Shown: in pieces, positions 1-64,000 of the stretch
How the letters are laid out: each line of letters opens with the position of its first letter
Numbering within the stretch: the stretch's first letter is position 1
Assembly: GCA_001938485.1 (NCBI GenBank)
Contig: MQRK01239584.1
Location: 1 to 64,000, forward strand
Origin: Girardia tigrina
Taxonomy: Eukaryota
DNA: 64,000 nt
Direction: 5' to 3'
Position numbers and translations under genes: made by a program
Notes under the pieces: generated by a model
The model's input: only the letters and a program-made list of their open reading frames with translations
The model's database searches: none
What the model was told of the DNA's origin: nothing

Positions 1-959
1 AATAAATTCTGAACATTAGTTGAATGGTGAATGAGAAGTGACGAGAACCCTTTTGGAGATGGTGCAGATCGACCATAGAATGCATAGGGGCACGTGGTTC
101 GATCGTCGCTTATTTTCTTGAGGCTCTTCTCGTTCANNNNNNNNNNNNNNNNNNNNNNNNNNNNNNNNNNNNNNNNNNNNNNNNNNNNNNNNNNNNNNNN
201 NNNNNNNNNNNNNNNNNNNNNNNNNNNNNNNNNNNNNNNNNNNNNNNNNNNNNNNNNNNNNNNNNNNNNNNNNNNNNNNNNNNNNNNNNNNNNNNNNNNN
301 NNNNNNNNNNNNNNNNATAAGAAGACAGAGAGTAATCACCGAGGGGAGTATGAAGGGATACAAGATAAGTGTGAGTTGCCGTTTAACTCAGGAAAGCGGA
401 TGGGGGCTCAGGGCCAACGAAGGTGTCTTAAAACGGAGGGAACACGACAGTTTCCATAGAAACGCACCCCCTGGGGGCTGTTCTTGAACTATCATTTTTC
501 GCCAAATACCATATGGTTTTCAGGCAACCTGAATTATTTATTAAAACTGATTTAAAGCTAATGTATAAGCGTTAAGAGCAATGATACAAATGTTATGAAA
601 ACATTTATTAAAATCTTATTTAAAGTCATCTTAACTCTTGGAAGATCTTTCACAAATTGACATCACCCTCACTGGTTTTTATTTCTGTTTTTTTAATAAT
701 AATTATTCAAATAATTTTTCTTTACTTGTTCTATAATAATTTATATTATTTTTAATTTCAAAAATTTTAGAGCTCCTTTAAAAACCTCATAATTAACATT
801 AAACTATTTAAACATTATTTATCAAATTAAAAATGCATTTAAATTTGAATTTCATTATATCATTAAACTTTCGGTGAACAAATATATTATAAAAACTCAA
901 CTTTGAAATTTAAATATTATAGAAATATGTTTTAATTAAAATATTGTAAATTTCGAGGA

Positions 960-1620
960 TCATTTGAACATCTTAGAGGGCCTTAAATAATGTTTGATAA
1001 TCATATTTTAGCTATTCGTGAGAAATGAGATAAGACGGTGTCATGAACAAGAATAGAATTATTTCTGTTGAATTTGTGATTTTTGAAGGTCTTTTTATCT
1101 TAGTACTGCAGAATTTTTATCGTTTTGTGCAAGATTTAGGAAGTTATAGTTGCTCACTTCAACTGCTGACTACCAAACAGTTATCATAATCTTTTGTCGG
1201 TGTTTTCATTGAATATGGTTAGAAAAAAATTGAACCCTAAACCTGGTTTAGCAGGAAGCTTTCGAAGTGTAACGTGTGATTCAGGTTCAATTATTGCTTG
1301 CCATTGATCGTTATCAATTGTAGAAATCCGTTTACAACTACCTTCATCTTTAAGGTTCTCATTCCACTAACTTAACCAAATGTATGGTCAATATTGCGAG
1401 CTATTTCTGTTACTATGCATCTCCGTTTCAACTCGTACGAAAAATCACTCAAATATTTTTACATAATATATACCATTAGATAATTTATAAAAACCTATTT
1501 AGACTTATTGCAGTCTTTTAAGCTTCTATTCTACACTTGAAAGTTTTGAAGGTATTTATTGTACTGTTGTAAAAATAGGGGGTGATTTTTTCTAGATACG
1601 CTAAATATGCGGGAGGTTGT
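960..1620 (-). mobile_element. Degenerate mariner transposase remnant
   Basis: Minus-strand fragments VIFSYELKR..TEIARNIDHTFG, NLKDEGS..IDNDQWQAIIE and KIMITVW resemble mariner transposase; many stops; boundaries approximate. Confidence 0.6.
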
Positions 1621-1753
1621 TGTTTAAATGAACATTTTGTGGGCTTATAAAACATTTATTTGTAATATATCAACAAAGAATAGCTTTTTAATATCAGTAT
1701 TCATTATTACATTATTTTTTTATTTAATATTATTAAAACTACTTTTTTTGTAG

Positions 1754-1872
1754 TCTTTTGTGGTGATTTCGTCCGACAAGACAATATTCCGATTCAGCAC
1801 AACGAAGTCCTTTTTTTTACTCGCACCTTTGAATCCAATAAGAAAAGGAGCGATTCGAATATTAACTCATCC
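1754..1872 (+). CDS. Nav1: Nav exon: N-terminal region ([15 protein letters not shown]...IRILTHP)
   Basis: AG acceptor at 1752-1753; matches the Nav TF.V...KTIFRFS motif; ends at a U12 donor ATATCCTT. Confidence 0.93.
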
Positions 1873-4800
1873 ATATCCTTTTATGACTTCCTTTACTAAT
1901 TTACTGATTTTTAAAAGCTTAAAAATAAATAAATTGAATATTTATTGATACAATGGAGTTGAACTTCAAATTGGAAGAGCTCCTAAAGAACCCGAAGAAT
2001 TAATGAATCGGTTCCACCGAGTTATTATATTAATATTTGTCAAAGCGGGTTTTCGGGTAAAATATAATCTGTGTTTCGGAAACTCACTTAGAATTTAGAT
2101 TAATATAAGAAAACTGTATTTTAATGCAATAACAAAGAACAGAATGGGCTGAAAAAAGTTTGACGACATCACAATTACAACGTGAAAGGGATGGAGAGGT
2201 AGAACAACAAACTAAAAGAATTAAGTTACTTAAAATAGATTTTGTCTCAAAAGTACGAGATAACTAAATGCATTATTGAATGAGAGGATTGATTTTCACC
2301 GACTTGAGTGTTAGAACAAATAGCTGATAATTGAGATTTGTTTGTGATGTAGATAAAATTGGAATGTTTTCGGAATTTGATTTGTTATTTGAGGTAACGG
2401 TCCATTGGAAATAGTTTATTTAAAATTAAGAAGATTCATTGAGAGGTATAATATTGAAAAATAGTCATAATGTTTTTCTAGATTTAAAATCTTGAAAAAT
2501 TTACGATAGAAATCTAAATTTAACACGAATTGTCAAGACTATAAATCTTATATTAATATATTAATTTTTTATTGATTTTTTTACTAATTATTGTTAATAG
2601 TTATACATGTAATTTTAATACATATACATCTTTACTTGGTGTTGGACGCAGATATTCATATGGGTCTGCGTCTCGGAACAATGACCTAGGCATTACACAT
2701 AGTCTAGGTTGACTTTCGCGCTTTCCCTAATTGGGCAAGTCGAACACTTAATTTTTTTTAGTAATTTTTCTGTAATTGCATGAAACTAAATGTGAGGGGA
2801 AAGAATTGAAGTTTCAAACAGGGACAATACACGAATTGTAATAATGAATTCCATGGTCTGGCACCAATAGAGCATCATTTAAATATAATTTGCTGATAAA
2901 GACATTATAAAGAGATCTATACATCGCAGTGAGTTCATTTCAATTTCTATACAAAACAAGAAATCAAAGAAATGAGTCACTCTGGACCATATGCACCTTG
3001 ATCACCTGTTCAATAGTTTAGATTAATCCGACTAATTTCAAGCCCATTAGAAATCACAAGATGAATTTACTAGAGTAAAACGTTTAGTACAATTCCGACA
3101 TGAGGGACACTAAAAATAGTTTTTCATGAGCGTCGTCCGGTTTTTTTCTAACAGGCAGAAGAAGATAGGTAGCTCGCGAACAGAAGTGTCTGAAGAGAGA
3201 TATGAGTTTTATTGAGAAATGATAGCTACTTATGTTTTTTATGTTGTAGAAAGGACTTGTTCATGAAATAGCTTTCTTTAGCAGATTGAGAAACTATTGA
3301 AAGCCCCTCGTATATATGTTTTTTTAATTTTAATTGAGATTTTACTATATGATTCAAAAAAGTCATAACTAAAGTAAAGTAAGTATTGATTGTTGTTGTT
3401 GCAAATCTATTTAGAATCAATTTAAATGTTTTGTTCTGATTTTAAAGAAATATTTTAATCAACAGACAACAATTTATCAATATGCACGATTCTCGAATGT
3501 ATTTGAAATGTTTTTATACATTTAGTAAATATTTGTGCCGCCGAGAAAGTTGCTCAATGGTTTGAAGAAAATTGGATTGCTAGATTCGGACCACCTATAA
3601 AATTAATAACAGACTAAGGCCGACAGTTTGAATCAGACCTTTTTAAATCAATGTGTCAGAAATATAAAATATCAAAAAACACGAATATCAGCATATAATC
3701 CTCAATGTAACGGTAAAATAGAGAGATTCCACAAAGAACTAAAAGAAAAATTAAGAACTATGAGCAACAATGATAACTGGTTAAAACAATTACCACAAAC
3801 TCTTTTAGCACTCCGTTAAAAAATATGCAAAAGAACAGGAAATCCCCACTTTCAAATCTCACCGGAAAAGAAAGGAATCAATTAATAGAACAACCAAAGC
3901 GATTGACAAATAAATATATAAAAACAATACCGGAAAATACGGTAGCTTTCATTAAAAGAAGTACAGCAAGTAATTTTGAAAAACGTTATGAAGGACCTTT
4001 CGAAATCAAATTTCTAGCTAATAATTGTGCCCTGTTAAACATCAATGGAAAAGATACCTTTAAAAAAAGAAGTCTAAAAAGAAACGGAAAAAATAAGTTA
4101 AAGGATTATCTTTGAAAATTAAAAAACAAAAGAATATATAAATAAAAAATCAATAAACCAATAGATTAAGGTAATTAATTACCACGAATTATTAGAATTA
4201 ACTGGAATACTTTGGACGGTGGTCTTTTGTGATTTCATTTACCGAATTTAATTTCAAAGCTCTATTTCCTATCAATACAAGAAGAAAGAAGAAGAAAGAA
4301 GCTATGCGACGAAAGTATAACGAAATAACAACATTATCTTTATCCTTAACTGATTACTTACGGTTGTATCAAGTACCTATTAATATTTTGTAGTTATACT
4401 GTTTTTTTAATTATAACTATACTTAAATATTATATTTTTTTACTATTTAATTAATAAAATATACTAAAAGTAATTTCAACAGAATATTTTTTATTGTTGA
4501 AATTGCTTTTATAATAATTGGGAATAAAAAGGACTGAGAAAATCCGGGACCTGCAGTTGTCATGATGGAATATTGTAGTATAACGTTTGAAAGAAGGTGA
4601 CCATATTGTGAGGTATTATGAGGAATCTATCCGAAGATTCAGAATAAGGATTGTAAAGTTGAATTATTTTAATAATAGAAAATAAAAAATGGTGAAAGTT
4701 AATTAAAATTCATTTCAATAAAAAACAACAAGTAAATACATTTATATAATAATTAAAGTAAATGTTGGTCGTAATATCAGAATGTTTATTATTTCCATAC

Positions 4801-6522
4801 TACTCGAAGCATTTTACAGTATTTAGCTTTCTTGTCCTGACAACAATTATCATTAATTGCGTTTTTATGGCCCAAAATAGTAATAACGAAATAATTGAGT
4901 AAGAAACCTTTCTTACCAACAAAATTCACGTATTTACTTATTTGATTAGATACATTTTTACGGCAATATACACAATGGAATTCGCCATCAAAGCCTTGTC
5001 GAGGGGACTCATTGTTAATGAGTTTACCTATTTGAGGGATGCATGGAACTGGCTCGACTTTATCGTCATTGGATTAGCGTAAGACTTATTATTTTAAATA
5101 ATCAAACATTAAACTGAAGTTGAAATTTACTAAACTTTTAAAACTTTTTAGGTATCTGATGTTTTTCTTCCCGGTTTTGGGGAACTTGTCAGCATTGCGG
5201 TCACTTCGGGTATTGAGGGCATTGAAAACTGTAACCACAGTCCCAGGTAATTATGATTTTTAAATAAAAAAATAATCTGTCCGATATAATTGTAATATCA
5301 ATAAAATATTTTGATCAACAATTCTAATCTTATAAGTCAGAAAAAAGATAAAGAAGCAAAAGAAGAGTTAGTTATCGATGAAAAAGAAATAAATGGATTT
5401 TTAGATTTATGATGGGAGTAAATAATAATGCCAACATTATACTTGGTAAGTTGTGTTTTGACGTTAATTATAGGCTAAAGGAAGATAAGGAAAATCTTAT
5501 AAAGTATTATAGGGTTAAATAACTTCTCCTGAGAATTTCTTCAATTGAACGAGGTTGTATTGACATTGTGAAATAAATATCTTTGGTTTATGGTAATATC
5601 AAATTATCGTTTCAGGACTACATAACAGTAAATTGTAACAACTGTTGTCAATGGAGGACCCATTCACCAGATGAAATTGTGATGCATGTACATTCGAGTC
5701 CAAAATTAAAATAATCAGTACAGATTTCGGACAGTAAAGTATAAGGATCATTTGTTTTCGATGAGAACACAATTAATACTGCTATCTATAAAAATGTTTG
5801 AGAAATATGTAAATGAAATAAATATTTTAAATGTTTTCGGTATTCAAATCAACTTCAGCGTTAACTTTATTTAATTATCTGAATCCAAACAACAAAAGGT
5901 TCATCCAATACAAATGCATGACAAGTGAAACAAATTATTCAATAACAATTTATTATCAATAAATGATTCTAGCACAAAGCTTTTTATGATTTATTTAAGT
6001 TTTCAACAATCCATTAGAGAGCAGCTCAGCTTCGTTATGATCATTTATAAAACACCTCGTATCACAAAGCTTAATAGTATCCATTTATCATTATCAATTA
6101 TCACTACGGAGTACAAAGCTTTATAGAAATCAGCTATCAATAAATCGACATAGACCGAACACAGAGATTGCTCTACTAATCACTTATTTAGTCCGAGAGT
6201 TATCTGTGAAATAATTGTCATAAACTAGGTCGCTTTCTCTATTACAGGATACCTCACCGTGGTTTAATACTTTAATTGATTTTGGAATTTAACTAAAATT
6301 CAAAATTAAGTATTTTTTGCTGAAAGCATTTTGCATATGCTTGTTAAAAAATAGTTTAAAAATTTTTGAAGTTTTATTTTGTTGTTTAAATTTTAAAATA
6401 AAATGTTTTCTATATATCGAAGCCAAAGATATGTAAGAGACTTTTGAATAACCCTTTATGTATCACATTTTCCCTTTTTACTTATATTATATAATTGTGC
6501 TTTCTAAGTGCTTGTTTTAGCG

Positions 6523-6558
<36 letters not shown>

Positions 6559-9500
6559 NNNNNNNNNNNNNNNNNNNNNNNNNNNNNTGTGTGTGTGTGT
6601 GTGTGTGTGTTATGCTGAATTTGTGTAATTGTCGAATTTATGAACTAGTCAATTTTTGCCGATTTCAATATTTATATGAAAAATTTTAATTTTAGAATGA
6701 AAATTTCTCAATTTAAAATGAAAGATTACGCATTTAATATTAAAAAATATCAGTTTAATATGAAAAAATATCAATTTAATATGAAAAAAATCAAATTAAC
6801 GTAAAATTCTTTATTTAATATGAAAAAAAATATGTATTTAGTATGAAAAATTATCAATTTAATACGATAAAATATTTATTTAATATCAAAAATACTGTAT
6901 TCAATATGACAAAAATATCAATTTATCATTAAAAATTACCATTGTAATATGAAACAATAAATTACATATCAAAAAAATCTTAATTTATTATGCAAAATAG
7001 ATTCCTAATGTAACATTTTTATTCATAGTTATTAAAACTTCTTCCTGTGGTGGCAAGCTGAATTGCAAACGTTTGTATTTTAAAAGCATTTTTTCATATG
7101 AAAGATTTTTTGTATTAAAAACATAATTTTCTTATTAAATCGATATTTTTTTATATTAAATTGATATTTTTTTCATATTGAATCGATATTTTTCATATTA
7201 AATCTTTAATTTTTCATATTAAATCTTTAATTTTTCATATCAAAACGATTTTTTTGTATTAAAAACATAATTTTCTCATTGAATCGGTACTTTTTCGTAT
7301 TAAATCAATATTTTTTCAAATTAAATTATTTTTTTCATAATAAATAAATTGTGATTATTAATTTGTCTAATTATTCTAAAAATATTGTAAATATTAAATA
7401 AATTCTACTTATTGATAATATGAATTCTGTAGTGAAACCTGGAGATAACTGGCGACCACGCTGGTGTTCCAATAAAAGTTTTGAGGCTTCCTAAACTAGA
7501 ACTTTCATCAATCTTTAAGGAAACCCTCTAAAAGAAAATGAAGTAGTACAATGGAGTGGATTCTGAAGAAGGTCAAATATGGTATAGAGACATATGCCAA
7601 TGCTCAGAATTTTTTGGGTTAACATTCTCGGAAATGTGTAACTATTTGTTGATAGATGAAGCGAAAATTCTTTAAGGGAATGCAACAGAAGAGGGTAAGA
7701 AACCAATGTCAGGTGTGGAATCCAAAAATTGGTCCCAGAAAACATTTAGAAAGAAAGTACCGCTGTTGGAAGAATTGGACAAACTAAACCAAATTTGTCA
7801 AGGTGAGAATGAAAGATTCTTAACATTCGAATTAAGGGTTCGGAAAACAATTGAAAATTTTAGGAAACACAGCGATGAAGAAATTTTGAATGAACTTTTG
7901 AAAAAGCGGATAAAATCTCAAGTTCTGAAGGATCGATTTGTTTTCAAACCTAACATATCGGTGGACGAAATGAGAGCGGAAACTAAGATTTATGAGAACA
8001 ACATATCAAAAGAAGAAAAAAATTATGTTTTAGTCGTCAAAACATCGTATGCAGAAATGGCAAATGAAGACAAACATCAAGTTAGAAGATATGAGAATCC
8101 TGAACATAGAAGAAATACAACTCGATATTTTGATTCACATGAACTGATCAGTATACAACCCCGTTTCAGTTTTCTTTCTGTAAATCTCCGTCTCATAACG
8201 TCCGTTTTTTCTCTCAATTAATAAATCAAGAAAAGAAAATTTCTTATCTTGTTCTTTCTCCATAGAAGATATAGCAAAGGAGATATAACTTCACAACACT
8301 TTAAAATTATGTGCACTCAATTTAAAAATTATTGGGAGAGAGTGACATGTGAAGCGTTATATATAAGATCTTTGGATCCTGAAATTAACGTTCAAACTGC
8401 ACTCTCTACAACTTTGTTGAGAGTTTTTAAATGATGTACTGATTACGTTTTGATTGCGTAATCATTAACTGCACTATATAGGTAAATTTCGTTTGAAAAA
8501 TCATTTGTTCTGACGATGACGGTTAAACCGTCGAAATTAATAAATATTTTCAATTGGCTTTCGAATTTTGATTTTAATAATATGACAATTTTTTTCCTCT
8601 TTAAATAATCGTTATTTAATTTGTGGAAAAAGTGGACATAGTTTCAGAAAATGTAATCATATTAAGATTGTTAATGTAGTATGCATTAAGGATGTCTACA
8701 GTATGATTCATAAGTCTGTTCAGCCCCTCATATTTTGATTACTTATTTTCTAACTAAAAGTTTTACGTCATATTAATTTTGAATATTTGTTTATATATAG
8801 TTTTTTTATGCTACACATTTGAATTTATACTTTAAATATTGAAATTTTCATTAATAACTTATTTTTTATATTTTAGATAAATTAAATGTCGAGAGTATTT
8901 AGTAAATTTTAGCGTGGAATTATTGTTGCGCTTAAAAATGCAGGAAGTACATATAATCAAATAAAGGTCGAACTAATTACAAGATATAATAGAAATATTT
9001 CAAAACGTGGAATGCAAAAAAAAGGGCGAAGTATTTAAAAACAGGAGAAGTGAAAGATCAGCCACGTGGATGCAGACCTCATAAACTAAGCGCCAGATCA
9101 GAACGAGTGATTAAACGCATAAGTCGTTTAAAGAATGATATTTCCACGTTAAATATTACATGGATATTTAATTCTTATTCCTCAATTGCCATAAGTAAGT
9201 CGACAATCGAAAGGATTTTACAGAAATATGGAATACGGGCATTCAAAGCTGTAAAGAAACCTTTCATTGCCGCTAAACAGAGACAAAGAAGAATGCAGTG
9301 GACTTCATTTATATCGCTGCACCAATTGGAACTACAGAATCTGAAAGATGGAAACATAATTCGTCGAAGAATTGAGTGGATTAAGAAATAACGAATTATA
9401 TAAAAGAGGGGAAAGTTGTGATTATTAATTTGTTTAAGTATTCTAAAAAGATTGTAAATATTAAATAAATTCTACTAGTTGATATTATGAATTCCAAAGT

Positions 9501-9651
9501 GAAACCTGGAGATTTAACTAAATACAAAAATTTTCATATTAAATACATATTTTTTATATTAAATATTAATATCAATTTCATAATTGAATTAAAAAAATGT
9601 TTTTAAAAATTTCCGAGTTCGTTAATTCGGTAATTACACAAATTCGGCATA

Positions 9652-9713
<62 letters not shown>

Positions 9714-12700
9714 TGCTGGAAAAAAAGTCTTTTGACAGTGCACCTTTTTGCGATTTTTAGTGAAAATATATTACCAAAAACAGTTTTTCAACCAAATTTT
9801 TTAATACAACCTTATAAACGTGTATTTTATCTATTTTAAGAAAAGAATTAATAGAGTGAGACTATTTAAGGATATTATGTGAGCATACATAATGCTTACA
9901 TAATAATATGTATGCATGACCATGTATACACATGTGAATATGTTCTTATATGTACAGTGCATGCAAAATAAGCTGGGTTACTTGTATTGCATATGATGCA
10001 TTATCCTTCTTTCTTCCATCATCAACCAATCAAATAGCGAATTTTTTTGCTATGCCTGGAAAACAAGTTGATCAAGAGATTCGAGGTGCTATTTTAGCCT
10101 TACACTGCAATACAAGTCTGTCAACAAGAGAAATTGCAGCTCAGTATGGAATTTCCCATCAATCTTTTGCCAATATAATCAAAAGATATGAATCCGAAGT
10201 CAATACTTCTATTAAAAGAAGATCAGGCAGGCCTAAAGCAACCACGCCCCGAGTTGATGCTCTAATAAGAAGGCAAGCAGTGAAGAATCCCTTTATTACT
10301 TCTGCTCAAATGAAGCGCAATCTGACAGTGCAGTGCAGCAATGTTGCTACACGTACAATAAGAAATCGCCTGTGCAAAAAATTTAAAATGCCGGCCCGTA
10401 AAGCTGTGAAAAAAACCAATCATTACAAGTGCAATGAGAAAGAAGCGATTACAATTTTGTGAAAAATACAATAATTATACGATTGAACAGTGGAAAAAAG
10501 TCATGTTCAGTGATGAAAGCTCATTCCAAATCAACAATTGCCCAAATCAGACAGTTTGAAGACCAGTTGGCTCATCACCGATGAACCCAAGGTACACAAA
10601 GAAGACTAGCAAGCATCCAGCTTCTGTCATGTTTTGGGGCTGTTTTCCCCACAATGACCGAGATGGCTTACACTTCTCAATTCAAACCAAAGACTCAATA
10701 CTGATGGTTATATCAAGATTTTAGAAGAGAAGTTGGCTCATTTTATGTGCGTCCATGGTTGTGCAATTTTCCAGCAAGACAATGCCCCTTGCTATTGTTC
10801 AAAAAAGCGCTGAAATTGTTTCAGAACAACAACATTGAGCTGCTTGACTGACTATTCAAAGGCCAAGACCTGAATCCAATTGAACATCTGTTATCGAACA
10901 TGAAGAGGAAACTCAGTGAGATCGAAATAACATCTATAAGTCAATTAAAAGAGGACATCAAACGGGTATGGTGCCTAGAGACCATTGCAGAGGAGTTCCA
11001 GAAACTTACTGATAGCATGCCACGCCGTATCGAAGCTGTTATGCGAAAAAGAGGGTACCCAACCAAATATTGAACTCGATTGGCTTAAACTATGATCCTT
11101 TAACCCATTTTATCAATTCCTATTACTATTTTATTCATTTTATGCCATATTATCAAGATTAACTTTTAGCTTGATATTTTATCGTTTTTAAATAAAAGTG
11201 TATCATTCAATGATTTCTCTCTTTTGATTGAAATTAAAAAATCCTGGTATTAATTCTTAACTTAAAATAGATAAAATATACGTTTATAAGGTTGTATTCA
11301 AAATTGGGTTGAAAAACTGTTTTTGGTAATATATTTTCACTAAGAATCGCAAAAAAGTGCACTGTCAAAAGACTTTTTCCCAGCACTGTATATATATATA
11401 TATTATCTAGAACTGATAATGGCATTTTAAATAATAATAAAAAGAAAGGCCATTTTTGAATATTAAATTTATTCGCAATACATACGCGTTTCACCATTGC
11501 GGCATCTTCAGTGCAATGAAATAAAGTGATTAATTACTATTTATATAGTTGAAAAACTATTACATCATACGTCTCAAAAACATGCTTTTTTTCTTTTTTT
11601 TTAAAAAAAAGTATTTTAATGATATTTAAAAATATTTAAAAAACTTTAATATGATTAGATGAATCACCTTGCACGTTTAATGATGCTTTATTAACAATGC
11701 TTCGGCAATAATCCTTTCATAATTTGTGTCAAAATTATTTAAAATCACTTTAAAATCTTTATTGTAATCCATAAGATTACCTTTACATCTTTTAATATGG
11801 CTCAATATCGAAATATTTCTACATGATTGAGTATGTTCAGCAATTCTTGTGCGGAGATGACGACTTGTCTCTCCAATGTACAAGGCTTCGCATTTGTGAT
11901 ATTTAAATTGATAAACTAGATTTGCCTTAATACATAAAGGAGTTTTTGATTTGTTTGAAAAATAGTTCCGGCATTTATTAGTTACAAAGATTACTCTCAA
12001 TTTTAAGCCAACAGGTGTTCGATGTTCTAAAAATCATTTGAATTCTTTTGCTTGCTCTGAGTACGGTAATTTTAGATTGATAGTCATTTGATTATCAATA
12101 TCATTTCCCGAAGTTATATTTGATGTATTATTTGATTTTAAATAAATGGATTCAACAGTATCTTTTATGATTTTATTTAAATACTTTTTATTAAATCCAT
12201 TTTTAGAAAGTCTATTATGAAGTTCATCAACTTCATTATTAAATATCTCAAAGGTTGATGTTAAACTCCAGACTCTATGTACCAAAACTTTAATCATGTT
12301 CCTATTGTATTTTGGTTCAGAAAAACTGTTTGGACAACTGTACAAACTGGTATCAGTGGGTTTTCGATATATTCGAGTCTGATATTTATCTTTATTCTTT
12401 CAATTAATACGTCTAAAAATGATAGTTTATTAGTATTTTCCTTTTCAAAGGCAAACTTGATATTAGGGTGAAGACCACTATGCGTTATATTTGAAAAGAC
12501 CATTTTTCAAACAAATCAAAAACTCCTTTGTGTATTAAGGCAAATCTAGTTTATCAATTTAAATGTCACAAGTGCGAAGCCTTGTACATTGGAGAGACAA
12601 GTCGTCATCTCCGCACAAGAATTGCTGAACATACTCAATCATGTAGAAATATTTCGATATTGAGCCATATTAAAAGATGTAAAGGTAATCTTATGGATTA

Positions 12701-15700
12701 CAATAAAGATTTTAAAGTGATTTTAAATAATTTTGACACAAATTATGAAAGGATTATTGCCGAAGCATTGTTAATAAAGCATCATTAAACGTGCAAGGTG
12801 ATTCATCTAATCATATTAAAGTTTTTTAAATATTTTTAAATATCATTAAAATACTTTTTTTTTAAAAAAAAAGAAAAAAAGCATGTTTTTGAGACGTATG
12901 ATGTAATAGTTTTTCAACTATATAAATAGTAATTAATCACTTTATTTCATTGCACTGAAGATGCCGAAATGGTGAAACGCTTATGTATTGCGAATACATT
13001 TAATATTCAAAAATGGCTTTTCTTTTCATATATATATATATATACATATATTCACTGGAGGTGTCCTTTTGTTTTTTATTGTCAGTTTTGTTCGTTTTAA
13101 ATTTTTATAGAAAATGAATAAATTTTCCTTGATTTTGATAAAAAATAGGAAGTAAATGATTGCTTATTTGAATTGGCAAACAATTTAAAACAATGAGATA
13201 TTTTTAAATTATCTGTCTTTGACGACATTTTATCAGTTGTTTATTATCATTATTTATTACGGTTTGTACCACATCATTAATCGTTTTCAATTGTCTCAAT
13301 GTCATAAATCTCGCAATTTTTACTCCCACGGTGAAACTTAAAATCACTGGTGATAGTTTTATTTATTTATTTGGTTCAGCAAAATCATTGATGTTTTAAA
13401 ACTCACTAATTACTGATTGAAACAATTTAGTACAACATATTCTTGGTATAAAACATACTTCTTTTATGGTTTAAAACATACTTTTATATCATATTTTAAC
13501 AAAGAAATAATAAAATTTCGACAAAGTAACACTTCTATCTGCTTTCAGGGATGAAAACAGTAGTCGGAGCACTTTTAGAAGCCGTCAAACAACTACGAGA
13601 TGCGATGGTCTTAACCGTATTTCTGCTATCAATTTTCGCTTTAATTGGCTTACAACTTTATCGGGGAACATTACTTCGAAAATGTGTTCTTGAATTTAAT
13701 GAAACCTTATTGTATGACGACCCGTCCTACTTTAGCAATCTTTCGAATGTAGAGAAGTGGAAAATCCAAGCCAATTTCTTTAACAACGAAAGTGAAATTT
13801 TTACTTGTACTTAGATACATTTCCATGTTGCTATTTTCAGGTAATTGGCATAATCCCATGCGACAGTGCCAGAATTATACAACAACTGATAGTTGGTAAT
13901 TATATACTTAATGTATTTCTATCACAAATTTATTTTATAGGGCTTCATCGTGTCCGAAAGGTTATGTTTGTTTTCAGACAAAAAAAGGAAATCCGAATTA
14001 TGGATACACGAATTTTGACAATTTTATTTACTCTCTTTTATGTGCCTTTCGACTGATGACCCAAGATTATTGGGAAAATTTATATCAACTGGTAAGTTTT
14101 TCAAAGTTGGATAATTGAATGTTATTTTAATTTTCAATTATTGTTGTTGTTTTAATATTTGACTGTTTGTGTTAGAATTTAAATATACAGGGTGACACAA
14201 AATAAACTCCAAGGTACTTTTCTATTGGATCTTTTTATCCACCTACTTTTTTATAGGTAAAGTATACATTTTTAGAATCCTGAGCGTCGCCAAATTCTGT
14301 TGGTATATAAAAAAACTCAAAAAAATCAAAAAAAAACATCAAAAATTAAAAAAAAATTTTGAGACGAAAAATTTAACAAGCGTTTTTTTAAGATTTTTAG
14401 AAAGTTTTACCCTAAAATTTGATTCAAATGACGTATACGGATCAGCAAAAAGCTCATCTCGTTTTGATGCTTGTTGAGGAAGCCTATGATTATGCGCAGC
14501 TCAAAACTCGATTCCGAAGTGAAACAGGAAATGATCGAGCAAAGATTCCGGAAAAAAGAGTCATTGTAAAATGGATTGACGATTTTCGAGCGATTGAAAG
14601 TGTCCATGGAAAGCGCGGAAAGAACACGAGCCAAAACGTGTTCGCACCAAAGAAGCCATTGAAGACGTCCGTGAAGCCTTTACTGCAAATCCTCATCTAT
14701 CAACTCGACGCAATCCATTTGTTTCAACTGGCGATACTGACAGCGAAGAAGACGATCAAGGAACAGTTCGTATGTCACAAAGAAGCTTGTAGCGAATTTT
14801 GAAAGAAGACTTACAGATGCGTCCCTATCATTTGCAAATGGCTCATGCCTTGGAGGAGACCGACTATGCCGCTCGAATNNNNNNNNNNNNNNNNNNNNNN
14901 NNNNNNNNNNNNNNNNNNNNNNNNNNNNNNNNNNNNNNNNNNNNNNNNNNNNNNNNNNNNNNNNNNNNNNNNNNNNNNNNNNNNNNNNNNNNNNNNNNNN
15001 NNNNNNNNNNNNNNNNNNNNNNNNNNNNNNNNNNNNNNNNNNNNNNNNNNNNNNNNNNNNNNNNNNNNNNNNNNNNNNNNNNNNNNNNNNNNNNNNNNNN
15101 NNNNNNNNNNNNNNNNNNNNNNNNNNNNNNNNNNNNNNNNNNNNNNNNNNNNNNNNNNNNNNNNNNNNNNNNNNNNNNNNNNNNNNNNNNNNNNNNNNNN
15201 NNNNNNNNNNNNNNNNNNNNTGAATTGTATCAAGAGCACGTTATTCCAGAGCTTCAAACTTGGCCGAATTTCAATTCTCTCATTGAGCAGCATGACGGCG
15301 CTCCGCCACACATTCTTGGAGATTTTCTTGAATTGTTTGATGAACAGTTTCCAAATCGATGGATAGGTCGCAGAACATGGGCGCATCCTACTCCAGTTAC
15401 ATGGCTACCTCGCTCGCCAGATCTTACAGCATGTGACTATTGGTTGTGGGGCTACATGAAAGGTCGAATTTATCATCGCGAACAACGTGCAATCACACTC
15501 GAAGAGTTGAGAGCAGCGATTGAAGGAGTTGCCAATGAAATCCGTGGAGACCGTGCATTTCGTGAACGCGCTGTGGCCGACTACAGACGACGTTTGCATG
15601 AATGTTTTCTTAGAGATCGAGGACAAGTTGAAATTCGATAATTAATTGTTGTTATGCTTTTATGGAATAAAAAGCTTGGTAAATTTTTCCTCTCAAAATT

Positions 15701-18700
15701 TTTTTTTAATTTTTGATGTTTTTTTCGATTTGTTTTATATACCAACAGAATTTGGCGACGCTCAGGATTCTAAAAATGTATACTTTACCTATAAAAAAGT
15801 AGGTGGATAAAAAGATCCAATTGAAAAGTACCTTGGAGTTTATTTTGCGTCACCCTGTATTTATTCTTGATGAATTTCGATTGTGTTCTTACTGGTGACC
15901 ACACCCACTCAAATCTCGAAACCAAATCGGTGATATGGTAGTGAGCAGGGCGGAAGAGAGAAGAAAATTATTTTCAAAATTACTACTTGCTGCTCAAGAA
16001 GCACTGGCACCGAAGGTATCTTTTTTTGATGGTAAATCGGATAACGCAGGGAAATGGCTGGATGAAACAAAGGAGTTTGCGTTATTCAACCAAATGGAAA
16101 TGTCATTTGCCTTTGACATGCTTCTACGAGGGGACTTCCGTCTGTTATGGAACGAATTTAGTGCAAATCGGAAAGATTTGTCGAACGAAGAAGTGTGCAG
16201 ATGGTTTCTATCAACATTTACCAAACCGAGGAGTGTCGTGGACAAAGTCAAGGAGCTAAGCAACGTTTCTCAACTACACGACGAACGATATCAATGTTTC
16301 GAGTTACGAGTAAGATCATTAGTTACCGAAATTTCTTAGACGTCAGAAGCAATGGATGAAATTATTAAAACATTTGTAGTCCATGGCATACATAATGATA
16401 AGCCACGAGAAGCATTTATTTTAGAACCGGATATGGCGTCAGAAAAGCGTCTTACAATGGCCAGTTTGCTGGAGCAATTGACTCCTAAATCAGTCGCAGC
16501 AGTTTTACCAAATAGGTCTTAAAATCAATCCTCAGAAGTGCCGTTTGAAGGAGTTTGAAGTTAGATTTTTAGGACATGTAGTAAGTAGCAAAGGAATAGA
16601 AACATGTGAAGATAAAATCAAATCGATTAATGAAGCACCGGTTCCAAAATGCGCAACTCAATTGCGTTCTTTCTTGGGTCTTGCCAATTACTACCTGCGA
16701 TTTATCAAAGATTTTGCTAAAATATCAAAGCCTTTATATGCGGCCAGTGCCACTAAAGAGATATTTTACTGGTCACAGAAGTGTGCAGACAGTTTTGATG
16801 AACTTAAAAAGTGTCTTTCTACAAGTCCGGTATTATGCTTCCCAAAAATGGTGCTAAATACAGATGCCAGCTTCTCTGCTATTGGAGGGACATTAAATCA
16901 AATTCAAGAAGATGGATCGGAACGGGTGATAGCTTACGGATCGAGAACCCTGAGTGAGCACGAAAAGGGCTACTGTGTTACCAGAAAGGAATTGCTAGCA
17001 TTAAGAGATTACATGTTGCATTTCAAGCATTATTTAAATGGAAAAAAGTTCTTGGCTCGTACCGATCATAAAGCACTTTTATTTATGCCCCAGACAAGCA
17101 AATCACGCAGTTCTCAATTTCAGACATGGATTGAAGATTTGTCGGGTTTTCAATATGACTTGCAGTACAGGAAAGGATCAGAACATACAAATGCAGATGG
17201 GATCTCAAGATTGTCAGAAGCATTATGCGCTCAATGTATGACGAAACATGTTGGAGCTAAAACAATTAAGAGTAACGTAAAGTATTTAAACACTTGTCAC
17301 ACGATGGATCTCCACCATATGAAGGACGTCCAACGAGAAGATAAAAATATTCTGGAAATTATTACTTCATTAGAACCTAATGAACCACCTTCAATAGATC
17401 AGTTACAAGGTACCTTGTTGGAACACATTAATCACTTGATATTAGAAGATGAATTGCTATTCTATCGGGATGGACATATAAAACGAGCGGTTGTCCCAGA
17501 AGCTGCTCAAAATCGATTAATTCAGTACATTCATCAAGATTTATGTCACATAGGATATAAGAAGTTGTATGAATATATGCAGGATATTTATTTCTGGCAA
17601 CAAATGCGACAGACAATTGAGAAGGTTTCTAGAGAATGTGTTATTTGTGCAAAACGGAAGGTACTAACAACACCATCTAAGGAGACTTTTTTACCTCCAG
17701 ATTATAGAACATTATTTGAAGAAGTTATAATGTATATTGCACATTTTTTACCTTCTAAAACGGGAAAGAAATATGTACTTGTGATGGTTGATAGATTTAG
17801 CAATTGGTACAACTTCGTAATCAAGATGAAAACACGTTGATTGCTGCTATTAAAAATAGATGGATTTAACGATTCGGGAAACCCAGATCATTTTTTACAG
17901 ACAGGGGAAAAACTTTTGAAGGTAACAAGTTGCGGGAGATGTGTAAAACCTTTAATATATCTCAAGAATTTTCGTCTCCGTACCAACACCAATCCAATGG
18001 ATTAGCAAAGCACATGATTCGTTCATTGCGTGATATGGTAGTTACGTCTAGTGCATCTCAAAATGATTCTCTAGACTGGGAAGAACTGCTTCCAAAAATT
18101 GAATTTCTTCTGAATACAACTTGGCAAAGCTCTATCGGATGTACTCCATTTGAGGTTTTATTTAGACAGAAGCTGAATTTACATGGCACATTCAATAGAT
18201 TACCCCATGTACAATCAAATCCAATGACAGTTGAACATAATTCTAAGTCTGCATATCGATTACAGATGCAAGATGATGAAAAACGAGGACATCGGATTTT
18301 TCAGGTGGGAGAGGAAGTGTTAGTAAAGTTGGAACCTCACAAATTGAGGAAAGAAGGATTCAGATATGAAGGGTCATATAAAATTGTAAAATTCCTCACT
18401 CCTCATCAAGTGGTTCTGAAGTATCCCAGATCCTTGAAATCGCGCCGCATTGAATGGTTGAAAAAGTATACAAGACCTTCAAACTAAAGAGGCGGAAGTT
18501 GGATGATTGAATTTTATTTTAAAATTTAATTATTGTTGTTGTTTTAATATTTGATTATTTGTGTTAGAATTTAAATATATTAATTCTTGATGGATTTCGA
18601 TTGTGTTCTTACTAAGAATATTTTGTAATTTAAATTTTAAACATAATTGTAATTTAAATTCATTCCAATAATTAGAGATTTAGAAATAGAATTAAAATTT

Positions 18701-21700
18701 ATTAATCAAGAATGATATCTAGTTATGAAAGTTTTATGGAGAATCGTCCTGGAGGCAATTTGATTAGTGATGTAAATATTGGTAATCATTTAAGTGTTCT
18801 TATTAACGACTTCACTCACAAAAGAAGAAAGTAACTTCCTTCAAATCCTACAAAAACCTTCATTTTGAACTAACACGTGTATAATAATTTCTTTCTTCAA
18901 AACAAAATGAATATGTAAAGGGTAATGGCTTTTCATTCTGAAAGTTTTCTATTTTCTGAAAAGTGTTTCAAAAGAAGACTCATGATTGTTAAAAGGTTCA
19001 TCCATCGTCAATATCAATGATTTTCTTCGGGATTGGACTTCTTATTCGGTAATATAACCTAACATAAAATAACCTTTGTTTTTAAAAACTTAATTACCCA
19101 TGATGGAAGCGCTTCTGAACAAATGCATCTCGATAAAGAAACGGAAAGAGATTAGAAAACAAAATCATAAATTTATTGCATGACGAAAAATTTTAGTTGA
19201 GAATTTGTTAACATTATTTTTTTTATAATGTAAAATATTCTACAATCATTAAAAATTATTATTTTATATTCTAATTAAAAGAAACGAAATTAAAAGTAAT
19301 TTAACCGTTCAAGACAATACGCACAAATGGAGATTATCATATTCTCTATTTTATGATGGTCATATTTTTCGGTTCCTTTTACCTAATCAATGTCATATTG
19401 GCTATTGTGGCAATGTCATATGATGATGTACGTGCAGCCATTCAAGCTGAAGAAGCTGGAGATGAAGCGGATAAAAGAGTATATTTTTTTATACAATATT
19501 TTTTAATTTATGTATTTTGTTACTTAAGGAGCAAGAAGAGAGAAGAGAGAAAATTATTGATCGAATTGATGAAGAACTAGGAGTAGACAGTTCAGAGGAT
19601 CTTACCTCTCAAATGAACGATAATCAGTTGAGACCTTATTCTAAAGATGGTTGGAGTATACGCTCGTATGTAAGAAAACCTAGCGTTATTAAACCAGACT
19701 TAGTTGATGAATATAACGTAAAAAGTTGTAATAATAGTTTTAATTTTTATCATTCTTTTACTAGTCAAAAAGTTATCAAGTGTCAAACGCTGATGATGGA
19801 AGTGAACCCAGACTAAGTATATGCGATTACGATTCTCGTGAGCGAATTTTAGACATGAATAGATTGACGTGTCCATTAGAATCATACTACAGAGGACGTA
19901 TTAGTTTTAATTATGTTGACAGATCAGAGTCAGAAGCTACAACTCCAATATTACCTCATTCTCCAAGATCTTTGGTAGCAGGAAAAAGAGCCATAGGATC
20001 TGTAAGTTCTTATACACAAATGCTTGACGAAAGACAGTAAGTAATATTTATTTTAAAAATATAAATCTAATATGATCAATTGATTATATGAATTGACAAA
20101 CATATACACTAAACCTATACGTGGAATAATACGAAACTAATATTGGTTCATTTTTCAATGAACCTGTTAATATCATTTATACATACAGGTTTGGACATTG
20201 AAATAAGAGAATTATAAAAGTGTCGTATAAATAAGATTTTATTGTTGAGAGACCCTTAAAAATATTCTGGCAAATAATATTTAACAAATAATCGTAATAA
20301 TTGTACAAACAAGTTCACAGTTTACGTAAACGGTAATGCATGTCACATAATGTTGGAAAAGGCGACATTCAGAAAAAATTTAGAACATACTGTAGATGTC
20401 TTAAAGCTCATTTGCAGTCCATATTCCTATGGTCTGATACATTGTAGTTCACAGATATTCATAACAAATTTTAAGAGTTCGATCGTCGCCGACTCAATCA
20501 AATCAGAGCCGATATACAATTTACCTAGTATTAACAGCATCACAATTTGAATGCAAACATTTATTGACAACACAAACAGTTTCTTCACAACAATTTTCAT
20601 TGGTCATCTTTCTTTGATTGATATAGTTTCTTTGTTAATATATTCAAATCTAAAAAAAACAATGAATAGGAAAGATTAATAATAAATTTTAATTTCTCAT
20701 AATTTTTATTGGATAAAAGTCATTACATAATTTTTTAAATAAACATTAATTTTTAAAATATATTACATTTAATAAGTTAAAATCATTNNNNNNNNNNNNN
20801 NNNNNNNNNNNNNNNNNNNNNNNNNNNNNNNNNNNNNACTTAAAATTAATATCATTAAATTAATTTCATTAGATTCAAATAATCAATCAATAAACATATC
20901 AATCCCATCTGAGTAGGAGAGTCACAAATCTAAACAGCATACAAACGACAAACTTATAATATTCCAAATTATCCCTCATACCTAGATTAACAATCGATTT
21001 GATAAATATTAACAAACTACAATATTCTTATAATACAGCTCTCATAACTTATTCAATGGAGAAGCTCCAAGCAATTGTTGATAAACTAAAAAATCGAACA
21101 AAAAGGACTGTTTATCAATGTCAAGAAAACAGAATGCATGGTCATTAGTAAGAATAAGATACCACCTGTTAGCGCCATTTATAAATGGCCAACAAGTGAA
21201 ACAAGTCACTAGTTTCAATTATTGGGGAAGCTTGATCACTTCAAATGGCAAGGGGAATCAAGAGATCAAATGAATGATTTCCATGGCTAAAGATACAAGA
21301 TAACTCACCCCAAAAATAGTAAAATCACAATGAAAAGCAATTTAAGATTTCTAGAATGTTATGTTTATCTTTTTCTTTCATATGGCTCAGAATGTAGAAC
21401 GATTTCACAAGAAATAGAAAAGAGAATTATTGCAGTTGAAATATGGCTTTGAGCTGAACAATAAAGATTAGTTGAAGCAGTCACATTTTTATTGACGATA
21501 AATGGACACAGTCTGACTATAAAAATGGAAAATTAATCATGACCTTCAGAAAAAGGAAACATAAATCATTTGTTCACATCATGAGAAAAGAGGGATTAGA
21601 AAATTAAATCACCTCTGGAAAGATTTTTAGCAGGAGAAATTGCGGTAGACAGCACCTAATACGCTTGAAAAGCTTATTCCTCGTGTTAAACGATTTCTCT

Positions 21701-24700
21701 GCGTAATTACTTCAACATACAAGACATCGTTTTGACATGGAGGTCAATGGGGACCAATGCACAGAAGGTATAGGGCACCACAAAAGTTGCTGAAACCCAA
21801 TTCGACTTTTCTTCAAAATTTTGAAAGATTGAAAAATTGAAATATTTATTGTTATATATAATATATAATTTATTTATTTTTTTACTTCTTATCATTTGTG
21901 AAAAATAGTTCTACTATATTTTATAACCAAAATTAATAACAGGAAAAATCATTTTATTATATTTTTAATAAAGGTCGAAATCATACTTGGATCCAAATTT
22001 GCTCCATACAAGCCATTCTAGAATTCTTGCGATGAATAGACTCTCAAGGACCGACAACTCAAATGAAATTAAAAGACAATTATCTCAAAAACTTCGACGC
22101 CGAATGTCCAAAAACCAATCTTTCCGTCAACGTACCGAGGTTGAATCCATAAATAGTGATATCTTTGTTAAAGTTAATCAGGAAGGTAATTATTATTATA
22201 GTTATAACTGTTAATATTACAATATTATTGTATCATACTTGTTATATCATTGCAAATTTTTACTTTAAAGGCTATTCAATACAAAAATAAAATTCAAAAG
22301 CCACAGTTTATTTTTATCAATCTTACTGAGAACAACCGATTTATAAGAGGTGAAGGATATCGTACTATATGCAGTTTTACGGTCATCTCCTACGGTAATT
22401 AAGCAAGCAACCTATCAACTATCAAATGAACTTATCACTTTAGCAAACTAATTAGATTTAAAGTTAAATACTTTTAAATAATCTAGTTAAAGAGTTGCAT
22501 CTGATGATCCATGTGTCCCTGCATTCAACATCGAGGGACCTCTTGTTCGTAGACCAAATGTAAAAATGTCCAAACACACTACTTGAGAAGAATTCAAAAC
22601 ATCTGAATCTATTCCATATTCTTCAATTTCGAGCACCGTTAAAAGAACCTTAGAAATCCTCGCTCACTGCTTGATTATTTCATAGCTCTTAAGAATATTT
22701 AGACAAGTCACGTTTGAACTTTTATTACAATCACATTTAGAGTCATTATGACTCTCAGAAAGTCTTTCATCGTTTGCCATCCTTCTATTTGGTTTTCTTA
22801 TTTTTATTTTTAATCATGATTATTCGAACATTTTTTCTAAGTCATTTTTTTAAAATATATTAATTAATATTAATTAAAATAATAAATTTTACCATTTCTC
22901 AATAAGTCCCAAAATAATAAAAATGTCATCAAATTATTAAAAATACATTTAATTTAAATTTTACCAAAAAATATTAAACTTAATTTTAATTGTGAAATTA
23001 AAAATATGAACTTATAAAATGATTATTTTAATTATGTTCAAATAGCCAATCACTTTAAATTTAATAAAAAAATACCAATTTCCATCTGGGTGGGAGAATC
23101 ATCATTCTAAATTCAACATACTTAAATCAACATACATCATCACTACATTTACACATTCACACAATTTAAAATATTGCTCACAATAGTCATAAACAAGATT
23201 GTGAATAAACCAGAATACAGTGAATCATGTGCAGCACCCAATAATGCTTTTTTAGGGGTCAGAATGTTTAAAAAGACATAATTCATATGTTCTTTCAAAC
23301 GTGCAGCACATGGTCTTGCGAAATTGCGCTCTACAACATTAAAGATAATTTTTTCTTCAATGATTTCTCTTTACAGTATTGATAAAATTTAGCTGTTCAA
23401 CTAATATTATCAAATGTTAGCCTAACAACTACTATTTGAAACAGCAACATGAGACATTCACTTGTTAGAAAACCAAAGACGCTAAACTTTATTATGTCTC
23501 TTAACTCTCCAAAAACTTATTTAAAGAAAAAGAAATAGCATTGCTTCTATCTGTATTTTGGTTCACTTTGAGGAACTCAATTCGGGCCTCATTATTTGCT
23601 TCTGATAAAAATAAGACTGGAGTAGATTTCTAACATTTGCAATACACTCAACTAGTCAACATTCGATGGACTGAGGTTTTAGGAATTCCTTCGAATTAAT
23701 TGTTAGTCAAGGAATTTTAACGTAGAAAATTTATTGAATACTAAATCTCGATTTTCTGGAACTTCTGGTCAAGTACCGCGACAGTGTGAAACAGTTTCTT
23801 TGACCAGGCCTCTATATCTTTGAGGTGGCTGGACATTATCTTTTCTCTTCAATCTCTTTCTAATATTTTCTATGGCCATTTTTATTGATCTGACTTGAAT
23901 CACCACACTGAATTCAATGGTGTATTTCATAACGTCTGACCTGGGTCACTTTGAATCTTCATGGTCACTTCAAGAATCAAATAAATTACATATTAAATTT
24001 TCCGAATTTTATTGATCGATACTTTGATAACATTATATTATTAAATATAATATCAACTATAGTACTTCTATACCTTCATAAAATATATCATTCATGTTAA
24101 ATTTAAAATGTAATTAACAATGAAAGAATTATAAATGTTGTAATATTATTTATTATTTTTGTCTCATTTCAATAGAAAAATATATTTAAAACTGCTTTTT
24201 GCTCTCTGTAATGAGTATTATATGCGTCACCAATGAGTACATAAAATTTATAGCAGAACAACAATTTTTTATGAACCATATAGGACTTTGTCTGATGTGT
24301 TGAATTGGATGAGTCTGTTTTCAGAATCATCGGTTGCCACTTCGGTGATCACGACAAGCTGTATAGGACAGCTACTTTGCAGGTTTTATTGGAATGGAAT
24401 TGGCTGAGGTCGTCATAGCTCCTCAATATCGTCATCGAATATCGCCCCTTCATTTAGTGTTGTTCTCGGATTTTGGATTTGGTCGTCTCGAAACTACGAC
24501 AGATTGTTGGCATTTCTCGAATCGTTAAAGCCGGCCTGGAGGACCATCGAATATTTGATCTGATTTATATACAAAAGCAAATAGCTTTTTCCCTGCTCTC
24601 AAGGAATAAAGTTTCCAGAGAATCACAGTTCTGGAGGATCCAGACACCTAAAGATCCTATAATAAATGTGAAGAACAACACCATATGATGTATGTAATGG

Positions 24701-27700
24701 TCTTTAATCAAGTCTTTAAGAAGTCTGTATTTCTCAATGTTGACCCTATTAACCCGTTTCAAGTTTTGTTTATCATAAAAGGGACATTTCACATCGATCA
24801 AAACAATATGTTTGAGTTCAGGAAAGTATAACCTGCAGGTCAACTTTGAGCGAAGAGTACACAATAACAAAAAACATTGACGTCTCTTTCAACGTTGCAG
24901 TATTCACGAATTTCCGAGGCAAGAATGTTAACAACAGAATCATGTCGAGCATTGATGTTAGATTGAATAGAAGAACAATCACAGAGAACATGTTTTATGG
25001 TTTTATGTCGTTCCCTCTGTGTCGAATCTGAAATGAAAGTTCCGTTCCCAACGAAATCTGAAAATAATATTATTAAGCCGATCTTTCTTTGTATAAACGT
25101 ATTTCTTATAGTCAAACAAATATGGTAATAAATTGCAAATTTAAAAATCTCTACGAATTTTTTGAAAGTAGATATGGTCCTGTGATATATATTCAAGAAC
25201 TCATCAAAGAAAAAATGAATTATAGGCCCTAATTAAAGACGTATAATTATCCGTAATTACTGCTGTTAAGAGATAAAAACTGTCGTTGGAGACATAAGCG
25301 CCCACAGAATATTTTCCAGGATCGGGCAAATTAACCACTTTCTTTAGGTAGAATTTTCCTAGGTGGTCAAAATTAAAACTACTGGGTAGAATTTTTTAAA
25401 AATAGCAATTTATTTATTTATTCAGTTTAGTTCTCTTCAAATTCTAAATTATAAAAACATATGTAACATTAGTAAACAACAACATACATAGTAAACAACA
25501 TAACAAAGAAAATAATCTAACTTATAGATATCAGAAAACTAATGTTTTTTTCAAAAGAATTTGCTCTTGAATAAGTTTTTGTATACGACTTATTTTTCCG
25601 GCAATCTCAAAGCAAAAACCTTTATGAAAATAATCTTCAATTCCTTGTTATTTATTTATTGGATTATTAATCTATTTTCGTAATGTAATTTTTCTCAGCC
25701 TATTTATCTAAAATATTTTTTTAGATTTTGGCAGCCTTCTAGCATCTTATTTATAATTTTCCGATTTCTTAGTGAAATATTTTTTTTCAAATTTTTTTCA
25801 TCAGTACCCTACCTTGCTCCCCCTTGTTGGGACCCATAGCGGGAGATAAGATTTTATTTAAAATTATTTTTTAAAGTGAATAAGAAATTAGAAAAGAAAA
25901 ATTAAAAAGATAAAATTATCTAAAAGTTTTGAGTAAAACTAAAATTAAATAAAAAACTTTGGTTCCGGAAAAATGTTTCTCAAAAAAATAGAAACTATTT
26001 CAGGAGTTGTTTAAATATTCAGCGGCACAAAGTGTATTAATTCATTTGTGTATTTGCGTCAAATACATTCTGAAATAATCGATGGACTCGTTTATTCAAA
26101 TGGGTGACGTACCACCAAAACTAAGAACTGCTGATGATTTTGTATTCACTAAAACGGTCCTTAAAATCGCTTTTATGATTTACAAGAAATACTTTTATTC
26201 AAATTTAATATTATTAAAAAAATTAACGCTTATTTAAAAGTTTTGAATATTATTTGATAATAGTTTGTATTCTCAGATGATACTATGATCAATGAACTGA
26301 ATCAGTATATAAAAAATCCCGAACTACAATCAGCATTAAGTGCTTTAAGTATTTACGAAACGGAAACAAAAATTAAAAAAAAAGAATTGATTAAACAGTG
26401 GTTTCTGAAAACCTTTTGCAGCTGGACTTGTTGCCCGATGTATTTTAAGTTTCAATCTATCGTTGCTTTTATTGTACTTGATCCATTTGTGGAACTTTTC
26501 ATCACACTCTGTATCGTCATGAATACTGTGTTAATGTCAATCGACTCTCCTACCAACGGGGAGTCAATGACCACCTTTCTTAAAGGTGCCAATTTCGTAA
26601 ATAATTGTATTGTTGTAGTAAAATTATTATAATTGTTTTAAACAGTTCTTTACAACTACATTTGGACTAGAAGCATTCATGAAGCTTATAGCTCTTGGAC
26701 CTGAGCCTTATTTTAAAGAACCTTGGAACATATTTGATTTCATAATTGTTGTTCTAAGTCTTGTGGAACTACCAGCAGATTCTTCTGGATCCATGTCTAT
26801 ATTGAGAGCTTTTCGATTAGTAATTTAAATGTTTATTTGTATTTATATCATTTTTTTTTAATCATTATTATTATTTTATTAAATTTTTAATACTATATCT
26901 AATATTTGATTTTTGTTATAGAGATTTCTATGGTTATCTTCTCATTTTAAAGTGTAAAAGTGGTAGAAGTCGTATACATTGAATTTGATGCGACTCTGAG
27001 AATGAGGGAAGAGACATTAAACATCCTTAAATAAACAATCCATTCAATTCTGAATGACGATTTGAGCAAAACAAAGGTCTTGGCTAATTCTTTTCCGTTT
27101 ACACGAACAAAAGAGTGAAAATCGATGAAATTGTAACATTCCAGAGAGATCGTATGGGCAGTAAATGACAGACCAACTAAACCGAAAACAACCCGTCGGA
27201 AAACGAATGAACGGCAAAATCATGAACTCCAATTAAAAAAGATGACATGTTCAATTTAAAGATAAATTCCGTTCATCACAAATCTTCAAACAGTTACATT
27301 TGCTTCATATTAAGTAGATTTTTGATAGTTGATAGGAAGGATACTCCAAAGTAAACCAGAATATAGCGATCCTGACGACTGGCGTCTGTCACACGATAGC
27401 ACACTAAGTCAGACATTATTTAATCTCCATCAAGCTTTTTCACGAAGTCATAAGATTAACCGTGTCTTAATTAAATTGTAGATAGATTAAACTTTCTTCT
27501 TGATTACCCAATTTCATTAGTTAATAAGCAGCTCGAACGTTTGATTGGTCTTTTAATTTTTATTACTCGAAATGGGTTTTTAATTTTTCGCACATTGCTG
27601 CACCCTTCTTTTAATTCAAACAAGTCAGAATCTGTAGCTCATGAATCAATAGCAGTTCCGGACCGGAAAGCTGTTCTTACTTTACAAACTGAGACATCTA

Positions 27701-30700
27701 ATATATCAGTTGCTTCATCATTAATGCAAAACAGGCATTCAATTGCCATTTATTCTCACAGTCTTAATAATATTGAAAGAAAATGGCTTTGTATCTTGCA
27801 AAGTGACTCAAAGTGATCTTGAATGTTACAGTTTCTGCAATACTTTTCTTATGCAGGGTTCTCATTGCGTCCGTGTATTGACTTTGGCCAATACCAATAA
27901 AAAATTACAGTCGAGATTTCATGCGTTGATAAATTAATGTCTGAGATTTGGTTATTGATTCTTAAATGTCCAAAGGTTCCACCAGTTGCTCTTAGGGAAG
28001 CGTTTTATTTAATTACAGATCAGAAAGCCATAGCTCATTTATTCGATGCATTCTCAAAATCAACTATTAAAAAAATTGAAACTATGTCTCTTGAGATTGC
28101 AACTATCGGAATATTCATACAACATTATTTATAGACCAAGAGTTGGAAACCTAGCAGCTGACGCCTTTAATAAGTGACTGCGGAAACAAAAAATGAACTC
28201 TCTAACGAAGATAAAAATTTTTTGTGAGTCAAATGCACGATAAAATGGTTCATCCGGATATCATTCATTTGTGTGCCTTTATGAGACGTTTCAACGATAA
28301 TTCGTTTTTGACTTCTCTTGGTTCACAAACGATTAAAAACTACAATGTAAGTGTGAAGTTATAGTATAAGTTTATTAAATTACCATCACAAACCTCTTAT
28401 ACAATCCGCCAAACCTTGGAAAAGAATCTCCATAAACTTTAAATTTCCTCTTCCAATAACGAATTCAGGACATAAATAGTCGACGAATATCACGATTATA
28501 TAAATAAAAATATAAAAATCGGCTGCTGCTTTTTGTTTGGAATTCTTACGCTCGTCTATCCAGATTTGGTTCTGATCAATTCAATTGTCTAATCCCGACT
28601 ATATTATTGGTTATCTTGCTTTATTAACGAAGACTAAGTCTCTGACCATCTGATTTTCCCTATTTTACTATCAAATAGCGTTTAGTTTGAAAGATTGATC
28701 AAATATCCGAATCAAAGCACATTCGATCTGCTAATTGTTTCACAATAAAAATCAAATCATTAGCCCATTCGAAAGATTTTTTGATTATACTGTTGGAAGT
28801 ACTGAATTCAAAGTATTTCTTTTCATTTGTTACTCATCTACTCGATCTTTTCCCATTTCTTCGTAGTGCTATTATTAAAAGTGAGTTAACAGATCGCAAT
28901 TTCTTTACTTTTCTGTCAATTCGCTTTTATAACACGTACCACTCATTTCTATCCATCATCCAATGACCAGTGCTTATGATACAATATTATTATCTGTAGA
29001 ACGTTACAGCTTCGTCTGTTGTTTCAATACTTAATATACCAAACTGTCATTAAAGAAATATCCAATATTTGCCTTCTCAAAGTTGGATCTGAATAACTAA
29101 GAATTTGTTTTTCATCTCAGAAATTTTTGATCATATTAGTACAAATGGTTTTAAATATTGATCCGAACACGTACGATAATTTTTTATAGATAAAAAACAA
29201 AATCAAATCAATAATTTGGAGAGAAAAGTACCGCATATTTGAGATCCATGACTTAAAACAGAAAGCATATTTTGTAGCGAAAGGTTCTGAAGAAAATAAA
29301 AAAAATATGGAATAAAAATTGATCCGCCCGATCCCTAGATGGTGGTAGCAGAAGCACAATATCGGAAAGTGATTTTAAGCTTGGATGTTTCGAGATGGAG
29401 CCATTTTAGAATAGTATTTTTCTTACTGATCACTATCATTATTTTTTGTTGTGAACAGTTCACAATTCAAAATTTTAGCATTATTTATTCAAAAATTTTA
29501 AATGATCACTCTTAATCAAATTAATGAATCGCAACTCATCAAATTTAAAAGTTTTTAAGAGTTCAAAAATAAATTTCACAAATATTTTTAGCGTATCCTT
29601 CAAAATTTTTCAGAGTTCAAAAGTAATTCGAAAAATTTGATTTAATTTTTTGATAATTATTATCGTCCAAAAACGCTATTTACAAATGATTTTTTGACAA
29701 GTAATATAAATTTGGCTTCAGGCTCGCTTTGATTGGTTAATCAATCAGAGCGATCTATTTCATTCCATCAATAACCATAAATAACCGGTACACATACAAG
29801 CATAATATTAATCGACTCAATGATAATTGACTCTAAGAGTCATTCAGTTTAATAAATTGCTCGAAATGAATAATTTGAAGTTCCTTTGTTCAGTGAAAAA
29901 ACATGAACAAAATTATTTTTTTTAATTTATATTATTTTATTTAAATTTTTCTTTATATTTCAATCTAATATTATTATTTATTACATATTAATATAAAGCA
30001 ACAAGTGATAAAAATTACAGCGATTGACATTCACGAAAAATACCAAGAGAAAATTTCGATTTGAATTGTCTTTGGACAAAGAGGGAGATGTTTTCCAATA
30101 CGATGATAACTAAATAATATTAATAAAGATTTAATACGAAACACAATTATTGACTTGATTGTTAAGAACATCATTTATAATGATAAAAATTTCTCCATCT
30201 ATTGTAATATATCCCAGCAATAATTGGAGATCAAAGTATGCATTACCTGAGATTAATCTGAAATCTAATGAAAGGTCACTGTGGTACCAGTTAGAGGGGT
30301 GAAATTTAGGGGAAGCAGAGGGCTAAAATTAATAATTATTAATTTAATGTTTTTTAAAACATTCTTTTTAGATTTTACAGTTTGAAAGATACAGTATAAA
30401 AATTATTTATTCCAAACATTGTTTTATAAATATTACTTTGTATCCATGCACTGGTTGGTAGTTCCCAAATAAATCTTCTGACTGTTTAATAATTACAAAT
30501 TTTATGTAGGAAAATACACATAACAAGATGATTTTACTCATCTAATTTGTCACAAAAATTATGTAAATTCAAATATTCTATTTTAAAAAAAATGTATTAA
30601 AAAATTTCGTCTCATCAAATTGCTTCTTAATTTTTAGCTGCGAGTTTTCAAGCTGGCCAAATCTTGGCAAACAATGAATCTTTTGTTTAGTATAATTGCA

Positions 30701-33700
30701 ACGACTGTGGGAGCTATTGGAAATCTGTGTATTGTTCTTGGGATTATCATATTTATATTTGCAGTTGTTGGAATGCAACTGTTTGGTGAAAAATACCAGC
30801 AATTTAGAAATGAAACAATGTTTCCCGCCTTCGGAGGAAAGGAACCCCGATGGAATTTTAATGACTTCACACATTCATTTATGATAGTGTTTCGAGTGCT
30901 TTGTGGCGAATGGATTGAATCAATGTGGGATTGTATGGAAGTCAATGGGTATGCTTGCGTCCCGTTTTTTTTAATGACAATGATTTTGGGGAATTTGGTG
31001 GTATGTATTACGTTTTGATGATAAATTGTTAAATAAACCATTTTCCTGAAGCTTTTAAATTTATTTTTGGCGTTACTTCTAAGTTCGTTTGGCAGTGAAA
31101 GCCTTCAGAAAAGAGAGGATGATTCTAATGAAGTTAATAAACTACAAGAAGCTATAGACAGAATTTATCGGGCAATCGTTTGGGTGAAGCTTCAATTCAA
31201 TTATGCTGTGAAACTTTTAAAACAATATTTTGGTCGATGTATAAGGTTTATTTTATTTATTATCTTTAATTAATTTTATTATCATTGTTAGCAATGAGCC
31301 TAAATGACTCTTTAAAAAATTATAACTTAGATTTATTTTCTAAGATTATTTTGATAAAGTTATATCTTATATCTTATCAATAACATTTAATAGTAATTGA
31401 GTTATTAAAATACAAAAATATCATTTTAAGTTTTGATTTGAAAACATGTTTCGTTAGCGACGGCAATTGACAGAAAAACAAACATTTAAAAATTCAAATG
31501 ATGCGTGATCAACATTCAACTGCCAACATGTTACTCGTATTTATTTATGGTTGACTCAAATTTACTCAAATCGAGAATTTTTACTTAATTCATTTGATCT
31601 TTAACTTCTAACAATGACATCTTTATTAAATTCATCCACTGAGGATGTATATTACAACCAGCCCTCAGCGCCGGCCTTACCACGCCATCGCCGATTGTTT
31701 GGCTTTGTCACACTGCAGCTGATGAAAATAGCAAGGCGTCGGTGTCTGATTACAACATACAAATGCAAAAGGCAATTTATGCAAAGGCATTTGTAAAGAA
31801 AGGCATCAAAACCTTTTTAAACTGTCAAGCTGTTGATTGGCGAAATTGCTCCAAAAGAGAATGCTTCAACAAAAGCTGATTACATTCAAGTTGTACCCAT
31901 AGCATCTACATTAGAATCAAGTAAAAGTTATCCATCCACCTGCAACTTAATCAACTTGATCTTGTCAACCCAAAATCGCGAATTTAACTATGCTGAAGAA
32001 ACAGGGTCAAAGATCAATTGATGTTGAAAATAAATTGGAGGTTTATATGAAGAAAAAAGTTGAGCTTGAAAAAAAATAATGGCATTTAAAGATAACCAAC
32101 AAAGACAGTAAAGACAACGCGGAAAAGGAAAGGAGATGCTGTTTTGAGCTATTGCAAAACACCCAGACCTCAAAGATGACATGAGATGACGAGTCAAAAT
32201 ATTGTTGTTCTGTTGTCAAATCTCAACCAAATTTCCTCCAGCAGATTATTGAAATCTTCACAAGTGGTCAATCTGCAACTCACGAACACAGAAGAGATGA
32301 ATACTACTTAACTATCAATACGGTAAATGAGCTTACAGATGAAATGAGGAGGAAAGGTCATGATGTAAGTTGTGAAGGTATTTACTTACACATAATGCCT
32401 CGAAACTCACAAACTATTCAAGGCAAAATGCATGTGGTTACATCAACTGTGCGCTTGATCAGACCCTCAAACTATTTACACCAGAGCCACGAGGATACGA
32501 ACTTTTGATATGTCACAATGAGTCAGATTTTTTAAATAGCTTCATGTCTTTGTCCAGCTGAAGTGGGAATTATCAATCAAGATGATAAAGCGCAAGTTCT
32601 ATTGAGTTTGCCAGCGGAAACAGATCAAGCCCTAATGTTGATGCATGTCGATTATGGAGTCAAGCTTCCCGATCATAACTTCGTTATTGCGCCTCGTCAT
32701 CGTCTCACTCCATCAGTGTGTGTTGGTCTTCAAGCTGCCGAAAATAAATTTGGAGGTGAGGGAGTAATAGAATACTCAGGGCCGACTTTTGTAGGCATTC
32801 GATCAGCGAAGTACACAAAATCAACAGCTTTCTCCCATGTTCGCGATTATAACCTATTGTCCAACCTTAAAACTTTCGAGACATTTATCAAAAAACGAAC
32901 TGGTGCTACCAAGACTGTTATGATCACTTTAATGGATGGTGCCCGGAAGAAAATCCGCGATATCAAAAATTCATTGATGTTGCCATTCACAATTTCAATT
33001 AACACAAATTTGATATGCTCATTATTGCCACTAACGCTCCCCATAGAAGCGCTTTCAACCCGGTCGAACACTGCATGGTCCCTCTCTGACGATAAGTAAA
33101 TTTTTATACAAGATCATTCTATCAAAAATGTAAGCTACGATGGAGAACGATTCACAGTAGGAATTTCGTGGAAGGAGGCAAATTGTAAGCCACAGAACAA
33201 CCAAAGGTGGCTTACAACAACATATTGTCTGTGAAATTCTTATACTATTGGACCTTCAACGACACGTATGGATCTCATCTTGATAACAACGGAATGATCT
33301 TTGACGAAAAGAAGCTTGAAAATTTTGAGACAGCTGGTTGAAGTCTTTTCTATCGTAAAACTAGATGGACAGTGGGAAACATTCGCTAATTATGTTGCAA
33401 CAGAAGATTCGGAAATTCCAGAGACGATGTTAACAAGAAAAGATCAAAAGTAGATTGCTAAACCTGTCAGAAGCAGTCAATACTTGCTACAAATCGCAAA
33501 GTACTTGGATCCCGAATGTTGTGAAAATCCTCGTGGAAAGTGATTTCAGATTATGCCTGATAGATTTCTTACTACGCCCATAACTATAGGGTATAGAGTA
33601 TAATCCCATGATTACGATCGATGAATTTAGCTCAGAGAAGCCTCACTTTGCTTCGCTTTCCAAACACTCCTCCTTACAAAGGGATTTCTAGCTATTTGTG

Positions 33701-36700
33701 ATAATTTGTAAGATAGGGTTTTGAGGGGTCAAAAATTCTGATTTTTTGCGTTACGTATTAAATGAGCAGCCCCTAAGTGGTTCTCAGTATTTTCAGATTA
33801 TATGAGTGGCATATTTGTTAATGTTTGTTAATTTGCATGTTGTCTCTGTACATATTATTTTGTTTACGACAAAATATAAATCACAATCCTTTAAATCAAT
33901 CAAACTTTTAGCTTCCACTTTCTCCATATCTTTTTATTAAGGTCTTCTGTTCATCTAGGTGAATTTTGTTACGGGGATTCCCACGTATAAATAGTGTTAG
34001 AATTAAAGATATCGTATTGTTTTTTAAATTAAAAATTATATTTTGGTAAATAAAACTTAATATTTATGTATCTTAATTAGTACTACAATAAATTAAGTTT
34101 ATATTTATAGGAAAAAACGAAATGTAGTAAAAAATTATCCGTCATGGAATACTCATAATATAAAATGTGATAAGTCTTTCTATGAGCTGGCCTTACCGAA
34201 TGATCATAAAACTGCAGGTAATGAGTTACTTATTATCAGATATAATAAAAAAATTATACATATTATTATTTTTAATATTGGTAACATTATTTGAGTATTC
34301 TGTTTGATGTTTGATTAAATATTTGTCGAATTATATTAACACGGAGCTTGTCCCTTGCTATAGATAGAAGCGGGACAGCTCCTTCCGCCGTTTCTTTACA
34401 ATGTTTTTACTATAAGTTAGAAATATAAAAAATTATCTAATGTCTTCTTTATATTTTGATTTTAAGAAAAAGTGTTTTAGTAATATTAACTCGATCGAGT
34501 AAATTCTATTGGACCTTCAATGAAGCGAAGAATTTGTGCAGCCACCTTTGAAATTTGAGGTAATTATTGAAAACAAATTTAAGAAGTTCTTTAAAAATAG
34601 CTCGAAGTTATTAAACATCTGACATTTTAAGATTTAGTTAGTACATTAATTACGCAAAACGTCCACCTTCGGTCTTGAATAATCGGTTTGCTTATCATTA
34701 AAGTGTAAGGTTGAGCATTCTCATGTAGTAGTATGACCTGAGTTCATGTTCTGAATGAAATTGCTGATTTAAGTTGATGGAGTTGTTCATAAAAAACTTA
34801 AGTGACAACTGTAACATTTTTATTCAGCTATTCATAATAAAATGAGCATTTGATTTGGATCTGGATGAACTGCGTCACTCATTGTCAAATGTCCATTGTT
34901 AAACATATTAAACCATTTGTACTGAACTTCATCTTATTATAATTTTGCCATAAACATATTGATTACTTCAGACAGATTCCCCTGTGGGTAGCAGAATCTG
35001 GCTTTTGTGATCCCCCAGCCGTGCCAATTTTATCAATTTTTTCATAAGGTTAAAAATCTATACCAACCATATCGTTTTACAAAATTTTATAGGCGTCTGT
35101 AATATTAACGAAACGCTGTCAAGTATAATGAACCTCAGCACAGGCAGAAGATCTTGATACTCTTAGAGTATTGCAGTAATCTGAGCCAAAAACAGCAGTT
35201 GTTTTTTGCTTTAAAAATTCTTTTACAAATATTTAAGATTGACAACTAATAGAACGATTAATTAATAGAACGAACGACAATTAATAGAACGACAACTTTC
35301 AATCATTATGTTAACTTGATCGGGTTTTGTATTTACTTGCATCGATATCTTCTTTCTAATACACATCTAACAAAATCAAATCATTCATTTTTGGTCGCTC
35401 ACTGATCATCTGGTTTTTAATTTTTTTGTTATCATTAAAGATCTAAACACAATTCAAATACAACACGACTTAGGCTTCCAAAATCTTTATTTTAATCTAA
35501 TATTGGCCTTTTCGATCTAAAATTGTCATTCTGAATTCACTTCCTTTTGCACACATTTCCCCATTCACACTATTAAGAACATCAATTTGGGTTTTCACAC
35601 ATTTATTTAAATCTCAATTTTAATTGCCTTTGGCACAATTCTAAGCCAAGTTTTGATAAAATTTTGTTAATGTCTTGATAATTAACAATTAATCGAACAA
35701 AATTTCATTTTTAATTATTTTTAGATTTTATTTTTAAAAATTCTACGTTTATAATTTCGTTAATAATTTTATCTAAAAATTAATTTAATTTTTAAAAACG
35801 ATTTTATTTAAAGAAAAACATTTATTTAAGCAATTTAAAAATAAGTTAAAAATAATTATTTTATTCAAATTTTTAATATTCAAATTTTAAAAGATTTAAC
35901 GTTTTTATTTTAAAGTTTTTTAATATCTTATGTTGTAATATAAAATGCAAATTATGCTCAAATAACTATTCATCACGAACATCCAAAATACCAATTTTCC
36001 ATCTGGGTGGGAGAAACACATTTCCAAATAGTAAACTCAACATACAAAGTTCGACATACCAATTTCAACATATACCAAATTTAAAATAATTTTTAAATAA
36101 CTTTTGTTGACTAATCATTTTGAAGCAAGCACATAAACTAAACATACCACAGCGCATAATTCATGGCAAGAATCACTGAGAATATTTTGAGATGCAGGTT
36201 TCCCTCTTACTGAAGGAAAAGTGAAAGGACTGGGAGACTTTTGTGTATTTTGCCACAGGATAAACCTCAAGTCTTGATTCCTCTCCCGACGATTAGATCT
36301 TTAAAACATCAGCAAATTATGCGTTTAGAAAGATGTGTGAACAACTCTGGTATTAAAATAAAGAGTTGGTGGCATTAGCTTTCTTTGATAGAAATGTGGA
36401 TGGATTTGATAAAAGAGCCATGATTGAAGCACTCAAGCATGAAGTAGAAGAGTCTCCTCCTAAACGTATCTCTATGTAAAAGTTAAAGATAACTGAGAAA
36501 AGACTTCATGATTTTGTGACTTAAAATGCACAGATTCTTTTCCGGATTCCATCTGGGAAACTGGTCCTGACAGAAGGCATACGAATCCAGCTTACCTACT
36601 ATCTGATAATGTTTTCAGAAAGCTTCATGTTATAAACGACATAGCAGAACGAGCAGTTACTTTGATGAAAGAGTATAATACTTTGTTAACAATTTATTCT

Positions 36701-39700
36701 GCAAGTAGTTAGTGAATATCCGAAATACTGTCCTGGGAGTACGATGTCTACTTTTCTTCAAGTACTTACACTACTTTAATTATTGATGCTTTTTAATTAA
36801 TAAAAATTTTCTTTGGCTTATTCACAAAGGCTGCGCAGTGACAGTTTTCTAAATAATCCTTTATCATTACAAAGTTCCATAGTTCAGATCCAAAAATAAA
36901 ATTTGTACGTCCCTAACTACTTCAATTTGATATTTATTGTGAAAAGCGGTTGCTTTACTGAGTCTAACGATATCAGGTCCGTCCCGATGAGACATTGGAC
37001 TCTCAAGATATAGTAGTAAACCAGCTGAAAATTACACAAACTGCGAAGTATCGTCAAACTTAAGTTGAATTGTTTACCAATTGCAAAAATATTTTGTATA
37101 TTTTAGTTCCTAGTGAGGGAGGAACTATTAAGAGTCGGAGGTTGAAAATTCAAACTTGAAAGCGAGGACCACTCAAATGCACTTATACACAAATTGAAGC
37201 ACACACAACACAATACACATTGAAAGCTCAGAGATTAAAAAACAACACACAATTCAAACGACATAATATTAGTTTCTTTGTTTTAATTTAAATTCACTAA
37301 ATAATATTCATTGATTTTTTGAAACGTTTTTATAATTGTTTTGATTTCATTTATTTAATCCGATTTTAAGTTAATTTTGTGAAAGTCTTTAATTTTATTA
37401 AACTTCCAAATATTATTTATTTTATTTAATTTATGATTATTTTATTTAAGCAAACTTTATATTAGTCTTGAGAATAGATAAACAATTTGACTTGTTGTTT
37501 AGTTTGAACTATATTATCAAATCTTGTACGGCTGGTAAAAAAATCGGGCAACCCATTTTATATCTTCCGATCCACATTGATGTAACACATTGATTAAAAT
37601 CGAATAGAAAAACATGAATCGAACTTATTTAATAAAAATACGAAATATTTAAATTAAAATTAAAGACACTTTGTAGATGTTACAAGTGTTGGGTATTCGA
37701 TAAAATTAACCTTTTAACTCTCTTGAGTTTTATAGTATCGACACGTAATCTGACTTTGAGTTCAGAAGGTTCTTCCAACTATTTATGTACTTTTAACAGT
37801 TATTCCTCGCTTGAGGATCAGTAAATCTTCCTCTCTTGAGGATCGTCAACAGTATCAATCTCGAAAGAGATTTTGTTGATTCAAATTTCAAATATTATCT
37901 CGAATGAGAAATATTTGATATAATGTAATCTCGCAGGAGATTAAATCTTTTGCAATCTTTAATACTGCCTCACAAGAGACAATCAAATAAAACAATTTAT
38001 CTCGCAAGAGATGCTGCCGATTTTTGATTCACAATTATCACGTAAGAGATACCTTTTAATTTATTATCTTAATATTATTATGAACTTGAACCACAATAAC
38101 TGAACCAACAGTTTCAATCGTTTTTATTTTTTAATATTACCATTGGCTTCAAATACAAAGTTTGTAACAATTGAGGATTCCAAAAAATATTTTTTTACCA
38201 CTTTAACCGAATATTTTTCCCAATTATTTTTTGTGACTTTCTTCGAAAAGTCAGGGTATTTATACCCATTATTGATTTATTAAAATTTTTTTTATTTTCC
38301 CTGGTGCACTTGAACCTGAATAAATGGCATAAATGCCAATTTCAAAATAAGTGCGCATGCACAATATATTTTTTTTCTCCTTTAGAAAGGTGCACTTGCA
38401 CCTAAATGTCAGCAACTAGGTGCGCATGCACCATATACTCTCCCACCATCACGGTTCACTTGCACCTACATAGTTGGCATAAATGCCACTTAAATTAAAT
38501 AAAATTTTTTTCTTTTATAATAATTAAGATACAAATAATTACAATAATAATAAACATAATAATAATATTAGCAATAACATCAATATAATTAATCAAATAA
38601 TAATAATTATAATTATAATAAATATAATAATAATATTAATATGATTAAATAAGTAATAATACTAATTATTATTATTATAATTATAATAATAGTAATAATA
38701 ACAATTTTAATAATACTACTAATAATAATATTAATACTAATGATAATCATTTATTAATAATACTGATAATCAATATATTAATAATAATATGAATATTAAA
38801 ATAAAAATTATGATGATAATAGTAATGATTATATAAATAATTAATAATAAATGACAATAATACTAATAACAATAATATTAATAATACGAACATATCTCAA
38901 GGAATAATATATTTTATTTCAGGATCCCAACACAAGTACGGAAACAAATGAGCTTAAAAGGGATATTTAATACAAAGAATAAAACCTTATTTTAAGTGCG
39001 TACAAAGTTATGTACCAACCAAACAGAATGAATTAAAATAAATTTATATTATTTAATGGTTATATGTTTATATATAAAATTATTTGTTTTTATTCATTTA
39101 AAAACAATTTTAAATGGTGTCAAAATGTACGTTGCCTTTTTTTAGAGCACAATTTAGCTAATCAAGATCTATGGTTTAAATACGCTTTAAAAGAAATTGA
39201 ACCTCCAAAATTTGATGAAGATCCAGAAATTAATGAAGTGGAAATCATTTACTCAACCGCTCCAGAAGATTGTCTTCCAAACATTTTTAGTAAACTTTTA
39301 AGGGAATGTTATGATGTTGTCTTTGAAACAAAGATTGGGAAATTCTGGTGGAATTCGCGTTGTATCGCATCAAAAATAGTGGAACATCAATTTTTCGAAA
39401 CGTTTATCATTTTAATGATTATAATCAGCTCCTTAACACTGGTAGATTATTTTTTTATTATTACAGATGCTAATTTCTTTTAATCAAACGATTATTATTA
39501 TTTAGAGTCACTAAAGCTTGTAAATTAAGGGGGAACTATTTTTTGTTCTCTTTGATAAAATTGAGTTTTTAAATGTAAATGTTTGTGGTTAGTGCCCATG
39601 GTTTACTGTCCATCCTTTAGTTAAATAAATCAAGGTGAATTAAACTTTAGACTTTTATATTATATTAAGTTGACTGTAAAATAATTCTAACTTAGAATGA

Positions 39701-42700
39701 CATTAGTTAACTGCCATATTAGTGTTGTTGACGAATTGATCAATTTGGGTTTACTTTGATTCTGTGAGTTTTTGATAGGAAGGAAAGAGTACAATGTGTA
39801 GTTTCAAATAGTCGTCCAGTTTTCAAAAGCTCACTGATAAGCCAGATTTTTGATTTGCCTTAGGGTTGCTAAAGATCAACAACCCCAAAAAACATTTTTT
39901 AATTTAAATTGAAAATAACAAGAAATTTACAAGTATATGTTTTTGAAAACCTTTAAAATACGTTTTATTTATGTTATCCGAAAAGTTTACGATAAAATAC
40001 ACAAAATTATTCAAATCTTTATGCAAAAAAAATAAGAAAACCTAAAATAGTTATGGAAATATTAATAAAATACGAATTACTAATAAATGTTTGTTTAAAT
40101 TAACTATTTGTGTTATAATTGTGAGGAATATTTTGAATTTGGTATGTTGAAATTGGTTTGTTGAATTTTGTATGTTGAGTTTAGTATTTGGAAATGTGTT
40201 TCTCCCACCCAGATGGAAAATTGATATTTTGGATGTTCACGATAAATAATTATTCGAGTATAATTTGCATTTTAAAGTACAACATAACATATTTAAAAAC
40301 ATCAAAAATATTAAATCGTTTCAAATTTTCATATTAAAATTTAAATAAAATAAATAGTTTTAACTAAGTTTTGAATTAAATAAATTTTCTTTCTTTCCAT
40401 AAAATAATTTTTAAATAAAATTAATATGTAAATAAAATTAATACTAAAATTACAAAATTTGAACTTTAAAAATAAAATCTGAAAATAATGAAAAATTTGT
40501 TCGAATAAATGTTTATTAACAAACGTTAACTAAAAGTTATCAATTTAGAACGATGTCGAATTACGAGAGTTTTGCTGAGAGTTGTCCAAATGACAATTCT
40601 GATTGTATTGAAAATAAAAGTTCGAAAACCCATGTTGCTGTTCTTAATAATAATAATAATACATTTTGGAATTGTCAAGTGTCTTAATGGAGTCGAATAT
40701 CATAACTGGTGACCACGGCAAAGTAGAAGAACTGCCACGAAATGGAGTGATAATGATCCAATTAGTACCGAAATTGGAACTTCTGAAAGCATTAACCGAT
40801 GCGATCAACAAGAAACTGAGGCCTTTCAACGGATCATAAGGCTTTGATATACATGAAAATATCATTAAAACCAATAACTCTTCAATTTCTGATTTGGCTG
40901 AATAACAGAGCTCGATCTCAAGCTGGAATACCGAAAAGGTAATAATCATGGGAATCGGATGCAGTATCACGATTATATGAGGAGGAATGTCCGCAGTGCC
41001 AAATTAAGCATGAAGATCCAAAAAGTAAGAAATCTTAAGTGAAACATGTTAATTCGGTAGCGATTCAATCAACGTTGACTTGGATCAAAGAGGAACAGGA
41101 CAAATGCGAGGAAAATGGAAAAGAATACTAGAGAAGACTCGCGAGGACCCATATCAAGAGTCTGATGATTTGGGACAAGGTGGTGGGTTTGATTGTAAAA
41201 GAAGGATTATTTTGGAATTATGTTTACCATTAGTTCCGAAAAGTATAAGAAAAGAGTTTGTGAAAATAATTCATGTTGATTTGTGTCATTTTGGTATAAA
41301 AAAAACAAAACGGTATATAATGCATCATTTTTTTTGTTCCAGAATTGATGAAGGAAGTGAAAACAGTAATTGGTGAATGTGACGAATGCCGTCGTAGGAA
41401 TGCATTAACAGAGAAAACAAAAGAAAAACTCATTCCAATTAAATCTAATGATTTTTTATAACAATTGGTGATAGATATTGCTTTCATTGGAAATAGAAAT
41501 TCCAATTATCCGTATTTTTTAGTGATAGTGGATCAATTCTCAAAACTAATCAGTTTGACTGAAATCAGAACGCAATCCGAATATATTTTAATTCGATGTA
41601 TTCTGGTTAAATGGATTAATAGATTTGGTCAACCAAAACGAATTTTAACAGATAATGGAACGTATTTTACGGGTACGTAGTTCAAGGAATTCTGTCATTA
41701 ACATGGGATTGAACATCAGTGTAGTAGTCCATTCCAGCATCATTCCAATGGACTTGCAGAACGATGTATTCGGACAGTGAGAGATATGTTAGTGACAACC
41801 AATGGAGAGAAGGTTAAACAGATGAGGTAGGAAATAATTCTCAAAATTGAGTTTTCGCTTAATGTGACGGTACAAAGTACAACCAGATTTTTCCCGTTTG
41901 AATTGTTTTTAAATGGAAAATAAATTTGCACGCGGCTGGAGGAGTGTCACTGACGGAAAATGGAGAAGATATTAAAATATGGTGAAAGAAAATACGGAAA
42001 GAGCAGCAAACCAAATGGAACAGTTGGAGACAGAGAAGAGAACAAAGCGAAATTTCGAAGATGGTCAACAGGTTATGGTAAAGATAGAGCCTCAAAAACA
42101 AAAGGATGCGTTCAGATTTGAAGGCTCATTCGAAATTATAAAACATATATCACCTCATCAACTTGAGTTACAGAATCGAGCAGATATCAAGATATGAAGA
42201 TATGAACCTCGAATGTCAGAGGGGGAAGTTATGGAAATATTAATAAAATACGAATTATTAATAAAGGTTTGTTTAAATTAACTATTTGTGTTATAATAAT
42301 AAATTTTTGAATTTTCAAATGTCTTAATGGAGTCTGAAGTGACCAGAGTCCCTGATTTGATACAAACGGGGACACTGTCGAGAGAACTCATTCTGGTATG
42401 AACGCAACGAGACTGTCTCAAGGCCCAAAACCGGCTGCTTATATCATGTCACAGATTTTACCGCCACCTGTTTCACCGCCCAAAATCTTATTTAGTCCAA
42501 TGAGGATTGTTGGGTATTGTGCTAATTTGAATGTTCGTCGGACACACGAATCGATTTTCTTTGAGGGCATTCACAACATCGGTACTCAAACCCAAATCCG
42601 AAAACGTGCATTTTTTGTCTATGGCGGAAATTTCGAGATTGAATTAATCTAAAAAAAATCCCCACTTAATTTAATTTTTATCCATGAATTACTGGCCAAA

Positions 42701-45700
42701 TGTCGATTGTCCCACTTAAGTTTGGGGGTTGTAGGATCGAAATTCAAGCAGCGATTTTTGCATGAAATTATCGAAGGATTTTCTGATTTGAGGAAATGAT
42801 CTTCAAATTTCAATTGAACAGAAATTAGCTTAAATTCTTTCACAGTAGTCATTTTACGTTATGATAATACAATTATTATGTATCAATTCAAAATTCCAAA
42901 ATATGTTGATTATTAAAACAACACTAAGTATCGAAACTTTATTTCAAATAAAAAAACTGTCAATTAATGTCGTAGCCCGGATAAACAAATGTCTTTTCTT
43001 TTTATTTTTTTAATGTAAGTCTGGATTTTTCCAGCTCAAAAAATTTCTAGGATCGCAAATCCAATTAAGGCATTTTAAATAATTATAAAATCAAAAATTA
43101 AACTAAGTATAACCTAGAAAAACTCTTAATTGCTTGCTGCTGCTGATAAGATTTAGTGAATACTACACAGTCGAATATCATAAATGTAGTCCTAATCAAT
43201 TTCTAAATATAAATATTTTTCCAGGATCAAATTGAAGTCACATGGATCGCTAAAATTATAAGTAAAACTATGTGATACTCCAGTCGCTTTTGCGATGTTA
43301 CATGATAAAAGCAAGAAATAAGACTGGAGAATTTGATTTGTAGCTTTATTTTAATGACTAAAACAATTTGTACATTAATCGATTTGCATATGATAAATAT
43401 GTGTCAGGGTGAGTCAAACGTTATTCATATTTTTATGAAACTTATATTTATTACACTGTTTTATAACGTTATTCATATTTTTATGAAACTTATATTTATT
43501 ACACTGTTTTATATTATTCCACGAAACTCCTCTTTTTTCACCACTGATGGTAAACCTGAAAGTTCCTGATCTTTAAGACTGGTATCTCCTGATTAAAACG
43601 ATTAAATCACCACTGAGCTGTATTTTCCTTGAGCACACCATTGCCGTCCACGTTGTAGATTTCTCAATACCCAGCTGCTACTGTTAAGCGTTCTTTTCCA
43701 ATAATGTCGTAATACGACACAAATTACTGATTTTTCTTCAATCATTCTAAATGTTGAAAAAAGAGGAATGAAGTTTAAAGATTTAACTTTTGGAGAGTAG
43801 TTTGATTCACCCTTTTGTGGACTTTAAAATGATATCAATGTTGCATATAAATGTTAGACTTAAATGATCTGGTAAAACAAAAACTTTAATTCACTAAAAA
43901 ACATGAATAACTTTTGATTTAATTTTATATGTTGATGGCCACTACACTTTAATTAGCATATCAACCTAAACAAAATTTTCTAAATTATTTGGTTAAGTTT
44001 TAAGGTATAATTCCTTAAAACTTAATTATTTTATTTCATTTTCGTAAATGCTTCGACAATTTGCCAAATCATCAAAAATAGTCGACAAAACCCTCAATTT
44101 TTTAACAACGTGACAATAAATATTTATTACTTATATAAATTTTTAATTTTTTAGTCCTCATCAATAGAATGTGAAAACTTGAAAATTAAAACCTATTTTT
44201 TAAACAAAATAATTATTCAAATTTAAATTTCAGAAGGATTTTGAAAATATCAATTATTTTTTAAAACTAAATTTTTTCTTAAGAGAATCAAAGAAAGTTT
44301 TATTATAATTTATATTTACCATAGTCACTTTTAAATTTACGGTACCCCGACAAATACTCAGATGACAAATGTGCGCACTGACAAATGCGCTAAAATAACA
44401 TTAATAAAATTTAGTGCAATTAACATTTTTGTATATAATTTTAAGTTTTCGTCGTTACGCTGTTTACACATACTTGATTTGATTTTTTCAGATTCATGCT
44501 TAGAATTTTTGTTGCATGTCTGTTGCATGAAAATGATCAGTAATATTCACTACTGTGCCATTAGTTTCCTTCCTCAGTCTTCCGATCCACTTTTGTCTGA
44601 TAAATGTCCATGAAAGTGATTCATCTTTTTTTCGCTTTTCATAATGATATCTGTGCCATTTGTAAAGCATTGGATCCTTTCCTTTCTCTGTCTTTATGAT
44701 ATTCATAATATTCAAAGTTAATTTGTTTGGTTTTAGTTAGTTAAAACAAATTTATTTTTCTATCTATAAATTTATACATTTTCAAAAGTTATATTTACAA
44801 AAATATTTTTATAAATATCGAATTAATAATACAAAATCAACATATTTTCAAAAACATTTTGTAGAAACAGATATTTGTGTGAGCCTAAGAATATCTGTTT
44901 CTACTAACAAAAAATTTATAAAAACTAATAACGTCGAACCGTTAATAAACCGTCAAAATAAATCCAAGCAATGAAAGAACAACAAAAAATAAATCACCTT
45001 GAAAAATAATAAATTTATTCACAATGACAAAAGTCCAGGAAATAACAGTTAATGTCCTTTAACATATAACGGTAAGTAATTATTATTTTTGATCTTGGTC
45101 AATTTCTGTATTGAATTTTTTTTTAATTTTATAATGCAATACATTTATTTTATAATGTAATAATGATAATAAGCACAAAACTCCAAGATTAAACAATTCC
45201 GAATGTGATTTTATTTGAATTCTTTTCTTCTTTTTAATTTTCTTTTTGAGTCATTTTATAAGACGAAATCGATAACGAAGACTGAAATACATTGTNNNNN
45301 NNNNNNNNNNNNNNNNNNNNNNNNNNNNNNNNNNNNNNNNNNNNNNNNNNNNNNNNNNNNNNNNNNNNNNNNNNNNNNNNNNNNNNNNNNNNNNNNNNNN
45401 NNNNNNNNNNNNNNNNNNNNNNNNNNNNNNNNNNNNNNNNNNNNNNNNNNNNNNNNNNNNNNNNNNNNNNNNNNNNNNNNNNNNNNNNNNNNNNNNNAAT
45501 TCATACAAGACATAAAGGGATCAAAACATTACGCATACATGTACATCAATAAGTAGCGTTCCGAACCCACCAATCACACACTACGGCTAACACGAGAATA
45601 ATAAATGACAAACGTTCTCTTTGGATAATCAGAACATTGTAGGGATTTTACACATTTATTAAATGTATTTAAGCACATTAATCGGGCCACGTAAATTTTG

Positions 45701-48700
45701 TTCAAAAATTTTCACATTCTTAAACCAAACATCTTCAAATAGAGAGTTTTTTCCTTTTAAATTATTTTAAAACTATTAAATAAAAACTGTCGTAAAAATC
45801 TGCGTATTTTTCAAACTACAGAATTTTAAATTGTTGTTACTTTGACCAAAACGATTAAATCAAAATATCATAATTCTTTAATAATTATATTTTTTATAAA
45901 AAACTAAGTCTTTTGGATATCGTAACTTATAAATTTTAACATTTTCTAATTAAAGGTACATCATTCTTTATTAATAATTCAGACTCTTGAAGACAAGAAT
46001 CTTCAACATCGCCATATGTTGAAATTAATTCTGGAAATAATGGATAAAGTGTTTACCATAATTTTTACAATAGAAATGCTTCTAAAATGGTTCGCCTTTG
46101 GACTAAATAAATACTTCAAGGATGCATGGTGCTGGCTTGATTTTATTATTGTGACGGTACGTTTTTGTAGTTTTTTTACTCGTTTTTCATGTAACATTAT
46201 GAATGATGAGGAGTAATACTTATTTAAATCTCAACTACTTTGAAAATTTATTATTTAAAATCATTATAAAGTAATTTTTAAATCTTGTTGAATTTAAAGA
46301 AAACCTTTCCTTCGAAATATAAAAAAATCTTTAAACACTAATTTATATGTAGTACATTTGTCCACAACCAGCCGTAAAACTCATTTTATTCTGAGGACGT
46401 ATAAAAGCTGTCTTTAATTGCTTGAAATATTCATAAAATTAGAGTGCCTTTAGTTTTATTAAAGAAGTAGTTATTGGACATTTTTTTACTCAAATCTTGA
46501 TCCAAATTATGAGAGCTCTTTCGGTCTCTTCTAATAAATTGTTTCTCGAGTATGAAAATAGTCTTGAATTTGACTGAGTCCCAGCAATAAAAGATTTTTT
46601 ATTGTAACTTCTTTACTTTTGATCGTTCTTATCGTTGATTCACCTAAGTTAATTTTTTAACGACGCTTGCTGATTCTCCTTCTTTTGGTAAGCAATCTAA
46701 AATTTCAATTTTCAATTCCAACTTAATCGCCTTTCGTGGTTTTTTATTTTTGTTCATTATGGTTAATTATTTTCTAAATAATATTTCTTCAAAACAAATT
46801 AAAACTTTATTTAGCTATGTTTAAATTTTTGAAAAAGATATCCGCATAACTTCAAAATCGCAAAAAAACAGGACTAAGTGTATACTATTGTTTCAATTAC
46901 TATAAATTACATACTTAAAATTACACCTATAGAGATACATTTTATTCACAAAAAAGCGTTTAGCATTAGTATGTTCATAACGCAGCCAGAACAGTTATTT
47001 CGGCTGCCCCTGAGTTGCACCTGAGTTGCAATAGTCCTGGTGCTGGGCTCACTTTAGATTGACTTTAGATTTTGTGATATTCGGCCAATTTTGAATCCAA
47101 TTGTCTCACATAAAAAATTCATCTCAAAATTTATTTTCAATCAGCAATAAATAATTCTTTTTACATTTCACAACTCAAATTTCAATCGGTCAGAAACAGA
47201 TTTTAAATCGGCGAAAAACAAATTTCAATCGGTCAAACAATTTTTATAATCAGTGAAAATCTAATATCAAAATCGGTATATTGGTTTCGACAACACAAAA
47301 ATAGAATGCATCAAAACGCGGTTGATTTTTGGATGCAATGGAGAAAATTTACTAAATTCAATCCGTTTGCTCAGATACCGAATTCCTCAACTACTCCTGA
47401 TGATGCTAAAGACAATCAACTTGCGATACCGAATTTTGATAACAGCGATGGTGTTGATCTAGGATTCATGCGGTCACCAGAGCCGCCTATCACCTCACGA
47501 GTTAATAAGATCCTTGCTGTCGATTCGGGCCTACGGGACGCTGAGCAAGAACATCTCATTCCTGAGGACGATGAGGAGATATTCGCGGTTGATATTGACA
47601 GACAGGTCTACGAGCTAATCAACTGAAAAATGATCCACTATGTTTGCTGCTTTTGTATGGTTGCGATCAGAAGATTCTATATAACACTCGTATTTTATTA
47701 TGTATATCACAATCATGGAAAATAATATAAGCAAATAATAAAAATCCCAATCATCAATAAAAATTTTTTGTCAAATCGCCAAAAAATTCACTTTAAATTT
47801 CATTTTAACAATTCACAACCAACAAATCAACCAAAATCGAATTCGAGTCAATATAAATAATAAAATTATTGATTCATTATTTTTCAATAAAACTCGCTCT
47901 GATTGGCTAGCCAACAGAACGAGCCTAATCAAAACATTATCAAAGGCCCGAATGCTCCGCAAATTGGTAACACATCAAATGTAAGATAACTCGGCAATCA
48001 ACCTGAACAAAGAAGTCTTTATTCGGGTTTTGAATTTTTATCAACTTTTTAATTTAGATAATTTTTTTAATAATCTTTTTGTTTTTTAATTTAATAATAA
48101 TAAATTTTTTAATTAATCAAATATTGTTATAAAGTCGTGACCATAATTCACCAGCCACCCCTAAAAATACGTACGATCGAAAGCCTCCTTCAACCAGATG
48201 TCGACGAATGGTTCGTGCGCTAGGCAATTTATTAATGTTAGCTGGAAGATCAGCTTGTATTGCGCAGGAACCAGCTAATAGACTGGTCTTGCAGGATCTC
48301 AAAATGGCTCGATCTGTCACCTTGCTTGTGATACGCGGCCTTCCACTGCGTTTCGTATAGGCAAAGGCGCTGGTGGCTTGATGAAGGCGGAGAGTGTCGG
48401 CTACTGCAGCGTGGCTAATATTGAATCGCAGGGCAATTGCACGGTTCGAGACTCCAGTGTCGTGTAAAGCGAAGGTTTTTTTCCTCAGAGTGGGTAAAAG
48501 TTGGTTGCCAGTCATGTCTGAATAGTCACAAATACTTGACACAAATACTTTTATATATCATAATAGCATAGTGGGTATACCACTAAAGCTGTATTCTTAT
48601 TGGATGTTGGTTAAGAACATTATTTACATGCACTTACACACACACGCACGTAGATATTAATTTTCTTTAAAATGCAAGGGTGGCCGATGAATTATGGCCA

Positions 48701-51700
48701 CGACTGTATATTGTATAAGTAATTATAAATTAAAGCACACATGTATAATTGAGTAATTGTCATTCAAATTTCCAAAGATTCTTATAATGAGAACTAGTGA
48801 TAACAATTAGACTTTGACCTCGAATGATGTTGAAATAAAAATTATAATACTAAAAAAATTATAGTAAAAATGCTTTGAAATTCCAAAGCAACTGGCGTAA
48901 ATTTACTACATTTTTATCAAGAAGCGAAATGTTCTTTCCAATAACAAGTTTCATTCAACACTGATCGAACATCTACAAATGAATTTAACACTAATGACCC
49001 CAACAATAAAAGCAATTAAGTCAAGCAGTTCATTGCCAATGGATCAATTTAGGTAATTAAAATTTTGTCCTACATCCAAAAGTTTAATAATACTGATTAT
49101 TTTTGGGACATCATTTAAACGCAATAAAACCATGAGCAGTTCAGAACGTAAAAGATTTGGTGATTGATAAATTTGCCAAATTAGAACACTCAATCATCGA
49201 TAAAAAATAATTAACTATATAAAATGAAAATAAATAACTATAATTAAATGAGGTTGTCGGAGAGCCACCTGTACATTGCCATGATTCCTGTTTACAAAAG
49301 ACAAAAGCAGACAATGTTATTAGAAGGATAAAATAAAATATGAAATTGGTTTGAGTTTCTCACAGGTATGTGATCAGGACAATATTGAATAAATTGAACA
49401 ATGATGAAATACACATGTTCCAAAAGAATCATGATTTAAATGACACTTAGAAGACATTAAAATTGAGTTTCCTTTGCGAAGCTAAGGACATTTCATTTTA
49501 ATAAACCTGACAAAACATTCTCGGTTAATTTTCTTTCATTCCATTGTTGACGTTAGAGACGGATTAGGTGTCTTTGAAAAAATATTTGAATTATAAACGG
49601 ATGTCATATCTCGTGATGGGACATTTGATAAAGTCCAGGAGGACAGTTTTATCAGTTCTATGTTTGGAATGCAAAAGTAGATGATTCTTACAACAATGTA
49701 CTATTTGTCACAGCAGCGAAAAAAATATAGAAACTTATATTAAAATTTGCATCTCGCCAGAATAATTTATTATTTTTTGATTTAAAAGGTAAAATATTTT
49801 AATGTTAATAAATTTTGGTTTTAAAAAAATGAATTCGGATATTGATGTTGCAACCACTTCTCACATGGCGACTAACGCTGCAATATCTTCACGGGTCAAC
49901 TGTTACCTGAAAAGTACAGGATAGGCGATAATGTGGAGACATTTATTAAAGAATGTGAAATATTCTTTAATTTTGCAAGAATAGCGAAGGCCAAACAAGA
50001 GACAATAGTCATTTGTTTGTTGGAGAGAGATCTGAAAGATAGATACAAAGCGGTAGATAAGACAATAGTAGGTTATAAAGACCGATTGAGAAAGGCATTC
50101 TCTCGAACTTCCTCACTATTCGAAGACCTGACTGAGGCATGCCGGTACAGGATGAAGGAAGATTTACCGGAAGTATTTTTTGAGAAACTAGAAAAGCTCG
50201 CAGCCAAGATTTTGAAACATGACTTGTCAAAAGAGGCCCTCACGGAAGCATTATTGTTACATTGTTGTGATGATGTGGACATAAAAAAAGAAGTGAGACT
50301 TAACAAAGTGAAAGGAATAGATGAGATAAAAGAAAAGATGAAGGCAGTTCATGGCGTCAAAAGTGGTGACAGAAGACGTGGATATAGTAAGAGACCAGGA
50401 GATGCAAAACAGACCCCGGAGTTACAGAGAAGCAGTAACAGAAGACAGTAAATACGGACAAAATCAGACAGGGGTTGGTAGAAATACTACAGAATACGCT
50501 CAAGGCATGAAAGCGGTCAAATAAAGAAATTGTAAAAAAGTAGGTCACACAAGTGAAACGTGTAGACAAAGAAAACCAATCAAGTGTATCAGATGTGGAA
50601 AAGAAGAACACATAATAAGAGACTGTTCGGAAAGGAGACCAATAAAATGTTATGGTTGTGGACAACAGGGACACGTAAGAAGAAACTGTCCAAACATCGA
50701 ATGCAAAAGGTGTCAAGATAAAGGTCACAGTTAAAGTGAATGTTATACAAACCTAAATGGCAGAAGAAGACAGCAGAATACAAGTGACAATAAAAATCGA
50801 GAATCGGGACACAATGAACCAAGATATCGAGATAGAGAAGACAGAAGACGCGGAGATAATCGAAGATTCGTGAATAACATTGAAGAAGAATATGAAGAAT
50901 CGGTTACAGAAAGTGAACACCCAAAAGGCAACGCCTCGACAGAAGTGGAGCCAGTCGGGGCAATAAATTAAAAGATACCTGCGACTCCCAAAGTATTGGT
51001 ATTTATAGTATATATAATAGGAGGAATAGAACTGCAGATGGCGTTTGGAATCGAGTTACATTGGAAAAAGAAAGAAAATGATGTGAACGAACAATTTTAT
51101 CAAGTATGTAACTTAGAAGCAAAATTTGGACGTAAGGTTACAAATGAGGAAAGATTCAATAGAGCCATGGAAATTATGAAAATTGCAGATAAACCAATGA
51201 TTGTAAATATTGTTAAAAAACATCAAGGAGTTTTTATGGCGGATAAATGGGATATCGGATGTACGACGATGATTAAACATAGAATAGACACGAAAAGACC
51301 TCCAATTAATCTTAGAACACATAGGTAACCAGTTAATCTGGAAGAAAAGATCAATGAGACTATTAAGATTTTGTGGGGAAACAACATTATTAAGAAATGT
51401 AATTCACCATTGAATACACCGATGATTTGTGTATGGAAGAAAGAAAAGAATGATGTTAGAATTTGCTTGGATTTTAGACAGCTAAACCTAGTCACGGAGA
51501 GACAGGTATTTCCTATGCCAAATATGATAGAAATGATGGACAGATTGTATGGAACCAGATATTTCATATCAATCGATATAAGTAATGCATACTACCAGGT
51601 CTAACTAGTGGAAGATTCAAAGCTAAAAACAGCATTTTCCACAAAGCTAGGATTTTTTGTTTAAATAGAATGCCGTTTGGTATAGCAGCGGCACCGGGAA

Positions 51701-54457
51701 CGTTTCAGAAACTTATGACAAAGGTGCTCGGAGGCATAGAACAGACAGTGGTATATTTATATGACATTCTTATATTTTTAAAATTGTTGGAACAACATTA
51801 CGAAACTTTGGATCAAGTATTGGACCAAATCGGGAAAGCAGGCTTAAGAATTAATCCGGAGAAGTGCCATATCTTAAAAACAGAAGTTAAATTTTTGGGA
51901 CATGTAATTAATGATAAAGGTATACAGACGGACCCATCTAAATTAGAAGCCATAAAGACATATGAAAAATCAAAATGTGTAAAGAATCTAAGAAGTTTCC
52001 TTGGAATTTGCAATTATTACAGACGATTTATTAAGGACTATGCCACAAAGGCCAATACATTGGAAAAACTGTGTGGATTGAACAAGAAGAAATTGTTATG
52101 GACAGACGCATGTAATGTAGTATTTGCAGAGATGAAAGAGGCTTTAACAACGCCACCGATTCTAGGATTCCCAGACTTCAAGAAAGAATTTATACTGGAC
52201 ACTGATGCCAGTTTCGACAAGATTGGAGCAGTATTATCCCAAAGAGACAAGAACGGACGTGAGAGAGTTATTGCATATGGTTCACACTCTATGAATAATC
52301 ATGAAAAAGGATACTGTATTACTAAGAAACGGCTGTTGGCAATACATTACTTCTGTCAGCATTTTAATCATTATTTTTATGGGAAGCGATTCACTTTGAG
52401 AACGGATCACAAGGCAATTATGTTTATGGTTAAAACAAAAGAACCGATAACGGCGCAATTTCAGACATGGATAAATTATTTATCAAGCCTGGACATACAC
52501 TTAGAATACAGAATAGGAACAGATCATTCCAACGCGGATATGTTTTCTCGGAATACATGTGATACATGTACGCAATGCTTGATGGCTCATGAAGATGCTA
52601 AAATGATGAAGATAAAGACTCGAAGAATCAATGTACTGGACACATCGCAGATATTCAAATATCAACAAGAAAAAATAGAAGAAATTAAAAGAGACCCAAG
52701 TTCAGGTAAAGACAGAAAGCTTACGATTGAAGACGGCATAATAAGAACAAAAATGGGGAAGATTTGGATACCAAAGTCTAAAAGAAAAGAAATGATCATA
52801 CAAATACATACGCTATTGTCGCAAGCGTGCGCAGAGAAAATAACGAAATACATCTCAGAAAATTATGACATGATAAATCGAAATGAAATAATAAAAGAAG
52901 TAATTGGACAATGTGAAGCATGCCAAAAAAGTAAAACATTAATGACCGCTATGAAGGAAAGACGGGTGACATTGGTCGCAAATGAACCGTTTGAGAAAGT
53001 GTACATAGACATATGCGGACCACTAAAGGAGACTTGGAGAAGAAAAAAGTATATTGTTGCAATAATAGATCAGTTTAGTAGATACATATCTTTGACAGCC
53101 ATTACCAAGCAGGCTGAAATAACCATAAAAGACACCATAATGACCAAATGGATCTTGAGATTTGGAGCACCGAAGGAAATACATACAGATTGTGGCAAGA
53201 CATTCGAATCGAAGATAATCAAAGACATGGCAGAATCAATGAATATAAAAATTTGTTACTCGAGTCCGTACCATCATAACGCGAATGGAATAGTAGAAAG
53301 ACAATTTCGGACGATTAGAGAATATTTAAACGCATCGTTATATACAAAGAAAGGATCAGACTGGGAGGAACTACTACCGGAAATAGAATTCACATTAAAC
53401 ACAACTTTTCAGAAAACAATAGGGAAGAGCCCAGCAGAAATTATATTCGGTAAGAAAATATACAGAGAAGAATGGCATAGTCAAGATATAAAGTTACAGC
53501 AAGAAAAGGAAGACACAACAACCAAAAGAAATTTTGAAATCGGAGATGAAGTACTAGTCAAGGTTGAAACGGGAATAAAGAGTAAAGATAAATATGAAGG
53601 ACCGTATAAAGTGGTAGAGAAAACACACGATAGAAGGTATAAACTAATAAATGAAGATATAAGAATTTTAGATCGAAACGTGGAAAAATTGAGAAAATTC
53701 TTAAAGAAGGGGGATATGAGGGGTTAATTTAAATTTGTATCTCTCCAGAATAATTTATTATTTTTTTAATTTAAAAGGTAAAATATTTTAATGTTAGTAT
53801 GCTTGGTAAATATTTTAAAATTAAAAATGATATAATAAAACAACTATTAAAAAATCAAATACGTATTTAAAAATAAAATATGTTTTTAATGTGTTTTTTA
53901 AATATTTTAAAAATTAAAAATGATATAATAAAAGAGAATCATAAAAAAATTAAATATATATTTAAAAGTAAAAAATATCTTTTTAATGTATCTATTAAAT
54001 TTCTTAAAATTAAAAATGATAAGAAAACCATTAAATAATAAATATTTATTTATATATAAAAATTTTTACAGTCATAGCAATTTATATATTTTAATAGAAG
54101 TATGAAACAATTTGAAATAAATGTTAAAATAAATTTTTAGTTTTAATGTGAAAATTATTTTAGTAAATTTTCAAGATTTTGAATAAATTTTAAAATAAAT
54201 TTTTAGTTTATAATGTGAAAATTATTTTAAAAATTTGCAAGATTTAAAAAATTGAAACGAAAAGAATTTAATAGATTAATTTGTGGCGAGATATTTAAAT
54301 TAACAGAAAAATTTGTTTCAATATGTGAATTGTTGTTATAATAATAAATTTTGGTGTTAAAAAAATGAATTCTGATATTGATGTTGCAACCACTTCTCAC
54401 ACGTAATAAATAAAAACATTCTTACAACTTAAAGTAGTGTTTTTGAAATTTAAAATT

Positions 54458-54527
<70 letters not shown>

Positions 54528-57500
54528 GAAATAATTATAGAAACTAAATAAAAATATATAAAAATTAAATTAAATTAAAAATAAGTAGTAATATGAAATT
54601 ATTGAAAAAAATTATATGAAACTAAGGATGAGGTGGGCCACCGCCATGATCAAATTTCCCGGGCCGGTTTTTTAAGCCGGTCCGACCCTGCCGGTCAATA
54701 TAACCCACTGATGTCAAATGCGGTGATGACAAATCTTATCGACACAGTCACGGCAGATATATCAGTAGCCGGTTAATAACATTAATCTGCAACAGAAGTC
54801 AAAGAGGCTCTATAAAGCGACCATATCTTTGAGCATTCAATGTATATCCCAGGATATCTTTATGTATTTCAACATTAAATTTTGTCAGAATTGGCCCATT
54901 ATGAAATTTGCAAAAAATTTTTTTTCTCCAAAATTTGCACACTTACTCATTCTCGATGACAATAAATGATAATGAAAAAATTTGATCGAAAAAAACTTTT
55001 TAAGGTCCCAAAATGGGAAAATAATGGAAAATTCGGAGTACCTGAAAAATATTAATTGAAAGATATCTACTTATAAATTATAAGTAGTTTATATTAATTT
55101 TTATTGTTTTTTTACTTAAAATGTGTTTTAATTTTAAAATCTTTGTTGACAAAGTAGAGTTCTGTCTGCATAAAGAATGGATATAAAAAATTTAATTTTT
55201 TGATTTACTAACGGATAACATCAAATAGTAGGTGGACATGAAATAGTAGGTGTAATGAAGTTTTCAAAAAATTTTCCACCTACTATTAAAATAGTAGGTG
55301 GAATCAAATAGTAGNNNNNNNNNNNNNNNNNNNNNNNNNNNNNNNNNNNNNNNNNNNNNNNNNNNNNNNNNNNNNNNNNNNNNNNNNNNNNNNNNNNNNN
55401 NNNNNNNNNNNNNNNNNNNNNNNNNNNNNNNNNNNNNNNNNNNNNNNNNNNNNNNNNNNNNNNNNNNNNNNNTTCAAGTTTAAAACAAGTTCAAAACAAA
55501 AGCACCAAATAGTAGGTGTAAACCAATATTGGGCGGCTTTTCAATTTTTTTTCCACCTACTATTAAAATAGTAGGTGTCCTACTATTTCATATTATCCGT
55601 TAGTTGTATATTTATGTTGTAAAAAATTATTTTTATGTATCTAACATTAAGACTTAAAATTACCAAAAATTTTTGGTTGTAAAGGGATTTCAGAAATAAG
55701 GGACTCATAAATTTTATATAATTAATTCATTTTATATACTAAAATTTTTTTAATGTAATAATATTATATTTTCACTTTAGATAAATTTTATATATTATTT
55801 GATATTTAAATCTGAAAACAAAAATAAAAAATAACAGAGGAATAATTTCATTAAATTCATTATTGATTTTCGAATACAAATTTCAAATTGTCCCAATTCT
55901 AAAAATACAAAGAGTTCAGAAATCTTTGATTCAAAAATTATTATAAAATTAAACAATTATAAAAATAAATTATAGAAAATTACATTAAAATGTATTTTGT
56001 CCTCCAGATTGCTCTGGTGAGTTTAGTTTTATCTTACATTGGAACGTCTGCTGGTGGGATGGGAGCATTTAAAGCTATGCGTACCCTGAGAGCTCTAAGA
56101 CCTTTGAGAGCAGTTTCCAGATGGGAAGGCATGAGAATTGTTGTTAACGCCTTAATTCAAGCAATACCATCAATATTTAACGTGCTTCTTGTATGCCTTG
56201 TGTTTTGGTTGATTTTTAGTATTATTGGAATGCAAATGTTCGGGGGAAAGTTCTATAAATGTGTGGATAATGAAACTCTGACACCAATTCATGCATCAAT
56301 AGTACCAAATAAAAGCGTTTGCATGGAAATGCAAAAGTTATATGGAAATGTTACATGGAAAAATTCAGATTTAAATTTTGATAATGTACTCAACGGTTAT
56401 TTGTGCCTCTTCCAAGTGGTAAGTGTTTTTTTATAATTATAAATTCATAAGATTTAATTTTAAAAATAAATAAAATAAAATAAAAATATTTTTTTTAAAA
56501 ATTAATGATTAAATCAAATGGTAATTTAGTAATTAAACTCAAATAACACCATTTCAATTTTAATTTTTTATTAGAAAACATATTTCGTCACTTTTGTGGC
56601 ATCTTCAGTTCTGTATTTAATTAAAAAGTTATTGTTTATATAGAAAGCTGACCATTACGTCACAGTGTGTTACGTCAAAATACTCTAATATGATTGGACG
56701 AATCACTTTGGACATTTAGACTAGGTTTACAAAACTTTATCAAGAGGGCTTCAGTAATTGTCCTTTCATAATTATGATCAAAGTTTTTAAAAATGTTTTT
56801 TTAAAATGTTTGTTTTTCAACTTTTAACTACAAAATCATAAGGTTGACCTTTTCAAAAGTTGACTAAAATATTTTCAAAATTCATCAAATTACTTTTACG
56901 AAAGAACGGTTCTATGAACCACGCAACCATATCACCTACCGGCCTGTTACTGCAAGCCACCATTCGTTTAATAGTCCTGAGGCCGCTTTCCACAATTCCA
57001 TTTTCGCTCGGACGGTTGACGCATCTGAAATGAGGTTCGATACCCACTCGTTCTAGCAATCTCGACACGCCCTACCCCCTGAAAGTACAATAGTTATCGA
57101 GAATTACTTCCTCTAGTTGACCGAATTCGTTCCAGACTCTGTTCATTGCAACCGCGGGATTTCTCGCCAACGTCAACCAGATTCATTTCAATGTTGCACC
57201 ACCTGGTAAGCCCACAAAGATTGGTTGACCTTGATTTGTAGATAAACTCACCGCAGATCCACAATGACCAGGTTTCGTACCATTTGGAGCAATTTTTTCA
57301 ACTTTTCAGCGCACACCAAGCTCTCAGCCGTATAACTTGATATTGACTCTTTGAGCTCCCGGTAGTCAAGGTCTAGTCAAACCTTCGCTTTTGCTTCGTG
57401 AAACACTGCCATAAGGGGCAGTGTCGGCTGCCAGTGTCTTTCACATTACACAATCCATCCTTTCGCTTTCCAGTTTTCGAGTTCGGCATCGACTTCTAAT

Positions 57501-60500
57501 TCATGCGCCCGGGCGGATTCATATTCCGACACACTGTTGCGAATTGGCGGCGCTCGCCCATCTTTCCATTGCCACCTAACGGACCAAGATGATCCATTGT
57601 ACACTGCCGTGAAATCCTGATTGACGATACGAGTTGGTGCAGCGCCCTTCAATGCTCTTGTCTGGATCCCCGGTTGATCCAACGAGTCGCTCACTTGCGC
57701 TGTAGCAGCGGCCGCGGGCGGTGCTCTATGACTGCCTCCCGACTCACGCTGCACTTGTTGCGGTCCATTCACTGTGTCATCGCCGAATCTGATTCCTTCT
57801 CCTGTGGTGCCCACATTCACCCGTCCCATTGAGGCGATTGTATCCATTCCTAGGATCATCTCCACTTTAATCGACTGCAAACTTTTAGCCAACAAAACCC
57901 AGAACGTTAAAAGCTTCCCAGACAATTCAATCTCCACCCATGCCCCGTGTGTCACTACTACTTGACTGAGTACCGTTTGCAGTTTTTCCGATACACTTTG
58001 AATCTGATCCGGTCGCACCAGCCGCTGTTTCATCATGGTAACGGAACACCCCGTGTCGACAAGTACTCTCACAATCTCTCCTCCAACTCGGACGACGACT
58101 TCGGGTAACTGTGCATCGACATTCACAGGAACCCTCCTTGCGCAGAAGAGAGAGTTTGTTGATCTTTTCCTGACTTTCAATTCTGTTGTGGACAGACCGC
58201 GCAAAAATGATCCGGTGCGCCGCAGATGAAGCATGTTCTGAATTTTGACACTGGCGATAGACCCTCCTTCACTTCTAGCGACGCCCTGCAGTTCCGTTGC
58301 AGTTGACCGTTCCGGTTGCATCTAAAACACTGTCTCTGATTGGTGCCGTACTTGACGTTCGACGCTGATGCCACGACTCCAACGCTTGGTGGTTTGACCG
58401 TCTTCTCTGTTTTCGTGTTGATGCGGAGAAGTGACCGCGCCATTGAGATCAGGTCTCGTAGGGGCTTGTATTTCTTCCCGGCCTCCGACAAAAGATGTTT
58501 CGACACTTCTGTCGGCATTCCAGCAAGAAATGCTTGGCGTAAAAAATATTCCTGAGGCTCCTGTCCCATGCAGATGACGGTCACNNNNNNNNNNNNNNNN
58601 NNNNNNNNNNNNNNNNNNNNNNNNNNNNNNNNNNCCGCCACAGGGACTACATATACTCCTCAATCAATTCGGCCGGTTGAATCGATCGCGATCTAAATTG
58701 CTCGAACGCATCTTGCGGATCGGGCTCGAATACTTTTGACAATGCGGCCTTTATCGCATCATAGATCCACTGTTCCTCGCTCGTCAATCCTGAAAAGAGG
58801 TCAAACGCGTGCCCGTCCAAGACCATCGGTAGTGCCGCCGTTTTGTTGATGTCACAGACCATCGCTGCGACTACGAACTTGCGACATGAAATCGCGAAAT
58901 CGCCGCAGCCATCAAATGTTGGGACTGCATCCGTAAATTTAGTTCGGTTCATAGCCGCGATAGCTTGATAAGTCGAAGCTGATGCTAAAGTTTTATTTTT
59001 CCGATCAAAAATCCACCGGCTCAAAGTTCCCGCAATCGTATTTAATTCTGATTGCTATTTCTCCACAGTTAGCTTATCTCTCTGAAGTTTTAAATCGAGA
59101 GATCAATTGAAATTCAATCTAAGAATCCATAAACAAAAGGTAGTCTCAATAAATTCCACGCAATTCAATTAGCTCAGAACATCACCTATTGTAACTTTCA
59201 TCTGTTATTTGGAATACAACAAAGCAATTAATGTCAATTCTTTCATTCTTACTACTCATATTCAATCAATTTCCTTAATTACAGTCTACTCAAATAATAC
59301 TAGTGGAATCTACTGATTATTATATTTATAACGAATTAGAATAACGTTAGTTGTATACACTGATCTTGAATATTTGTTTACCTTTGGTTAGTTCCTTTGA
59401 TTGAATTAGCCAGTTCTTGAATTTTGTCACTCTTAATAAGTTCACTGTTAAATTTTAATTATTAATACATTTTAATTAAATAATATTATGTAATTACATT
59501 CTATATATAATATTTGTCTAAAAAGTGTGTTTGTTTGTTTATCGGTCACGCTTTTCAATGTGAAAGTGCGGACGAACCAAAGTGAATCCATTCAAGCACG
59601 TGGTCAGTCTGGTTAGCCCGCATCATTACAATTCTGTCTGTTTAGCGACTTTGCCGAAAGACGCGCGGAAGTCGATGAAATCTATCGAAACCCATACAAG
59701 TAGTTAAATGGTTAAATTAACACCGATTTCGAATAATGACGATTTTGATGATTCCTACAAGGAATTTCGTGAAAATTTTTATGAAAATACTAATAAAATA
59801 CTAATGTATTTGATGAATGGCGATATGTATCCCTTACTCACTAATTATTTTGTTAAAATTCAATTTAGTAGAAATTACAAATTTGCATAATTAAGAAATA
59901 GTATCAACAAATAAAATGCAAAATTGCGGAGGAAGCGGACGTGGTCAATCTGGATAGTCCGCATCAATCAATTTGCAAAATTTCGATATCATTTGAATCA
60001 CGATTTGTCGGTCAAGCTCAAATTTTACTATGATCATATATATGTTGATAAAGGGGTCGTCTATAAAAGACATAACGCAGGAGGGGAGAGGGAGCAGAAT
60101 ATTGTAGCGAAGTGTGACCTGGGGGAGGGTGGTCAGGTTTTTTGGGACTAAATTTGACGAGGGGTAGGGGGATTGGAAATCTGCTAAAATTGCGTGACGT
60201 CATTTATGGGCAGTCATAAATGCGAAATAGTGGAGGAATAGTGAATGAATCGGCGTAGAGTTAAGATAGCTCTACATAGTCCGCAGCGAGACGGTTTTGT
60301 ATGTACAGCTCCTTTCCTCAAAGGCTCCAGGAGTCGATTTAACTGACTGACTGTTAAATCAACACAGAATTCGAAACAATAAATAATAAATTATAATAAT
60401 TACGATTTAAACATTAAAACAGAAACTTTCAAAGTCGAAAATTCAGCTCCCCCATCCTATATGACGGGTCTTTTTCTAGTTAAACTCATAGTTTTTTATA

Positions 60501-62460
60501 TTGTGTTGGCCAAAAAGTCATTGCGTTTTTTACTAAAATATTTATTATCAAAAAATGACATGGATGCACAAATATTTTTACACGATATACTGTCCATTAT
60601 TTTCAATCACTTTCTTCCACCTTTCCGGTAGCTTCATTATTCCTGATTCGTAAAATTTGCCTTTGTCAGCAAAAACGCCGTCTAGGAACGATTTGATGTC
60701 ATCATCACTGGTGAATGTTTTTCTGTTTAAGGAATCCTGCATTGATCTAAATAAGTGAAAATTCGATAGGGCAAAGTCTGGAGAATACGTTGGGTGCGGC
60801 AAAACCTCCCAACCCAGTGATAAGAGTTTCTGACGAGTACTCAAACTTGTATGCGGTCTTGCGTTATCATGCTGAATTACAACTCCTTTTCGATTTGCCA
60901 ATTCAGGATGTTCCTGTTGAATTGAATGAGCCAATTTCTCCAACTGACCACAATATCTGTCTGAATTGATGGTTTCATTCCTCGGAAGGAGTTCAAAAAA
61001 CACAATTCCTTTAAAATCCTACCAGACGGAAAGCATAACCTTATTTTGGTGAATTTCTGCTTTTGGGATCGTTTTGGCAGACTCACCACGTTTTGTCCAT
61101 GATCTTCGGCGTTCCACATTGTTGTAAACAATCCATTTTTCGTCACCCGTAATCAAGCGCTTCAAAAATGGATCACTTTGTTCTCGCTTCAAAAGGGAAT
61201 CGCAAATGTCTATACGTTTCACCAAATGAATTTCTTTCAGTTCATGTCGTAACCACATATCGAGTTTACTGACGAATCCAAGTTTCTTTAAATGACTTCC
61301 AACACTTGATTTTGATATTTTCAGAGTCTCTGCAACTTTTTTTGTCATCATATGTGGATTAGATTTGATCAGTGCTGTTATGTTGTCGCCATCAACTTCA
61401 ACTGGTCGACCGGAGCGTGATGCATCTTATAGATGAAATTTTTGAGAACGAAATTTAGAAAACCAGTATTGACACTGTCGAAGTTTTAAGGAGTCACTAC
61501 CATATACAAAACATATCTTCTTATGAGCTTGCACAGCGGTTTTCCCATTGCGAAAATAGTGCAACAAAACATGACGAATATGCTCATTTTGATTTTCCAT
61601 TTCGAATTGACGGTAAAGTAATAAATTAAAACAAAATCAATTAATATTTTGTATAAACATAGTCTGAAAATTAAGGTTTCAGAATATATAATTGAATTTA
61701 AATTTTATCACATCATTTTATATTTTCAATCTTTTTATTAGGACGTACTCAAAAACGCAATGACTTTTTGGCCAACCCAATATAATCGATAAAAGTGATT
61801 CATAGATTAAGAAGTCACAAAAGAATCTCTTAGTCTCTATACAATATGGTTCATATAGTTTGCAATATTTCATTTTATTGTATAAAATGTGAATGTGTTG
61901 TGTGATTTGTGGAGCCTGAAAGTACGTGATCATTGATATTACAAGGCTTACTAAAAAGATTTTATCTTTAAATCAGTTTATTTGCATTTATTAATTAACA
62001 TACTCACTAGCAATTCAATTATTAAATGCGGCGTCATATTGCTTTTAACTTTTTGTGTTTTCCTTCAGGCAACTTTCAAAGGGTGGATAGAAATAATGGC
62101 TGATGCTGTTGATATCACTGGGGTTAATATTATTCTTTTTTGGTCAAAGAATAATTTTCTATTCTTTTAGTATGATAAGCAACCTTCATACAACAACAGT
62201 ACACATTATTATGCATATTTCGTTTTGTTTATTATATTTGGAGCATTTTTCACATTAAATTTATTTATCGGTGTAATTATTGATAACTTCAATGTTCAGA
62301 AAAAGAGGGTATTTTCGAATTTAGAATTAAAAATTATTGATTTCTTAAACAGGTTGGAGGGTCTATAGAAATGTTTATGACGGAAGACCAAAAGAAGTAT
62401 TACAATGCTATGAAAAAAATGGCGAGTACAGCCCCCCAAAAACCAATTCCAAAACCGAAA
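1754..62460 (+). CDS. Nav1: Voltage-gated sodium channel alpha subunit (Nav1/para-like), partial multi-exon gene with 22 exons in window
   Basis: Exons 1754-1872, 4818-4898, 4950-5078, 5152-5246, 13549-13791, 13841-13895, 13941-14091, 19314-19478, 19529-19717, 19765-20036, 21974-22185, 26277-26596, 26646-26819, 30638-31000, 31052-31245, 34111-34217, 39146-39441, 45983-46156, 56008-56418, 62069-62122, 62171-62308, 62353-62460 join in frame (4050 nt). S4 motifs [40 protein letters not shown]; pore loops TQDYWE, CGEWIE, TFKGWIE; linker [17 protein letters not shown]. Confidence 0.97.
2628..2787 (+). ncRNA. U1 snRNA-like sequence (variant or pseudogene)
   Basis: About 160 nt with U1 topology: 5' ATCTTTACTTGG, helix H GTGTT/AACAC, SL1 GACGCAGA/TCTGCGTC, SL2 with loop CATTACAC (cf. 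CAUUGCAC), SL3 CGCTTTCCC..GGGCAAGTCG, Sm-like AATTTTTTTTAG, weak SL4. Confidence 0.78.
2800..4335 (+). mobile_element. Decayed Ty3/Gypsy pol remnant (integrase core and C-terminus)
   Basis: [37 protein letters not shown] and RYEGPFEI motifs; frameshifts and stops; boundaries approximate. Confidence 0.75.
4818..4898 (+). CDS. Nav1: Nav exon: domain I S1
   Basis: [27 protein letters not shown]; AC acceptor, GTAAG donor. Confidence 0.9.
4950..5078 (+). CDS. Nav1: Nav exon: domain I S2-S3
   Basis: [19 protein letters not shown]...[19 protein letters not shown]; AG/GT boundaries. Confidence 0.95.
5152..5246 (+). CDS. Nav1: Nav exon: domain I S3-S4
   Basis: [32 protein letters not shown]; AG/GT boundaries. 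Confidence 0.95.
8250..8590 (+). mobile_element. Penelope-like element 3' fragment (GIY-YIG C-terminus plus pLTR)
   Basis: [28 protein letters not shown] followed by a hammerhead motif. Confidence 0.75.
8503..8546 (+). ncRNA. Minimal type I hammerhead ribozyme
   Basis: CTGACGA-T-GACGG(TTAAA)CCGTC-GAAA, palindromic stem III ATTAAT, stem I TGTT/AATA. Confidence 0.7.
8699..9320 (+). mobile_element. Truncated Tc1-like transposon (5' part)
   Basis: TA|CAGT terminus; paired-like HTH region with [17 protein letters not shown] and AVKKPFI. Confidence 0.75.
9711..11388 (+). mobile_element. Full-length Tc1-like transposon with transposase pseudogene at about 10052-11073
   Basis: TIRs of roughly 130-140 bp, CAGTGCTGG.../...CCAGCACTG, flanked by TA; [45 protein letters not shown]; frameshifts. 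Confidence 0.92.
11470..11520 (-). ncRNA. Minimal type I hammerhead ribozyme in Penelope pLTR
   Basis: TGCA-CTGAAGA-TGCCGCAATGGT-GAAAC-GC-GTA-TGTA with palindromic ACGCGT stem III. Confidence 0.75.
12946..12995 (+). ncRNA. Hammerhead ribozyme copy with mutated stem III
   Basis: CTGAAGATGCCGAAATGGTGAAACGCTTA; ACGCGT changed to ACGCTT. Confidence 0.6.
13549..13791 (+). CDS. Nav1: Nav exon: domain I S4-S5 linker, S5 and turret
   Basis: [47 protein letters not shown]. Confidence 0.95.
13841..13895 (+). CDS. Nav1: Nav exon: domain I extracellular loop
   Basis: [19 protein letters not shown]; AG/GT boundaries, phases fit. Confidence 0.85.
13941..14091 (+). CDS. Nav1: Nav exon: domain I pore loop (D)
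   Basis: [35 protein letters not shown]. Confidence 0.96.
14105..18613 (+). mobile_element. Ty3/Gypsy LTR retrotransposon (deleted between gag and RT), 117-bp LTRs
   Basis: LTRs AGTTGG...CTTACT at 14105-15893 (split by a transposon) and 18497-18613; PBS TGGTGACCAC; gag 15935-16339; RT end, RNase H and integrase 16545-18487. Confidence 0.92.
14188..15857 (+). mobile_element. Tc1/mariner superfamily transposon, DD41D (rosa/Visitor)-like, nested in a Gypsy LTR
   Basis: TIRs of about 190 bp, CAGGGTGAC.../...GTCACCCTG, TA TSD; [45 protein letters not shown]. Confidence 0.92.
19314..19478 (+). CDS. Nav1: Nav exon: domain I S6
   Basis: [33 protein letters not shown]. Confidence 0.95.
19529..19717 (+). 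CDS. Nav1: Nav exon: I-II linker
   Basis: [16 protein letters not shown]...DEYN; AG/GT boundaries, phase 0/0. Confidence 0.8.
19765..20036 (+). CDS. Nav1: Nav exon: I-II linker
   Basis: [12 protein letters not shown]...MLDERQ; GTAAGT donor. Confidence 0.8.
21020..21790 (+). mobile_element. Decayed RTE-clade non-LTR retrotransposon 3' fragment
   Basis: [60 protein letters not shown]. Confidence 0.7.
21974..22185 (+). CDS. Nav1: Nav exon: I-II linker
   Basis: [11 protein letters not shown]...VNQE; phases 2/1 fit the neighbouring exons. Confidence 0.75.
22300..23182 (-). repeat. Unclassified dispersed element (TGTGAG terminus, TCTCCCACCCAGATGG motif)
   Basis: Homologous to about 20580-21030, 34400-36090, 40120-40650 and 63400-63938. 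Confidence 0.65.
24250..25200 (-). mobile_element. RLE-type (NeSL/R2/R4-like) non-LTR retrotransposon 3' fragment
   Basis: TIKHVLCDC zinc knuckle remnant, [24 protein letters not shown]. Confidence 0.8.
26277..26596 (+). CDS. Nav1: Nav exon: I-II linker end and domain II S1
   Basis: [34 protein letters not shown]. Confidence 0.95.
26646..26819 (+). CDS. Nav1: Nav exon: domain II S2-S4
   Basis: [41 protein letters not shown]. Confidence 0.96.
27950..28500 (+). mobile_element. Heavily decayed Gypsy RNase H/integrase remnant
   Basis: [42 protein letters not shown]. Confidence 0.55.
30638..31000 (+). CDS. Nav1: Nav exon: domain II S4-S6 including pore (E)
   Basis: [55 protein letters not shown]. 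Confidence 0.97.
31052..31245 (+). CDS. Nav1: Nav exon: domain II S6 and II-III linker
   Basis: [30 protein letters not shown]. Confidence 0.93.
31614..33773 (+). mobile_element. Zator-like DNA transposon, transposase pseudogene
   Basis: [50 protein letters not shown]; right TIR GCGTTACGTATTAAATGAGCAGCCCC followed by TAA; left end not located. Confidence 0.78.
34111..34217 (+). CDS. Nav1: Nav exon (putative): II-III linker
   Basis: AG/GT-bounded, open, and supplies the phase 2 to phase 1 bridge needed between 31245 and 39146; no motif support. Confidence 0.7.
34400..36090 (-). repeat. Longest copy of the unclassified TGTGAG-family element
   Basis: CCATCTGGGTGGGAGA at about 35999; about 500 bp homologous to 40120-40650; distal boundary approximate. 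Confidence 0.6.
36180..36914 (+). mobile_element. hATm-like transposon 3' fragment
   Basis: [18 protein letters not shown] motif; terminus ...GTACGTCCCTA. Confidence 0.55.
37718..38050. repeat. Array of nine quasi-palindromic CTC-N4-GAG motifs with dissimilar spacers
   Basis: Motifs at 37718, 37804, 37829, 37858, 37897, 37928, 37967, 37999, 38037. Confidence 0.75.
38303..38492. repeat. Cluster of GGTGC-N3-TGCAC palindromes (MITE-like)
   Basis: Five copies, plus two TGGCATAAATGCCA palindromes. Confidence 0.6.
38520..38885. repeat. Degenerate (AAT)n low-complexity tract
   Basis: Visible directly in the sequence. Confidence 0.8.
39146..39441 (+). CDS. Nav1: Nav exon: II-III linker end and domain III S1
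   Basis: [42 protein letters not shown]. Confidence 0.93.
40120..40650 (+). repeat. TGTGAG-family element inserted in a Gypsy 5' LTR
   Basis: Absent from the 3' LTR; begins TGTGAGGAATATTTT. Confidence 0.75.
42335..43167. mobile_element. Putative solo LTR (833 bp)
   Basis: TG...CA termini (TGAAGTG/TACTACA), 5-bp TSD GAGTC/CAGTC, splits the host LTR. Confidence 0.65.
44340..44715 (-). mobile_element. MULE (Mutator) fragment with FLYWCH-like remnant
   Basis: [24 protein letters not shown]; terminal GACAAAT repeats. Confidence 0.55.
45983..46156 (+). CDS. Nav1: Nav exon: domain III S1-S3
   Basis: [46 protein letters not shown]. Confidence 0.96.
47306..47626 (+). CDS. Intronic orphan ORF, 106 aa, acidic; probably belongs to a repeat
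   Basis: ATG-to-stop ORF, more GC-rich than its flanks; no recognisable motif. Confidence 0.3.
   Translation: MHQNAVDFWMQWRKFTKFNPFAQIPNSSTTPDDAKDNQLAIPNFDNSDGVDLGFMRSPEPPITSRVNKILAVDSGLRDAEQEHLIPEDDEEIFAVDIDRQVYELIN
48132..48706 (-). mobile_element. Internally deleted Tc1-like element
   Basis: TIRs AGTCGTG(A/G)CCATAATTCA..GCCACCC at both ends, TA flanks; HTH region with [10 protein letters not shown]. Confidence 0.85.
49735..54401 (+). mobile_element. Ty3/Gypsy LTR retrotransposon with a long pol ORF
   Basis: 5' LTR ends CTTCTCACA at 49865; PBS TGGCGAC; gag with three CCHC knuckles; RT, RNase H, integrase; PPT AAGAAGGGGGA; 3' LTR 53715-54401. Confidence 0.93.
51670..53727 (+). pseudogene. 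Gypsy pol (RT-RNase H-integrase), 685 aa open segment
   Basis: MPFG, YLYD (catalytic YLDD mutated), TDAS, RTDHKA, IDICGP, HTDCG, NGIVER, YEGPY. Confidence 0.9.
54462..54520. repeat. (ATT)n microsatellite
   Basis: Visible directly in the sequence. Confidence 0.9.
55211..55600. mobile_element. MITE with internal AAATAGTAGGTG repeats
   Basis: TA|ACGGATAA...TTATCCGT|TA; repeats in both orientations; contains an N gap. Confidence 0.7.
56008..56418 (+). CDS. Nav1: Nav exon: domain III S3-S5 and turret
   Basis: [66 protein letters not shown]. Confidence 0.97.
56560..56850 (-). mobile_element. Penelope-like 3' fragment with hammerhead (56572-56612)
   Basis: [26 protein letters not shown]; AGAA-CTGAAGA-TGCCACAAAAGTGAC-GAAATATGTT-TTCT. 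Confidence 0.75.
56900..59283 (-). mobile_element. GC-rich Gypsy-like LTR retrotransposon (gag, protease, deleted pol)
   Basis: gag 58647-58950, CCHC knuckles, protease VLVDTGCS, integrase remnant RPSENGIVE; candidate 94-bp LTR TGTAA..TTACA at 59190-59283. Confidence 0.85.
59500..60479 (+). mobile_element. Non-autonomous Helitron
   Basis: 5' TCTATATATA..GTTTGTTTGT; subterminal hairpin CCCATC..GACGGG; 3' CTAG|T. Confidence 0.75.
60052..60217. mobile_element. Zator-like MITE nested in the Helitron
   Basis: GGGGTCGTCTATAAAAGACATAACGC / GCGTGACGTCATTTATGGGCAGTC, similar to the Zator TIR at 33773. Confidence 0.6.
60501..61780 (-). mobile_element. Full-length mariner (DD34D type, mellifera-subfamily-like), transposase pseudogene at 61600-60578
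   Basis: 1280 bp, 30-bp TIRs TTGGGTTGGCCAAAAAGTCATTGCGTTTTT, TA flanks; [33 protein letters not shown]; frameshifts. Confidence 0.95.
62069..62122 (+). CDS. Nav1: Nav exon: domain III pore (K)
   Basis: [18 protein letters not shown], 54 nt. Confidence 0.96.
62171..62308 (+). CDS. Nav1: Nav exon: domain III S6
   Basis: [31 protein letters not shown]. Confidence 0.97.
62353..62460 (+). CDS. Nav1: Nav exon: III-IV inactivation linker
   Basis: [36 protein letters not shown]; GTAAGT donor. Confidence 0.97.
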
Positions 62461-63399
62461 GTAAGTAGATTTTTGACAATCTTGCTTTTCTGGTATACGT
62501 TCCTGTATAAAATTGAAATGATTCGAATTTAATAAAGTAATAATTTAACTTTATAAATATGAATGAGTTCTAATTAGATCAATAAACTTTTGAGTCCCAG
62601 TAAAGTTTCTTCTGGTCATCTTCCTAACTCTTATCAAACCCCAATTTCACGTAACCTACTTGCAAATATTGTGACTTCCAAAGATTCTAAGAATCAGAGT
62701 CGTTGGTTCAGGATGTTTTTTAACATGCCCATAGAAATATGTCCGAAAGCAAACTGGATTCTGTTGAAAGAAGACTTTTCATGATGGTACACTTTGAATA
62801 ATCTCCGAGATGGAATCGCTAACAGGCGTAAATTAATATTGACAGTGTTTTAGGACCATAAAGAAATCAATTAAATTGATTTCCTTGACAAAGGAAAGAT
62901 AATGACTTATATAATTCTGAGTTACTCAACCAAATTCTTCATTAATAAGTCTCACGCATAACATATAAATGTTGCAGCATTTAATTTACCAAAGATGATG
63001 AAGATTTTGACTGGCTCATGATTGCATGTTAAATAACATTATTAAATATGTTGGGATCGAGAAATTTTCCAATTGACACCAGGCCAATTCATTAAGGGGG
63101 CACTGAGTCTGATGGAAAATTTTTCGGAGTCTGAAATAAAATAAAATGATTATTAAATAAATATAATATTAACTAATTAAAACTAACCTTAATTGATTTT
63201 GAACTTTGATCTGAAATAAAAAATATGATTATTAAAATTAATTGAATAAAAAGCTGACCTAATTTATTTCACCTTTGATCATGAAATTAACAAAAACAAT
63301 TATTATCTATGTAATTAGAAAAATTACTTGATCTATCTGACCTTTGATCGTTGTTCATCTAATTGAAAATTTTGTTATTTTTATTTGATTAAAACAAAA

Positions 63400-63938
63400 A
63401 CTTACTTGATTGATTTGGACTTTGTTTGGACATATTCTTGCTGTAGAAATACCAGCTTTAACATAAAAATTATGCACATTTTCGATCCTTTCAAGAATAA
63501 AAACCACAAAATCCAGAAATATTTATAAATATTTACAAAATTTTGTACGAAGAAGAATTCAAGCGTTTTGCTAATCCTTTTTGTTAAGAACATTGAGACA
63601 ATTTTCATTTGAATTTTTATTACTATCACATTTAGAGTCGTTATGTCTCTCAGAAAGTCTTACATCGTTTGCCATCGTTCTAATTTGTTTTCTTATTTCT
63701 ATTTTTAATAATGATTATTCGAACAATTTTTCTAATTCATTTTTTAAAATATTTGACTTCTAAAAATATTTCTTTATAAAAATTCAAAATAATAAAAATA
63801 TTATAAAATTGTTAAAAATGAATTTAATTTAAATCTAATTAAATGATTTTCTTTTTTTAAATATTAAACTTAATTTTTATAGTTAATTTTAAAAATCAAT
63901 ACATTCACACATTCATATAATTTAAAATATTCCTCACA
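63400..63938 (-). repeat. TGTGAG-family element copy
   Basis: Strong similarity to 22690-23182; begins TGTGAGGAATATTTT. Confidence 0.65.
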
Positions 63939-64000
63939 CTTTTGATGTATGCACTGTATCAGTATGTTTTCAAATGGAGTTTGTCGAAATGCATTATGAC

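Follow-up and report, generated by a model that had tools for sequence, protein, structure and literature searches.

A U1-like sequence in a U12-type intron of Girardia tigrina is very probably a pseudogene of a described planarian variant U1 family

Introduction

Human class II and class III pseudogenes of U1, U2 and U3 are 3'-truncated snRNA retropseudogenes. Variant U1 genes have been described as well: the human variant U1 snRNAs (vU1) are promoter-bearing and expressed in stem cells, as referenced in the planarian study considered here (refs 10 and 18 of PMC6312358), and that study provides an snRNA catalogue of Schmidtea mediterranea (Schmidt et al. 2018, PLoS Genet, PMC6312358, S1 Table). 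According to its supplement, U1A1 adjoins U1C1, and U1D1 lies 425 nt upstream of U1B1 (PMC6312358). The legend to S3C in the same supplement describes neoblast-enriched U1 variants of S. mediterranea, which carry a C-to-U change at the base facing donor position -1 (PMC6312358). The published sequences were compared with those of Girardia tigrina by eye from the supplement text (PMC6312358).

Here we describe a U1-like sequence located in a stretch of 64,000 nucleotides of the G. tigrina genome; the whole stretch that was analysed is called the window. The original prediction regarded this sequence as a re-programmed U1 snRNA gene with intact stems and altered single-stranded motifs, and offered three readings of it, namely as a U1 variant adapted to weak AT-rich donors, as a U1 that has diverged across the lineage, or as a pseudogene, with an undescribed system as its best candidate. 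Our results favour the last of the three: the element is very probably a common snRNA pseudogene, with its origin in a variant U1 family that is already known from planarians. A false lead is thereby removed, as the locus does not hold a re-programmed U1 system of an undescribed kind.

The U1-like sequence and its host intron

The host gene is predicted to be an ion-channel gene of the sodium-channel-like type, and the exons flanking its intron at 1873-4817 match Pfam Ion_trans. Both the U12-type intron and the sense orientation of the U1 copy relative to the ion-channel gene agree with what had been predicted. The features of the intron and of the U1 copy are as follows.

1873-4817, plus strand: host U12-type AT-AC intron, with ATATCCTT at 1873 and AC at 4816-4817
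2034-2615, 3538-4062 and 4062-4400: repeats in the host intron
2034-2615, plus strand: transposon-derived dispersed repeat fragment, with copies elsewhere (at least 9 further contigs, about 80% identity)
2628-2788, plus strand: U1 copy of the window, delimited by alignment to the Rfam U1 model (Girardia tigrina contig MQRK01239584.1)
2628-2631, plus strand: ATCT, start of the supposed new 5' arm; the E gene reads AAAC here, with a difference at each of positions 2-4
2632-2762, plus strand: body of U1 family E, U1 positions 5-135, about 92% identical to the E genes; contains the remaining arm with the inherited C-to-U change, helix H, SL1, SL2, SL3 and the Sm region
2654-2663, plus strand: SL1 loop, where the alignment with the E gene shows private changes of three G's, at positions 27, 28 and 33
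2691-2698, plus strand: SL2 loop CATTACAC, where 8/8 gene copies have CATTGCAC; change G68A at 2695
2750-2761, plus strand: Sm-site remnant A2-U8-AG, in which a G kept by every gene copy is lost (G130T)
2763-2779, plus strand: place of SL4, without a GC stem; at best a decayed, shortened remnant
2780-2791, plus strand: ATGAAACTAAAT, the same letters as in the 3'-box-like motif immediately 3' of the E genes

The U1-like sequence itself is real, and the arm (ATCTTTACTTGG), SL1 loop (ATTCATATGG), SL2 loop (ATTACAC) and Sm run (AATTTTTTTTAG) that had been quoted for it are all present. Compared with the Rfam U1 model, 2628-2788(+) aligns end to end with 60.5 bits and E 1.4e-14. The curated gathering score of the model is 69.5 bits, and since the window copy falls below it, a default Rfam scan of the whole window gives nothing at gathering level; the match surfaces solely under E-value thresholds. 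At the curated level the U1 model does not bear out the predicted gene.

A full-length U1 cloverleaf had been claimed, and its larger part is confirmed: the plus strand folds as helix H and SL1-SL3 with -44.9 kcal/mol (z = -3.8), and none of 200 shuffles (0/200) folds as well. There is, however, no real SL4. The region 2763-2788 forms merely a weak A/U hairpin with non-standard or mismatched pairs in the U1 model alignment, and no match to it was found in the U1 genes of the same genome. Similarly, the statement that every functional motif differs holds against textbook U1, but in comparison with the source family E, described below, there are merely 10 differences within U1 positions 5-135. 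Among these 10, the C at position 52 is the ancestral state, as in older copies and in S. mediterranea U1D1. The window arm reads ATCTTTACTTGG against AAACTTACTTGG in families E and C or ATACTTACCTGG in A and D; positions 2-4 differ, and this mismatch coincides with the usual break point of retro-copies. The copy retains TTACTTGGTGTT, that is, the arm U at position 9 together with GGUGUU of helix H. In the SL2 loop it has AUUACAC, whereas 8/8 genes have AUUGCAC, the U1A binding site. This loop (CATTACAC) and the missing Sm-site G are unique to the window U1 copy among the aligned sequences.

The rest of the intron is rich in repeats. Downstream of the U1 copy, positions 3538-4400 consist of two abutting high-copy repeats joined at about 4062, whose copies are about 90% identical (more than 1000 first-look candidates), and the first of the two bears an integrase-core remnant at 3628-3819. 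It was considered that the integrase fragment at 3628-4115 and the repeat at 2034-2615 might form a single element that captured U1; this was rejected, as the intron is a mosaic and the two hit no contigs in common.

U1 gene families of the genome

The U1 model search gave at least 42 matches genome-wide. By 5' arm and SL1 they include five intact families, which score 85-118 bits.

Family A: canonical arm, 117 bits
Family B: arm AAACTAACCTGG, 112 bits
Family C: arm AAACTTACTTGG, 109-112 bits
Family D: canonical arm, 103 bits
Family E: arm AAACTTACTTGG, 85 bits

The existence of canonical U1 copies would speak against the re-programmed system originally proposed, and canonical-arm genes were indeed found, at 103-118 bits. 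Compensatory double changes occur in 20/34 predicted base pairs (n=8 U1 gene copies), and because of this covariation the families can be regarded as real, structure-constrained genes. The compensatory stem changes for which a test had been suggested are present among the eight gene copies. None of the eight departs from CATTGCAC in the SL2 loop, nor do they vary in the Sm region. TATGYAA occurs in families A, B and C, exactly at -68/-69, and in a degenerate form in E, and an AATGAAA-type box follows a few bases past the 3' end in A, B and C, the corresponding box of E being AATGAAACTAAAT.

The extended, octamer-like form TATGYAA(A/G)T is seen exactly at -68/-69 in five independent A/B/C genes (loci L001, L003 and L059) and could be a candidate planarian snRNA promoter element. 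Two genes of family B (L003/L004; G000:C254007 and C254130, 1501-1652) score 112 bits and have both the promoter motif and the 3' box; in their arm AAACTAACCTGG an A replaces the U at the base facing donor position +3. This arm is also present in S. mediterranea U1A2/U1A3 according to the published table (PMC6312358).

A 2139-bp tandem unit contains E and D genes in alternation, together with 5S rRNA and U6; in this unit E lies 426 nt upstream of D. On one contig (L058; G000:C166897:1-3863) the unit can be followed as D (canonical-arm U1), E (variant-arm) and U6, with 5S rRNA on the opposite strand. Assembled reads cover the E sequence of the gene type, with G at 2695 and 2737, about thousand-fold deeper than the unique flank; this depth is consistent with a highly repeated array, probably one of very large size that the assembly has collapsed. 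Assembled reads also reproduce the sequence specific to the window copy from 2707 onward, which confirms it at the DNA level.

Families A and C adjoin on two other contigs. One A + C pair (L059; G000:C222891:1-3568) has G+C-rich flanks and the other (C129782) A/T-rich flanks, and the two pairs differ by compensatory changes. The L059 pair may lie in a genomic compartment of another kind, belong to a second haplotype or subgenome, or be foreign DNA. The same locus contains a third, weak U1 match at 2565-2728 (29 bits).

The flanks of the window copy differ from those of the genes. An upstream promoter had been among the things to look for, and none was seen: the transposon-derived fragment at 2034-2615 ends 12 nt 5' of the U1 copy and fills the place where a promoter is expected, TATGYAA at -68/-69, as in the A, B and C genes, is absent, and the upstream flank has no homology to that of the E genes (the score is lower than the shuffle mean). 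These observations bear directly on the idea of a working re-programmed U1 gene, the altered arm of which would recruit the spliceosome to weak AT-rich donors. Such a gene would account for the full-length match to the U1 model with its low E-value, for the core pairing of the source family, which is kept in full (37/37 base pairs), and for a possible 3'-box motif at 2780-2791. Nevertheless, it is barely conceivable, considering that the score is under the Rfam gathering score, that SL4 is missing, that the G of the SL2 loop and the G of the Sm site, both invariant in 8/8 gene copies, are gone, that transposon DNA occupies the promoter position, that no second copy has its loop variants, that the arm change at positions 2-4 falls on the usual break point of retro-copies, and that functional variant-arm genes occur elsewhere, in arrays. 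The changes in the window copy destroy motifs that are kept by every working U1 here, which argues against U1 function, and the copy would be silent as an snRNA. Most of the findings that had been named in advance as evidence against a re-programmed U1 were made, and they support reading the element as a pseudogene.

Dispersed copies of family E

A DNA search with the element revealed at least 40 E copies on unrelated contigs (66 first-look candidates), 86-93% identical to the window copy, and the E genes are at least as near to it as any of the copies listed. In most of the dispersed copies homology is lost somewhere in the first 1-8 nt and again just past the Sm site; the exceptions are one full-length copy (L035) and a few that extend into SL4. 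The first 4 nt in which the window copy departs from the E gene (2628-2631) are the same 4 nt in which homology is lost in nearly all sibling copies. The siblings score 63-69 bits, all of them under the gathering score of 69.5 bits. One sibling (L045) has a 16-bp target-site duplication (0/200 shuffles), which shows that retroposition has occurred in family E. Over 27 siblings, substitutions affect 3.1% of stem and 2.8% of loop positions when all sites are counted, and 4.2% and 5.1%, respectively, at G/C sites. The sibling copies undergo neutral decay, which is even over stems and loops. The U1D-type family E is the main source of U1 pseudogenes in this genome, which fits expression in heritable (stem or germ) cells.

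No target-site duplication of at least 8 nt was found bracketing the window U1 copy. Two short repeats were considered for this role and rejected: the upstream copy of the 11-nt direct repeat ACACGAATTGT (2523-2533 and 2829-2839) belongs to the dispersed repeat, and the 8-nt repeat TGTAATT(T/G) (2608-2615 and 2771-2778) is too short for A/T-rich DNA. A lost source gene that already carried the loop variants of the window copy was likewise rejected, as no other copy has two or more of them, bar 52C and 68A.

Some siblings have peculiarities of their own. At one locus (L046; G000:C238408:6324-9448, about 1497-2330) a 550-nt piece of 18S rRNA (1173-1648 of the model) lies between two inverted E copies, and one U1 head is fused directly to this piece on the same strand, so that the locus looks like a chimeric retro-copy that would have arisen via template switching. 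At another (L044; G000:C239741) the U1 arm is duplicated just upstream, AACTTACTTG being followed by AAACTTACTTGG, and at a third (L048; G000:C16989) the 3' flank has AAGTAAGTT, the complement of the arm. The features of the last two may hint at arm-mediated priming or pairing at insertion.

The window copy has the traits of a retropseudogene in that it is 92% identical over positions 5-135 and not at all upstream, and has dispersed relatives on different contigs. Its source is the variant U1 family E, the counterpart of S. mediterranea U1D, from which it was most likely copied via an RNA intermediate, inserted into a transposon-filled intron and then left to decay. The U that replaces C at position 9 of the arm (facing donor -1) is inherited from working E genes, and the remaining arm difference is confined to the first 4 nt, where E retro-copies routinely break off.

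The 3' end allows a further alternative. The 12-nt identity to the 3'-box region of E at 2780-2791 is marginal (p ~0.015-0.026) in A/T-rich sequence; it may possibly represent retained 3' flank of E. If this match is real, it implies either a copy made at the DNA level or a copy of an unprocessed, 3'-extended precursor. The former would make the element a DNA-level duplicate of an E gene, that is, a pseudogene with flanks, and the match does lie in roughly the right place. We consider this unlikely, as upstream homology is wholly absent, the match has a p of only about 0.02 in such A/T-rich surroundings, a 15-nt deletion between SL4 and the box is required, the siblings behave as retro-copies, and a read-through precursor RNA equally accounts for the box. 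A retro-copy of a truncated or 3'-extended transcript is the most likely route rather than DNA duplication. One trait of retropseudogenes fails in this copy: its substitutions do not ignore RNA structure.

Changes at unpaired guanines

In the window U1 copy, 8/19 G/C sites are changed in loops versus 1/44 in stems (Fisher p=1.4e-4, ~0.004 when corrected for 28 copies). Considering G's only, 7 of the 12 unpaired ones are changed versus 1 of the 25 paired ones (p=5e-4), and the sole changed paired G sat in a G-U wobble pair. G is lost on one (sense) strand in 8/10 differences, nearly all of them G to A or T. It had been claimed that intact stems with altered loops are not the pattern of neutral decay; this proved to be correct, and the anomaly consists in an excess of changes at unpaired G's. 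It is the only oddity of the window copy.

On the one hand, this contrast between loops and stems (p=1.4e-4), together with the fold z-score of -3.8, could be taken to indicate an exapted structured intronic RNA, with stems selected for a role other than that of U1, for example in folding of the U12 intron or as a decoy. On the other hand, when the window copy is compared with those siblings that keep C52, its stems are ordinary and not unusually intact (1 G/C hit versus 1-7), and it is the loops that are over-mutated (8 versus 0-3). An excess of loop hits is predicted by a mutational burst and not by purifying selection, and 8 of the 10 differences are G losses on one strand. Exaptation is therefore very improbable.

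The loop-only changes would be best explained by a burst of mutation at the unpaired G's of a folded single strand, not by selection. Candidates for this strand are the template RNA, the cDNA made on it and, in the transcribed intron, the non-template DNA: reverse transcription might misread G's that are unpaired in the RNA and have been damaged or modified, the folded cDNA might be edited, or the hairpin-forming non-template strand might be damaged during transcription of the host gene. An APOBEC-like context was not detected, as the base next to each mutated G is, in turn, G, T, T, A, C, A, T and T, with no GA/GG bias. That the copy is the footprint of a structure-dependent mutational process acting on a folded strand is a tentative and rather doubtful proposal, and the pattern may be chance. 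If the proposal is true, the pseudogene would be a natural 'mutational profile' of U1 folding; the pattern is a small curiosity about how retro-copies or transcribed hairpins mutate.

Another E copy (L038; G000:C187750) has as its sole three substitutions G to T changes at unpaired G's (27, 35 and 68), a small echo of the changes in the window copy.

Comparison with known systems

The U1 families of G. tigrina can be assigned to the genes in the published S. mediterranea table: U1A1 corresponds to family A, U1A2 to B and U1B1 to D (PMC6312358), and U1C1/2 corresponds to family C and U1D1 to E (PMC6312358). The sequences are near, yet not identical to, the published ones (PMC6312358). Linkage is alike, with 425 nt between U1D1 and U1B1 in S. 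mediterranea and 426 nt between E and D in G. tigrina (PMC6312358). Family E and U1D1 have the arm AAACTTACTTGG in common, are nearly identical in their 3' half (SL3 and Sm region) and possess an A/T-looped SL4 (PMC6312358), and both precede a canonical-arm U1 within a tandem unit (PMC6312358). As far as the published supplement allows the comparison, G. tigrina shares the U1 paralogue set of S. mediterranea, including canonical- and C-to-U-arm genes paired in tandem units, and this conservation across species supports the published idea of a functional variant arm (PMC6312358). The altered arm noticed in the original prediction, ACUUG for ACCUG, is a real inherited trait of a structure-conserved variant U1 lineage, as published (PMC6312358). 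Judged from these sequences, the variant arm is a known feature of a known planarian gene lineage (PMC6312358).

Unlike the U1C/U1D genes as given in that supplement, the window copy is decayed and has lost SL4, the promoter, the AUUGCAC loop and the Sm G (PMC6312358). The human vU1, as far as they are characterised in the same paper, parallel families B, C and E, being U1 paralogues in which the 5' arm and the protein-binding loops are changed; unlike them, the window copy lacks every feature of a gene.

The 3'-truncated snRNA retropseudogenes are a further known class. The window copy differs from them in that no duplication of 8 nt or more was found and in that it may keep a 3'-box-like motif, and it differs from its own siblings by its strand- and structure-biased mutation pattern. 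The likeness lies in the family as a whole: the E copies are dispersed, have no flanking homology and mostly break before the 3' stem-loop, and one of them carries a clear target-site duplication, as retropseudogenes do.
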